From Trichosphaerium sp. ATCC 40318 (taxonomy: Eukaryota; Protista; Tubulinea): a stretch of 64,000 nucleotides of DNA. Every line of letters starts with the position of its first letter. The stretch's first letter is position 1. The translations under genes and the position numbers were made by a program. This document shows, piece by piece, positions 1 through 64,000 of the stretch. The stretch lies in contig JALMLS010000390.1 of assembly GCA_038496445.1 (NCBI GenBank), forward strand, positions 1 through 64,000, given 5' to 3'. The notes under the pieces are model-generated. The model was not told the DNA's origin, did no database searches, and saw only the letters and a program-made list of their open reading frames with translations.

Positions 1-200
1 CTTTCGTACTTCCTAAATGCAGCCACTTGCCCCACAGGAACTTCCTTTTTACAGAACCCGCTAGATGGAAAGACACCGTGCAGTTATTGTTCTCTCTGAG
101 ATAGTTCGGAGGTTGCGTGCGACGGAAGAAGGTAAGATGTTAAGTTAGGAATATTTTTAGCAAACAAGACTTGAGCAATTATTTCAGTAAGACATTAACA

Positions 201-2354
201 ATGCGCCCTCTCTTATTAATAGTTTTATGCGTAACAATACTGGGAGTTGCTACAGGTATGTTATGGTTTAATAATTAGTCGTCACGTCGATTCACGAGAG
301 CATGTATCGCGTCATGTAATAAACAAGTGCCTATGTATAACTAACATTTAATCTTAGCTTCTGAGGCAAGTTATAAAGGTGACGCACATAAAAGGTACAC
401 CACTAACCCAAAACACCCATTAATCTCCTAAGGGGCGGCACAACGCATAGTGCTGGTTCTGAGCTTAATATTGTGGTAAACTACGGGCCAGGAGCAGTTG
501 ACGTAAGTGCACGAAAATTTTCTTTTTGAATTTGCTAACTGTCTATCTTAGAGAACAGACATTCAAGCCTCTGTGGACGCAGCGATACTTGTTTGGGTAC
601 GACTTATTTCATTTTCTAACGTAATATACATCACGCTTTTTTTCCTCCATAAAACGTGATCGAAACGGTGCGGAATGTACTAAATACGCGTAGAAAGAGG
701 TTATTCTCGATGACGTTACGGTTACTTTCGAAGTTGATTTCAATGGTGATACAAATACTGCTGTTACCACTACCGTTGAGCGTATAATGGATATGGGAAG
801 AGACGAATTAGTGTACGTACATTAATACAAGAGCAAAAAGAAAAGCAACGTTCCTACAGTTTACAAACCTTAACGCATAAACTGTATAGAACTCAATATC
901 AAAGCAACTTGAAAGCTAAGAGTTTCATTCTACAAGATGTCTTTTTTACAAGCAGATTGAACTTCGAAACTGAAGATGGTCAAGTACTTCCTACAAAAAT
1001 AGGTCCTTCAAAGGCGCAAGCTAAGGTACTACGCAAAAAAACCCTTCACCTGCAATGGCTTACGTTTAAAACCAAGGCAATATTTCCAACCAGAAATTTT
1101 GACGATACAAACGGCGAACTAGATGGTAAGATTGTTCTCTCTAATGATGATACGACATACCCATTTGATTTCGATGTTACAACACCACTCGAATCTGTAC
1201 GTACAACAAAACACTCAAACAAAAATATCACGTGATATTACTTGAAAACTCATGTTTTTTAACTTTTTTACCAAAGGGTAAAATTGATGCTGTTGCTGTA
1301 TTAGTACGTGAGATGGGTCATATTTTTGGGTTCATTAGTGAACAAGATAGACAGTGTATGGTTATTTTTGAATGAAACGGCGTTTTTTTTGTTAACTTTT
1401 TTTATAGATGCTGCCGGCACTCCAGATCCAGATGAAATCATACCAACGATGTTAGATTTGTACAGACTCCCTGGAACATCATGGTTTGGTGTTCGTTCAA
1501 TAAAGAAAGGTGAATTGTTAATATGAAACGTAACAAAAATCCGCCTATCTTTACTTACTCTTTATTAGGCACCGAAACGAGTTTCTTAGGTTTTTCTGCC
1601 CTAGTAAAATCCGATGATGATGGCATACCGTTTTCCACAGGAGAAAATGGACTTGCTGGTACCTGGGATGAGAAATACGAAGGTGAGATCTTTTAGCAAA
1701 TTCCAAACTTTTAAAATTAACTCAACAACCAGGTCTAATGGTACCTACAATTGAGCCTGATCGTATTTACGGTATGCAACCAGAAGAAGTAAACGTATTC
1801 TGGCGTCTTGGATGGACTTTAGTTTGTACGAACTCAATCATACCAACAAAACCCAACAACTAATCAAGACCAGTGAACTTTGATCCATGTCCTGTTGCCT
1901 TGTGGACGGACAAAGATTCCATTACTGTCGGTGATGTCATAACTATACGTGGTTACTTCTTCTATGGTGATGATCTAGCATGCATATACGGAGGACTTGC
2001 TGCAGCTACAACATCAGTAGCAAAAGCAAACACAGCTCTTTCTGAAGTAGTACGTTTTTTTCACAGAAAAAAAAAAAAGACGAAATTTTCCAATTTCTAG
2101 TCTTCATTGTTCTTCCAGCAATCGTTATTTTATGTTTTGAATATTGTGTATGTGTTGATTCATTTTATTCATAGACTTGTACTATGCCTTTCTCACGAAG
2201 AAATTTAATTGGTATCCAAGTTGCTGCAAACGGCAAAGCTAGTAATAGCATTGAAATAACGATAACAGGATCTAATAGTAGACCTGAGTCAAGCTCTAAG
2301 GCATTGGTTCCTATTTTATCATTGTTCGTTTTTGTAATAGCATTGTTTATGTAA
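201..2354 (+). CDS. Multi-exon surface protein: signal peptide, NF038122-like (HExxHxLGF) zinc-metalloprotease fold, probably inactive, then IPT/TIG domain and GPI-like C-terminus
   Basis: ATG at 201 (MRPLLLIVLCVTILGVAT). Spliced motifs PSKAQAK..DGKIVLS..FDFD..IDAVAVLVREMGHIFGF..LDLYR..FSTG..GLMVPT..LGW; TIG-like VGDVITIRGYFF; hydrophobic tail LVPILSLFVFVIALFM*. Confidence 0.75.
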
Positions 2355-2732
2355 ATAGATTCAAGTGAAATTTAAATAAATTTCGTGTTTATATTATCGA
2401 CAAAGTCACTCTTTGTAATTTATTAACCCGTGACCATCGCGATCACAACTGTTGACTTTAAGTTATGAACTTTCTTCATAGTTTTGTTCAAGGGAATTCA
2501 TTCTTTCAAATCTAGTTGCCCAATCAGCAATAAATTACATTGAACAAGATGGCTTCAACTTATCGTCAAGAGTTGTACAAACAGAAATTTAAGAGTAGCA
2601 AAGATGATATCGTGTGCTACTGAGCTTGATACTACATGAAAAAAAAACGTACTGTGCATCCGCACCAAGGACAAAACATTTAATATCGTGGAAGCCATTT
2701 TATTAGTTTGAAACAAGTGTAAATAAAAGTTG

Positions 2733-3715
2733 TTACCATCCGCAACCACAGCGTCCAGCCTCGAGTACTGACCACAAAAGACCAGGTTTAAGCGTTTCCG
2801 GCGGTCCTTTAATACTACAAGGGAACGCACTGCCCTCACACATAAGAAGATACCATGCCTCAATTGGTGCAATTTTTCCAGTGCAACAACATGTCTTGTA
2901 TGCTTTCTGATGAATGGCATAAATCATTGGCACAAATTGTTCTGATTCAATACATTCACCCGAAATAGACCTCATCTTGCGCTATTGATGAGCTTGTTAG
3001 ACCAAATATAGGCCGTGGTAAAAAAAAATAAGAAAACCAACAAGAACTTACCTTTGTTTCTGGAGGGATGGCGTAATGGCTCTGAATAATACTTTTACGG
3101 ATACACTGAGCTACAGGTACCTCCCACAATGGAAGATTGTCTCCTGAGCAAACACAGTGCGCCGTATTACTATAAATCTTTGGAAGGAAATCACCACCTT
3201 TTTTTTTGTCAAAAGGGTCACATGCATTTTTAGAAAAAACGTACCAAACCATTTAGATGTGTCATTACCCAAAGTGCCTTCTGTAGTTCGCGTGTACCAT
3301 GAACATACGCTACTATCAAGTCCAGGGCTTACTTTACAAGTTGTTGGCGTACACTAAGCTAAATTAGATGTCGTACTACACTACAGTACGCTCAAACGCG
3401 GATTTAAGTGTTATTGCGTTAGCAGTAAAGAATACGTATTGTTAGTGCGATTTGTCAAATCTTAAAAGTGTGAGTTTGTACCCCACATAGCTTTGTTTCA
3501 TCGATGTATTCTGCCTCGTAGCATGTGCTATTGTTTGTTCCAAAAGTAGGCCGACAAGTATTATCTGTACCGCACCACCGACAACCCAAAGGCGTGGAAC
3601 TCATTGTACACGATTTGCAGTCCTTATTCGCTTCACAAGATGATTTTTCGACGCCACGCGCAATAAGCAGCGAACATAGCGCCAAAATAACTAAAACGCT
3701 TGATATAGCTCTCAT
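2733..3715 (-). CDS. Secreted Cys-rich protein with N-terminal PSI (plexin-type) domain, about 4 exons
   Basis: Signal peptide MRAISSVLVILALCSLL; PSI pattern C..KDCKSC...CRWC...C; exons splice in frame to ...AGRCGCGW*. Confidence 0.75.
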
Positions 3716-4252
3716 GGCGTTATTGGGGAGTTGCCAGACAATAAGCGCTTAAACAAATTAAGAAAGCGCAAAGAACTCATAATCACATTGTAAGACTCAA
3801 TATATTAACCCAGAGTAACTAAAACGAGCTCTCCGAGGGTTCTGTTCCTTTTTAGCATCAAAACTCTGATTTGGTTGTTTTTTGCCATTTGACGATTTTG
3901 TATTGTTACGGCTTTCTTTGTTGGTCAACTATGCTCCCACTATTGTAGCAAATAATATGATTTTACTACATGCCACTTTATGTGTTCAAAGCCAGTTTTG
4001 TTCATATTACTAGTACTTTTTCTGGTGCCAATACTGAGAAGATTACAAAAATTTCAAAGAATCAATGAAATGCTAATAGTGACACATAGTGTCAACCTTG
4101 ATTCTGGTAAATTGTCGTCTGATTTATTAGGCTTTCTGGGCATCGTTAACAATAGGCTCTGCTGAGCGCAAGCCAAAACCACGTGTTAAAAAACCAGAAA
4201 TTTGGAAAGTTTTCGTTTAGTTTTACAGCAGTATTTTTTTGTAGCTTCATAA

Positions 4253-7200
4253 ATGGAACGCAGCAGCTCTTCAGATGAAAAGTCGACCGGTACAGGTATA
4301 CAGCAATCTAACTTGGTTGTTCGTATAATACGTGGGGCTGGTGTCGACGCAAAAAAGAAGTGGAGCGTTCAACTACATGTTGGGAACGTATCTAAAACTG
4401 CGAAATTTACGAGTGGGGTAAGCGCAATGACGTTCCCATAGCGTACTTACATGTTTTAGCCTGATCCTCTATGGGGAGAAACGCATACTTTTAGCAATGT
4501 GTCAGGCGCCAAAGAACTAAAATGCAGGCTCAGAGTACGGAGAAACATATCTATTCAAACAGAGCCTCTTGTTAATTTTTTTCGTAAAGTTTAAAAAAAC
4601 CTTTGGCGCTTCAACTTATAAGGACATCAAATTGTCTTTGGGTGATATAAAACAAAACATCACAGAGCGTAAATGGTAAGAACTGTATTTTTTTATCATG
4701 GTTTATCCACTCTGGTTGTACTGTGGCTTAATCTGTGAAAGGCACAATTTCGGTGAAAAAGGAGCAAAAGTTTTACTATCTATTCGCTATGTTGTACAAA
4801 CATCAGAGTCCTCAGCGTTGGTACTATTACGAACATTATTTAGCCATGAGTTTATTTATTTATTACAGGCTCTACAAAAGAATCCTTCGTCGATGTATTT
4901 ACTCATTAACGAGGCGAACTTCACAGATGTTATTAACAGAAGTACGCTTTCTTGAGGTTTTTTTTTTGAGTTCACTTTGTGGATACCTTCAAGGTGTTGA
5001 TGTTCGTTTTTCTAGAGTATTACGCCACGTGGCATTTTTCTACGCATCCAAAGAATAAAATGGCATCAACGCCTCAACTTAAACGAACAGAGTAAGCAAT
5101 CCATTTTCTTTTCTCTACTTTTTTCTTGTATCTTTCTTCACGTATTTGCAAAATAATTGTTTGCTACCTACACACCGCTGTTGTGGTAACATGGTAACTG
5201 AAAACTGCATGCGAGCAACCGCCTTTTCTCTGTCCTAGGTTTTTTCTTCGAATTCTCAATAACTTGTAGAACGAAAGAGTTTCCTTCAAGCTTTGTTTGG
5301 GAACATGAATCATCCGCACTCGTTAGAGATCGTGGTTGTAGTGTAATTGTAGAAGTATACAACAGTAAGGCTATAGTCAGTGACCAAAAAATAGCTGAAA
5401 TGGAGATACTGCTAGATAAAATTGATGGTACAAAAAACCAACACCTTTCCAACTAACAAGTTCTTCTTTGTAGACAATGTCGCTGTACCTTTCATATGCG
5501 ACCTTGATGCAAGAAATAAGATGTCAGGAAAGATAAACTGTCTAGCACAGATTGTTCCAGCAACAGATCCGCCAGCACTAGAGTTTTTACAGGTACGCTA
5601 AAGAAATATTTTTCAAATCACAATCTCATGCTTTATAGAAACAATCCACATTGATTTCACAGACACTGGAGATGGCCATGTCTAAATTTCTCTCTGATAA
5701 AAACGTTCCTTGGGTTAAACTTAATAATTATAATGCTCTACCTGCTCCTGGTACTTGACATTTCAGTTGATTTATAAATCAACCGTACAAGAAATCCTAA
5801 AGGCTGTTTTAAGGTCTTGATCCAAAATACTCTAAATTGGTAGAGAAAGAAGGAATATTTATGCCCAAGGTAATCACGCTTATTGATGGGTCAGTAACAA
5901 TTGTTCCTTTGTCTGTCAAAGTACCTGAAGAAGTTTCTTTGCATGTTAACTTTTCGGGTAAACACGGAAGCACAGGAGAATCAGGCACAAGCGGTACCTA
6001 CTCAGTTTCAAGTACACAATACTAATTATTCAAAAAGGATCGAGTGGGAGTTCTGGTAAAAATGGACGTGCTGGAGTAACAGGTGCTGCTGGACAACCTG
6101 GTGCTGATGGAGGTACAGTATAATGATAGCTGTTGAAATACTTACTTTTTTCTTTTAAAAGAACACGGTGAACCAGGTACTAGCGGACAAGCTGGTACCA
6201 GTGGCGGCGATGGCGGGTATGCTGAAAGTGCAATGCCAATAGATATAACTTTGGATACAAGTGTAAGTGCCGCTATCTCATGTTTTATACTGTGAACTTA
6301 CCTATGCCCAGGGTATTCAAAACGACGGAACTGTAGGTATTCAACTATCAGGGACTGATAGTTCTTCAATAAGCTTATCTGCTTGTGGAGATAAAGACAC
6401 TATCATAGTATTAGATGCACGTGGTGGAAATGGTATGTTTGTAAAAACAAAATCGTTTTCTAATTACTTTAAACAGGTGGTTCCGGAGGTTCAGGGGTAC
6501 AGTTGCACATACCAACAACGTTTAGTTTACTAACGTACAACTTAATAGGGAAATGGAGGTTCTGGTGGCTCTGGTGTACGAAACAAACATTTTGTAACAA
6601 TCTAAGTGTATTTTAGGGATACGGAGGCCGCGGAGGTGACGGTGGTGCCGGAGATGGGCAACGAGCTCCTAACGGTGGAAGAGGAGGTAACGGTGGAAAG
6701 TAAGTAGCCAATTCAAACTTGAAGTTGTTTTCCTAATTGCTGCTAGTGGTGGGAACGGAGGACATGGCGCAAATGGAGCCAAAGGAGGTACCTACATTAA
6801 AGGCAGCGTCCATGGTTAATTTCATAACAGGTAATGGCGGTAGTGGTGGTGATGCTGCGCCCATTACTGTGACTACAGCTGATCCTCGACTTCTAATGCT
6901 CCTTCGATGTCATAACTATGGTGGCAGAGGCGGAAGTGCTGGTACCAGAGGTACTGGCGGCACTGGAGGTTCTGGCGGGTATGCAAAGCTTGTTTTTTCA
7001 CAGCTTTCTCACGTGCTATAGTTCGAATGGGAGCGGTGGTAGTGGCGGAGCACCTGGTCGATGGAGTGAACGTGAGTTTTTTGTTTTGTTGCCCAAAGCT
7101 AATATTTTCTTGTAAAGCTGGAAGCGATGGAAATGGAACCTATGTAAGTTATTCACTTACAGAAAAATACCATGTACTAACAACCTTTGTAGTCTAGAAG

Positions 7201-10197
7201 TGGAAACGTAGGTTCTTCTGGACGTCAAGGAAAATGGGGAAAACAAGGACGCTCTGGAAACTCAGGACAAAGCGGTACTAGTGGAACATCTGGTAGAGAT
7301 GCAGAAACAGTTTATACTGTTGTATCACCAAACGTAAGTTTGAAAGACAATTGTTGACTTTTTTTCTTACTTTTTTGTAGGGTTCTGTTCTTGAGAAGAG
7401 TAAACAGCTGTACTATCCTCAATTCGTAAGCTTTGAGGTAGTTGATTCTGTTGGAGATGGTGTATGGGAGCCACAACGAGAAGTTGTGATTAAAAACATA
7501 GTTGTAAAGAACACAGGAGGACTCACTCTTCCTGCTGGTATGGCTTTATTTGCCTCGAATATCAAGGGTATTATGACAAAGGGAAGCGCTGTTGCTTTCC
7601 CAAAAATTGCTCCTGGCGCTTCTGTTACTCTTAGCGATCAAGAAATCAAAGTCAATATTGCTGACTTCGCTCCACCTTCAAAACCTGGTCCTTTGATAGA
7701 ACATTCCCAATTACTTGTAAATGCTGAACTAACAAGACGCGCTTTCAGGGTATGTCAATACTCAGCATATTTTGAACTGACAATATTATAGGGTTGTCAA
7801 CGTGTTGTAGACTTCTTAGTTCAGTATCCAGTTCGCATTGAATCAATTAAGGTTAGCTTTTATTTTGCGATTGCTTTTTGTTTCTCATAAATATGTTATT
7901 AGGTTACCGAGAGCTTATTTAGAGGAGATTCAGGAAGTGTGAAAGTATCAATTCAGAACATTTCCTTAAAACCTTACGGTCAAGGAGAAGGCAGTATCGC
8001 TTTGAAACTCAGATTCACTCAGGTACTGTTTTGTTTTCTAGTATGTTTACTTTTGTTAACGCTGAGTTTAGGATGTTATTGTAAATCATAAAGATATAGT
8101 ACAAGAACCAGATACAAACTCACAGACTCTTGTACTTGTTATCCCTGAAATCAACTCAAAATTGAGTATAGCGTTGGACGTTGACTTCACAATGAAAAAA
8201 GATGTCTTGCATTTTAAAAAGTATGTAAACAATTCCACAGCATGTTTCACGATGACGTCACTTACACCACATTAGAGCGCTAGTGAGAGCTGAATTAATA
8301 TTTAAAAACAAATCGATAGAGTATCAACAACAAGCTTGTAGATGTGCCCCTCGTTGGGAAGAGTTTCCAACTGTTGAATCTTATGATGCAATCTTGTTGA
8401 CTGATAAACATATCAACGCTGTAATGTACATGTCATGGCTCAAAATTCTCACAGGTACAACTTTTTTTCTATCATCCAGCATCACGTAATAAGTTCCACT
8501 CGTAGGTTTGGGTTTGAATACACGTGTATGGGATGTTGACATGTACAATGGTGCTACTTTTGATCGGGCAACAAACAAAGCGTTTGATTGTAAACCGCCT
8601 CATTGGATGACAAAAGAGAAAGGAACTGTCCGATCTCCGTTAATTTTCGCCTTAAGTAACGTAGTGGATAAAACAGGAAAACCAAATGCAGGCTTCAAGT
8701 GGACGTATGTAAAACAAACAAGAAAACGCTTGCGAACTAAGTTGTTTCAATTAGGGAGATAGCAAATCATTTTCCAAAGGATACCGGAAATATCAGTCCT
8801 TTCTCTGCTCTAGGTCTCAGTTCACTACAAGATAATGGTGTTTTATTCCTTAATACTCCTAAGGGTGGTCTTGTTAAGGGACTCTCATCTTCTAAAGCAT
8901 CAACAGAATTGGACTTTTCGGTACGCAACAGAACACTGTTCTTTGTTGATATTTGTTTTAGACAAAGTTCTTTGCCAAGTCAGGTTTCTTTAAAGGAGAC
9001 CCAAAAGAAGAAGACGCACACAAGAAAGCAAGGGAGCTCTTGAAATTACAAATGAAAGACGAACCGCCTACAACTTACAGTATATCAACCATAAAAGTCA
9101 ACCTACAAAAAGGTGACAACGGATGGTACCTAGCAGTAACCAAATTCATTTTCCACTAACGTTTAAAAGGAATTGTGGCCAACTAAAGCTATCTTGTCTA
9201 CCTTTGAAATCATCTGACAGAGTTCTTTGCATTCCAAACGACGTACATCTAGGCAACTCAAAAAAAAGTAAGAAATGTAGTCATACGTTGTATAACTTCT
9301 GTATTAGACAAGGAACTTGTCTCAATGCTATCATCAACAGAGCTTTCTGCTGATAGCAATATCATCAAGATAATGTTTTCAACATACGTATCGCTCTCTA
9401 TTAAGCAGAAATTGCTTACCTTGGTGTATTTCGATAGCAAAGCTATATCATGCAAAGACTGGGTACCAATAACATATACTTAGTGTTAATGTATTGACAT
9501 CTTTAAAAGGTCATTATTTTCGGTGATTATAGAGGAACAATGCTTGACCTGTTTGCTATTGGCTTGTTTGCGTCAATGACAATGTCCAAGCAGTTTTACA
9601 GCAACGCCAACAGTGCCTTAGAACAGCTCAAAGCAATCATTATGACGAACTTGGGTTGGTTCAAAAATGATAGTGTTGCTTTAGTATCACTATACTGCCT
9701 AAAAAGGTAAACAATCACGTGACTTTTTCGTAAAGTGAAGTTACTTTTCTTACTTTTTTCGCAGAATGTCCATGAAGTCAAAGGTGTATACTGCAACAAA
9801 GAAGGCTCTCAATGATGCTTTTGTACCTGATAAGGCTGATGCGAAGGCAATGCAATCTACAGTCGCATCATACATTAGCAACCACAAGAAGAAGAAAACG
9901 AAGGAAATTGTTTCCGGCTTGCTTCAACTTGTAAAAGATAGTTGGTGGTGCAGTGATCTCTTCAGAGGAGCTAAAGGAGAAGAAGATATCGTTGTCGATA
10001 ACGATCAAGAAGGCAAGGGAGAAGGAAACGGAGAAGAAATAGATGAAGATAATGAAGATGAGCCTGAAGAAGATGACTCGCAATTAAGCCAAAAAGCTCG
10101 TTTGAAGAAAAAAGGTAAAGGTTATGCTGACAAGCTATCTTCAAAGGCTTTGAAGTTTGGTGTACCTGTCCCTAAGAAATTACGTGGTAAAAAATAG
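4253..10197 (+). CDS. Large protein: two C2 domains, Gly-X-Y/Gly-rich region and DUF7932-like C-terminal region, about 30 introns
   Basis: C2-like LVVRIIRGAGV..PDPLWGETHTF and a second C2 (FVWEHE..VIVEVYNSKAIVSDQKIAE); GxxGxxG runs at about 5955-7300; motifs FVSFEVVDSVGDGVWEP..VKNTGGLTLP and LGLNTRVWDVDMYNG; acidic/basic tail. Confidence 0.75.
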
Positions 10198-10609
10198 GTT
10201 TATAAGGTCAGAAACTGGCTAAACACTGTAAATACCAATAAACTTATAAATTGTTTAAATAAGTTAGTATTCAAACCAATTTCTACAGCTAAAACGAGTA
10301 CTACTTTTGGTATCCCGCCTATAAAAGGACACAAAACAGTCGTAAAGAAAATGCATCTTTCAGGTATTGTTGTATCCTCCGGCGCTTCACTTCATCCAAT
10401 CAATCTTTGTGCACAATAACTGCACCATGCAAAAAAAAAGCCGAAATGACACGTGAACTGAGATGTCATGCTTAGGCACCAATAAAAATACTAAAAAACC
10501 ATAGTACTGCATTCACTGATGACTACAAACAAAGCAAGAAAACAAGGGAGAAGACTATTTCATGAACTTTGTTTGACTTTTATTTTTATTAGTTTACAAG
10601 AGCGCTGGT

Positions 10610-12930
10610 ATGAGCGAAAGCGACAAGGATGCGCTTTTGATCAATTCTCAAAAAAATGACGTTGAAAAACAAGAGCAAACAGCAAAATCACCTTTAACGC
10701 ATCTAAGAAATGTCATACATCTCTCAATAAGCTTCTACTTCCTTTTCTTTGCTTATGGGTATTAAAAAAAGCTGTTATTCTAAACGACGTACTAAAAACA
10801 AGCTAGAGCCGCTCAAGGATACCTAACAACGCTATTAAAGAAGCGACTGGCATTTTATACGCTTGCCACTATTTATTCTGCGATAATCTTCTCGTCACTA
10901 CTGTTCGCGGGGCCCATGGTACGCGTTAATTGACTTCACGCATTATTAATGTAATTCGTGGACTTTCAAAGTAAAAATCCGCATAAAAACAAAAAAAACT
11001 TTTGGATTGAATAAAGTAGGTACAAGTGTTTACTCCAAAATGGGCACTATTCATTGGAGGTACGTATTATTACCTCTTTGTTTTGGTTATCTTAATGCGT
11101 TTGTAGCTCTTGGCTATTCTACATTTGTTGGCACGTGTTTGAAGCCGGAATATTACTCCTTGCTTCCAGCAGCTGGTATTCTTGGTTTTCTGGGTGCAGC
11201 TCTTTGGGCAGCTCAAGGTAAGCAAATGAAGTAACACGTGCCGTTTTGAATGTTTGTTATATAGGCGCATATTTGACTGCTGCTGCAGCTAATTATTCAA
11301 AGGCTAAAGGCATACCAGTTTCTGCGAGTATGGGATTATTCACAGGGATATTCTTCGCTGTATTTCAGGTAAGTCTTGACTATAACGTTTATTTGGTTTT
11401 GTTTTGAATGATGTTTAAAGGCTGCTGTACTTTGTGGTAATGTGGCAGGAGCTTTAACGTTTCTTATATTGGATAAAAAGAAGAATCATAGTTCTCCAGC
11501 TAATATACTGTTCACTGTATACTTAGTATCTACGGGTATTCCAAAAAATATCCAATAGCAATCTGACTATTTTCTTAAAAGGCATTGGTGCTTTTATTTT
11601 TATTTTCTTGCCGGTTGAAAAGAATCCAGAAAAGAAACAAGTAAGATCACTTGATTAATGTATTGTGATGACTTTGCTGATCAGCCTTTGTAGAGTGATA
11701 GTATGATTCAAAAGCTAACGAATACAATGAAAGTAAGAAAGAGTTTTAGCTTTAAAGTTTTTTGTTACAATTCATTATTTACTTACTTTACGTTGTTAGA
11801 TGTTTCTTGATATACGTTTCAATCTTTTAATACCTGTAATGGTTTATTCCGGACTTGAACAAGGATTTATTTTCGGTGACTTCTCAGGCCATGTACGTGA
11901 GTGACGAGAAAAACAACTGCAAATGAGCTACCTTTTTTTGTAAAAAAAACTTACAAAAACCCTTAAAACCTAATGGTATTAGGTTGTATCTCCTGTTTTG
12001 GGTAAAGAACATGTTGGTTTCGTATTTGCAGTATTTGGTGTTGCTGATGCACTTGCATCAGTCATATTTGGTACGTAGAAACAAAGTGTTTAAGTAAGCT
12101 TTAAAACATACAAAAACTAAAATAAAATGCAAACAAAGGTAGACTCGCTGATAGATATGGTAAACGCCTTCTTGTTATTATTGGTTTTATATGCCACGCT
12201 GGTTTCTTGGTACAGCTTTATAAATAATTAACGTACAATATTAATATTTTTGAATAGAGTTACTTCACATTCTACATACAATACAGGCAAAACAAAACAA
12301 AAATAGTTCTCATTCTAATTTTAACTCATCCTCAGTGGCGTTCCGATGCTTAAAATATTTAAGTCTCGTACATGGACATTGTATGCATGGGCAGTACTTT
12401 GGGGTGTCGGTATGTGTTTTCTTCAAAAATGCATACCTTTCTTGACGAAAAAAACAAAAAAAGAAGAAAAAAAAATAACATTTTGATTGTTTAGGTGATG
12501 CTACGATAGGTAATGGATTTCCGAATACAATTCTTTCTGTATTCTTTACAAAGAACTCTGAGGCAGCTTTTGCAAATTTTAAAATATGGCAATCACTAGG
12601 CACGCTATCTTTACAGTTCACGAAGTATTCTCGTTTTTTTCTGCATGTACTTACTTTTCTTTGTTCCTCAAGGGTATGTCATTGCTTTTCTTTGGGGACC
12701 TGATTTGACTATTCCATTAAAGTCTTTGATACTGCTCGCAGTGTTAATATTTTCATGTGTTTGCATTGGCTTCACAGGCACGTTTGTGGAATTTTCTTTG
12801 GATTGGCCGAATTATAAAGCATGAACACATTGTAATTTTTTTTTGTTTAGATTGTTTTGTTCAACGTATTGATGGCACACCTGATTCTCTTGAGTCAGAA
12901 GAAAACAAAAAAGAAATTTTACATGACTAA
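10610..12930 (+). CDS. UNC-93-like MFS membrane protein
   Basis: Spliced motifs GFLGAALWAAQGAYLT, YSGLEQGFIFGDFS, GRLADRYGK, AFANFKIWQSLG. Confidence 0.9.
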
Positions 12931-13470
12931 GATAACCCATAACCTGGTTCTGGTCACTAGATGATCATCAATTTGTCGTGTTGTAAAATAAAAACACTAG
13001 CCTACCAACACTTTTTTTTGAAATCAGCTAGCTGGTCTTCTGTAATTGATTGGACATAAAGTCAAGTGTTTAATAGCAACTTCATTAAACGGCTGGAATG
13101 CATGCTACAAACAAACATACGAAATATCTTCCATATTATAACAAAAAGGCCACGTGGCATGAGTGAGTGATTCAAACAGTTCAACTAGAAATTGCAACAA
13201 AATGATAGTTCACCAACTTACGTTGAACTTTATCTCCAAAAACCCGCTTTGCCAAATATATTTACTTTTAAAAGATGGCACCAACCGACTTGGACCAAGA
13301 AATGTATCAACAAACAACAAGCTCATGAGAAGAACAAAGCATCATCAACCAACGACTTGTACTTGGTCACTGTTGGAGATAGTTGAGTCATAAAACAAAC
13401 GTTGCTTAATGAACCAATAAGGTTGCAAATAAACTAAATATTCAAAACAAACACTCACTTAATTAGTGTT

Positions 13471-16400
13471 CTATTTATTCAAAATTCTATTCATTTGTGA
13501 CTCTGTAAGGTTTCCAAAGTCATTAGTTGTTTTAGGCTTTGTAGACTCTCTTAAACTATCTCCTGAACTAGAGATAAGTCTATTGGACCTACATAGAACA
13601 AAGCTTAAGAATCAGAAAATTAAAAATCAAGTAGTCTACCTGTTCGATCTACCGAGTTTATGCCTTGTAGATATTCTTAGAGATTCAGATCCAGAAGGTT
13701 TTGGACGAGGAGAAACCTTTTAAATAAGTGAGTAGATGCAACTGTAAGTAGATGGGTTTTTTTTCTTTGGAGAACTTGTCACTTAAATGAAAAAATAACT
13801 TAAGTACCGGAAAGAAAGAAAAAAAATTGGTGCTTGTACAATCACGTGCTGACGTACTGGTTTTTTAACTATTTGATTTCTTTTCTGTCTCATCATACTC
13901 CTTCTCAATACTGAACTCTTACCAAGAGTACCTCCAGAACCTGTACGATTAGGTTTATAGTCTCTTGATAGCTTATCTTGTTGCTTAGGCTTGTCCTTAA
14001 ACCTAGTTGTTGTTTTCTCATCGTCATTATCGTTAACAACCTCTTCATCATTTAAAATATCCAAGAGGTCTCCCATAAAATCACGTTCAAAAGCTGTGAG
14101 CTTTGAGAATTTAAGAGTGTCAGGGCTCTTTTCTGGCAACTTAAAAAAAAAGAGTAAGAAAAGTACATATATTGTTAGGTTGTCTCGGAAGCTTACTGGT
14201 ACTTTCTGTGCCTTCATGGAGCGATGCATTGTGAATTTTTGTCTAAGAGATGGTTTTGATACTCCTGTGTCATTAGAATGCACTTGCTACAATGTACAGT
14301 AAGCTGTAAAAAAAGTATCAATATGGGCGTACTGCTCTGACTTGCTCAGCAAGCAATGTTCTCTTCTCTGCTTTTGCTTTCATCTCATTCTCTTCAATAG
14401 CGCTCTTAAAATATGTACTTAGTACTACCAGCTTATTTTATTTGTAACGAACATGAAGAGCCTGCAAGAATGACAGGAGGTGATTAAAGAATTCATCAGA
14501 TTGCGTTATCTTAAAATGATAGTTAGTACTTCTATCAAGGTTTTGAAAAATGCTCACCATTGGTTCTCCAAATGCTTCCAGGACTTTTGAAAACGCTGTT
14601 TCTGTATCTCTTAGTTCATTAAGAGCTTCTGCTAATCTCCTTCCAGCAACTTTCTTAAAAGGCTTTCAATTGTCAAAGAAATTTGTTTTCATTTCAACAA
14701 AAAAGAATTGGATAATGGTGGATACTACTAAGCGTTTCTTGTATGGATCATCTGTGTGAATATCGTTATCATACGCAGTGAATACTTCAACACGCTGTAG
14801 AGACGCTCGCAAACGTCCTAACTCTCCAGCTACGATATTTATGTTTCCTTTTAAAAAAATCAAAAATATGTTAACAAAAAGGTACTCACTTTTGCAAGAA
14901 ACTTCAAGGTTCGGGAGCTCGTTCATTGTATCTATACAATCCTTTTCGTTTTTTACTATATAATCAGCGATGTAATTTATCAGTTTAACTGATCCATCCA
15001 CTGACTGCATTGAAGTAACCTAAAGCACTTAGAAGCATACGATTTGATTTTAAAACCTACTTTTTTTAATGAATCGATTCTGAACCCTTGGCACTCTCCT
15101 CTCTCTGTGTTTTGATTTAAGAAGTTGCCAACAGCAAGAACAACCTAATTCAAACATCAAACAAGGAATTTCGCTACCTAAGACCACGTACTTCAAGAAG
15201 CTTACTTAAGTTTCTGCTGTTAAGTACTTCGTTACAACACTTTTGTACTTTCTCGATAGACTAGTGCGTGGTAGTGAGCATTTATAACTCTTTTAATATA
15301 TTACACGTACATCTAAAGCACTGTCCACAATTTCATCAAAACTCATCGCAACTTCCCAGCAAACGAGTCTATCCTCTAAATCCGGTATTTTCATGATCTT
15401 TTTGTGTACTTAGCTTATATTAAACAATATATCACTTACCTCTAAAAAGAACTTTTCAGCTCTACCCAAAGTAGACGGTGGGTTAAATGCGAATGGGGCG
15501 AGAAGTTGTCTCTAAAAATTCACATCAACATCAACAGCGCTCAAAGAAAACTAACACAAAAAAAATGGAATAAAAAAAGAATACCTCCTGTTCTGTTGGT
15601 ATGTACATAAGAAGAAATCGTAAATCTTCAGCTGTGAAAGACGTGTCATCCATAAGCATTATACCTGCTTTTATACCGTCTATGGTCATAGACTAAAGAA
15701 AATATTAGTGAATACATCTATGCATGTCATAATAACAGCACCTTTAATGTGAACCGAGACAACAATATGATACAGATGTCATTAGCTCTCTTTATTGGCA
15801 ACACTCGTTGCTCTTTAATCTCTTCCTTTGGGGTTTTACTATCATTTTTACTAAAGAGTTATACGATAAGCTAAGGTGATAGGAACAGAAAATTATTAAA
15901 GAAAACGTACGCCGGCTTTTTTTTGGACTCCGTTGCCTTCTTTTGAAAAAATAAGGTTGTTAGCGCCTCCTTATCCAAAGAGATATTGCTATTAGATAGT
16001 CCAGACCATAAAGTGCCCTCTGTATTCTTTAGTTTGACCCAATCTAAACGTTTGAATCCAGTTGGCACATGTGATTTCCGACGAGCAGCATTAAGTTGCT
16101 TTGGTGGAAGCTTTGGTGCTGCAATAGTTGGTCTTGCTCTTAAATTGTTTGTCTCCTTTTTGGTAGCCGCTAGCAAAGAAATCAGCGACTGTGCACGCAT
16201 AGGTGAAGAACCCAAGCGTTTTTTTTATGTCAAAAGCGCACGTGCCTATGAGTTCGGCTCTTTCCTCAAGAATCTTAACAGCCTCATTTGGGCTTACTTT
16301 CTCGTAACCCCAAAATACAAGTTTTTTATCTCTACTTCCTGTGACAAGTGTACCATCAAGTAAATCAACCATACATGATACACTAAAATGAAATTAATCC

Positions 16401-19400
16401 ATTCAGATAAAAAGGTAGTGTACAACATACCTATCATTGTGTGCTCTGAGTTGGTGATGTACAGTTCTTGATTTACTGTCGTATACGACAATAGTAGTAT
16501 CAAAAGATCCGCTCCACACATGGTTAAAAAGAGGTACATGTACAAGCGTATAAACACGATCAGGGATCGTTAATGAACTTAAGCATTTCACAGACTATGA
16601 AAAAAGTTAATACAAAAGCCACAAAGTACACTCACCTTTGCATCCCATATCTGAACGCCAGTATCACCTCCAAACCATACTTTAGTATCTACACAAATCA
16701 CAGTATTGATAATACACTAATACACCGAAGTAAGCCAGTAAAACAGAGTAGACAACCAAAACTGGTTTACCATTTTATCAAGTGATAGCTGACGCTTAAT
16801 TTTTCGTGTTTTGATATCAACCACGAAAATTATCTTATAAGAACCAATCCATACAGTGCCTGTAGATGGAACATGTGCGAAGCAACTTACTGGACGGTTT
16901 TCAGGTATCTGAAATGAGCCTACGGCTAATCCTCCCTACAACTTTTCAGTGAACATCAACAATAAAACAAGCTTCTAGACAACATTGTAGTAAATTAGAC
17001 TTACTCTCCAAATATTTACAAGACCATCAACATCACCGCTCCATATATCTCCACCGATACGAATAAGGGCTTTTACTACATTTTGGTGCTTTTCAAACTT
17101 CTTTCGAAACCTTGCGTTCTAACTCAAAAAAATGAGAAAATTTAACGAACGATAATAATGATCTACCTCTGCTCCCCACAAAGAAATTATCCCATTTTCT
17201 TGGCCTATCCATACCACGTCGTCTAATATTTGATTACCAAAAGGCTTAAATATGAAAATAATGACATACTGACTGGTAAAATCTTAAAAACTTTGGAAGC
17301 ACGCTAAAACACGAAATGTTAGTATCAGAACTGTACAAAAAATGGTTTCTTTGTACATCTGCTCTAGTAGATTTTACTGTAAAAGATCCGCAAAATTCAT
17401 GGGTATCGAGATCCCATCTTTCCACTGTACCATCACCAGTACCGCACCACAATTCATTGGCGGCTTGAACGACTAAAGAAAAACGGTATTATTAGTTTTT
17501 GTCAGCTTATGCACGTGTTTGATCATTACCAGCTAAGCATTCAATGCCTCTTTCAATATCAATGGCAACAGTAGATTTTAATTTTATATCCATTACTTCA
17601 TCAATCGCTTCAACATCTGGCCAGCACGTGTTAAAGAAAACAATAATTATGTGAACAAGGTTCATTACCTTGTGACACAGCCATACTAGAATCCATAGTT
17701 CCTCTTCTAGGTGATACTATACTCGTTGAAGAAGCCATTTCATCAACAATAGTAAAATCCTGTTTGAAGGTAACAATAGAGTCTTCTAAAATCGCTCTGC
17801 AAACTACAGAAAAATATACGTTAGTCAAAAACTCCTTACGATGCTTTTTCTTCATACCATCTAACTTATTTGTGTAATCGAATGAAGCCAATAAGCTCTC
17901 TAAGTAATCTACAAAAGGTCCTTCCAAAGGTGTTGCTTTTAGCTGACCTACAATTCACATTAGCAGCAACCAACAGTGTTTTTAATTTTTGTGACAACAT
18001 CTTTTTGTAGTAATACCTTTTAAGATCTTCATGACTTCAAGTGGTTCTTGAGTTACACTTGATACATCAATTGCCTTTTTACCAAGCCTAGCATGAAGTA
18101 CATCGAATACTTCAACTTGTTTCTTCAAATCATTAGCCATTTCGTACTTTTTGATCGCCTAAACGTATAAACACAAATACAACTCCATATTGTGCTCTTC
18201 CGTATGAGGGCCTTATAAAACATAACTTTTGAATTACGATAAAATCAAGCAAAATGCAAAATATGCACACTTCAATGAAGAGAAAATTGTTTTCGAAAAA
18301 AAAAATCCCCGTTTGGCACCTTTATTATCTCTGCAACCCCTCTTTGCACGAACATGCCACGTAAAATATTCTGAACTTCACTATCAAATTTTTGTGTATG
18401 TATAAGCACATTAATACAGGCAAGTACTTTAGCCTACCAATCAATCAACAAAAAGAAAAAAAAAAAAAAAATTGTTTACAAAAAAACAAGTTACCTTTGA
18501 TGTCATTCCTGCTGTCATTAAAAGTCTAAGCATCTCATCAACACGTATACTTAGAATCTCGGCAATAATAAGATAAAACTCCTCATTCATCAAAGCTAAG
18601 CCAGATAAAATGCGAAGAATTTCAGCTTTTTTATCATCACCAACATAATCCAGAGAAGCCGCTAGATTATCTAGAAAATTCTCTGACGTTACAACTAGGC
18701 GTAAACCAACCTATTTACAATAAATTAAGCACTAGAAAACTAAAGAAAAACAAAAACTTCACCTCATATTTCATCAAGCCATGCAAACTCATTATTGTTA
18801 GTCCCAATAGCTCTGATGTATCCTCTTCATCGCCAAATGATACTGCTTGAGGTCTACAAACAAAAGGTCAGTGAGTAATGTCTAAATACGGAAGTTCACG
18901 AGAGAGTATCTGAGAAAATCAACCAAACCATCGTAAAGATTACGAATCGTACATAGAACCGTTTTTCTTCTGTTCTTCGTTGAATACAAGATGGTCTAAT
19001 ATCTCACAAAGCAGCTTGGGACCATCAATATGTATGAACTCCTTTAACCATTTAACAGTCTCTGTACGCAGGGCTGTAGATAACATTAATAGAAGTCCTG
19101 CATCGATTTTTTTATCTAGAGCGGCTACGAGTTCACTTGGTGGCTTAGACTCCTTTGCTAGATTATTACGCGCGTTAGCATTGAGCCGTTTACAATTATA
19201 TTGTAGTACATTTGTGTGAACAAATAAACCACCATTGCTTCTCCACTGATGTTGTTTTTATCATTTCTTTGCGTGTAGCAGGGTTTGTAATATTCAATTG
19301 TGTCTTGTTGATAAATTAGTACCAAAGTTCCCGTAAGCGTGTATAAATCAATTGACGTACTAATAAACGCGTAAATAGCGCTTTAACTTGATCTGGCGGT

Positions 19401-19551
19401 GGCATTGGTTGTGCAGCATCCACAATGGAGTTAGACTAACGAAAACAGCGTCAACACCAATAAGACTATATTCTAAAGGTAGTACCCGAGACCTTGGGCT
19501 CAAAAGGTCGTCTTTTGCACGGCTTCGCGTGCCTTTAATCTTTCGTGACAT
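13471..19551 (-). CDS. Formin with GBD/FH3, WD40-like propeller and FH2 domains, no clear FH1
   Basis: FH2 motifs KRLDWVKL..TLW, AEKFFLE, LAVGNFLN, GFRIDSL; WD-like repeats (WCGTGDGTVERWD, WSGDVDGLVNIW, WSGSFDTTIVVYD, VTGSRDKKLVFW); FH3-like WLKEFIHIDG. Confidence 0.88.
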
Positions 19552-19643
19552 GGTTTATGCCATTAACAAGTGTTGGAATCACTACAAAACGTGTCAAGAC
19601 AACTTAAGATCTGTTAAGCTTTCAATAAATTATGGGTTTTTAT

Positions 19644-21231
19644 TTACAATTCACAATCTATTGCTACGTCAGGCGTATCACCGTATACTTCAAGCAAATC
19701 ATCAAAAGTTTTTGCTTTGAGCAAGTGCTTGTATAAAGGACACTTCGAATCAAGTTGATACGCTCTCACAAGTGTGTACTATAAACAGTAAGCAAAGAAC
19801 TTATAAAAATACTACAAAAAAAAACAAAAGATTTTTTCAAAATGGGTCTGACAGCGACCCCATAGGATAAGTCAAATGTTGAATAAATAATAAAATTGCA
19901 TGACAAATACAGCTCGATAAAATACAGTTTTTATAAGCGAAATAAAATGTAAGGTGTTTCTGTGGTGGAATAAAATGTACTGAAAGAGCTAACGATAATT
20001 TGTTTACCTTTGTGAAACCAAAAGGGTTCTTTGTCTTTTTGCATAATCTCACAATCTGTTTACACACAACATCTCTTGTTACATCTTTTGGTGAGAAAAC
20101 TGACAAATTTCTAAGAGCACCTCTTGCTACCATAACAGATGAACCTAAAAAACCAAAGTTTAGAATTATTGTTGTACAAAATGTCAAACACTTACACCCT
20201 GAAATTTCTTTAACTTTTGCGATATCCTCGTACTTAAAAATATCTCCGTTCGCGATAAGAGGTACGCTTACAGCTGCTTGTAATTGTGGAAGTAGATGGA
20301 GGTGTGCTTTTGATGTTGAACGTTGAGGTATATACCTAAAAGGTCATTTTAGTCTAACCATTTTCCAAATTGAAAAAAAAATAAACAAAAGGTGTACCTC
20401 GCATGTACACCAATAGCTTGTACTCCAGTTTGTTCTATAGTCTTTATAAGATCAATAGTATCCGACATATTTTCAAGAAGTCTAATTTTACATGTGACAG
20501 GACGTGGGACATTGCGTACAAGTGTAGTGAGTACCTTTTGAGAAAAAAAATAAGAAAAAAAACCTTCCATTACAAACAAATCTTATTTCGTTTTTAGTGT
20601 AACAACATAACGTACTTCCTTTACACGCTCTCTATCTTGTAATAAAGTTACGCCCATACCATTCTTAACGGAGAAACCTTTTGGACATCCCATATTAACA
20701 TCAATGGCATCTAATACGCGTAAGCATACCCCCACAACGTGTTTAATGAGCTACATACCGAAGTAAGGAAAAATGGCGTTTGCTGCTTTAAGTGCCCACT
20801 CCCCGTCTGCTGCGCCAATTTGTAGGACTGAATTTGTATCATTCGGAGAGCGCCTGTACACCAATTCTTCTGCTCCGTTGTTTTTTTTTGTTAGAAAATC
20901 AACAGTACCCATTTCGGCTATGGCGAGTATGTTAGATATGTTTGAAGCGTATGTCAGCAATAATTATCTAAGTATTATTTTCTAATCATTTCTACTCTAT
21001 TCCACGTACTATTCACGCGTTTAAAACATGTGGCGAGTTTTCTAGCCACTAATTCTTGGCTGTAAACAATATCTGCTCCGTAAGCCCGCGCAAGGCGTCT
21101 TATTGGTAGTGTACACTACTTTGGATTACTGTTAAGCTGTTTTAATGCGTTCATACCACTCTAACCATTGGAGCTAGGCATACTTTATTCCTATAATCAA
21201 TAGGGCTAACTGGGATGTTGATTTCTTCCAT
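19644..21231 (-). CDS. DUS2: tRNA-dihydrouridine synthase, Dus2-like
   Basis: LAPMVRV, LQIG, IDVNMGCPK (catalytic Cys), TCKIRL, AIGVHAR, IANGD, VMVARGAL. Confidence 0.9.
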
Positions 21232-21599
21232 TGATGTAGTTTTTGTACTATTTGTGGTAGTGCACTTTCTTTCTGTTCTTTTTCGCGTAATGCAGCGATT
21301 ATTAATGAAAGATTGCGTTTTAGGATGTAGTAGACGCAAAATTGTGGATAAAGCAGTAAATAGAAATTCAGAGTGTTAAGTGAACCATTTTCAAAAACAC
21401 AGAAAATTCACGTTGATTTGAAACCGCATGCTCGGGTTTATTGAGTGGCAGTACTCTGCACTTCAGCTGGCGTCAATAAGAGCTTGTTTAAACAACACAG
21501 TGATGAGGAAGATTTAGTTTTTTTGAATGTTGTTTATAACTTGTCGTTATTGTTACAAGTACACATATTATTTTATGATATTTTAAATACCTCTTGTTA

Positions 21600-24500
21600 T
21601 TATTTTTTGCCTACAGGCACATATCTTAGAGCTATATATGCCGCTAAACGATAAGCAAATATCATGCCAACAAGGATAGTTACATCAAGCCATATCTTAC
21701 CGTCATCAAGATGTAGTTCTTGTAGAACTTCCTCTCCTGTACTTAACCCAATACAAGGTAAGAAGCAACCCATGGATGAATTACCAACAGTAAAAGTAAT
21801 ATTAAGTAGACTCAGATCAGGACAAGGTGTTAGAGGACATTCAAACTCAATACCCTTCAAGTCATTTACAGCTAACGCTCTAAACGCGTACTTGTACGGA
21901 GATATATACTCAAGAGGTCTACAAAAAAAATTGATTAATTCGCTTTCGATTATTATCACGTGATATCGAGTGATGATTAGAATCACGTTTTGCCAAATAC
22001 TTACTTGAAATAAACTGGTATGTTCTCTACATTAACAAAGAACCCACCGAATGATAAAAATAGGAGGAATACAACAGACACCCATACAGTTGCAACATCT
22101 GGCTGTGAAAATAATGCAGAAACAAGTAATGCAGCCTATTTAATCATTAAATGCATCAAAATATAGCTGTGAGTTGTACCGATTGCATAGCCAACGAGGC
22201 AAGTAATAGTACGCCAAGGAATATAGCACAACGTATAGGATCAGGGTTTAATCCAATCTAAGAGGGAAAAAAAGTCACATTTCAACAGAAAACTAGATAC
22301 TACGTACGACATAATAAGATAATGCAACGTCGATGATAGCAAAAACAATTTGGAACGGTAAATCCGCTAACGTAGCAGAAAGATAGTATGGTAACGTCTG
22401 GTACATACCAGACGCTCGCTCCCTATTGAATACTGGACGTTCTAAAGGAACTACATAAAAAGTTAATATTATTAAAAATGTGCACGTGATGTACGCGGTA
22501 ACTTACACACAAAGGCTGCAGTATAAGCAGGAATTGAAGTAACAGCTGCAAGTAAAAAAAAGAGAGCAGCACCACGATCTGTAATACTTCCTTGATCATT
22601 ATCGATTTGGAGATACATCAATCCCATAAACAGGGAGAAAAATATGTGTTGAGCAAGTTGCGAAAAAAGCAACGCAGGATTCCTATAATTATTGCGCCAG
22701 TGCCTAAACGAAGTAAACAAAGCTGTAACTGGTTTGAACGAACTTACCTAGCAAATAGAGCTATGAACTGTCCCAAAAACCCTACACTAGCGTCTAATAT
22801 GCCGTGACGTTTAATTTGATCAGGAATCGGATCTATTGCCTTAAGCGCTTGCTTTGTATACTTAGATACAGCACACTGCGCAGGAACTGAAAGAGAGTTA
22901 ATACGAAATAAATAGGTTTAACAAGCCTCGTACTATCTTTGATCGCAGTAGCTCCAGCTTCTATACTCTGCGGAGGTAAAGAGCCACTTAAAACATCCAC
23001 TAATATAATAGTGTCAACAGCAAAAGTTTTCAGTTGAAAAATTTCAAAGGTCCCACAACGTACAGAAGAAATCAGCTGCATTGTCATATTTTGGACACGG
23101 ATAACCCATGGATCTAAAATAAGGAATAGCCTTATCAATACCACCAAAATATGCCATCTCTCCTATTCTTTATCAGACCAAAAAAACAATAAAATGGAAA
23201 TTCGATGAACATATTCAAGACGATATTTTTACCTTTACGTAAAAGAAGTAGCTTGTGAAACAATCCATATATATGTAACCTAGGTTGATGTATTGTACAG
23301 ATTACTGTACGACCACTATCTGCGATTTCACGAAGCAGTTTTACAATGTCATACCTATGTAACAAAAAGTCAAAGACAAGCTGAATTATGTCAATACCTA
23401 CGCTGTAGAACTATCCAATCCTGAAGTAGGTTCATCTAATATGAATACAATAGGTTCTTTGATTAATTCAGTGCCTACAGCAACACGCTTACGCTCACCT
23501 ATGAATTTGTTTAACCAAAAAAAAACAAAAACAAAGAAAAATGTTTAGCAGTGCTGCTTAGTCGTCAGTGTTTTCAAGCTTACCACCTGATACTCCACGG
23601 ACTTGGCCACCACCTACTACAGTATTTGCACAAGCTTGAAGCTTAAGTTCATCTATAACATCAGCAACCTATTCACTATTTTAAAAACTCCATTTTAGTT
23701 TACTTTGTCGTACTCTTTTTCGTCTTTCAAGTCCATTAGTTTTAGCTGGAAGTAGGAGCCTAGCTGCTGTATTGATTGTTTCTTTAACAGTAGCTGTACC
23801 AAGCAATATATCATCTTGTTTTACATAACCAAATACTTTTTTTATGATTGGTTCAATAACGGAAATAGATTGTCCATTTACGAGTATCTGGCCTATTATA
23901 TCACTAAACGAATAAAAAAAATATGTATGTAATGTACCTTGAACAATACCACCTGAATTCCTGCCTGTAATAATATCCAAAAAAGACGATTTTCCACAAC
24001 CTTTTTTAGTGTCAAAAAAAAAAAAAATATGACTTTCTGTTTTTGAAGAAAAGTGGAGAAATACGAACGTACCTGAAGGTCCCATGACTGCAATTAGTTC
24101 TCCTGGGTTAAAGGTACATGATATGTTCTGAAGTATGTGTTTAAACTCTTGTTTAAACCCACAACCGCTCCATATTTTTTTTCCTTTTGAATTTCGCTTT
24201 GGGATCTTAACAGAGTAGCATAGGTTCTCCACTTGAATACAAACTTGGTTTGTTGGCGCCCTGACAACTGTTGTTTGACGTGCAAGTTTAGCCACTTCTT
24301 CTGGCGTCGGTTTGTACTTTATATTCTCCTGTGATTGCCTCCAAGACGGCGCTCTACTCTGTCTTGTGTTGGTTCTGTCGTGTAAAACTAATTCTGACTC
24401 TTCGTCGGACGACGTGGAGTGCTCCTTGGTGCGTTGTTGGCGTTTTCTACGCGGTTTACGTTTATTTGTGCTTGTAGCACTGGCAGGTATGCGTGTATGG

Positions 24501-24619
24501 TCTGAAACGCCTGTAGATTCTGAAAATTGAACCATAGCATGGCCAGAATCATCTACCTTTGGCTTTTTTTTGCTCTTTTTGTGACGTTAGCGCATTTTAA
24601 CACTACACAACCGTACCAT
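21600..24619 (-). CDS. ABCG (White-type) half transporter
   Basis: Walker A GPSGCGKS, signature VSGGERKR, Walker [17 protein letters not shown]-terminal TM domain. First exon is ATG only (24619-24617). Confidence 0.95.
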
Positions 24620-25321
24620 GGTAAAACTAAGCAATAAGGTGTATATTTGAACACTGCAGTCTCAACAACGAACACATTTGACTTTTTAAACTCTGTTGCA
24701 TGTGCAAGTTGCGAAAATTCCGCTGTTAGTTAGTATTAAACCGATGCGTCAGCGTGGTATTTGCGGTGTCATAAGGTATTTTTTAGAGAGAAACATGCAA
24801 AAACTTTATTTTTTTTGTACCAATTTTGTCATTACAATGTCTATTTCACCGTAACAATCATTTCTGACCATACAACGCATTCACATCGAGTGCGATTTAT
24901 CGCGTCGACAAATACGATGCCGAGTCTGTCAATTTAGAAAAACGGGTTGCATTACGATACTTCGCGTTATTACGCCTTTTTTATAAACGCTTCAAACACG
25001 CTTCTTTTTATAAGATAGGTAGTGTTTGGTGTTATAACGCGCACGATTTTTGGTTTGTTGTAAATATTACGAAATTACGGCAACATATACTTTCTAATAC
25101 CCTCGCACAAGCGTAAACAATACATAAAAACCATGCAAAAGAGAGAAACAGGAGCGAAGACTCTTTCTGTTTTAGGACACGAGGTAATCTGTTGTTGCAA
25201 TGTTCTGCACCGTTTGTACAGTAGTAGGCACAATAGGCTTTACTGTAATGACGCAAACAAGTAGAACTTCCAAAATAAGAAGTTGGTAACATAGACATCT
25301 TCCAATTTTCCTTAAAGCAAC

Positions 25322-28041
25322 ATGAGTCGCTCTGTTACATTCTTGCTTTCTATCTCAATGTGTGTGTTTGTTAGTTATACACTAGCACAGTCATGTACTC
25401 TGGATACTGAGGACGAAGATTGCGGAAATAGTAACCCTGTTGCTTGTGCAAGTTTCGGCAATTGCAACCTGTGTTGTTGTACGTTTGCTGCTCAAAAATG
25501 CTTTAAAACTTTAAACTAACTTCATTAGTTAATACTAGCATTCCTGGTTCTTCAGGCGAATGCTACCAACCAACTAACGCCCCAACGGAGGTCTGTGACT
25601 CTACCTTTACTGTTTGCTATGCAGATGATGCCACCGCCGACTTATTTGGGCCTACTGCGCCCCGAGTGTGCCAACCAGGCTCTTTAGGAAGTGATTCCCT
25701 ATGTTATAGCCCTGGTACCGACACTTGTTTTGACGGTCTTTTATGTCCTGGTGGAGCAACTGCGGCTTTTTGTGCACCAGGTATGTTTTGTTTTATGACG
25801 CCATTCCTTTTTTCTGACGTAATCAATCCTTTAGTGGGAATATATCTAGGCGGATGCTACGATAACTCAACACAATCTTGTCATGGTGGTATTATTTGTG
25901 AAGGCCAAACCGCCACACTTTGTGGATGTACGTTTTTACAAACTTGAGTTGTTTGCAAATATGATGATTTTGTTGACGTTACTAGCTAATGGCGTTTTCG
26001 CTCCTGGCTTTTGTTTTTTGCCTTCAATGCAAACATGTAACTTTCTTGGTAACAGTCTTCCACCTACTGTTTGCAATGGAACAAGCTCAGCTTTTTGTCC
26101 AGGTATAAATCGGTTTTTTTTTCTTTCATTTTTGTTTATTTATTTCTTTGATTAGCCGATCCCTCAAGTCCAAGTCAAAGACCTGGTGGTTGTTATGATA
26201 CTGCATCCGATTCTTGTCATAGAGGGGTTATTTGTGAGGGTCTAACTAGCGAACCTTGTTCAGGTAAGTCAATTTTTTTGTATTTTACAGTTTGTACAAA
26301 CTGTTTTTTTGATTTTCTGACTAACATCTTTTAGCTGGTAGCACGTTTGCAGCTGAGATTTGCTATGATACTGCAACACAAACTTGCAACCTACTTGGAA
26401 ACGGTCTTGCACCTACAATCTGTAACGGAACAGGCTCAGCTTTTTGTCCAGGTAAGCTTACAAGTTTAAGTTTTTGTTCTCTAAAACAAACTTTTAGAGG
26501 ATCCTTTGGCTACATCAGGAACCACTGGTGGTTGTTTCGACACTATAACCCAATCTTGTCATACTGGTATCATCTGTAACGGTACTGGAGAAGAACCTTG
26601 CGGATGTACGTATATTTTGTTTGCTCTCATATCTGTATTAATTGCTTGTACAAACAGCTTCAGACAACCTCGCCAATGGCACTTGTTTTGATACGGCAAC
26701 TCAATCCTGCACATTGCTTCCTGTCGGTCAACAGCCTGTTATTTGCGAAGGAATATCTTCAGCTTTTTGTCTAGGTACGTTTGTTTAAATGTATTTAGTA
26801 CTAAGTGCTGTTACTAAATCGAACTTTTAGAGAATCCTTTGGCTACATCAGGAACCACTGGTGGTTGTTTCGATACTTTAACCGAATCTTGTCATAGTGG
26901 TATTATTTGCAATAGTACAACATCAGAACCGTGTGGATGTACGTTATATTATAGTACAGTTCCTCAACAAATACTTATGTTCATATAGCAAACATCAACC
27001 CTGCAAATGGTACTTGCTACGATGTTACAACCCAAACTTGTAATGTAGTTGGCGACAACTCTATCATCTGTGATGGTATTACTTCAGCTTTATGTCCAGG
27101 TATGTATTTGACACTGTGCGATGTTTAAACTAGGCTAATCCCCGTTGTTTAGAGGATTTTGCTGCCCCAGCAGTAAGACCTGGTGGATGCTATGATAGAA
27201 CTACGATGAGCTGTCACAGTGGTGTTATCTGTCCTGGCATTTCTTCTGATGAATGCAGAGCACAAAATGGAACCTCACAATGCTTCGACACTACAACAGA
27301 AAGATGCTCAAACGGAAACGTTTGTCAACAAGATCACTTTCATTGTCCTGGTTCGTAGTGTTTTGTGATTATTGTAGTACTACTGTCGCTTACTTAGCTG
27401 TAGAGGATGATTTCTCTGGTGGTTGTTACAACCCTATCACGCACTCATGTATTCACGGTAACGTTGAATGTACAGTAGAAGAGCAGCTATGCTTTGTCAA
27501 TATGATGAACGGCACTTGCTTCAATCCTAGTACTTCTGTATGTTTGCAAGGAATTGTTTGCCCAAGTGCACAAAGTAGTCTCTGTCCTGGAGCAACAAAC
27601 TCTTCTCAATGCTACGACCCTGCTACACAGCAATGCGTCGAAAGTGTGCCATGTACTGTAGGCGTAGATTGTCCAAGTGCGTACTTGACTATTGCTTCAA
27701 ATCAGAATGTCGCCTAACTTTAGTACTTAGTAATAACACCTCCACCAACAACAGCTGCTCCTACAACAGCTCCTACAACAGCTGCTCCTACAACAGCTGC
27801 TCCTACAACAACTGCTCCTACAACAACTGCTCCAACAACAGCTACTCCTACAACAGCTACCCCTACAACAGCTGCTCCTACAACAGCTGCCCCAACTACA
27901 ACTCCTCCGACTGCTACAGTCCCTACCGCTGTTTTCAATGCTACATTGCCTCCTAGTAACACTACTACTATCAGATCAGATGCCACAACCCAAACGATTT
28001 TTGTAGCCTTGTTGGCATTGATTGTTGCATTACTTTTGTAA
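25322..28041 (+). CDS. GPI-anchored surface protein with tandem Cys-rich modules (CBM52-like) and a PTTAA mucin stalk
   Basis: Signal peptide; repeated GGCYDxxTQSCHxGxICxG / CYDxATQTC modules; Thr/Pro stalk; hydrophobic tail [17 protein letters not shown]52 resemblance is from memory. Confidence 0.8.
27740..27920 (+). repeat. 15-bp coding tandem repeat (cctacaacagctgct; PTTAA)
   Basis: About 11 imperfect copies directly visible. Confidence 0.95.
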
Positions 28042-28339
28042 ACAACAGTTTAAAAAACTACTATTTAAATTACAGTAGCCCGAACTCAGAAGAATTGACA
28101 TCTGCTAGTGTACGTTGCAGATGCACTACAGCCTAAGTTCAACGTACCTAAAACAAAACTACAGCAGAACGTTTATTTTTGTCCAATGTCCTTGTTGCAA
28201 ATTACAAACACGTGTTTGTTGCGCTGTGAAAGGTAAAAAGGAAGAAAAAGCTATTAGCAGTTTAACAATGCAAACCTGATAAAAACAATACATTGTTTGT
28301 TAAGGGTCTAGGAAGGACGTTTGCAGGTAAGTAATTACG

Positions 28340-30830
28340 AGTACACCGTTGGTTCCTGTTACTCTCATATGTTTGGTTGCTTGTTGCCACATTAGCTTGC
28401 GCATTAACTGATGTTGTTCCTTCCTTTTCGCTATTTCCAGCGCCAGTTTTAAATGGTTTTAATATAAGAAGGGAAGTTCCTGTACAAGTTGACATTATAA
28501 ATGCGCTTAATGGACCTCTCATTTTCGTAACAGAACAAGGTTACCCATCGCAGGTGAGTAGTTTTGCTTTGGTCAGCAGCAAATCTTTGTTTTTGACATA
28601 CTTCAACAGCTGGCATTGTTTGATTTGGGGACACGTTTTGATATGCACCCCAATAACTTCTCTCCTTTACGAAGCAGTGTATCGGTAATATAGAGTGATT
28701 AAGTGACAATCCTCTAACAAAGCAGGTCTAGACTTATGATGTTAATCTGGTACATGTTTCTAAAACCGTCAATACCACGTCTGAATACAAACTATTTGTC
28801 ATCAACGTTGGTAATCCAGTTGTTGTTTATACCTCTGGGTGGGCAAGTGGTCTAGTGTTGATGACCTAGTTTCTTTTTCACAACTTCAAAATCACGTGCC
28901 AGTTGCTATTATTCTCACTAAGGTAATAGAGCAGCGCTTGCTACTTCATTCGAAAACGAGTCCTATCTTTGGTTTATTAATCGTGATGAATCCTGCACTC
29001 TGATTGCAAGGATAACTGGTCCTATATCAAATATTGTGTTTACACAAACTAACAGCCTCGCATTTACAACAACAAGAGGTATTTACGTTTCTGATATAAC
29101 GACCATGTCTTTCAATGAAATCTATACTTCACGGGAGTCAACTCAGATCGATTCAATTAATGTACAAGTCCATTTTTTTGGAGTTCAAGTGTTTTCGTTC
29201 GACTTTGTTCGTTTTTAAAATCACGTGATTATTTATACTGATGCTTTTACAATAGGTGTACCGAGGCGATTTCATAGTCAGTTTATTTGATTTAACAACA
29301 ACAGCTGAGCCTTACGAAATATTCTTTTTGAGAAACAATGGTGATGTTATACCAGATACTGTATATTCATCGCCAAACGAATTTACAGTGACTACACATG
29401 AAGATAGATATTATGCTTATGGCCACGAATTTCCCGAGGGGACAAGTACGTACCTTCCAGCCAAACATACTTTCTTTTGGGTGACTTTGAACGTAAGAAA
29501 TATTTGCTGGGCAGAGTCCAACAGATGACTTGTGTGTAAGAGATGAGTTTACTGAGAACGACCCTGACAATGCACGACGTGGTATTCCACCAGTACTTCT
29601 TTTTGGTGATAATGACGACCTATTTGGGTCACTTGGTGCTGAACGAACACTGTTTGGAAATTTTTTGGTACTGTTTCTATCGAAGTATCTATCTTGGTTT
29701 TTTCTTACTTTGTTCCGTTTTTAATATAGTTTTCAAGGGCGGTAGTAAGACATTACACAAACCTTTGTGTGCGTGTTTGGTGCTATTGACTACTTATTAA
29801 CCCGATACAGGCTTATGACGTACAACCAACAAGCGCGCCAGAACCAACTATTGCACCTGTGTCACCAACAGAAATGATGCTAGTACCATCTACCATTGTT
29901 TCCCCTGTACCGTACGCAGCTTTTTTCCGGTTTCGGTTTATAACCCTTGTGACCCAGTACGATAAGAATACCTAGCACTATCAACACACCAGCTACGATT
30001 TTTACACCTTCCACGTACGCCCATCTTCAAAGTGGATGCAATAATCTAACCTGACAACAGCTTGACAATGCCAACTGTAAGTACCTCACCTTCAACGTCA
30101 CCACCAACTACCCTACCACCAACAAATACACCAACTGAGACACCCACTCTGCAGCCAAATGGTACTCCACCGACCACAACGATACCTCCGACTGAGCCAC
30201 CTGCACATTCCCCATTTATTCTATCACCAACCACAACCCAACCACCGCTCTACACCCACAGAATACCAAATTCCTGAGATTTCTTGCTTGGATACGTCCT
30301 CTTTTAGAGGCGGAGGAGCTTGCAGGTAATAGCATTGCTGATACAAAATTAAGCCTTACTATCGTTAGCTGTGCGAATACCTTGTATTTGTATCATTGTT
30401 AAACTGTCAATGTTGGCTCCCAAGGCTTAGAGTGTGCAGTGTTTTTGGCATTAAGTATCCTGGATTTCCTGAGACACAACTTGCTCTTGCTAGATTTAAA
30501 AATACGGATCGCTGCATTTAGCTTCACAAAACGAATACAAATATGGAATCTCCTAGGTCAACAGAATAGTCCCTTTCAACTATGAACAAATAAACATCGC
30601 TGCATTTTTATAGTAAAGGATTGTATACATACACTGTACAGTAGGTTGGATTGTTGTGTACAGAAATCTCGAAATCTAGCTTCACCAGGAAAAAGAATTA
30701 CATTTCTACTACGCTTGAACGGTAAATCAAGCTTGTCCGTAGTTGGTTGTTTGGATTGTCATCTTTTTCTAAATAGCTCATCTGGTCAATTCCTGCCAGC
30801 TTGGACAAGTGAAAGCCATCCGTAATTCCC
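28340..30830 (+). pseudogene. Secreted/surface protein gene with Pro/Thr stalk, apparently disrupted
   Basis: Signal-like RWFLLLSYVWLLVATLACA has no in-frame ATG (TAA just upstream); central exons splice cleanly; apparent frameshift near 30250 and in-frame TAA at 30400-30402. Confidence 0.5.
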
Positions 30831-30955
30831 ACTGCAAAAGCACATTACATTCAGTGTATATTATTATAAAGTAGAATCCCTTTTTTGGGTAGTTTCTGTC
30901 ACATTTGGAATGTGTTGAAAGCCGTTGAATTGTTGTTAATCCTCACACCACACTA

Positions 30956-31762
30956 ATGAGACTACTTATCGTACTTGTTTGCGTGGGCCTTGTTTGCTCA
31001 ACCCTTGCGTTCCTCAGCGCCAAAAAGAAGAGAGCACGAATGCCAAGAGTACCTGACCAACCTAAACTCGGTATGAAATACAACGCTCTCGTCAGGAAGC
31101 GCTACAGAGGATGCAAGAGGAGTGGCCCTTTCGTTTCCGAGTTCAGGCCTGAGGATGCGTTTTTCTTCACACCAGGTGTATGTGTATTAAACTCTACTCT
31201 AATGAACCACGGAGACGCTTTATCAAGGGTTTTACAAACCGGAACAAATGATTTGGGTAAACTGTTCAATAACGCCATCAAAGGTATTGCAGATAATAAG
31301 GTTACCCTCAGAGCAATCTTTGAGCCAGGTTACTACCAAATGCGTTTCCGTTACCGCTACTCAACAAAAAAACACGCTAGAGACGAAACAGCAAAGTCCA
31401 ACGAAGGTATTTTCGGCGGAATTCTACGTGATATCAAAAAGAGCATCGGAAATGAAGATTCTTTCGCTACTCTTGTAGCTACTTTCTTCCCTGAATCTGC
31501 AGAGCAAGCAGAAAGAGATCGCTTAAGCGCATCACCAAACACACCAATTGCAGTAGTAAACTTCAATGTACACAAAGGATCAGCAGAAGAAGAATGGCTC
31601 ACATCACCATGGAGCAACGTTAACTTTGGAACTCAAGGCGGATTACAAGAGAGAATTGCAATTAACACCGAAATACGCGCAATTGCAAACCGTATGGAGG
31701 TTCTAGTTTCTCATATTGAGTTCCAAAGAGTTAGACAAGTTCGTGTACGCAAACAGTACTAA
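30956..31762 (+). CDS. Intronless 268-aa secreted protein, possibly galactose-binding/CBM-like beta sandwich
   Basis: Uninterrupted ORF with signal peptide; PGYYQMRFRY...W...VSHIEF pattern; AATAAA right after the stop. Confidence 0.8.
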   Translation: MRLLIVLVCVGLVCSTLAFLSAKKKRARMPRVPDQPKLGMKYNALVRKRYRGCKRSGPFVSEFRPEDAFFFTPGVCVLNSTLMNHGDALSRVLQTGTNDLGKLFNNAIKGIADNKVTLRAIFEPGYYQMRFRYRYSTKKHARDETAKSNEGIFGGILRDIKKSIGNEDSFATLVATFFPESAEQAERDRLSASPNTPIAVVNFNVHKGSAEEEWLTSPWSNVNFGTQGGLQERIAINTEIRAIANRMEVLVSHIEFQRVRQVRVRKQY

Positions 31763-31810
31763 TCAATAAAACATTGACACTTCATGATTTTATGAGTGAT
31801 TGCTTTTTAT

Positions 31811-33348
31811 TTAAAAAGGACATTTTTTTGCAATTAATGCAACACCTTGGTCGTCATATTGTTCTCTTGTAATAAACATTTTATGAATAGAAGAGAGTCC
31901 TGCTAAACACGCAGCGCCATTCCACACAGCGTATTTCTAGAGTGAAAGGTGTCAAAATGAGTGCAATGGAAAAAAATCACATTTTGATAAAAAGCAAAAA
32001 AAGCTTGTTTGGTTTTTTTGTTGACGTACTCTCTCTGGTACAGCCTTGATATTTATCTTAATAGCAGGTGGCGTAAGTGCCATTAAATCTTTTTCTAAAC
32101 GCTCTGAGAATCCAGCGATTAAAGACGAGCCTCCAACAATATACAAATTAGAGTATAATGCTTTTCTAGTACCAATAGTACACCGCTGAATAGCGTCGTA
32201 TACTTGTTTAGATACACCTAAAAGTAGAACAATTTGTAAGAACCAACTACGCGCGTAAACATTTCAGTGTTTTTTTAGTACCGTCGAACTCGCGTTCTAG
32301 AATTGAAGGGTCAAAGAGTGATTCTACGGCTCTAAACCTTTGAGTAGATAGCTTAACGCTTGTTCCAGCCGATAAATCAAACCATTCTTTCTCTGCAACT
32401 GGGCTATTAGACTCTTTTTTAAAGTCATTCGCTGCGTAGCCTAGAGAGAAGGGGCTATTAGAGACGATATAAAACTACTTTACAAAATGCTAGCGTACAG
32501 AATTTCTCTTTTATGGCGTTAACGTCTTCAAATTGAAGACTTCCACACCCAGCTTCTGCTTTAAGCAGTTGACCAAGATCTTTAAACGTCAAGGACAAGT
32601 GTTGTCAAAAAAACATTAAAAAAAAGACAGATTTGTAGATACAGTTTGTAATGTCCCTGCCGCCAATCTGTAAGCGTACCATTCCTCTAGGTAGTACGTA
32701 TCCTTCATAAATAGCTGTGAATCTAGTTAAAAAGTTCATTTTTTTTGGGCGAAATTAGACTAGCGCACGTAGTGAGTGTTTCACCGATGTCTAGTACGCC
32801 AGCAGTCGTTGATCCTAGTGCATATAGTGCACATGTAGCGGAATTAGCAAAGAAAAGCGCAGGCACGTCGAACGTTTTGAACAACAGCTTTAACACATTA
32901 GTCTACAAGTTAGTCCTAGTGTTGGTACCTCTGCTAGCTTCTCCTTTTCCTCCATGTCGGTTTTGGGATTAGTTGACATAACAACTGGACAAGAGGCTAA
33001 ATCAGTGGCATTTTTTTTAACGGCATAGCGTAGAATGGCCTATTTGATGCTTAATGCTTTAATTTGGCTGCGTAGACTTATTTTTGTACCTCAATATCTG
33101 CCCAGTTGATTATTTCGCCTTTATCGCAAGGATAGCGTAGTGTAAGCTCCGATTTTAAATGTAGAGCATCATCACCGTATTTATCAACACCATCTGTTCC
33201 CCTGCCAATCACATTTGGTACTACTACTTCTGGAGCTTCGTGAGTTGCCCATCCAACTATTATTCCGTTAATAAGAACAAAACAACGTTAAAATACTTTT
33301 AATATTGCGAGAGCCAATTTCGATAACTGATATCTGAACGTCTGCCAT
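31811..33348 (-). CDS. Divergent actin-related protein
   Basis: EIGSRNIKIGW, LRYPCDKGEIINW, FKTFDVPA, AIYEGY, IGGRDIT, IVGGSS..GFSERL, KYAVWNGA, ITREQYDD. Confidence 0.92.
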
Positions 33349-33775
33349 AGTTGTCTTATGAAACGTTTTAAAGTTGCACAAAAAAAGAAATATGTTTACC
33401 AACGCTGACTCGAGACCACCTTTAGCGTACGTTGTTGGTGGGAAACTGGTAGGAGACATGGTAGGCAGAAACGTTGTAGTTCAGCTGTATGAAGAAGTTG
33501 TACTATACTGAATAGTTCTTATTTGCTTATTTCGCGTTTTCGTGCAATTCAGAACACCGATGTCAATGGCATAACTTATTTGTGGTGTTTGCCATAGCTT
33601 TGTGTTTGAACTTTAAACGCTCCACTGGCTTAATAACTTCGGTTCATTCATCAGCGAACAGTTTATAGGTATGATAAGATTTGGTTCAAATTTCGAAAAG
33701 TCACGTGATTGTTTTAAAATAAGCAGTTTTCTTTCCAAACGTTTGTGAACATTTTGAAATATCAAACTACAACAC

Positions 33776-35758
33776 ATGAAGCTACTGCTGCTTATCCACT
33801 TGGCGCTTTTGGCGTATTTTATAAGCGTAACATGTGCTCAAGTTAATTCTGAAACTAAAGATGGATTCGACGTTATTCCTACAGAAATAACATCTATTAC
33901 ATCTCTACGTAGTACTTGGTTCAATGGATACGACTTTTGGGCCATGTCAGCAAGTCGCAGTCGTAACAACGTATACCAGCTAAGACACGCGGGTAATACG
34001 TTTACATTGGATACAACACCGTTTCCAGGGAATATAGAGTATGAACCATTCAGATTTATGGCCCCATTCGCATCTAACAACTCTTTCTCGGTACTTGGTA
34101 CGTTTGCTTACAGCAAAAACTTTTCTTCTTATATTTCCATGATAGGTTCTACGTTTTCCAACTACGAGGCTGATGGCGTACGTATCACGTTACATACCGT
34201 TCTAAATAGTCTAATTTTCTTTTTTGTAGATTGGTTCACCGTTACAAGGAGTAGGCGGTTTACCTGCGAAAGTCAACACTCAACTCCTACGCGATACAAC
34301 GTTCTATGCGTCTACGGTAAATCTAAAACTCATCACGCCAATCAAATCATACTGACAACGAACAGGTTAGAGATGGTCAGGCGTTCTTTATAGGATACGG
34401 ACAACATCCTGTAGCCCAAGGGAACTTTAGCCTTTTGTTCCTTCGTGCTATCGTCGATATGGAAGGAGAATTGCTCTTGGAGTTTGACGCTGATAAAGAT
34501 ATGATTGTAGTTGAGCCACGTTCTTCTTGCTATGATACGTTCGAAAACGCCATGAAACCTCAAATTTTCATTGACCCAGATGAGTAAGCACCTTTCTTTA
34601 GAGTCCTGAGAACTTTCAATTTGAAGTTAAACTTGCTGATTTTTTTATTCGCTTAGTGCCCACGCTGTTGTTATTGTACCAGGAACATGCAAGGGTATTT
34701 TTAAGATAAGCAATGCTATCAATTTTGGGCTTCCTATGACAGATGTCTATTCTAGCGCATTACCAGGTACGGAATCTTCAATAGTTGAGTCAATAAAGCC
34801 TTGTACCCTTGTTAAGTTAGTCATAGGAACGCCTTCATCAGCAAGCTATGACCCTATATCAAACTGGCTTTATATTGGTAACAAGTCTCCAGGATCAACA
34901 CGAGGAAGGTAAGAATATAAAGACATAGTGTTCAGAGTTGTTTCTTAAAAGCACAGAGCGGTGTTTCTCTTGTCTCATCTTTGTCTAGCGTATCTATTTT
35001 CAACACAACACAAATGCAATACATGGACAGTACCTTTAACTTTGCTGTTGGAGAGAGTGACCCTGCTGCTATGGCACTTCGTACTGTACACGGACAGCCT
35101 AATCCATACCTATACGTTGCTTTCAGAGGAGGTTCGTGTTGCTTGTGATTTTGCTATAGCCTTGACGCTATTTAGGACCTCATATTGTTTCTTTAAAGCC
35201 TCCATTAGATGATGCACATGAATGGTAATGTATTTTAGGTTGGAAAAAATAAGTCTAATATGTTATTGTTTATTTAGGGAGGCTCTCGGCTATGCTACAT
35301 TACCTGCTGAGTATAATAGTATAGCGGATGGTTTGGTTGCTGGAGATTACGTTTATTTTGCTACTAACCAGCAACGATCAAAGATTTTTAGGTAAGCAGT
35401 GGTGTAACCACTTGATAGAACGAAACCTTACGATTATTTAGAGTTAATTTTGAAAACTTTTGTTTACCAATATGTGGCGAGGGTGAATATTGTAACGAAG
35501 GAAAATGCACATGTAGGACTGGTTACGAGCTTATTGATTCTGTTTGCCGCAATGTGTATAGAATTGAACCACAAGCGGACGTACGATTCAACATTTCTCT
35601 TTTTTTTCCATTTTTTTGATTCTCATGTAATTGTATAGAACGAAGGACGTAATACAGCTATAGCTCTTGGTGTTATTCTAGTATTTGCCTTGATAGTAGG
35701 TGCTTATGGTTGGTTCCTTGTTTTAACAAAGAAGAAAGGTTACAAGTCCGTTCAGTAA
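33776..35758 (+). CDS. Type I membrane protein with beta-rich ectodomain, EGF-like domain, TM and GYKSV tail (SadA-like)
   Basis: Signal peptide; YVYFATN..FCLPICGEGEYCNEGKCTCRTGY; TM TAIALGVILVFALIVGAYGWFLVL. Resembles the C-terminus of Dictyostelium SadA as I recall it. Confidence 0.7.
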
Positions 35759-35999
35759 AAAAACACTCAAATTCAAAAAAAAAATAAAGTCAAAACTCTT
35801 CAAAAATACTTTTATTTAATTTTCTCGATTTGGTGACACTTGACTTATTTTGTACATGTCTATTCCATTTTATATATTTTTTTAACGTATACCCAGTTAT
35901 TTTGTTTAAATTTACATTGTGTTTTAGTGATTTTTTTTGGCCTTCTTTCCAATTCTTTTTTTTTCTTTTCTGATTTTTTTGAGAAATGGAAAAAAAATA

Positions 36000-36311
36000 T
36001 CAAAAGTCTCCGAATAAATAAGAGCTCCAGAATGTCCCTTGACAACCTGTTGCTATTGTTTTTCCTTTTGGAGACACTATCTTAACTCTTTTAAAGCTTG
36101 GATTGACAGGTGTAGCTTCTACCTTCCAACCCTTCGCTACAGTGCACTTAAAGCCGTGAAATACGAAGCCTTTGCGTTTTAAAATCTTCATGTCTGCTTT
36201 TTTCATGTTGTGGAAGTTAAAAACCTGTGGTTCTGGTGGCGTCTCTTTAGGACGTGCTGCTAGGCCTTTTCTTACTAGTTTGTTCCTGTGTTTGCGTGGA
36301 ATGTTGTTCAT
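36000..36311 (-). CDS. Small basic intronless hypothetical protein (103 aa)
   Basis: ATG-started ORF with protein-like composition, flanked by AT-rich UTR-like sequence. Confidence 0.6.
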   Translation of the reverse strand: MNNIPRKHRNKLVRKGLAARPKETPPEPQVFNFHNMKKADMKILKRKGFVFHGFKCTVAKGWKVEATPVNPSFKRVKIVSPKGKTIATGCQGTFWSSYLFGDF

Positions 36312-37328
36312 TGTTACGGTATGTTATTCTCTTCGCCAGGTTTTAACAGTAGCATGTGTGGTTTGAGCGTTCCCGTATTTTTTTTTGTTATACTGAACAA
36401 TTTCTTCAAAACTACCCGTGTACGTATTGTGAGTGCTATGTGATGGCGTGTGGAGATATATAAAGCAGAAATTTCGACAAATACGCAAGTTTGACTTTTT
36501 TGAAGTTTGGCGTTATCATTACCAAATTCATCTTACAAGTTCCCTTTTCAGCCCACTACCAACAGCGCTCCAGTCTCACGTGGGACAGAACTTATGTTTT
36601 AGTAATAAAATGTCTTCCATTCCAAATGTTTCAAAAAATTAATCCGGCTGCCAGACCAGTTCGAAAAAGTTCGCTCTTTGCGAAGGACGTCAATTGTAAG
36701 CGAAAAAGATGCGTTCCTCAAAAGTCCCTTCCATTTGTGGGTGGACGATAAAACTTCATGGTAGTTTAACTCATTGTTCAGGATGTCACCTGTACAACGT
36801 ACAAAACCAATACGCTGTACGCGGACCTGCCAGAAATAGCACCAGAATCGTATCTGCCCGCTAGATGAACGCATCACATTGTTGTAACCACACCCGTTGT
36901 ACCTTTGCTGTGACAGAGCTCAATAAGTTCGCTACCTACTGTGGCTGTTCTGTGTTCTTACTTTTTCACAACGGATTTCAATGATTCACTTTAGAACCCG
37001 GATACATCCCAAATTTCCACTTAACCGCAAGTTCCTGATAGGAATATACCTGTACAGCAAAGACGTGAGACAATTGATACTGCTTCTCCTGCGTTCCAGC
37101 AAATTGTCACGAATGATTTTTTTTTGAAAAAAACTACACTACTACAACTTAACCTCAAATTGAACTGCTTACCCGTTTTGTGTGTGGACACTAATAGCTG
37201 CTATACATCGTAAGACGAAAAAAAAGCAACTTGAAAAAGCACGTGATATGTCAGTAACGGGTAAAGGCGTTAAGTCTGTGTTTTTTCGGGTTGTGAATTT
37301 TTTGTCTTTAGTTACAAGAACCAAACCA

Positions 37329-40300
37329 ATGGCAGCTGCTGCAAGTTCAGGACAGCTTTGGGTCAAAGTAATAGGCGCTCGTGGTGTAACATCAAAGCAT
37401 GATGGTATTTAGATTATTGTAACGCTATTTGGTGTTTAATGGTTTTACATAGTATACTGCAACCTGCGTATTAACGACAGCTCACCTAAGCCTATAAAAT
37501 TAAGGACAAAAGAAGTTCCAGCTAAAAATGGCAAACCGCAGGTATTGATGTCACAAAGAGTTGATTCGAATTCGTTTAACGCGTATACGTAGTGGAATGA
37601 AGAATTTCTCCTCAGTGTTCCAGATATCAACAATTCTTTGCTTATGCATGTTTGGGGTGATAAAATTATGCGAAACAACCAGTTTCTAGGTGAAGTAACA
37701 GTGAGGTGCAGTTTATTTCTCCTTTAAATGACATAATTCCTAAATAACGTTATAGCATGGAGACAATAACGTTAGGACAACAACAAGAAATGTGGGTCCA
37801 GCTAGAAGTGAGTTTAATAGAAAACAACCATTTTAGGCTTTTTTAACCTTTAAAAGGGTGACGTGAAAGGAAAACCAGGTGAATTACAACTCCTTGTTCA
37901 TTTCACAGCTTGTCCGGTCCCACAAGCGTAAGTCATGTCAATATTTTACCTAACTAATGTTCTGTCAAGGCCAAAACAGCGTGTTAACATGCGTTTCCCG
38001 TCATTTCGTCTTATTTTGGACCGTGTGAGATACTGGCCTGGTGAAGTAAGTGTCTTCTCGCTTCGTTTAAACATCGTTTTGTTCGGTTGTAAGTAAAATT
38101 GTTGAAGCTAAATGTCAACGTAGACAATTCGTGGAGCTGTAATGTTCAATGTTGGCAGACCTTATAAATGCCGTGGTGTAAGAGGCACGTGACAATTTGT
38201 GTTTATGGATTTATTAATGGATATTTTTAGTGAAGTTTATTGGAAAGCAGCGAACGCATTGGACAGAATCAGAGGTATGAAGAGAGCTTTTTTTACATTT
38301 TTTTCTTTTTTTTTTTCTATTTCAGTTTTAATTTTTTTTCTCGTAGGGAAGTGGTGATAATAGACGTACAGTTACTTATAGTGAGACTGTATTTTTTTTC
38401 CACAACAAATATACGCTTTATGGAAACGAGAAGAAAACTGTATGTCCTGCAAAATGCAAATTAAAATTGCTTTATAGTGGTTTTCTTGGTTTTTTCTATT
38501 TTGTTTATTTTAAGCTCTTACACGTGTTATTTAGATGAAGATCGACTCTGGCAGTTATTACTGGCCATTTGAGTTTACTTTACCTCTAAACTTGCCGCCT
38601 TCATTTAGACATGCACACGGTTGGACAGAATACAGTTGCAGTGGTTATGTCGATATTCCAATGAAAATTGATAAACAAGTTAAACAAGTATGTCAACCTT
38701 TTTTGTTTTGTTTATTGGACTGTTTTTATTCTCTTGTTTTGTGATCCTATGTTTCTAATAGTCTTCTTTAGGCTCTTGTTATACATATTCAGTATGCTAA
38801 TTTATCACCTCCTGCCATCATGGTTAAACAGAAACACTATGGTACGCGTGTAATTTGAAACAAAAAAATTCTTTTAGCAATCGCTTACGTACTCTTAACT
38901 AGGTAAGAATAAGGATCCTATCACAATGTCGGCAGTACTTGGTTCTAAAGTAAACTATATCGGAGAAGAAATGTCCGTTGATGTTGTACGTTTCTTACCA
39001 AGGAAACTGTTTGTAGTAAGTTTGTGCCTAATTTGTTTTCAATAGAAAATTGATAATCAGTCTCAAAAGAAGATTGGTAAACTTGAGGTAGCACTTAAAG
39101 GAAAGCTACTCACATATGGTACACGTGGGGCAACAACAGGTGGTCATATTTATGGAGGGTACACCTTTTATTTTGAAACAAAAACAGCAAATTTTCATTT
39201 TTTTTTTGTTTTCTTTTCTTGATTTGGCTGACAGGTGTTGTTATAGACGTAGAAAAATCCGTAGATGGAAAGTTTGTGCATTCTCTAGTACAATAAAGGG
39301 AGCGAATATATTCCCTGTTCTTCCTGGAGAAACTAAATCTGGGTTGTTTAAATTTCAATTACCTGCAAACATGCTACCATCTCTTCCTCATGATATTTCT
39401 CCGATTGTTAAGCTTGATTGGGTTCTTAAAGTAGCTGGTGATGTTAAAGGTATTTTTATAAACATTTAGTAGTGATACTAATCACGTGATAAAAGGTTTT
39501 ATGAATGGAAAAGTTAAGACAAAGACTGCAGCACTTATTGGTTGGCGTATTCCTCAATTTCTCCAAAGTATCTCTCAACCAACAGCCGTATGTCATAACA
39601 AATTGTTATAGTGTAATATATTCAAACACTAATATTTGTATTATTAGGCTATGGGTATTCCAGGAGAGATTCGTGTCATGCAACAACGTAAGCATAAAAA
39701 ACTAATTTGGATTGTTTAAAAAGTTAAAGTTCTAATCTTATTTTCCTTCCAGCTGCTCAAGTTATACTCCCACCTCCTGTGATCAATTACAATCAAGTTA
39801 GTCAAGTGAATGAAGGTGTTTATAATTACGAAAATGCAGCACCAGTACAGGTACACTAAAAGTTTCGACAAACCAATAAATTTCTTTCGTTCGTTTGTTG
39901 GCTTACAAAAAAACTTAGTGGGGTGAAGGTCCTTACGTTCGCGCTGAGAACCAAGTAGTTGTCGATCAAGCTACCGATTATAACGCTGTACGTATTTAAT
40001 TTAAAGCGATATTGGTTTAATAAAATTGTTTTAGCTTGTACAACAATACGGAGGGACTGATGTTACTGCTACTCCACAACGTGGTGCATTTGCTCAAGGA
40101 AGCCCTCAACAACCTAGACAGCAACCACTTCAAGGAGGCCATCCTCCACAGCAACAAGGTTATGCTCCTCAACAAGGTCAACCTCCTGTACAAGGTGGAT
40201 ACCCTCCACAAGGACAACCTCAAGGCGGTTATCCACCACAACAGGGTCAGCCTCAAGGCGGCTATCCACCACAACAAGGAGGCTACCCTCCACAACAGGG

Positions 40301-40664
40301 ACAACCTCAAGGCGGCTATCCACCGCAACAACAAGGACAGCCTCAAGGCGGCTATCCACCACAACAAGGACAACCCCAAGGCGGCTATCCACCACAACAG
40401 GGTCAACCTCAAGGCGGCTATCCACCACAACAAGGTTACCCTCCACAGCAACAGGGTCAACCTCAGGGTGGTTATCCACCACAACAGGGACAACCTCAAG
40501 GCGGCTATCCACCACAACAGGGACAGCCTCAAGGCGGCTATCCACCACAACAACAAGGTTACCCGCCACAACAGGGACAACCTCAAGGCGGCTATCCACC
40601 ACAACAGGGTCAACCTCAAGGCGGCTATCCACCACAACAAGGACAACCCGAACAACAACAGTAA
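37329..40664 (+). CDS. C2 domain plus arrestin (N and C) domain protein with QGGYPPQ repeat tail
   Basis: C2 [22 protein letters not shown]; arrestin [48 protein letters not shown]. Confidence 0.88.
40100..40660 (+). repeat. Coding tandem repeat, about 33-36 bp unit (caaggcggctatccaccacaacagggtcaacct; [11 protein letters not shown])
   Basis: More than 15 GYPPQ-type units directly visible. Confidence 0.95.
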
Positions 40665-41079
40665 AAACAATGTAATCCAAGTTTGATAAAGAAAGTTCTA
40701 AACATACCTAATTCTTTTTTTTGTAAACAGCGTTTTTTGCTTGTATTTAGGATACGCTTAAACAGAGGCAACTCGCCTGTAACTTGAAATTACCGGAACT
40801 CGGCTTCTGATTTCATCAGGTACTTACCATCAACAAGTAAAATAACTAGTTCAAAAATTCCTATTGACACTTGAGTATCTTCTTTGACATGTACAACATA
40901 GGTCAACTTTTTTAAATAAATGCTTGTTGTAAATATTGACATTGTAGATGTTAACGTAATATGGAGATATCTGTAAAACGCTGCTAGTTAATAAAAAAGT
41001 TCGGGGTTAAAAAAACCAATACAAGATTTAATTTGACCAAAAAATTGCTAAGTAGCGCTATGTGAAAGTGTTGGCTGTC

Positions 41080-41904
41080 ATGGAATTACAAAAACAACAG
41101 TATGATGAACTATTTTATGACGCTAAGATAGCATACGAGGTAAGTGTGTTTTTATTAAATTACGTAAACATTAAAACTCCCAACTTATCATGTCTTTGTA
41201 CTGTACAGATAAGACACTTTGATAAAATGAGACAGGCAATTAAAAAGCTGTTTTTTGACAAATTGGGTCGATTTACAACGATTAAGCATCTTAAATACGG
41301 TTCAGTTGGTTACTCACAAGCCCTGAGCCAGCAGGCTTTTGCTATAAGAGTATGTCAACAGACATCAAACAACCTACTCCAAACGTACGTTGTGTTTTTG
41401 AAGATTTCAATGAAAAAAAAAAAGTTGATTAAACAATAGGGACCCATGCTACACTCATAAGAAAGCTATAATAAAACGATACATAAATAAATTAACAAAG
41501 GAAGCAAAAATAATAGTTCATGAAGGTCTTGACATCATAGATACATACCTGGTACCTCATGAGTCAAAAAACAATGTTAAAGTATCAGTAACAGCACTAC
41601 TTTGAAGATGCTATGACACTTGCAAAGAGAATACTTTGAAGATGCTATGACACTTGCAGAGAATAATTTAAACCCATGGAACTGGGCACGTGTTGAGATT
41701 GTACTCCCATATTCAGATGCATTGAATACATGTGGAATGAGTTCTGGTGATTTGCTTTGTAATGAATTTGTATCATGTCTATCATGTTTAGATGATGTGT
41801 GTGATGAGGATTATCAATTTACAACGTCACAAATGCAAATGTGGTCTGCTGAATTAAATATACGTCCAGCTGGAAGAAATCACTTAAAGTTCCAGCATGC
41901 TTAA
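41080..41904 (+). pseudogene. Highly divergent, disrupted 14-3-3-like gene
   Basis: DELFYDAKIAYE|IRHFDKMRQAIKKL, SVGY, LDIIDTYLVP, YFEDAMTLAENNLNP..R, LDDVCDEDY..MQ follow 14-3-3 helix order; central helix missing; 34-bp duplication breaks the frame. Confidence 0.7.
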
Positions 41905-42474
41905 AGAAAACTATGTATTGTAATAAATTCAACTTCACGCTACCACTAATCAAGTTGGCCAAATGTTGTAATTCTATGTGACGCGCAGCTATTGTGTACC
42001 TTTCCCGAATCAACTCCAAAGCTGGCAGGTACAAGCATACTCAAACTACAGCGACTTTCTGGTGAGATAGCGGCACCTTATTTGTATTAATCAGAGAAAA
42101 TCAAAGGTGCAGTGCAACCCATGAACAGTTCTCCAATTTGGGTTTTGTCTAAGTACGCACTGAAAACCAAAGATTAGCCACAGCTGAGCCAAGATGACAT
42201 CACAAAGAATAGAAGAGGATTACTCGTGCATTTCACATGTTCCAAATGCCGAAAAACAAACGTATTTCATGCTCTGTTAGCGTTTAAAGAAATTGAAGTT
42301 TTGTCGTTATGATGAAAATGTCGTCTTGATGCATTGAACAATACATTTCCAAGTGTGTTGATTTGGAAACACAGGTACAAATGTTGAATCCTAATAATAC
42401 AAAGATGAAGTGCTTGATCAGAACAAAGTATTTTATTGTACACTGTGGTTAATATATTACAGTTTAGCCACGCT

Positions 42475-44888
42475 TTAAGCATCTTGATAACGAGTTGATG
42501 TATAAAACTGATAAACCTTTTTCGATAATGAAGGACCAAGCCTTCTTCTGGAAGGACCAGCTCTGAAATCGCTTATCAAGTTCTCTTTGTTTTTTATAGT
42601 ATACATTGATCTATACGCTAATAATAACTCACTTGGTGTTTTATATTGTTCTATTATAGCTGCTGCTTTATCCCCAGACATACCACGTATCTTCATGAGC
42701 TGTTTTGCAAAAACATTTGTTACTGTTAAATAACTACTTTTTGCACTAAAAGAATCGAACTGTTCTATGCTTAAAAGTATATCATGACACTTGTCTTCTT
42801 GTGTAGCGGATGTATCATATTTCTGGTATGTACCAACATACTTTTCGCTTAATATACATGTTATATCTGATAGATAATCGAGTGTTTCTCCCATTGTTTT
42901 TGTTTGTTTAACAAAGAAATTATTAACAACTTGTGTTGATACGAGTGTTGTCTCCACTACTTCTTTAGATACACAAGCACGCCCACGTTGAGAAAAGAAT
43001 TTATCCATATTACCCTACAGTATAAAAAGTAAATATCAATACCACACGTGACATATTACAAAAGGAACCAGAGCTCAAAAAAATTGTTTGTTTACCTCAA
43101 CAAGATAAGTAACATTACTTAACCCACATCTAGCTAGCCGGTACTTTTGTTCTTTATACCTTCCGTCTATAATACTACTACAAAGATCCGCTATAGCAAC
43201 AGTTATTAATACATAACAGCTTACAAAAAAAACAAAGATAATGTACGTACAAAGAAGTTTTCGTTCTACAATAAAGTCAAGCACAAGCTCCATACCACTG
43301 CTCGTTTTACCAACCCACATAACATCACCTAAAGCGAGCTGTCTTACGCTTACATCTACGCCCATAGAAACTAGTTTATCACTAATATACGTCCTGTTCT
43401 TTCTTGACTTTACTTCTCTGTTATCAAGGAGTAACATAACTTTCGTTATTTTATGCTTTGAAATGCCACACCCTGGTCGGCGTTGTATTGTTCTTTTTGT
43501 AGTGTTTACACTTCCAATAGGTGATAACGAAAGGTTAGGAGATATAGGTGATAACGGTAACCTTGCTGGAGGAGCACGAGGACTTTTAGCTTTCTTTGTT
43601 CGTCGTGGTTTTGATGAAGGTGTCTTTGTACTCGCTCTTGGCGCACTCTTTTTACTACTGATGGGTGAGCTTTTCGGGTACGCCATACGTTTTGGTGGTT
43701 GCATATTTACGTCTAATCTATTCATTGAAGAAATTAGCTGTTCATCGCTGTCCTCAGAGCTCCAGCCATCGTTCAGTAAAGGAGATCTGATGTAAGCTCC
43801 ACGACGACGTTTCTTCCTATTGTACGCAGCCTTCCTTTTTGGAGAAAGGTTACTACTTGAAGTTGATTTCATTGCACGAGAAGATTTAGGTTTTGATGGC
43901 TTTGACTTTTTTTTATGAGGTGAAGGCTGTTTTGTTGTCTCTTCTGTTGACAACCCTTCAAAGAACTTTTGTTCTTTTTCGATCACGTCCATGATACCCA
44001 CACCCTTTAATGTAATGAAATACATCCTATTTTCAACCCTATTTTAAGTACGTTAGTACCACGTGTATGCAAAAAAAACCACGTGATTATTTATCAAAAA
44101 AATGGGAAAAAAATCTTGTTTTTGGTCTTACATTACTAGTTCTTTCTTTAGTAGAGTCTTCATAGAATTCCAAGCAGTGTAATATGAATCACCATCTCTT
44201 TCAAAGGATGACTCACAAAAAGGCCGTGCAAGATCAATAAGACTTGCTTTTGTAAGTCCAGATTCGCCACGAGTTTCAGCCCTTAATAGACGTGTTAAAT
44301 AAACGAACGTGAGTGAAACTAATATCAGAGATGTATACCCAGCCATTAACGAGGAGAAACGAGGTGAAGGAAGGCGGCTTTTTTGAAATTTCGAAGATTG
44401 AAAATCGCGCGTTTTATTGTACCTTGAAAGTGCCAATAACATGGCCCAACCACCTGATCTATACCGTGGCATATATTCTCCTTTTTTTTTAACGCGTTTA
44501 GGCGCTTTTTGCTTCTCAGTGTTTGTTTGTTCTTTTTCTTTGTTTCTTACGGGTTTTCCTTGCGTGTTTGTGTTATCAGTAGTATTACCAGCTTTTCTGT
44601 ATTGTTCTAGTTTTTTTGCCAGTTTAGTCACTGTGCCCTTGCCAATACCATCTACTCACATGAGATTATACTTTCACGCGTGTAGTACCCAAAACAAGCG
44701 CTTCTTCTGGCTCTGTAATTTGTAACGGATATTTGCTCATTGATGTCTTTGCCTATAACCTGTGAGCGCTCGCTTTGTATAATTAACTGTACTTTACGGT
44801 AAGTAGATGCCAAATGAACTTTGTTTTGGACGCGCGCTAGGCGTTCCATTTCACCGAGAAATTTAACAAACAGAGCGTTGTTGGACAT
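42475..44888 (-). CDS. MUS81: Crossover junction endonuclease MUS81
   Basis: N-terminal HhH (LDGIGKG), winged helix (YMPRYRSGGWAMLL, YYTAWNSMKTL), ERCC4 (LDNRE, LGDVMW, IVERK, IIDGRYKEQK), C-terminal HhH2. Confidence 0.95.
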
Positions 44889-45056
44889 GATGGCTCTGTC
44901 AATGTCAACCGATTAAGTCCAACATCACGCCTTGAATGCTTATACTTTTACTCATTCCAGCGTTTTTGATAACGGGGTGTAAGCGTAAGTGAAACCGGAA
45001 CGGTAAAGAGATAGCCTGACAGTTTTTTGTTGTACAGATAAAATAATAACACCAAC

Positions 45057-47479
45057 ATGCATGTACTTTTACTACTAGTACTATTGGCTTGCATCGCGTA
45101 CGTTTTATTAAAACAATAATGCGTTAACTACCACAACACTATTTCTAAACCCGCTAGTCCTATCGCGTCGCAAACACACAAAGTAGACACTTGTGAGTCG
45201 TTTAAAATGGATGAAACAGGTACATAACACTCAAAAATTATGACAATTAGTCTACTAAGCGCCCGTAGTGACAATCATGAACTTTACCATGAAAGAGCAC
45301 GAACTGACTCCAAATTTTGATTCTCATATTTGCAAGTACGTCCAAATATAACACAACGCCCCGGTTCGTATTAAACAGTGCGATTTAGAGGATTCGCGTT
45401 ACCTCTAGATAAAACTCTTCATGCCATACGTTTTGACCCTATCATTATACCACACGGCTATGTACATCATATGTCCTTACATTTCTGTGAGAAGGACGAA
45501 GTTTTAACAGACATTGGACAACAGACAGATGTACGTTTTTTGTTTTCCGTTATAAACGCCCACAACGCCATCTTTTATATCAAAATCATCGTACCATCAC
45601 CCTAAAACGCTATTAAAATCAGGCACTTTGATTTTTTTTGTTTCCTCTTTCATAAAATGTTGATTCTCCTAGTGTCTCGAGACAGGTCCAATATGCAAGG
45701 GACAAGTATATGTATGGACTCCGGAGGGTAATAATCCATTGTGCATGCCTGAAGCTGCCGGATACCGTATTGGTAAACCAGCACCATTCATGGTTCTTCG
45801 CAGTAAGTACTTTTTTTTTTTTGAATTTTTAGAATTATTTAAATAAAGGCCTGTAGTCCACTACAAGGCTAATAACAGAGGCGCATTTGGTACCCTTGAT
45901 AACAGTGGTGTCTCTATTTACACTACAACAAACCTACGACAATACGACGCTGGTACGTTAACAAACGAGAGTGACTTTGATTTCTGTCATGGTTTTTTTT
46001 TTGCGGTTTCAACCAATGTTGTACTGCATCCTATTTCCTAAATAATCTCATATGCTTGATAGGAACACTTATTACTGGAGCTGGTGATAGTTTAATACAC
46101 TTAGAACCTAATACAGAGACAACAGTCGACACAAGTTGCCCAGCATCTTGCTCTAGTGAATTGATGCCAGAAAGTGGCATACACGTCTTTGCAGCTATGT
46201 CTATGGCTCATGAACTGGCAACAGAACTAGAGTCTACCATATCTCGTAGTGAAACACAACTGATGCACTTAGAATCAGGTACCACAAATTTTCTAAGATT
46301 CTCAACCTTTTTTTTAGCTGTCTTTCTAGTTACTAAAGTTTTGTTGTAGCAACACGTAATCTCGATGAAAGACACCAAGTAAGGTTCTCTCCACCTACAC
46401 ATATCGAGCTAGGAGATACTTTTGCTACCACGTGCAAATATAACACTAGTGGTACGGCTGCATTGTCTCTTAAACTTCAATCCTAACTATAGATTAGGTG
46501 CCCTTAATGTCGTTACTGGTGGGCCTGGTGCTAGTATGGAGGAATGCTTAACTTATTATTCTTACTATCCTAAAATGGAACACAGAACGTGCTTAGTAAC
46601 AAGCAATAAGAACCCTGCCATTCGTGATGGAAGAGGAACTGTCGAGTACGTTTCTTTTTTGCTGTTTATATGGTTTTGATTACATGATTCTCATGTATGT
46701 TACGTTAGATGTGGGTATAAGAATGTTGATATGAATGAAGACATAGTTCTCGTGCCTTGCGGTCCACACGGTACATTTTTCTTAAACTCTGAGCATGAAA
46801 AAATCAAGAAAAAAAATACAATTTTTGAACTTGTGCTCGTCGAGGAGATGTTAGTGTTATGTTTTGCTGTTCTAACAATACTATAGATATGAAGGGACAC
46901 GTTCAAACCGGTCTCGATCTCTTATCAACAGTCTGTACTGACAGACACTCTTGCTCTTCAGATTGCTTTGCTAGAATGTTGACATGGCTTCAAGCTGATT
47001 GCACTGTAGCTGTTGGTTTCACAAAGCTATTGGAGCTATGTAACTCAGCAACTGAGTTTCCTACAGAGACATGCGCAGAATTTTTTACAGTACGTCGCCG
47101 ATCTACAGTCAAAACGATTAAGTTTTATACCAACATTTTTAGCGCCTTTTTTTATGTATTTGCGACTTGCTTTGCACGTGATACTCAAGAGTTCTGTTCT
47201 TACTATTTTTTATAGCAACTTCGATACTGTCGTGGGCTATGCATTGTTGGACAAGAAGATAAGGACTACTGTGTGGAAGGACCACAAGAAAAAGACGTAT
47301 TTGGATTTACTGGAAAGTGTATTGCTTATGAATGTGAAGTAAGCTATCTTTCTGATACTATCAGAGATTTAAACGCACACAACCTCGCTCATGTTACTCT
47401 TGTTGTATCAATGCTAGCAGCTGGTGTCTTTATAACGATTGGAAGCGTAGCATTGCTGATCTTTGACATTTGTAGTTAA
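45057..47479 (+). CDS. Copper type II ascorbate-dependent monooxygenase-like protein (DBH/MOXD1 family), no DOMON, C-terminal Cys-rich region and TM
   Basis: VHHMSLHFC, PEAAGYRIG, IHY, DNSGV..LRQYDAG, GIHVFA, GDTFATTCKYNT, CLTYYSYYP. Confidence 0.88.
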
Positions 47480-47533
47480 AACAACGAAAAATAAAACAAA
47501 AAACAGTTTTAACGCAATGCGAGTAACAGTAGA

Positions 47534-50500
47534 ATGCGAATGGAACACATTTCAATGATGACGCCTCCAAATAAAAGTGTTTCAAGTAATAAGGCAAGCA
47601 CACTTTAAGACACGCGTAAAATCGCTTCCGAGTAATTATTTAAGGTTTTCTAATATATATACACTCCGTATGGGGTATTGTACGTATTTCGTGACATGTT
47701 CTCAATTTATTGCGTTTGTCTCATCTAAATACTCTCAGATCCATTCGATGAGATCAGAAAAGATCTTAAGCGCCTATATAGATACTATTGGGATGATTGG
47801 AAACAAGCACGCGAAAATAGTCGTCAATGACGCTCATTTACATTTTAGGGATTCCTTGGCATAAGGTATGTTACGTAGTATGAATTACGCCAATGTTATT
47901 ACAGAAAAGTGTCCGCGTCAGTTCTATTCATGTATTTTACATCTATTGCGCCTGCAATTACGGTAATACAGTAATTTATAGCATACAGCGCTAAAATCCG
48001 AATAGTTTGCTGTATTTCTACAAGAAAAAACGAAAAATCAAATAGGAACAGTTGAGGTACATAAACGGAAGTTGTAAGTTTGTTTTTGACAAGTTTGGCA
48101 GGTCTTATTGTCCACCGCTTTGTGTGGTTTAATATTTTCATGTGCGTTACAACATTTATACTACCGTCGTTTCTTTGATGTCTAATGGCTGCTACAGTGA
48201 TAGCAGGTCAGCCTCTCATTATTGTTGGGTACGAAATCGTATTTATTAACATTTTAAACGAAGTATTCAAAGACTTGTACATCACGTGATTGTTTTACTT
48301 CGCTCAAAATATAAGCGAAACTTTTCGGGGTTTTTTTCTCAACCCACAAGCAGTCCTTGTTTAATTTCTAAAAGTTTTTACATCAAACAAAAAATCACGT
48401 GTTTTTAACCGTTGTATCTAACCAAATATGTGTAGGGTTACAGGACCGGTATGTCGAAAAAAAAACCAAAAATGATTTAAGTTGCTCTCATTATGTTTTC
48501 AATCAATTACGCTTTATTTTTAGAAAACTATGACAACCAAATTTGTTATGGAGTTAGTTATTTTATTTAGTATCTCTTCTTATTGTAGGTTTCAATTTTT
48601 ACACAAACTGTGTTTATTCTCGCTGAGAGGTTTGGATTTCCTTTCCTGGTACAATATTTATTTATTTATTTTCTGTTTTTTTTGTTGAACTCGAAAGTTC
48701 ATCTTCTCATCTCTTACAGCCCTGGTATGCGTGGACTCAAATATGGGCTGGTCTTATGCATCTAGCATTAGCTGCTGCAAATGCTTGTAATGGCGGTAAG
48801 TCTTGAATTTAAAAATTGTGCTGTATTATTTCCAAATGAGTTTTGACAATGTATTTAGTAAAGCTTGTTACGCGATTTAGTTGTGAGATTTTTGGAATGC
48901 TTATTGCCATTATCTATATTGTAAATGCCATTGAAGAGATAGTGGGTGCGTAATTTACCCTCAAAGCCTAATATTTCAAGAAAGAAATCAAAATCAAAAA
49001 CATTTGGTTGAAGTTCTGTTTAGTGAACTTGCGCTTTATTTTTCAAGTTTTTATTGTCTAAGTTCTATTCAAGGATACTTCCAGGACTATACAATAGAAG
49101 CAGGTCTTCTGAGTTTTGTACTTGCTATAGGTAGCACTCATTATTTTTGTTTTGGTTTTTTTTATGGTTACCATTAAATAGGCACGTTTTGGCTTGCTAT
49201 GACTCTTGGTGCAGGTATGAAATCATAACTTACAAACCCTTTCTTATTTGATATAAGCTCGTGAATGGACAGTATTCAGAAAGGCTATTAGAGGCCTTAT
49301 TGCCGAGTATGACGCTAGTCAATATTTTCTTGATGAATAACATTTTTTGTAGTTACGCTGCAGCCACAGCTATTCTAGTTTTCACTATTATCCCATTCCT
49401 TCCATTTTTGAAATCGAATATATCATCATTCATATATCGACCAGCATTTGAGAACCTCACGTGTTCAGGTAAAAACTAATGATAGAAAAAAAATATGTCG
49501 AATACTAACTTAATCTTAGATACTTTGAATGCTACTTTTGTTGAGGAAACATGCTCCTTACTTCCTCCTACAATATTCAATGATACTTTCAATGGTACAA
49601 CAAATGCTACATTGGCACCAACAATGGCGCCAATGATGTCTTTGAATAGTACTTTAAACACAACGATGATGAACATTACTGAGCAAGTTATAACTGGTTT
49701 GGCTTACACCACAGAGAAAATAGATATACCAAAACTAGTTGTTCCGGATACCTTTGAGACTACATCACAAAGGGTGAGTAAAGATATCACAATATATGAT
49801 AATACAGATGGAATTTTTTAAGGACTCTAAGGAAAAAATAAAAAAAAACCTTCAAACTTACTCTTTACATAGGGATGGATTATTAACATATTCGATATCA
49901 GTATCGCTGGCGCATTCTCTGCAATACTTCCAGGGTAATTTACCAAAAAATACTATATTTTAACCATTATCTTCCTAGATTCGTGCTTACTGTATTGTTC
50001 TTTTTCGGTATGTTCATTTTTTTAAAAGTTCTTTTTTTACCATTTACTTGGAGTCTATTTCGCGAACTATTACTAAATTGTTTAGATCATAATGTATCAT
50101 CTCTCCTTTCCCAGAAACCGGACTACAACCTTAAAAAACCTCCAGCTTATAACTGGGATTTTTTTGTTGTTGGGATAACAATCTTTATCTGTGCTATTCT
50201 TGGGTACGTCACATTTGTACTATGCCTTCATCTTTCCTCTAAGTATTCTTATAGTATACCACCAACTAATGGATTAATTCCCCAAGCACCTTTGCATGTG
50301 AGATCACTTGCAAAGATAAAAGTTGGTAAGTTTTAGTACACGTGTTCATAGGATTGTTTTGTAATGGGTGTTTTTCTCATTTTTTCTGTTTTAGTTCAGA
50401 AAGGCGATAAAAAGGTTGAAAAATTCGTTTCAGTTGTTGAAAATCGTGTATCGGGTTTTGCACAGTCTCTTCTTATTGGACTTACATTGATTCCAGTCAT

Positions 50501-51512
50501 ACTACAGGTAAAGATACTAAAACCCGAAAATACAGATTGAAGTAATTTGGTTTTAGGTGTTGGGTTACATCCCTGAGGCTGTGTTGTCTGGCTTATTTTT
50601 ATACATGGGTTTCTCTTCATTCGTTGGTAACCAATTCGCAGAGCGTATGGGTCTTTTCATCACCGATCCAGAGCGAGTTACTGTGAGTATTGGCAAACAA
50701 ATTGAATATTGGAATTTTTTTGTTTTTATGATTTTTTTTGACCTTTTCTTTTTACAGGTTGAGGGTCAGTATCTGAATGCAAATAAATGGCCTAGAGTAT
50801 TCTTTACTCTTATTCAACTCGTTATGGTTGGTATAATATTTGGTGTTACAAGAACAGTAGCAGCAATTGCTTTTCCTGTATTTATTCTATTATTGGTTCC
50901 TCTTAGACTTTACATACTACCTTATTGTATGTCTTTGCCCCATCGCTTGTTTCTTCTTATTGTACTTTTAGTTTTTAAAGATGATGATTTAAATAAGCTT
51001 GATAATGAACGACTTGATTGTGTTGCTCCAGCTGTACGTCATATTTTGCTGCATCAAAAACAAGTAAATTTTTTTGTTCTTTTCATCGAACTCTTCGTTT
51101 TTCACGTGCTTGTTGTCAACAACAAAGATGTTGTTGGTACTGCAATATTTTTATTCTGTGCTATTTGAATTTTGGTTCCGAGCACGTGATGGTGAGTACT
51201 TATAATGAAAAGGATTTTGGAGATGATGCTTCCGATTCTGGTGATAGTGACGATTCACCAGATAGTACCGATTCTACAGATGGAGGCAAAGGAACTCATA
51301 AATCAGCCAATGTTGTATTGTCTACTGTTAATACTCCAAAAACCGCTGCTGGCGCTGATGCAATAGTTGATGTTGAAGAATCTGCTACAGATTATCATAG
51401 CGTCTCTGAAGGAGATGTAGGAAGCGAAAGCGAAAGCGAAAGCGAAGATGACGAAGACGATGAAGATGATGAAGATGAAGATGACGTATCTGTCGATTCC
51501 TATTCAGATTAA
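47534..51512 (+). CDS. SLC4-family transporter, BOR1 (borate exporter) type
   Basis: IRKDLKR..YWDDW, FMYFTSIAPAITF, AGQPLIIVGVTGP, VTRFSCEIFG, FFDHNVSS, YNWDF, PPTNGLIPQAPLH, VVENRVS, IPEAVLSGLFLYMG; acidic tail. Start codon choice uncertain. Confidence 0.92.
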
Positions 51513-51877
51513 CGCGTTGACTAATTTGGAAAGAGGTTAAAACAAAAACCTTTTAAAATGACGTCAGACTCTTCTCTTGTTGTAATGATAATAAAAAAAC
51601 AATTTCAGAAAAGAAAATTAATACGTCTGTCCTTATGGGTGAACTGACGGTTTTGCTTTTTTTTTTTTGGATTTCTATCCACAAATTTGACAGGACCTTT
51701 TGCGTATATTCTGATGTTATATTTTTAGACACAGGTTACTTACTTGCTTCAAAGTGCCGAAAAAGGTTTTTTTGTTAACCTGTGTTCATTTTTTTTCGCA
51801 ATTTTTCATTGTTTCTGATAAACATTCCGTGTAAAAGCAAAAAAAGATTGTCGTATAAATGCAATAGATAGCAAGTG

Positions 51878-53795
51878 ATGGTTCTTATACGCGAGTTTCG
51901 CGTGGTTATGCCATTCTCGCTTAGAAATTATAAAAAAGGTACAACATTGGTATACAGTAGTGCTGTAGTTATTTGTGGAGCTATACACCGAAAATGATCA
52001 GAGTAAATGCGCGTTCTCACAGAATTGAAGGAGCTCAGCATGGAGCGATTACAACAGCAGCTACAGTCACTTTGGGATCAAAAGGAGGTTCCGGAGTAGA
52101 GGTAATGGTAAAAGAACCGTGGATTGATCAAAGCGGTAAAGAAGGTGTTTACGCTAAGCGTGTGTATCATTTTGAAGAGTAAGCATACTTTTTTGTAATA
52201 TTGATAGTTTCTTAACCTTTCACCAGTTGGGTACCAGGATGGCTAAAACTGCTACTACCAAAGAACGCTCTGACGTTGCAGGAAGAGGTACTAATTTTTG
52301 CTGAACAGTTTGATAAAACTATTGTAATTGGCTGATACGCTGTTTAAATAGATGTGGTACAGCTTCCCTTATTGTAAGACTGTTATGACGTAAGCAAGCT
52401 TATTTAGTCTTCTTTTTATTTTTCCTTAACGAAAAGGGTTACTCTTTCGAGTACTGACGTAATGTAGCTCACCATTTCTTGGTAAAAAACTCAAGTTCAC
52501 GATAGAGTCTTTTCATGTACGCAAAAACTTTTTACTCGCTGCTAAAACTAAACCGTGAAACACGGCAACGAAGTACACGCGCCTGCGAGATCTTTTTTTT
52601 GGGATTTACCTAAAAAGATTTAGACAAAAATCGGCGCTTGTCATGAAGATAATCCAATGAAACTAGATCCAAAAACTTACAAAGCGCGTGGGAAAGTAGA
52701 TTTCGTATCCTACAAGCGATTACTCAGCTTTACTTGAATTTCACTTCAACTTTTTCTCACGAGTTTTTTTTGGTTTCCTTGACAGTAAACGATTGATATA
52801 ACAGAACCCCTCGAAGATTCTCGTGGATTTGAACCGCAGATAGACATGTGTGAAGATTGTCTTAATTCTAAAGAGATAGGACCACTAACAGATGGTTGGG
52901 AGAAGGAGTTTGGAAAGATATGCGCTTACAAGCTCGTAACTGTTGAGGTACATTTGATCTTGATTTTTTTTTTTGTAAAAAGGGTCTAACCTTTGCTATC
53001 AATAGGTTAAAGGTGTTTGGGGTTTTCAGAGTAAAATCGAGAATTATTTAATGAATTTTCAACGACAAGTGTTTCTACGATTTCACAAGCAAGTGTACGT
53101 AACCACATATTGCTGTAAAGCCTCGGCTACAAAAACTTGACTTACGCGTACATAGATACTGTTCGGCAGATGATTGGATTGGCATGTCCAGCAAGGAAAT
53201 TGATCACTACGAGCAAGATCTCATCATAAAAATGAATAAATGCTTTGAAGGAGAGCATAAGGTAGAAAAGAAGCCATCTCCAAAGCAATCACCAGAAACA
53301 AGCCCAAAGAGGCAAAGACCAAAATCACAAGCAAATGATCTTAATTCAGCCAAGCGAAAAACATTGACAGGTTCGATTAAGGCAAGGGGTGTTGCCGTTA
53401 AGAATAGGGCTGGAGAGTTGACTACTCGTGCTGGAACGTCTATACGTACGCGTGCTGATAGTATTAAGAACGCTGCTGGAGAGTTCAAACTGAAGGCAGG
53501 AGAATCTTTTACTGGTCTCAAAAACCGTGTTATAAAGCCACATGAGAAGCTAGAAAAGCACGAGAAGCAAGAAAAACCGCGTGCACGACGGAAAAAAGGA
53601 AAACGTAAAGGACGTAAACCAAGAACAAAAAGGCGTCCTAAACCACAAGGATCAACTGATGATGAGTACTATAGTTGTGAAGAATCGTTTGCATCTGAAG
53701 CAGAGTTTGAAGATTTTGTTTCTAAAAATCACGTCTTTTATGCAAATGGAAGAGGAAAACATAAGGCTAAGAATAAGAAGCATCAAAGTCAGTAG
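51878..53795 (+). CDS. Phosphatidylinositol transfer protein (PITP, START-like fold) with long basic C-terminal extension
   Basis: MVLIREFRVVMP, GSGVEV, YAKRVYHF, FPYCKT, IESFH, CAYKLVTVE, FHKQVYC..DDW. Confidence 0.92.
52705..52791 (+). other. Putative U12-type (minor spliceosome) intron with GT-CG ends
   Basis: 5' end GTATCCT; branch TTTCCTTGAC at 52774-52783; removal restores the conserved KVDF|IDIT. Confidence 0.75.
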
Positions 53796-54048
53796 TTACT
53801 ACAAAATTTTTTTTTATTCTTCCTCAACAGAAACCACGAAAAATATAGTATTGTAAAGCAAACCACACCTTACCTTCTTGTAACATAGACAACTTGATAA
53901 AATATATTGTAACTTAACTTCTGTCTACTTAGTGGTTACCTTTTGTGCATGAGTTTTAATCTTTCATCGTAATCAATGGTGCGCCTTGATTCACAAATTC
54001 TAGTAAGATGTAAACCTCAAGGTCCCAATCTTCGTTCCAAGAAATTAA

Positions 54049-54180
54049 GCATCAGATGAAGGCATCAAAGCTCTTTCTACCATTCACACCATCAACCTTT
54101 GCAAGCCTTCAGTGACAGATGAAGGTTTACAAGCGCTTTCAGGTGTTAATAGCATCAACTTGGTGAAAAGCACTTGCTGG
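54049..54180 (+). pseudogene. Leucine-rich-repeat gene fragment
   Basis: Two LRR units, SDEGIKALSTIHTINL and TDEGLQALSGVNSINL, preceded by an in-frame stop. Confidence 0.6.
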
Positions 54181-54284
54181 TATTCATACCATGTTTATTT
54201 TATTATCATTAAGTGCTTTGTATTTTCCAAACCAGTGCGTCAGCAGCAGCTTTTGTAATTTTGGTTTTTAACTCCATTTAGTCC

Positions 54285-57196
54285 ATGGTAAGTACTTTCT
54301 TTGACTCTTGTGACTTTTTTTTATTTGGAGGTTAACACAACTTTGGAAAGATGACATCAAATAAACAGCGACCAACGTATTTTAGCAAATAAAAACTCGT
54401 AGTAAACTATTGTGATTGACTCCAACGGTTTTTTCAGTTGGTTTCTTTCCGCGCTTGTATCGCTTGTTTCTTTGAGCTTACTCTTCGTTTTTAGATATAC
54501 TGAATATTTGAACGCTAGTAAAGTTGTGACGGACAGTAAACTTAGTGTACACGTGCTTTAAAAAAAAGTTTAAAAAGTAATCACAAAAATGAACTAGGAT
54601 TGGGATACACTTGTGGAACTTTACAACAAGTCTATGACCGAAATCAGTCACCCAGAATTCAAGGTAGTACTATGAGAATGAAAATATGTTAAAATGATTG
54701 TATACTTAGGAGCCAATACTCCTCCAAGCCATCAGGAAGAATAAAATCTTGGTTAGTCCTCGCGTTTTTTTTTGTTTTTGCCTAACAACCAAGAAGACTG
54801 CACTGGCTTTACTTGAAACTTTGGGCTTTCAAGGTATTTCATTTGAATCATGGGCTAACATTATAGATGAAGGATGTCCTGGTATATACCATGTATTCAG
54901 TACGTCACTCGTAATTATTCCACGTGCTTACCAAGGGTTTTTTTATTTTTTTTCACTAACCTAATAGGCGATCAGTTTTTTTACAAAAATCGATTGTACT
55001 CTCACCTTCAAGTCATTGAGCTACGAACGGAAAATCACTGTATTGGTACAAAAGAGTGTTGGGTTGAATACAGTAACATGGAATTAAGGTGATGCAATAT
55101 ACGCAGAAACATGGACCAGACAATGTTTGTCAAAGTCAACAATACCCAGAAACGAGTTTAGATCCATTCGAATACCACTTCCTGAGTACCCTTTTGATAA
55201 AGGTAATCAAAAGATTTAGAATTTTATTAACTTATAAATACTCTTTATTACACAGGAGATGAAGTAGAAGTAATGTTTACAAAGTCAGGAAAAACTGTCG
55301 CTGTAAAGTCATTTGAAGAATCTTTGCACTCAACTGATATTTATTGGGTACGCCCTGTTGCTCTTGGAAATTGGTGTTTTCATGAGTTATTTTTTGTGCC
55401 GAGTATCTTTAATTGATATTTAATCCTTCAGATACCAGGGGTCATTCGATCAAGAATATCAAGTTCAAACAGACAGATGTTTGAAGTAGGAATAAATGAA
55501 AATCCTAAAATTTTTACTTAGTATTTAGGTGGTTCTGGATGCAAACAACATACAAGTTGTTAGAGTATTTTCTACCCAATTATCACTAATACGGTCAACC
55601 AGTAAGTTTATTGTTATAAGTCTGAACTCAAACGCGATAGCAACAAAACAATTGTAAAATGAAAAAACAATCTTTTTTTTTGCCTAATAAACGAACTCAA
55701 CCTTGACATGTTATGCAGATAAAATACTACTTCACAAGAATAACGGGAAATTTGAACTATCCAGACACTATGGGCTATCTCTCAGAAGCAACATTTTCGC
55801 AAAAAGGTTAGTTCGTACTTAACTTTTTTTTATTGGTTTAAGTTCTAATGTGGATCTTAGCGTGCCAATAAAGCTCATCACTTGTCAAAAGTGCCAGTGC
55901 AGTAAAAATATGACATTTTCTAATTTGAATAAAATAGACGCATCAGATAAATATAACTGCGATAAATGTATCACGTGCGAGCATTGCGGTAAGACACAAT
56001 TTATACACTTTTTTTTTGAAATATGTTTGAGTCTCATTGTAACGCTCAGGTAAAGATGGTTGGTCTAAAAAGCGTTGTATGCTTCGAAGATGTATCGCAT
56101 GCTATTTATCTGGATGGTGTTGTAATTTAGATAGTGCTGGCGTATGTAGTAAATGCAGTGAGTACAAGGTACAATATATAGAGCTAGATTTAGAAGACGA
56201 CGATGACATTCAATTACATACATCTCCTCAAATTCCCATTCCAGAAGCTCCTCTTACTAAACCCTCTGATGAAAACGTAAGCTTTTTTGTTTGTGCTTTA
56301 CAACAGTAGTGTACATTTACTAAACAATGACAAAGGAGTTTCAAGAAGAAGAGTTAAAACTTGATCTTAGTGTGGAGAGCGATTATGATAGTTTAGACTA
56401 TGCTTCGACTGATTCTCCTTCGGATTGTGCGTTTTTGATAGAGGCATTAGCAAAACCAGATAAAAAATACAATAGCATTGACGGCAATCGATCACTTGTT
56501 ATCAAACCGGAGGAACCAGCCAACGTTGAAGTTGAGGTACCATACAATTGTAGCTTAAATAAACTCACCTGTGGTTTTTTACTTCTTAGAACAAGCCGAT
56601 TGATGAGCATCCAGTTGTCATGCAGGACATTACTCATAAACCAATATTGCCAGTCGCATCAACAAAACAAGTTGTTGTGGATTTGACTGAAGAAGATGAA
56701 GACGAACAAATGGCTGATTCTCAGAACATAAATGGCCACTCGTCGCCACCTACACCTATATCTAACGTCCCTGATGCTATGTTGAGTAATGAATATGAAG
56801 AGAATGAAATAATGAAGGAGTTCTCAAGAGGATACAAGTCTTAGAAGTAGACAGTGGAGAGCAAGAAAAGATTTTCTTGCAGTTAAAGAAAAAGCGGAAG
56901 AAAATATCAAGAAATGTAAAGAACGACTTGCTACTATTAAGAAGAGTCAAGGGGATTTGAAGAGGAAGACAAAGGATTCTCTAAAGAGGAAGAAAAAGAT
57001 ACCTAAAAGTATTTATAGAGAAGGATCAGATAAAGAATTGGAACAAGTTGATGATGTTATTTCAATACTTATAAAATTGATTGATGAACAATTGGATCTA
57101 TTACCTGAAAGAGAAAAAATAGAATTATACATTAAAGATCAAGAAAAAATATTGGCAACGGCTGATACTGAATTAGAAAAGCTTGACAAATTATAG
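54285..57196 (+). CDS. Hypothetical protein: Tudor/Agenet-like domain, Cys-rich Zn-finger-like region, acidic region and coiled coil
   Basis: FDKGDEVEV..YWIPGVI..FEVVLD; several CxxC pairs at 55880-56160; coiled-coil end. 5' exons uncertain. Confidence 0.6.
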
Positions 57197-57448
57197 CGAA
57201 AAATAAACGGACAAAACAATCTTAATAAAATCCGAATGAAGTTTTTTGTTGATACTATTTACCAAGCGGAAGGCGCTCTCTTCAGCTATGTGGATGACGT
57301 GCTACCTATAACCTATTAATGTCTTTAACTTAGACTTGAATATTTTTGATACTTCTTTTTAGCTCTAAAACACGTGCTGCGCACAAACTCGTCACAAAAA
57401 CGATTATGTATCAAAAAGTTTTTATTTTGATGGTTTCTTATTTTTTTC

Positions 57449-58687
57449 TTACAAAGAAGCCTTCAATAGTGACCCAGCAGGTTTATCTAAGAACCATATG
57501 AGACTGTTCTTAGGTGATATTAACTTTGCTGGAATATCACCCCAAGCTACATTTTTATCTTCCATAACACGAGCTAGTACTTCTTTTTTTGAGTCACCTA
57601 GAACAAAAAACCATAATTAACAATACGACTCATTTTTGTTCAAATCTGGCGTGCCTGCAGCAACAAAAATTGCAGTAGATGATGCATTAATCATATCCAA
57701 TGTTAGTGTAATACGTTTTGGAGGCGGCTGTAGATAATAAGTACTCCAAAGTAAGAAATAACGCAAAGTGACGGAGAAAACCCTTACTTTTGGAGAGTTA
57801 GCAATGCAAGCTGCGATGCCCTTAGCCTTGAGTAAGTCATGTCCTGGGAACAGAGAAGCTGTATGTCTATTCAATTATCAATTTAAGATAACACAGCAAG
57901 TAAGGGACTCACCCATCTGGACCCATGCCAAGAATCATAACATCTGTTGAAGGAAGAGCATCTATTGAAGAACAGCCAACTTTTGAAGATATTTCTGAAG
58001 CATACTTCTTTGTTGCTTCTTCCAATGTCAAGCTTGAATCAACTGTGATTACAGTAGGTTGTTTAGGGAGATGTTTTAATAGAGCCTCTTTTGTTCCACT
58101 AACACGTGTCAAATTGCAAAAAAAAAGCACGTGACATTGCCAGGCGAGACGGTTTTTTTTTCGTTGTCCGAAACAAAAATAGTTCGCGCTCATTGATTGG
58201 GTAACTACGCGAGTAGATAGTGTGTAATTTGGAAAAAGAGAAACACCGTAAGTAAAGAAAATAGCGTTGAGTCTAGCTGGCAACTGTAGCGTACCCATAG
58301 TTACTGTCTTTGTCAGTGAGAGGTACGAAACGCTCATCAGCGAAGAAAACTACCCATTTATCCCACTCAATGGTACTAACATGAGGTTCGGTGACCTGAA
58401 GTGAGTTTTTAGCGTCTGCTGCTAATACCGGCGAAAAAACGTACCAAACAAGACGCAAATAGTGTCGTAGAGGATCCTAGTATATTAGCGATCTATAAAT
58501 GATAGTTTACGTACCTCCTGACAAGCCTATTGTAAATTTTCCTTTATCCTGTGAATAATTACTATTTAACGCATCAACATAGACTACTACGCACAGCAAT
58601 AGCTTTTTTAGATAAATCAACAACAATCTCAGCTAATTGCTGTGATATCTCTTGTTTATTAGCGCAAACTTTAACCGTTGTACTCAT
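57449..58687 (-). CDS. PGLS: 6-phosphogluconolactonase
   Basis: FTIGLSGGS, FADERFVP..DSNY, LGMGPDGHTASLFP, SPKPPPKRITLT, WFLD. Confidence 0.95.
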
Positions 58688-58772
58688 GATGTGAAACAAA
58701 GCGTTTTAAACAACTGCTTAATACTACTGATTTTGACAGGAAAAAACTTCAAAATCGCCTTGTTTTCCAGCA

Positions 58773-61099
58773 ATGCAGCTAGTGTTCGCTAGTATCCTTT
58801 TTTTATTTGTGCCCATAATAATAGCTCAAATGGCACCAACTCCACCTCGTGGTTGGAACAGTTATGGCACGTTTTTTCAGCAACAAACAACTTTCTCAAA
58901 CTTTTTTTAACTCTTACTTGATTTACAGATAGTTTTACGTGGATTGTACCTGAGGAAGCATTCCTTGAGAACTGCGAGTGGATGTCAAAGTAATTGTTTT
59001 TCGTTTTTATGCAAAAAGCTAACTAGAACACTTACAAAGAAACCTACTTCAACACGCATACGAGTATTGTGTAATAGGCAAGTTTTTATTCTTTTTTAGA
59101 GTTCCTCTATAACGGTTCTTGTTAAACGTGTTGTATTAGATTATCTGTGGTATCAAGATCTTAAAAACCAGACTTACAATTACATTGACGACTATGGAAG
59201 AGTACGATCAAACTTCAACAACAAAAACGTGATACTTTGCTTTTTTCTTGATTACTACTTTTTGCTATATGTTTTATTTAACATTGGCTTTGATATAGCT
59301 CATTCCAGATCCAAACAGGTGGCCTTCAAGCAAAGGGGCCTTGGTTTTAAACCAGTGGCTGATAAAGTACACGCTATGGGTACACCCTTACTACTTATAG
59401 AGTTTGTGAATGATGTTAATCTAGGATTAAAGTTCGGTATTCACATTATGAGGGGCATCTCAGATGCAGCTGTAGTGCGTGTTAAACCTTGTTATTACAA
59501 CGTAGAGAGTTGATAAAAGAATGTAGGCTGCTAATTCTCCAATAAAAGGAACTTCACTGCACGCAAGAGATGTTGCACTAGTAAATGAAAAGTACGTTAT
59601 AAAAACTTGTTTCTAAATTACCAGTATCACAATAGATGCCCATGGAAGACGGACTTTCAAAGTGTTGATGTCACGAAACCTGAAGGACAGGTAAAATGGC
59701 ATAAATAAAAATGTAAAACTAACACGTGATTGTGTTAAGATGTTCTACGATTCCTTGTATGAACAATATGCATCATGGGACGTAGATTTCATAAAAAACG
59801 ACTGTGTATGATAAACAATCCTAATATCTTGAAATGCTGCCTATTGATGCAAATTCTTTAGATGTTTGGCGGCCAATTTGTTCCTGATCAGATCAGAGGT
59901 TGGTAGAAAATAACCATACCAACGCAACTAACAAACATTTTTGTTAACATTAGCGGTATCTAAGGCCATATCTAACTCTAAGGCACATTAATCAAATGTA
60001 GACATATTGCTCTTAATATTGACATTAACTAGCGCCCAATGGTTTACTCCTTATCAGCGGGAACAGCAAAAGAGACTGAGATTGCATCAGCAAAAGAAAT
60101 ATATAAAATTGTTAACATGTATCGGATTGCAGGAGATGATTGGTAGCTGTCTTCTGGCATACCAATCTGTTAACTAGTTGTTTAAGGGATGTCTGGAAGA
60201 ATGTTCTAGATCATTTTGATATTACAGCAAACATGACAAGAGCAGGGCTGACAGGAGCTCAAGGAAAAGGTTTGTTTTATCAAAAATAATAAAAGAGCTA
60301 GCATCTAGCACTTAACACTTACCAAGATGGATTATCGTGGCCTGACTTGGACATGCTACCTTTTGGATGGATCACTAGCCCGGGCAGTACCAAGGTGCCA
60401 ATTTAATTAAACTTCTCTTTGAAAGAAAAGGACCTATTTTCTGTAGATTAAGGGCGCTTAAAGTTGGATATTAGGGCCCGTACAGAAACTGCAGTTTGAC
60501 ACATGATGAGCAAACAACCCAAGTACGTATGGTAGACTTATTATTTAATCCAACGGCATAGATGTCTCTCTGGTGTATTGCAAAGAGCCCTCTAATGTTT
60601 GGTGGTAAGAACAAGATTAGTAAATAACTTAATCACTTTGAGCTGACAGGTGACATGCGTAAGATGGATCCGTTTACATTGAATATATTGACGAACAAGG
60701 AAATGCTTAACATAAACGCATATTCAAAACAAAATGAACAAGTGTGGAAGAAAGGGTAACCAAACCAATTTAAATTCAAACTGTTTCTCACTCACCAACC
60801 CGCAATAGTAACCAAAGGCTTTGGAAAGCTGTCCACAATGATACAGTATATGCTGCTATGTTCAATACAGGAGAAGAAGCACAAGAATTCAATCTCATTT
60901 TCAGTGATGTGAAGCTACAGGTACAAACTTCTATTTTATCAAAACCAAACACAACTTAATTGTAACTCATGTCTTAAAGGGATCTTGTCATCTAACAAAT
61001 GTATGGAGCCAACAATCACTAGGGTCATTTACAAATGAATATACAACTTCTCTTAAACCTCATGAAAGTCAAGTCGTAGCAATAAGAGACTGTCATTAA
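58773..61099 (+). CDS. Secreted GH27 glycoside hydrolase (alpha-galactosidase family), one apparent frameshift
   Basis: PPRGWNSYD, IDYLWY, DDYGR..PDPNRWP, GLKFGIHIMRG, WDVDFIKNDC, YRIAGDDWD, WPDLDMLPFG, SPLMFGGD. Confidence 0.92.
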
Positions 61100-61390
61100 T
61101 AAAAAATTGTTTCCCCATCTTATCTTGTTCATACAACTTCTTTAAAAGCGCCTATAAAGCAATATTGGCACCACTCGTAAGTCCCAAACATAAAGAAAAG
61201 CTTAAATACCTGATTTAAAAACGACTACGGGTCAAATCATAAGTTTGAGATAATTATTACAAATGAGAGTACAAAGAGGGCCTAAAAACAGGTACATGTG
61301 GTTCTCTACACAGTAGTCTATTTAATAGGAAGCTAGAAACAGTCCCAAAGGCACCACAAGGTGTGGGGTAGTAGCGGTTTTAAGTAAAAC

Positions 61391-63081
61391 CTACTTTTTA
61401 CCCTTTTTCTTATTGAAAACTTTATCCCATATTTTACGCAAGACAACCTGCAGTTCTGCCTTGAGTTTATCATTCTCATCACAAGCGAAAAGTTGATCAA
61501 GAGTTTCCTTTTTACGCAAGTAGTCAATCATTTCATTCATTCTAAAAAAACATTCATAAGACAACTAATACACTCTACAAGCTAAAACAAGCACAAAAAA
61601 AAAAAAGAAAAATAAGAAAAATCAAAACAAGAATTTCAAAACGCGTAAACTCCCAAAATACGCCAAATTACGTTGGGAGTATTACAGTGCTATTGAGAAA
61701 ACACGTACTTGTCCATATTTTTTTCAGTCAAGTACGGTCTAATTAATTTATCGATTTCCTTTTGTAGGTTTGCTATATCAGCGCCAAGCTTATCAGGTTC
61801 ATAAGCAAACGACATTTCACAATAATCCAAAACATTAGACCAAATAGGTTTAATCAATGGAATAGGACTGAGAAGCTCTAAATAATACTCCGTAAGCATT
61901 TTATAGTGTAATTAAAATATACATAGTACTGTAAAAGTATAAAACTGCAAGGGAAAAAAGATCTACGCGTTCAAGAAGAAACTCAAACGCGTAAACAAAC
62001 GGCTTTTTCTTGTGTTCGAAAAATAAAACTGGCATAAAAAAGCATGTATCCTCAAGGGTACCTTCTCTAGTAACACGACCATTTTTAAACAAAAGCACAA
62101 TCTTAACGAGAATACGTATTGTACCATCCTCAATGTCTTTTGCTTTATCTTTACCGTCTTTACTCTCTACTACGGCCTAAAACAAATAAGAATTTTAGTG
62201 TTTAAAGCGAGAATGTAAGAATTAATGAAAAAAACAAAATATTCTCTGTAGACGCCAAACAAAATAAAAATAAAATAAATTGTCCTTAAATGGTTCCTAC
62301 CTTGATCATGTCCATAACTTTAACACCATCAGAGCCTATAGCGTCCCTGACTACTTTTTTTCCTTTAGATGTGCTCATTGCGATACTCCCTGCTTTTTTC
62401 TGCATCTTTAGCTTTAGTGTTTGTTTCTAATGTACAGTAAGTCTCAAAATAGACTGGTAGTGGTGGACATTTTATGTTTTTTTGTTCACGAGGTTCTGGT
62501 TTAACGTGTACCTTTCCCTTTTTCTTTTTAGACTTCTTGTCTTGCTTGACGTTAGCCTCTATCTCTTTTATCCACTCTTTAGGGGCGTCTGTAAAAAATT
62601 GATAAGTGCTGCCATCTTTTGTAACCAACGAGAAGGACTCCTTCGTCTTTTCGACTTTAGCCGATTTTAAGTCTATAACTTCTTGTGCCTCGTCGTCCTA
62701 TCCTGATCAGAAACAATAGCGTAAAAACAACACTAAGGCACTCTATAACTATAGAAACGCCATGCGTGATACACGCAACAAAAAACCGGTTGAAAACGAC
62801 ACTTTTTGGCTCCAATAAAGCTCAGGTGAATGAGGTGATCATCGGAGCAATTAACAAAGCCAGTTTTGCGCGAAACACAGTGTTTTGAAACCCGTAAGCC
62901 GGATCTTTTGTGCTCATAATAACAAAGTCGTCGGAGAACGTACCTCTTCCTTATTTTTGTACAACAGAGATGTACCAGCAATCAAAACCCAGAATTTGCT
63001 CCTCTTTTCCTTTGGTGCTACTACTTCAAGCTCCCCTTCTTTGTCAATAAACAAATCGCAATATACATCATCGTCACCCAT
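61391..63081 (-). CDS. PH domain fused to a TNFAIP8/TIPE (DUF758)-like domain
   Basis: PH: DKEGEL..FWVLIAG..VIDL..EWIKEI. TIPE-like: LKMQKK, AKDIEDGTIRILVKIVLLFKNG, IRPYLTEKNMDKMNEMIDYL. Confidence 0.8.
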
Positions 63082-64000
63082 CTCGTGAGGTTTTCAAGTG
63101 CAGCAAGAGGCTATTTTGCTATTTTCGGACGGTCTAAAAACGTAAACAAAAAAAGAAACAGCTTAATTGTACAAGCCAAAAACCGTACTTGTAGTACTAT
63201 GTAAGGTAGATTATCATGTTTCTGTTTGATCAAATCGGCATAGAAGGATGATTCTGCAGCGTTTGAGTTAAACTCCGTATGAATATTGTTTATGGTATTG
63301 ATAGGCGTAGTAGAACAATTTCGTGGCATGACGAATTCTATTGTTCAAATCAAGCTATTGTAAGAAATTGATTTATTGGCTTTTCTTTCTGCTACAAGAA
63401 CTTCTTGTTTTAGCCGACGAGCTTTTTCTGCAAGAGTACACATAATTTACGCGCCAATCTTCTACGCAGAGAAAGTACACCGGAGTAGATTGCCAAGCAA
63501 TTAATTTGATTAAGCGGCTACAGTGATGTCTGAAGAGCGCTGCGCACTGTCAGTTGTTCGAAACTAAACAGAATATACTTGAACTGCACGGGAACTGTTT
63601 AAGCATACGCGGACTCTGCTTGAGTGGTTCTTTTTGATATATACGCGCTAGTTTTAGGATGAAAATGTCAAAAAGCTTAACACATAATTCAATTCAATGT
63701 GCTCTGTTACTACTAGAGGTTAACGCCAAGTCTTTCCCTGGACTTGTATGACGATTTACCCAACAAACGATAAAATTGTGTCTTAGCACGTTTTATTTGC
63801 TCTTTACTAGGTAGGTGGAACAGTCTTTGTTGATAAAGTATTCAATAAACTAAATCACGTGTCAATTTGCGAAGAAAACTGTCATTAATCCATGTTAAAG
63901 TTTCAAAAACCTATCTTGAGTTTGCTGTAAAATCTCAATATCTCATGCCGTTCAGTTGATTGTGGGTGGTAATAATGATTGTGGAGTATCTAAACCACAA

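Follow-up and report, generated by a model that had tools for sequence, protein, structure and literature searches.

The question raised by this locus is whether a copper monooxygenase of the DBH/PHM type that has exchanged two of the three ligands of its oxygen-activating CuM site, while its electron-accepting CuH site is canonical, still binds and uses copper there, or whether just the fold has survived. The relatives in this family are the copper enzymes making noradrenaline and amidated peptides, and what the Met and both His of CuM contribute in PHM, DBH and TBH has long been debated in copper-oxygen chemistry. The gene is found in a stretch of 64,000 nucleotides, referred to here as the window, in which a first-pass annotation had already remarked on the unusual CuM motifs.

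The putative copper monooxygenase gene occupies positions 45057-47479 of the plus strand and consists of 12 exons, the model having been derived by three-frame translation and checked mechanically. Its coding sequence of 1542 nt—513 codons and the stop—passes through all 12 exons with zero in-frame stops or frameshifts, and the 11 introns, 40-142 nt in length, are all of the GT-AG type. The locus is a real, intact gene. It should be pointed out here that exons 1-3 and 10 were placed by frame and GT-AG signals alone, exons 4, 5, 7 and 9 being backed by homology (Table 1). The splice signals are strikingly uniform throughout 45098-47215, with GTAC at 10 of the 11 donors (seven of them exactly GTACGT) and TAG at 10 of the 11 acceptors.

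Table 1. Exons of the putative copper monooxygenase gene and the two CuM motif strands, with positions in the window
Feature	Position	Strand	Characteristics
Exon 1	45057..45097	+	Hydrophobic signal peptide M-H-V-L-L-L-L-V-L-L-A-C-I, including the start codon; mean Kyte-Doolittle hydropathy 3.07; splice sites without homology support
Exons 2 and 3	45158-45219 and 45260-45335	+	Short stretch N-terminal of the core, with a pair of Cys spaced by 33 residues
Exon 4	45389..45530	+	CuH-domain strand with V-H-H-M; Pfam PF01082, E=5.2e-5, profile 25-64
Exon 5	45673..45802	+	Remainder of the CuH domain, three Cys; Pfam PF01082, E=0.013, profile 83-118
Exon 6	45857..45952	+	(I)-H-Y with the third His of CuH, corresponding to PHM H172; D-N-S-G-V-S vs PHM D-C-S-G-V-S
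Exon 7	46063..46278	+	First half of the CuM domain; Pfam PF03712, E=9e-8, 32.2 bits, above gathering score, profile 18-75
M-S-M-A-H strand	46197..46211	+	Met at PHM R240, Met at H242 and His at H244 positions
Exon 8	46350..46451	+	CuM-domain strands; gene model only, no Pfam or PDB match by itself
Exon 9	46498..46645	+	End of the CuM domain, G-G-x-G...M-E-E-C...Y-Y-P...C; Pfam PF03712, E=2.1e-4, profile 116-150
M-E-E-C	46536..46547	+	Met at PHM D312 / DBH E485, Glu at PHM M314 / DBH M487, Cys kept
Exons 10 and 11	46709-46770 and 46887-47089	+	Cys-rich (8 Cys), no recognisable family
Exon 12	47216..47479	+	Remaining stalk with 5 Cys; hydrophobic stretch (~24 residues), followed by four residues and the stop codon

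Concerning the family assignment, exons were scanned singly against Pfam, and exons 4, 5, 7 and 9 were found to match PF01082 (Cu2_monooxygen) followed by PF03712 (Cu2_monoox_C) in colinear order, exon 7 being the only one of the four to exceed the gathering score. The feature search of the ESM Atlas with exon 7 named the copper monooxygenase family likewise. Because four independent exons match in colinear order, the assignment to the DBH/PHM-type fold is secure, and the gene is read here as encoding a complete two-domain copper-monooxygenase core. The sequence is nevertheless very divergent, exon 7 reaching only 13 bits against DBH; phmmer searches of the PDB with exons 4, 8 and 9, both whole and trimmed, matched neither PHM nor DBH, and the NCBIfam scan gave zero matches. 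For the pairwise alignments, five reference stretches of PHM and DBH, 29-32 residues long and with the sequence as in the PDB, were used.

The alignments indicate that the conserved disulfide framework is mostly present, cysteines being kept opposite C390/C394 and C488/C503 of DBH and opposite C114, C227 and C315 of PHM. The exon 8 cysteine is presumably the counterpart of PHM C293, and the cysteine pair of exons 2 and 3 may be compared, as we assume, with C47 and C81 of PHM, which are 34 residues apart. The position of PHM C186, a residue that we take to be the disulfide partner of Cys47, is occupied by Asn (45898-45900, exon 6). The third cysteine of exon 5, found in P-L-C-M-P (45739-45741), has no PHM counterpart at that place. 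The Asn at the C186 position together with the additional exon 5 cysteine suggests that a disulfide in the CuH domain has been rewired.

The CuH site reads as canonical, with the His-His pair, the third His and the adjacent Met, which bears out the earlier claim that its ligands (VHHM, IHY) are intact. The exon 4 motif aligns to V106-M109 of PHM within a local alignment to residues 106-114, so that the equivalents of H107, H108 and M109 are all present, and the H-Y of exon 6 was equated with PHM H172-Y173 because its spacing to D-x-S-G-V-S, 13 residues, is identical in the two proteins. The codon for the Ile of I-H-Y is split by intron 5, and this residue hence depends on the splice model.

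At the CuM site, two of the three canonical ligands have been replaced and one, the His at the H244 position, has been retained. The two histidines concerned are His412 and His414 in DBH (PMC4846438). In the ungapped alignment of exon 7 with human DBH (4zel chain residues 351-375, a numbering offset by 39 from that of the DBH ligands), the stretch S-G-I-H-I-F-A-S-Q-L-H-T-H of DBH stands opposite S-G-I-H-V-F-A-A-M-S-M-A-H, His412 being changed to Met, the Thr to Ala, and His414 remaining His. The alignment with rat PHM 225-255 gives the same picture, with R240 replaced by Met (46197-99), H242 by Met (46203-05) and H244 kept as His (46209-11); the strand thus reads A-M-S-M-A-H vs Y-R-V-H-T-H in PHM and S-Q-L-H-T-H in DBH. 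The codons ATG-GCT-CAT at 46203-46211 and both ungapped alignments agree with the M-A-H reading of the H-x-H motif given by the first-pass annotation.

The second motif is found in exon 9, aligned ungapped to DBH 440-464 (BLASTP E=2e-6) and to PHM 307-333 and anchored by G-G, two Cys and Y-Y-P. Here, the Met487 of DBH, equivalent to Met314 of PHM, is replaced by Glu (46542-44) and the next Cys is kept, while a Met (46536-38) falls on Glu485 of DBH or Asp312 of PHM, so that E-E-M-C of DBH becomes M-E-E-C, encoded by ATG-GAG-GAA-TGC. Of the earlier reading E-E-C at 46542-46547, the motif stands; these coordinates span just E-C, the three residues occupying 46539-46547. The position of PHM N316 is Leu and the Tyr at the position of Y318 is kept. 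The Met of the E-M-C motif is, in other words, a Glu with a Met two residues earlier, just as the H-x-H motif is M-A-H, and the two CuM strands as read here are M-x-M-x-H and M-E-E-C. Among the four non-His positions 240, 242, 312 and 314, three carry Met, which at the Met content of 3.4% corresponds to p ~1.5e-4 for positions picked post hoc.

Exons 7 and 9 are long and supported by Pfam, and since both motifs are located deep within them, splice choice cannot affect either motif; an alternative exon restoring the canonical motifs was rejected for this reason and because the introns measure just 40-142 nt. Sequencing error was rejected as a source as well, since His to Met and Met to Glu require three base changes each from the canonical codon; both of the replacing residues, Met and Glu, are of ligand type.

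As regards the remaining architecture, about 55 residues precede the core, too few for a DOMON domain, and exon 3 has no Pfam match; since a neighbouring gene begins ~170 bp upstream as well, the DOMON domain is missing, as had been recognised earlier. The adjoining genes—an ERCC4/Mus81-like gene and an HCO3-transporter gene—encode neither DOMON nor PAL, and PAL was also not found by Pfam in exons 10-12. The former, an ERCC4-domain (Mus81-like) nuclease gene on the minus strand (43075-44888), is oriented head-to-head, ~170 bp from the start codon of the monooxygenase, the two genes probably sharing a bidirectional promoter region. The next gene downstream is represented by exons of an HCO3-/anion-exchanger transporter on the plus strand (49983-51168; Pfam PF00955), overlapped by an open reading frame (51018-51512) with an acidic C-terminal part rich in Ser, Asp and Glu.

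The Cys-rich membrane-proximal region noticed at first sight was confirmed, exons 10-12 containing 14 Cys in total and being followed at the very end by the hydrophobic helix. The part separating the core from the anchor (46709-47340) is a module ~130 residues long, in which 13 Cys occur. Relatives of this module were found neither in Pfam (exons 10-12) nor in NCBIfam (exons 11-12) nor in the ESM Atlas (exon 11; the best score of 0.78 being meaningless). The C-terminal segment, with hydropathy of 2.34 over its best 19 residues, would represent a type I membrane anchor or possibly a GPI-attachment signal, and the product is predicted to be a surface or lumenal protein with a signal peptide and C-terminal anchorage.

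Relatives were sought mainly with exon 7. An exhaustive HMMER search with its 71 amino acids against 1.84 billion representative proteins gave 0 matches at E<=1e-3; that collection contains neither a relative exceeding ~40% identity in exon 7 nor the window protein itself, remoter kin being out of reach for so short a query. A word-index search over the length range of 39-124 amino acids, which excludes full-length kin, offered no candidate, none of the 599 pattern matches from a metagenome contig scan was real, and tblastn with every exon against the 64,000-nt window revealed no paralogue. The literature search found no natural CuM-variant members of the family, their absence not being shown thereby. 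The altered CuM site is thus far represented by one sequence.

The protein was compared with the closest known systems. With DBH, MOXD1-2 and tyramine beta-hydroxylase it shares both catalytic domains (PF01082 and PF03712) and the CuH His triad, and exons 7 and 9 are closer to DBH than to PHM, as seen in S-G-I-H-[IV]-F-A and in G-G-x-G...C..Y..Y-Y-P......C. Membrane attachment is also shared with MOXD2, for which it has been described (PMC4125168). Unlike DBH, MOXD and TBH, however, it is without DOMON, exhibits Met-x-His and Glu vs His-x-His and Met at CuM, and possesses an unmatched Cys-rich C-terminus. It resembles the PHM core of PAM in that a DOMON-less core is followed by a membrane anchor and that the CuH ligands, most disulfide Cys and the Tyr of Y318 are kept, whereas it differs from PHM/PAM in the lack of PAL in the gene and its neighbours and in the changes R240 to Met, H242 to Met, M314 to Glu, N316 to Leu and C186 to Asn.

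A further possible parallel is offered by CusF, whose natural Cu(I) site is His-Met2 and in the scaffold of which this set and the His2Met set of PHM have been interconverted by the Blackburn laboratory (PMC12164859). As in CusF, where His-Met2 is found on a beta-strand M-x-M motif, there is an M-x-M-x-H strand with a further Met, facing it by strand register, known here from sequence alone; the folds are unrelated, and the resemblance would be a functional one only. The His-Met2 set is the weaker donor to Cu(I), as reflected by a CO stretch of 2108 vs 2089-2093 cm-1 for His2Met (PMC12164859, Table 1).

To our knowledge, every engineered change of a CuM ligand has crippled the enzyme. In PHM, the variants H242A and M314H have activity of at most about 5%, H242A binding just one copper, and none of the ligand variants tested retained more than about 5% (PMC12164859). 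Replacement of M314 by Ile, His, Asp or Cys left no detectable activity. For TBM, activity was absent from M471H and M471D and scarcely present in M471C, and copper was not coordinated through the substituted side chains of M471D and M471H (PMC2988203). The residue R240 binds the substrate carboxylate in PHM (PMC12164859). Since these mutants lose CuM copper or activity, and since R240 is lost here too, a canonical PHM- or DBH-type hydroxylase appears unlikely.

Several readings of the altered site have to be weighed. That the gene is decaying, its substitutions being the noise of relaxed selection, or that its splice model is wrong, seems very improbable: exons 1-3 and 10 are indeed defined by frame and GT-AG only, and no relatives have been found that would show constraint, but the 1542-nt coding sequence is uninterrupted over 12 exons, GTAC.../...TAG-type signals extend over the whole locus, both motifs are well within exons supported by Pfam, and the fold has retained its Cys framework. 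It is likewise improbable, albeit less so, that the protein is a working monooxygenase or oxidase in which the Met at 46536 would supply the thioether and Met242' or Glu314' (primed numbers referring to PHM positions) would complete a variant CuM able to activate O2. The M-E-E-C motif does resemble E-E-M-C of DBH with the Met and one Glu exchanged, this Met, two residues before the canonical place, is on the same strand face (i, i-2), CuH is intact, and the Tyr corresponding to the substrate-contacting Y318 of PHM is retained in the alignment. A shift of two residues nevertheless means about 6-7 Å along the strand, the PHM ligand variants tested all had activity of at most about 5%, and the weaker donation by His-Met2 (2108 vs 2089-2093 cm-1) argues for poorer O2 activation.

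Paralogues missing catalytic residues are usually inactive, and the second most probable reading, still well below an even chance, is that the DBH/PHM fold persists as a surface module that no longer catalyses and would act in binding, adhesion or sensing, with CuM empty and CuH, if occupied at all, structural. Such a pseudoenzyme would agree with the loss of two of the three CuM ligands and of the substrate-anchoring residue equivalent to R240, as well as with the loss of CuM copper in PHM H242A and of activity upon replacement of M314 or M471. It leaves unexplained, however, why the three CuH histidines, the Met of H-H-M and His244' have survived and why Met has built up at three cleft-facing positions, and the protein has no signalling domain beyond the anchor, its tail consisting of 4 residues.

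The reading we favour, still tentatively and at somewhat below an even chance, is that CuM has been rebuilt into a site rich in thioethers, which would favour Cu(I) and be served by the intact CuH, the metal occupancy, side-chain geometry and function all being deduced from the sequence. It is preferred because the gene is intact, CuH is retained and the replacements are ligand-type residues. In PHM, the residues R240, H242 and H244 as well as M314, N316 and Y318 all face the active-site cleft, and in a beta-strand the residues i and i-2 point to one side. By homology to PHM, the cleft-facing register of Met-x-Met-x-His and Met-x-Glu would bring together a single His, as many as three Met and a Glu, and Met240', Met312' or Glu314' might, if this register is followed, reach the metal together with His244'. 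The cleft would still bind copper, as a Cu(I)-favouring centre of the His/Met type similar to His-Met2 of CusF, and the protein would no longer act as an ascorbate-dependent C-H hydroxylase; it may instead act at the surface by binding copper or in redox reactions, its reactivity having changed. In favour of the rebuilt site, all CuH histidines with their adjacent Met and one CuM His survive strong divergence, two further Met are on the cleft-facing register, and the retention of the electron-transfer site CuH implies a redox partner site. Against it, PHM H242A, which binds just one copper, demonstrates that the site can become empty once that His is gone, and in TBM M471D and M471H there is no coordination through the new side chain. 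The suggestion of the first-pass annotation, that the metal or the chemistry has changed and that this is not simple decay, appears plausible.

There is a slim chance that the protein represents a natural member of the non-coupled two-copper monooxygenase fold with a His/Met2(-Glu) centre in place of His2Met that is still catalytic. If so, it would exhibit a reactivity—in substrate, oxidant or redox potential—unseen in PHM, DBH and TBH, and would provide a natural counterpart of the engineered His/Met series of CusF. The present value of the gene is that of a cheap and well-defined target for expression and spectroscopy: should the protein bind copper or turn over, it would show how the CuM site can be retuned, and should it do neither, it would be a clean case in which an amoeba has put a pseudo-monooxygenase to new use as a module of its surface.

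Follow-up and report, generated by a model that had tools for sequence, protein, structure and literature searches.

A probable U12-type intron with GT-CG termini in a phosphatidylinositol transfer protein gene of the marine protist Trichosphaerium

Intron 6 of a phosphatidylinositol transfer protein (PITP) gene from Trichosphaerium sp. ATCC 40318 combines a donor and a branch-site motif typical of the minor spliceosome with a 3’ end that reads CG, raising the question of whether the intron is indeed removed from RNA at these ends and, if so, by which spliceosome. The gene lies on the forward strand of a 64,000-nucleotide stretch of AT-rich (∼37% G+C) eukaryotic DNA, referred to here as the window. 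A sequence-only reading of the window had proposed a U12-type intron ending in CG. Here, we compare the locus with RNA contigs, protein records and known minor introns, and conclude that intron 6 most likely belongs to the minor-spliceosome (U12-type) introns, and within these to a rare non-canonical subtype with GT-CG termini.

Gene structure and the RNA junction of intron 6

The joints of RNA contigs, the spliced translation and Pfam together define the PITP gene (Table 1). Its spliced translation is identical to the MMETSP Trinity peptide P0002 (440 aa each) apart from a single substitution, H125Q. P0002 matches the Pfam family IP_trans (PF02121) with an E-value of 5e-59 over residues 2–249, covering profile positions 1–243 of 246, and the score of 200 bits, compared to a curated cut-off of 21.3, places the product among the class I phosphatidylinositol transfer proteins. 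Dictyostelid PITP1 is 40% identical to P0002. When the protein is aligned to 11 further PITPs, the junction across intron 6 (F146|I147) falls directly before the conserved IDI motif without any gap.

Table 1 Features of the PITP gene and of intron 6 (window positions; distances are counted from the putative branch adenosine, A52782)
Feature	Position	Strand	Description or evidence
PITP gene CDS	51878-53795	+	9 exons, 440 aa; RNA contig joints, spliced translation, Pfam
PITP exons 1-5	51878-51938, 52031-52178, 52227-52287, 52352-52389, 52468-52516	+	RNA contig joints
PITP exons 6-9	52624-52704, 52792-52947, 53006-53094, 53156-53795	+	RNA contig joints
Intron 6 of PITP	52705-52791	+	87 nt, phase 0, termini GT...CG, U12-type signals
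U12-type 5’ splice site GTATCCTAC	52705-52713	+	core GTATCCT perfect
Branch-site motif TTTCCTTGAC	52774-52783	+	consensus match; putative branch A 52782
TGA, in frame on intron retention	52735-52737	+	P0004 terminates there
Bypassed AG	52784-52785 (TAA at 52786-52788)	+	2-3 nt past branch A; used by no contig
3’ terminal dinucleotide in use, CG	52790-52791	+	RNA joint GT..CG; CG read in L002
Possible 3’ site AG	3 nt from A52782		would be too close
Possible 3’ site CG	9 nt from A52782		in frame; site used
Possible 3’ site TG	13 nt from A52782		frameshift
Possible 3’ site AG	22 nt from A52782		would be too far; frameshift

Contigs from four RNA-type runs were aligned to window positions 51800-53900. 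Those of two runs from separate studies, X1 (2015) and X2 (2023), are each joined across all eight introns. Seven of these joints are GT..AG, while the remaining one connects 52704 to 52792, skipping 87 nt with GT..CG termini. No letter at this joint fits on both sides, so the cut cannot slide to another dinucleotide. The X1 contig, with a depth of 132, agrees with the window over 1467 nt with 0 mismatches. The sole DNA-like run, X12, matches the window at 53374-53524 only, and a metagenome scan for the 3’ end of intron 6, with NN at the dinucleotide, gave 0 matches.

When exon 7 was compared with 1.84 billion representative proteins, there was one match only, P0001, which derives from the organism’s own transcript, the JGI-assembled transcriptome contig L001, and whose cluster has three further members (P0002, P0003 and P0004). 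L001 carries the F|I junction, with intron 6 spliced at the same ends, so that excision is seen in X1, in X2 and in the separately assembled L001. The related contig L002 (1698 nt, 87 nt longer than L001) encodes both P0003 and P0004 and keeps intron 6: the match of bases 506-831 to window 52624-52949 is 100% and takes in GTAAACG|ATTGAT. Since the CG is thereby read in RNA, the C at 52790 does not come from an error in the assembly. The sequence-only reading fares well against these data. The junction that it predicted is exactly that of the transcripts, its joined product GKVDF|IDITE is reproduced, the in-frame stop that it expected on retention is the TGA at which P0004, the read-through product of L002, ends (...GKVDFVSYKRLLSFT), and the choice that it posed between C and A at 52790 is settled by L002, which has no AG at 52790-52791. 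CG is the one 3’ site seen in the contigs, a kind of data that would miss degraded alternatives, and the out-of-frame products of other 3’ sites, if made, are probably degraded.

Spliced RNA does not reveal the bases of the intron itself, which leaves room for hidden heterozygosity: the spliced mRNA would come from an allele ending in AG (a GT-AG U12 intron), while the CG allele would be splicing-dead and seen as retained-intron RNA. Indeed, a CG-bearing retained-intron contig exists (L002), and the culture contains at least two alleles of the PITP gene, as codon 125 in exon 6 (CAT in GCT TGT CAT GAA) encodes H in the window, L001 and L002 but Q in P0002. However, the window’s own haplotype, H125, occurs in spliced RNA, both in X1 and in L001, whereas the Q allele should prevail in spliced contigs if H125 transcripts stayed unspliced and tended to be degraded. 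Neither does any X1 contig cover a retained intron 6, and both L001 and L002 also retain ordinary intron 1, which indicates that unspliced RNA is simply present in the library. Short-read phasing across the 57 nt from SNP to junction is weak, so the haplotype argument is of moderate strength and a small share of the probability stays with the hidden allele, which we regard as unlikely.

Positions 1-357 of both L001 and L002 correspond to window 51822-52178, intron 1 included. The open reading frame of this form begins MIRVNARSHRIEG within intron 1 and does not include the first 21 PITP residues; the form is probably unspliced pre-mRNA and not a real isoform.

Splice signals and the spliceosome involved

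Intron 6 reads GTATCCTACAAG...GGTTTCCTTGACAGTAAACG, followed by ATTGATATAACAGAA, and its 3’ end is AAACG. Compared to the extended U12-type donor [G/A]TATCCTT, positions +1 to +7 are perfect and +8 is A where the consensus has T. Near the 3’ end, TTCCTTGAC at 52775-52783 agrees with the branch consensus TTCCTT[G/A]AC, from which we infer A52782, 9 nt before the last base of the intron, to be the branch adenosine. The sequence between the branch site and the 3’ splice site, AGTAAACG, has no polypyrimidine tract. These features, together with the non-AG end, support the U12-type assignment in the sequence-only reading, which had also placed the donor, the branch motif and the AG with its following TAA correctly. 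Splicing at that AG would bring the TAA into frame, and in all frames of the downstream exon translation would end after a few codons. The AG that comes next downstream, at 52803-52804, would shift the frame. With GT-CG the intron has neither of the canonical pairs of termini (GT-AG or AT-AC) and falls in the non-canonical subclass, although termini are no defining criterion of the U12-type class (PMC3584512).

The combination of signals occurs once in the window. [AG]TATCC[TC] occurs at 18 sites, including 14 strict RTATCCT, which is approximately the chance expectation, but only for one of the 18, the donor of intron 6, do the next 400 nt contain a perfect TCCTTRAY. The perfect 5’ core GTATCCT and the perfect branch site TCCTTGAC form the sole such pair in the window, and both lie at ends of an intron defined by RNA. 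The three nearest other candidate U12 donors, read individually, lie in coding or non-intronic sequence, and no other U12-type intron was found in the window. An Rfam scan of the whole 64-kb window at gathering thresholds found no snRNA or any other Rfam family.

One of these three candidates, GTATCCTTTTTT at 58792, lies within signal-peptide coding sequence (MQLVFASILFLFVPIIIAQ...PPRGWNSYG; window 58775-58870, forward strand) of a protein that we take by eye to be alpha-galactosidase-like. A U12-like donor inside such a coding sequence means that the donor motif by itself over-calls U12 introns in this genome.

The PITP gene’s remaining seven introns (window 51939-53155) are 48-107 nt long. 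Their donors (GTACAA, GTAAGC, GTACTA, GTAAGC, GTACGC, GTACAT and GTACGT) start with GTA[AC]N, as GTAC(G/A/T) or GTAAGC and not GTAAGT, and never with GTATCC. CTRAC-like branch sites (CTTAAC, CTGATA, CTGAC, CTAAC, CTTGAC) are found 10-20 nt before YAG in these U2-type introns, whose architecture is yeast-like. Intron 8 has the branch site ACTTGAC, and because U2-type branch sites of this gene resemble CTTGAC, a branch match is less discriminating here than in animals. It is the donor that bears most weight in assigning intron 6 to the U12 class.

This background of loose donors (such as GTACAA, GTACTA and GTACAT), with strong CTRAC branch sites a short way from the 3’ end, is also what might support a U2-type origin of intron 6, with a donor that resembles the U12 type by chance and a CTTGAC branch from which a yeast-like second step picks a non-AG site, the proximal AG being too close. 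Neither T at +4 nor CC at +5/+6 is found in any of the seven U2-type donors (0/7), however, and the full match to the U12 branch consensus reaches well past CTRAC. A U2-type second step would also be expected to take the AG at 22 nt. U2-type introns with the same terminal dinucleotides and with RNA-seq support are annotated in Drosophila, but all eight stand in the similar-alternative-splice column (FlyBase ‘Rule-Benders’, Table 3, PMC4528330), whereas intron 6 carries U12 signals and lacks a usable AG in its vicinity, its AGs lying solely at 3 and 22 nt and being unused in contigs. We therefore consider a U2-type intron improbable, to a greater degree than the hidden allele.

Non-canonical junctions are generally enriched for artefacts, such as an error in the genome base (the true end being AG) or a deletion by reverse transcriptase or assembler that mimics an intron. 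Here, this explanation is effectively refuted by the identical CG in the independent RNA contig L002, by a junction recovered in two studies and by three assemblers, by an in-frame product that fits the conserved PITP alignment and by the lack of any direct repeat at the intron ends. Using the 12-mer similarity heuristic for reverse-transcriptase artefacts and its cut-off of 0.916 (Larue et al., bioRxiv 10.1101/2020.10.12.336362), the intron 6 junction scores 0.58, and microhomology is absent. Non-spliceosomal excision of the IRE1/HAC1 type was dropped as the intron ends fit U12 signals perfectly.

Choice of the 3’ end and comparison with known minor introns

Returning to the U12-type assignment, the skipping of one AG and the use of a CG further on could be accounted for as follows. 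The GTATCCT of the donor would be bound through base pairing by U11 and later by U6atac, and the branch-site motif by U12, with A52782 bulged out to act as branch point. Distance from the branch, and not AG, would then be the main determinant of the 3’ splice site, with the first AG so close as to be out of reach and the second too distant. The G at 52791 would preserve the partnership between first and last G of GT-AG introns, with C at -2 being tolerated. Counting against such tolerance, Dietrich et al. reportedly found in 2001 and 2005 that the penultimate A is important in human cells.

Several aspects of this proposal have precedent. The U11/U12 di-snRNP recognises donor and branch site jointly, with the 3’ site at a short and fairly fixed distance whose optimum in human is 11-13 nt; non-canonical termini support U12 splicing, and the choice of U12-type 3’ splice sites is error-prone (PMC3584512). 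The 9 nt of intron 6 are below the human optimum, which counts against the proposal. In GTATCCT, TTCCTTRAC, the absence of a polypyrimidine tract and the short distance from branch to 3’ splice site, intron 6 resembles canonical GT-AG U12 introns (Turunen et al. 2013, PMC3584512), from which it differs in this shorter spacing and in its CG end.

Such an end is not without parallel. GT-CG minor introns number 46 of ∼73,700 (0.062%) in animals and 5 of ∼23,300 (0.021%) in plants, and GT-GG and GT-TG are also among conserved minor-intron termini (Larue & Roy 2023, NAR, PMC10639083, Table S1). Like these, intron 6 has a U12 donor and branch site, a 5’ GT, a last G and a base other than A at -2; unlike them, it belongs to a PITP gene of a marine protist and has a bypassed AG 3 nt past the branch A. 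The GT-CG intron is thus a further case of a known rare subclass, and the sequence-only reading, while right that the intron is real, implied more novelty than it has. Because the animal and plant tabulations already include GT-CG minor introns, minor splicing need not be viewed differently. What the locus offers is a clean, RNA-validated natural case in which a proximal AG is skipped and a CG used, illustrating the notion that distance selects U12-type 3’ sites and that the penultimate base is only loosely constrained. Gene predictors that accept AG only would break or truncate the PITP gene, and probably others in the genome, so annotation should permit non-canonical U12 ends.

Another protist, Physarum polycephalum, has ∼1,000 non-canonical U12-type introns, most with A at -2 (bioRxiv 10.1101/2020.10.12.336362). 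Short introns and non-canonical ends are common to both, and the Physarum branch motif precedes the 3’ splice site by 9-12 nt, a short distance window into which the 9 nt of intron 6 fit. In contrast to the classical branch motif of intron 6, however, that of Physarum is altered (TTTGA) and matched by a compensating U12 snRNA, and its common odd termini (AT-AG, AT-AA, GT-AT and AT-AT) keep the A at -2 where intron 6 has C. It is conceivable, though we hold it doubtful, that minor splicing in Trichosphaerium is relaxed or expanded as a second case beside Physarum, with 3’ sites defined by a distance of ∼9-10 nt and a terminal G and with any base at -2. Introns with GT-CG, GT-TG and GT-GG termini would in that case be frequent throughout the genome, and a lineage-specific donor consensus GTATCCTAC might be accompanied by matching changes in U11 and U6atac.

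No intron was found at the orthologous position in four of four PITP genes, from a lycophyte (Diphasiastrum), a charophyte (Klebsormidium), a brittle star (Amphiura) and a dictyostelid (Cavenderia), in each of which one exon spans the site; an Oppia locus was left out of this comparison owing to incomplete mapping. The position of intron 6 therefore reflects either a lineage-specific gain or loss in those four lineages.

Further features of the window

The PITP protein has a C-terminal extension of ∼180 residues (window 53250-53795). One stretch of it, RARRKKGKRKGRKPRTKRRPKP, is rich in lysine and arginine, and segments of the form xRAGE/KAGE recur as loose repeats. These segments might form amphipathic helices, and the extension could be a membrane-targeting tail. 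A homologue search with the C-terminal exon (212 aa) gave zero matches in the size range 117-371 aa, and an exact look-up of the last-exon open reading frame (203 aa) returned no record.

Elsewhere, window 40150-40650 contains a tandem array with periods of 33, 66 and 120 nt, which accounts for the long overlapping open reading frames on both strands there; its units would give Gln/Gly/Tyr/Pro-rich repeats if translated. Two long open reading frames on the reverse strand at 42475-44025, with the motif LALGDVMWVGK...IVERK, resemble, by eye, exons of a structure-specific endonuclease of the Mus81/ERCC4 type.
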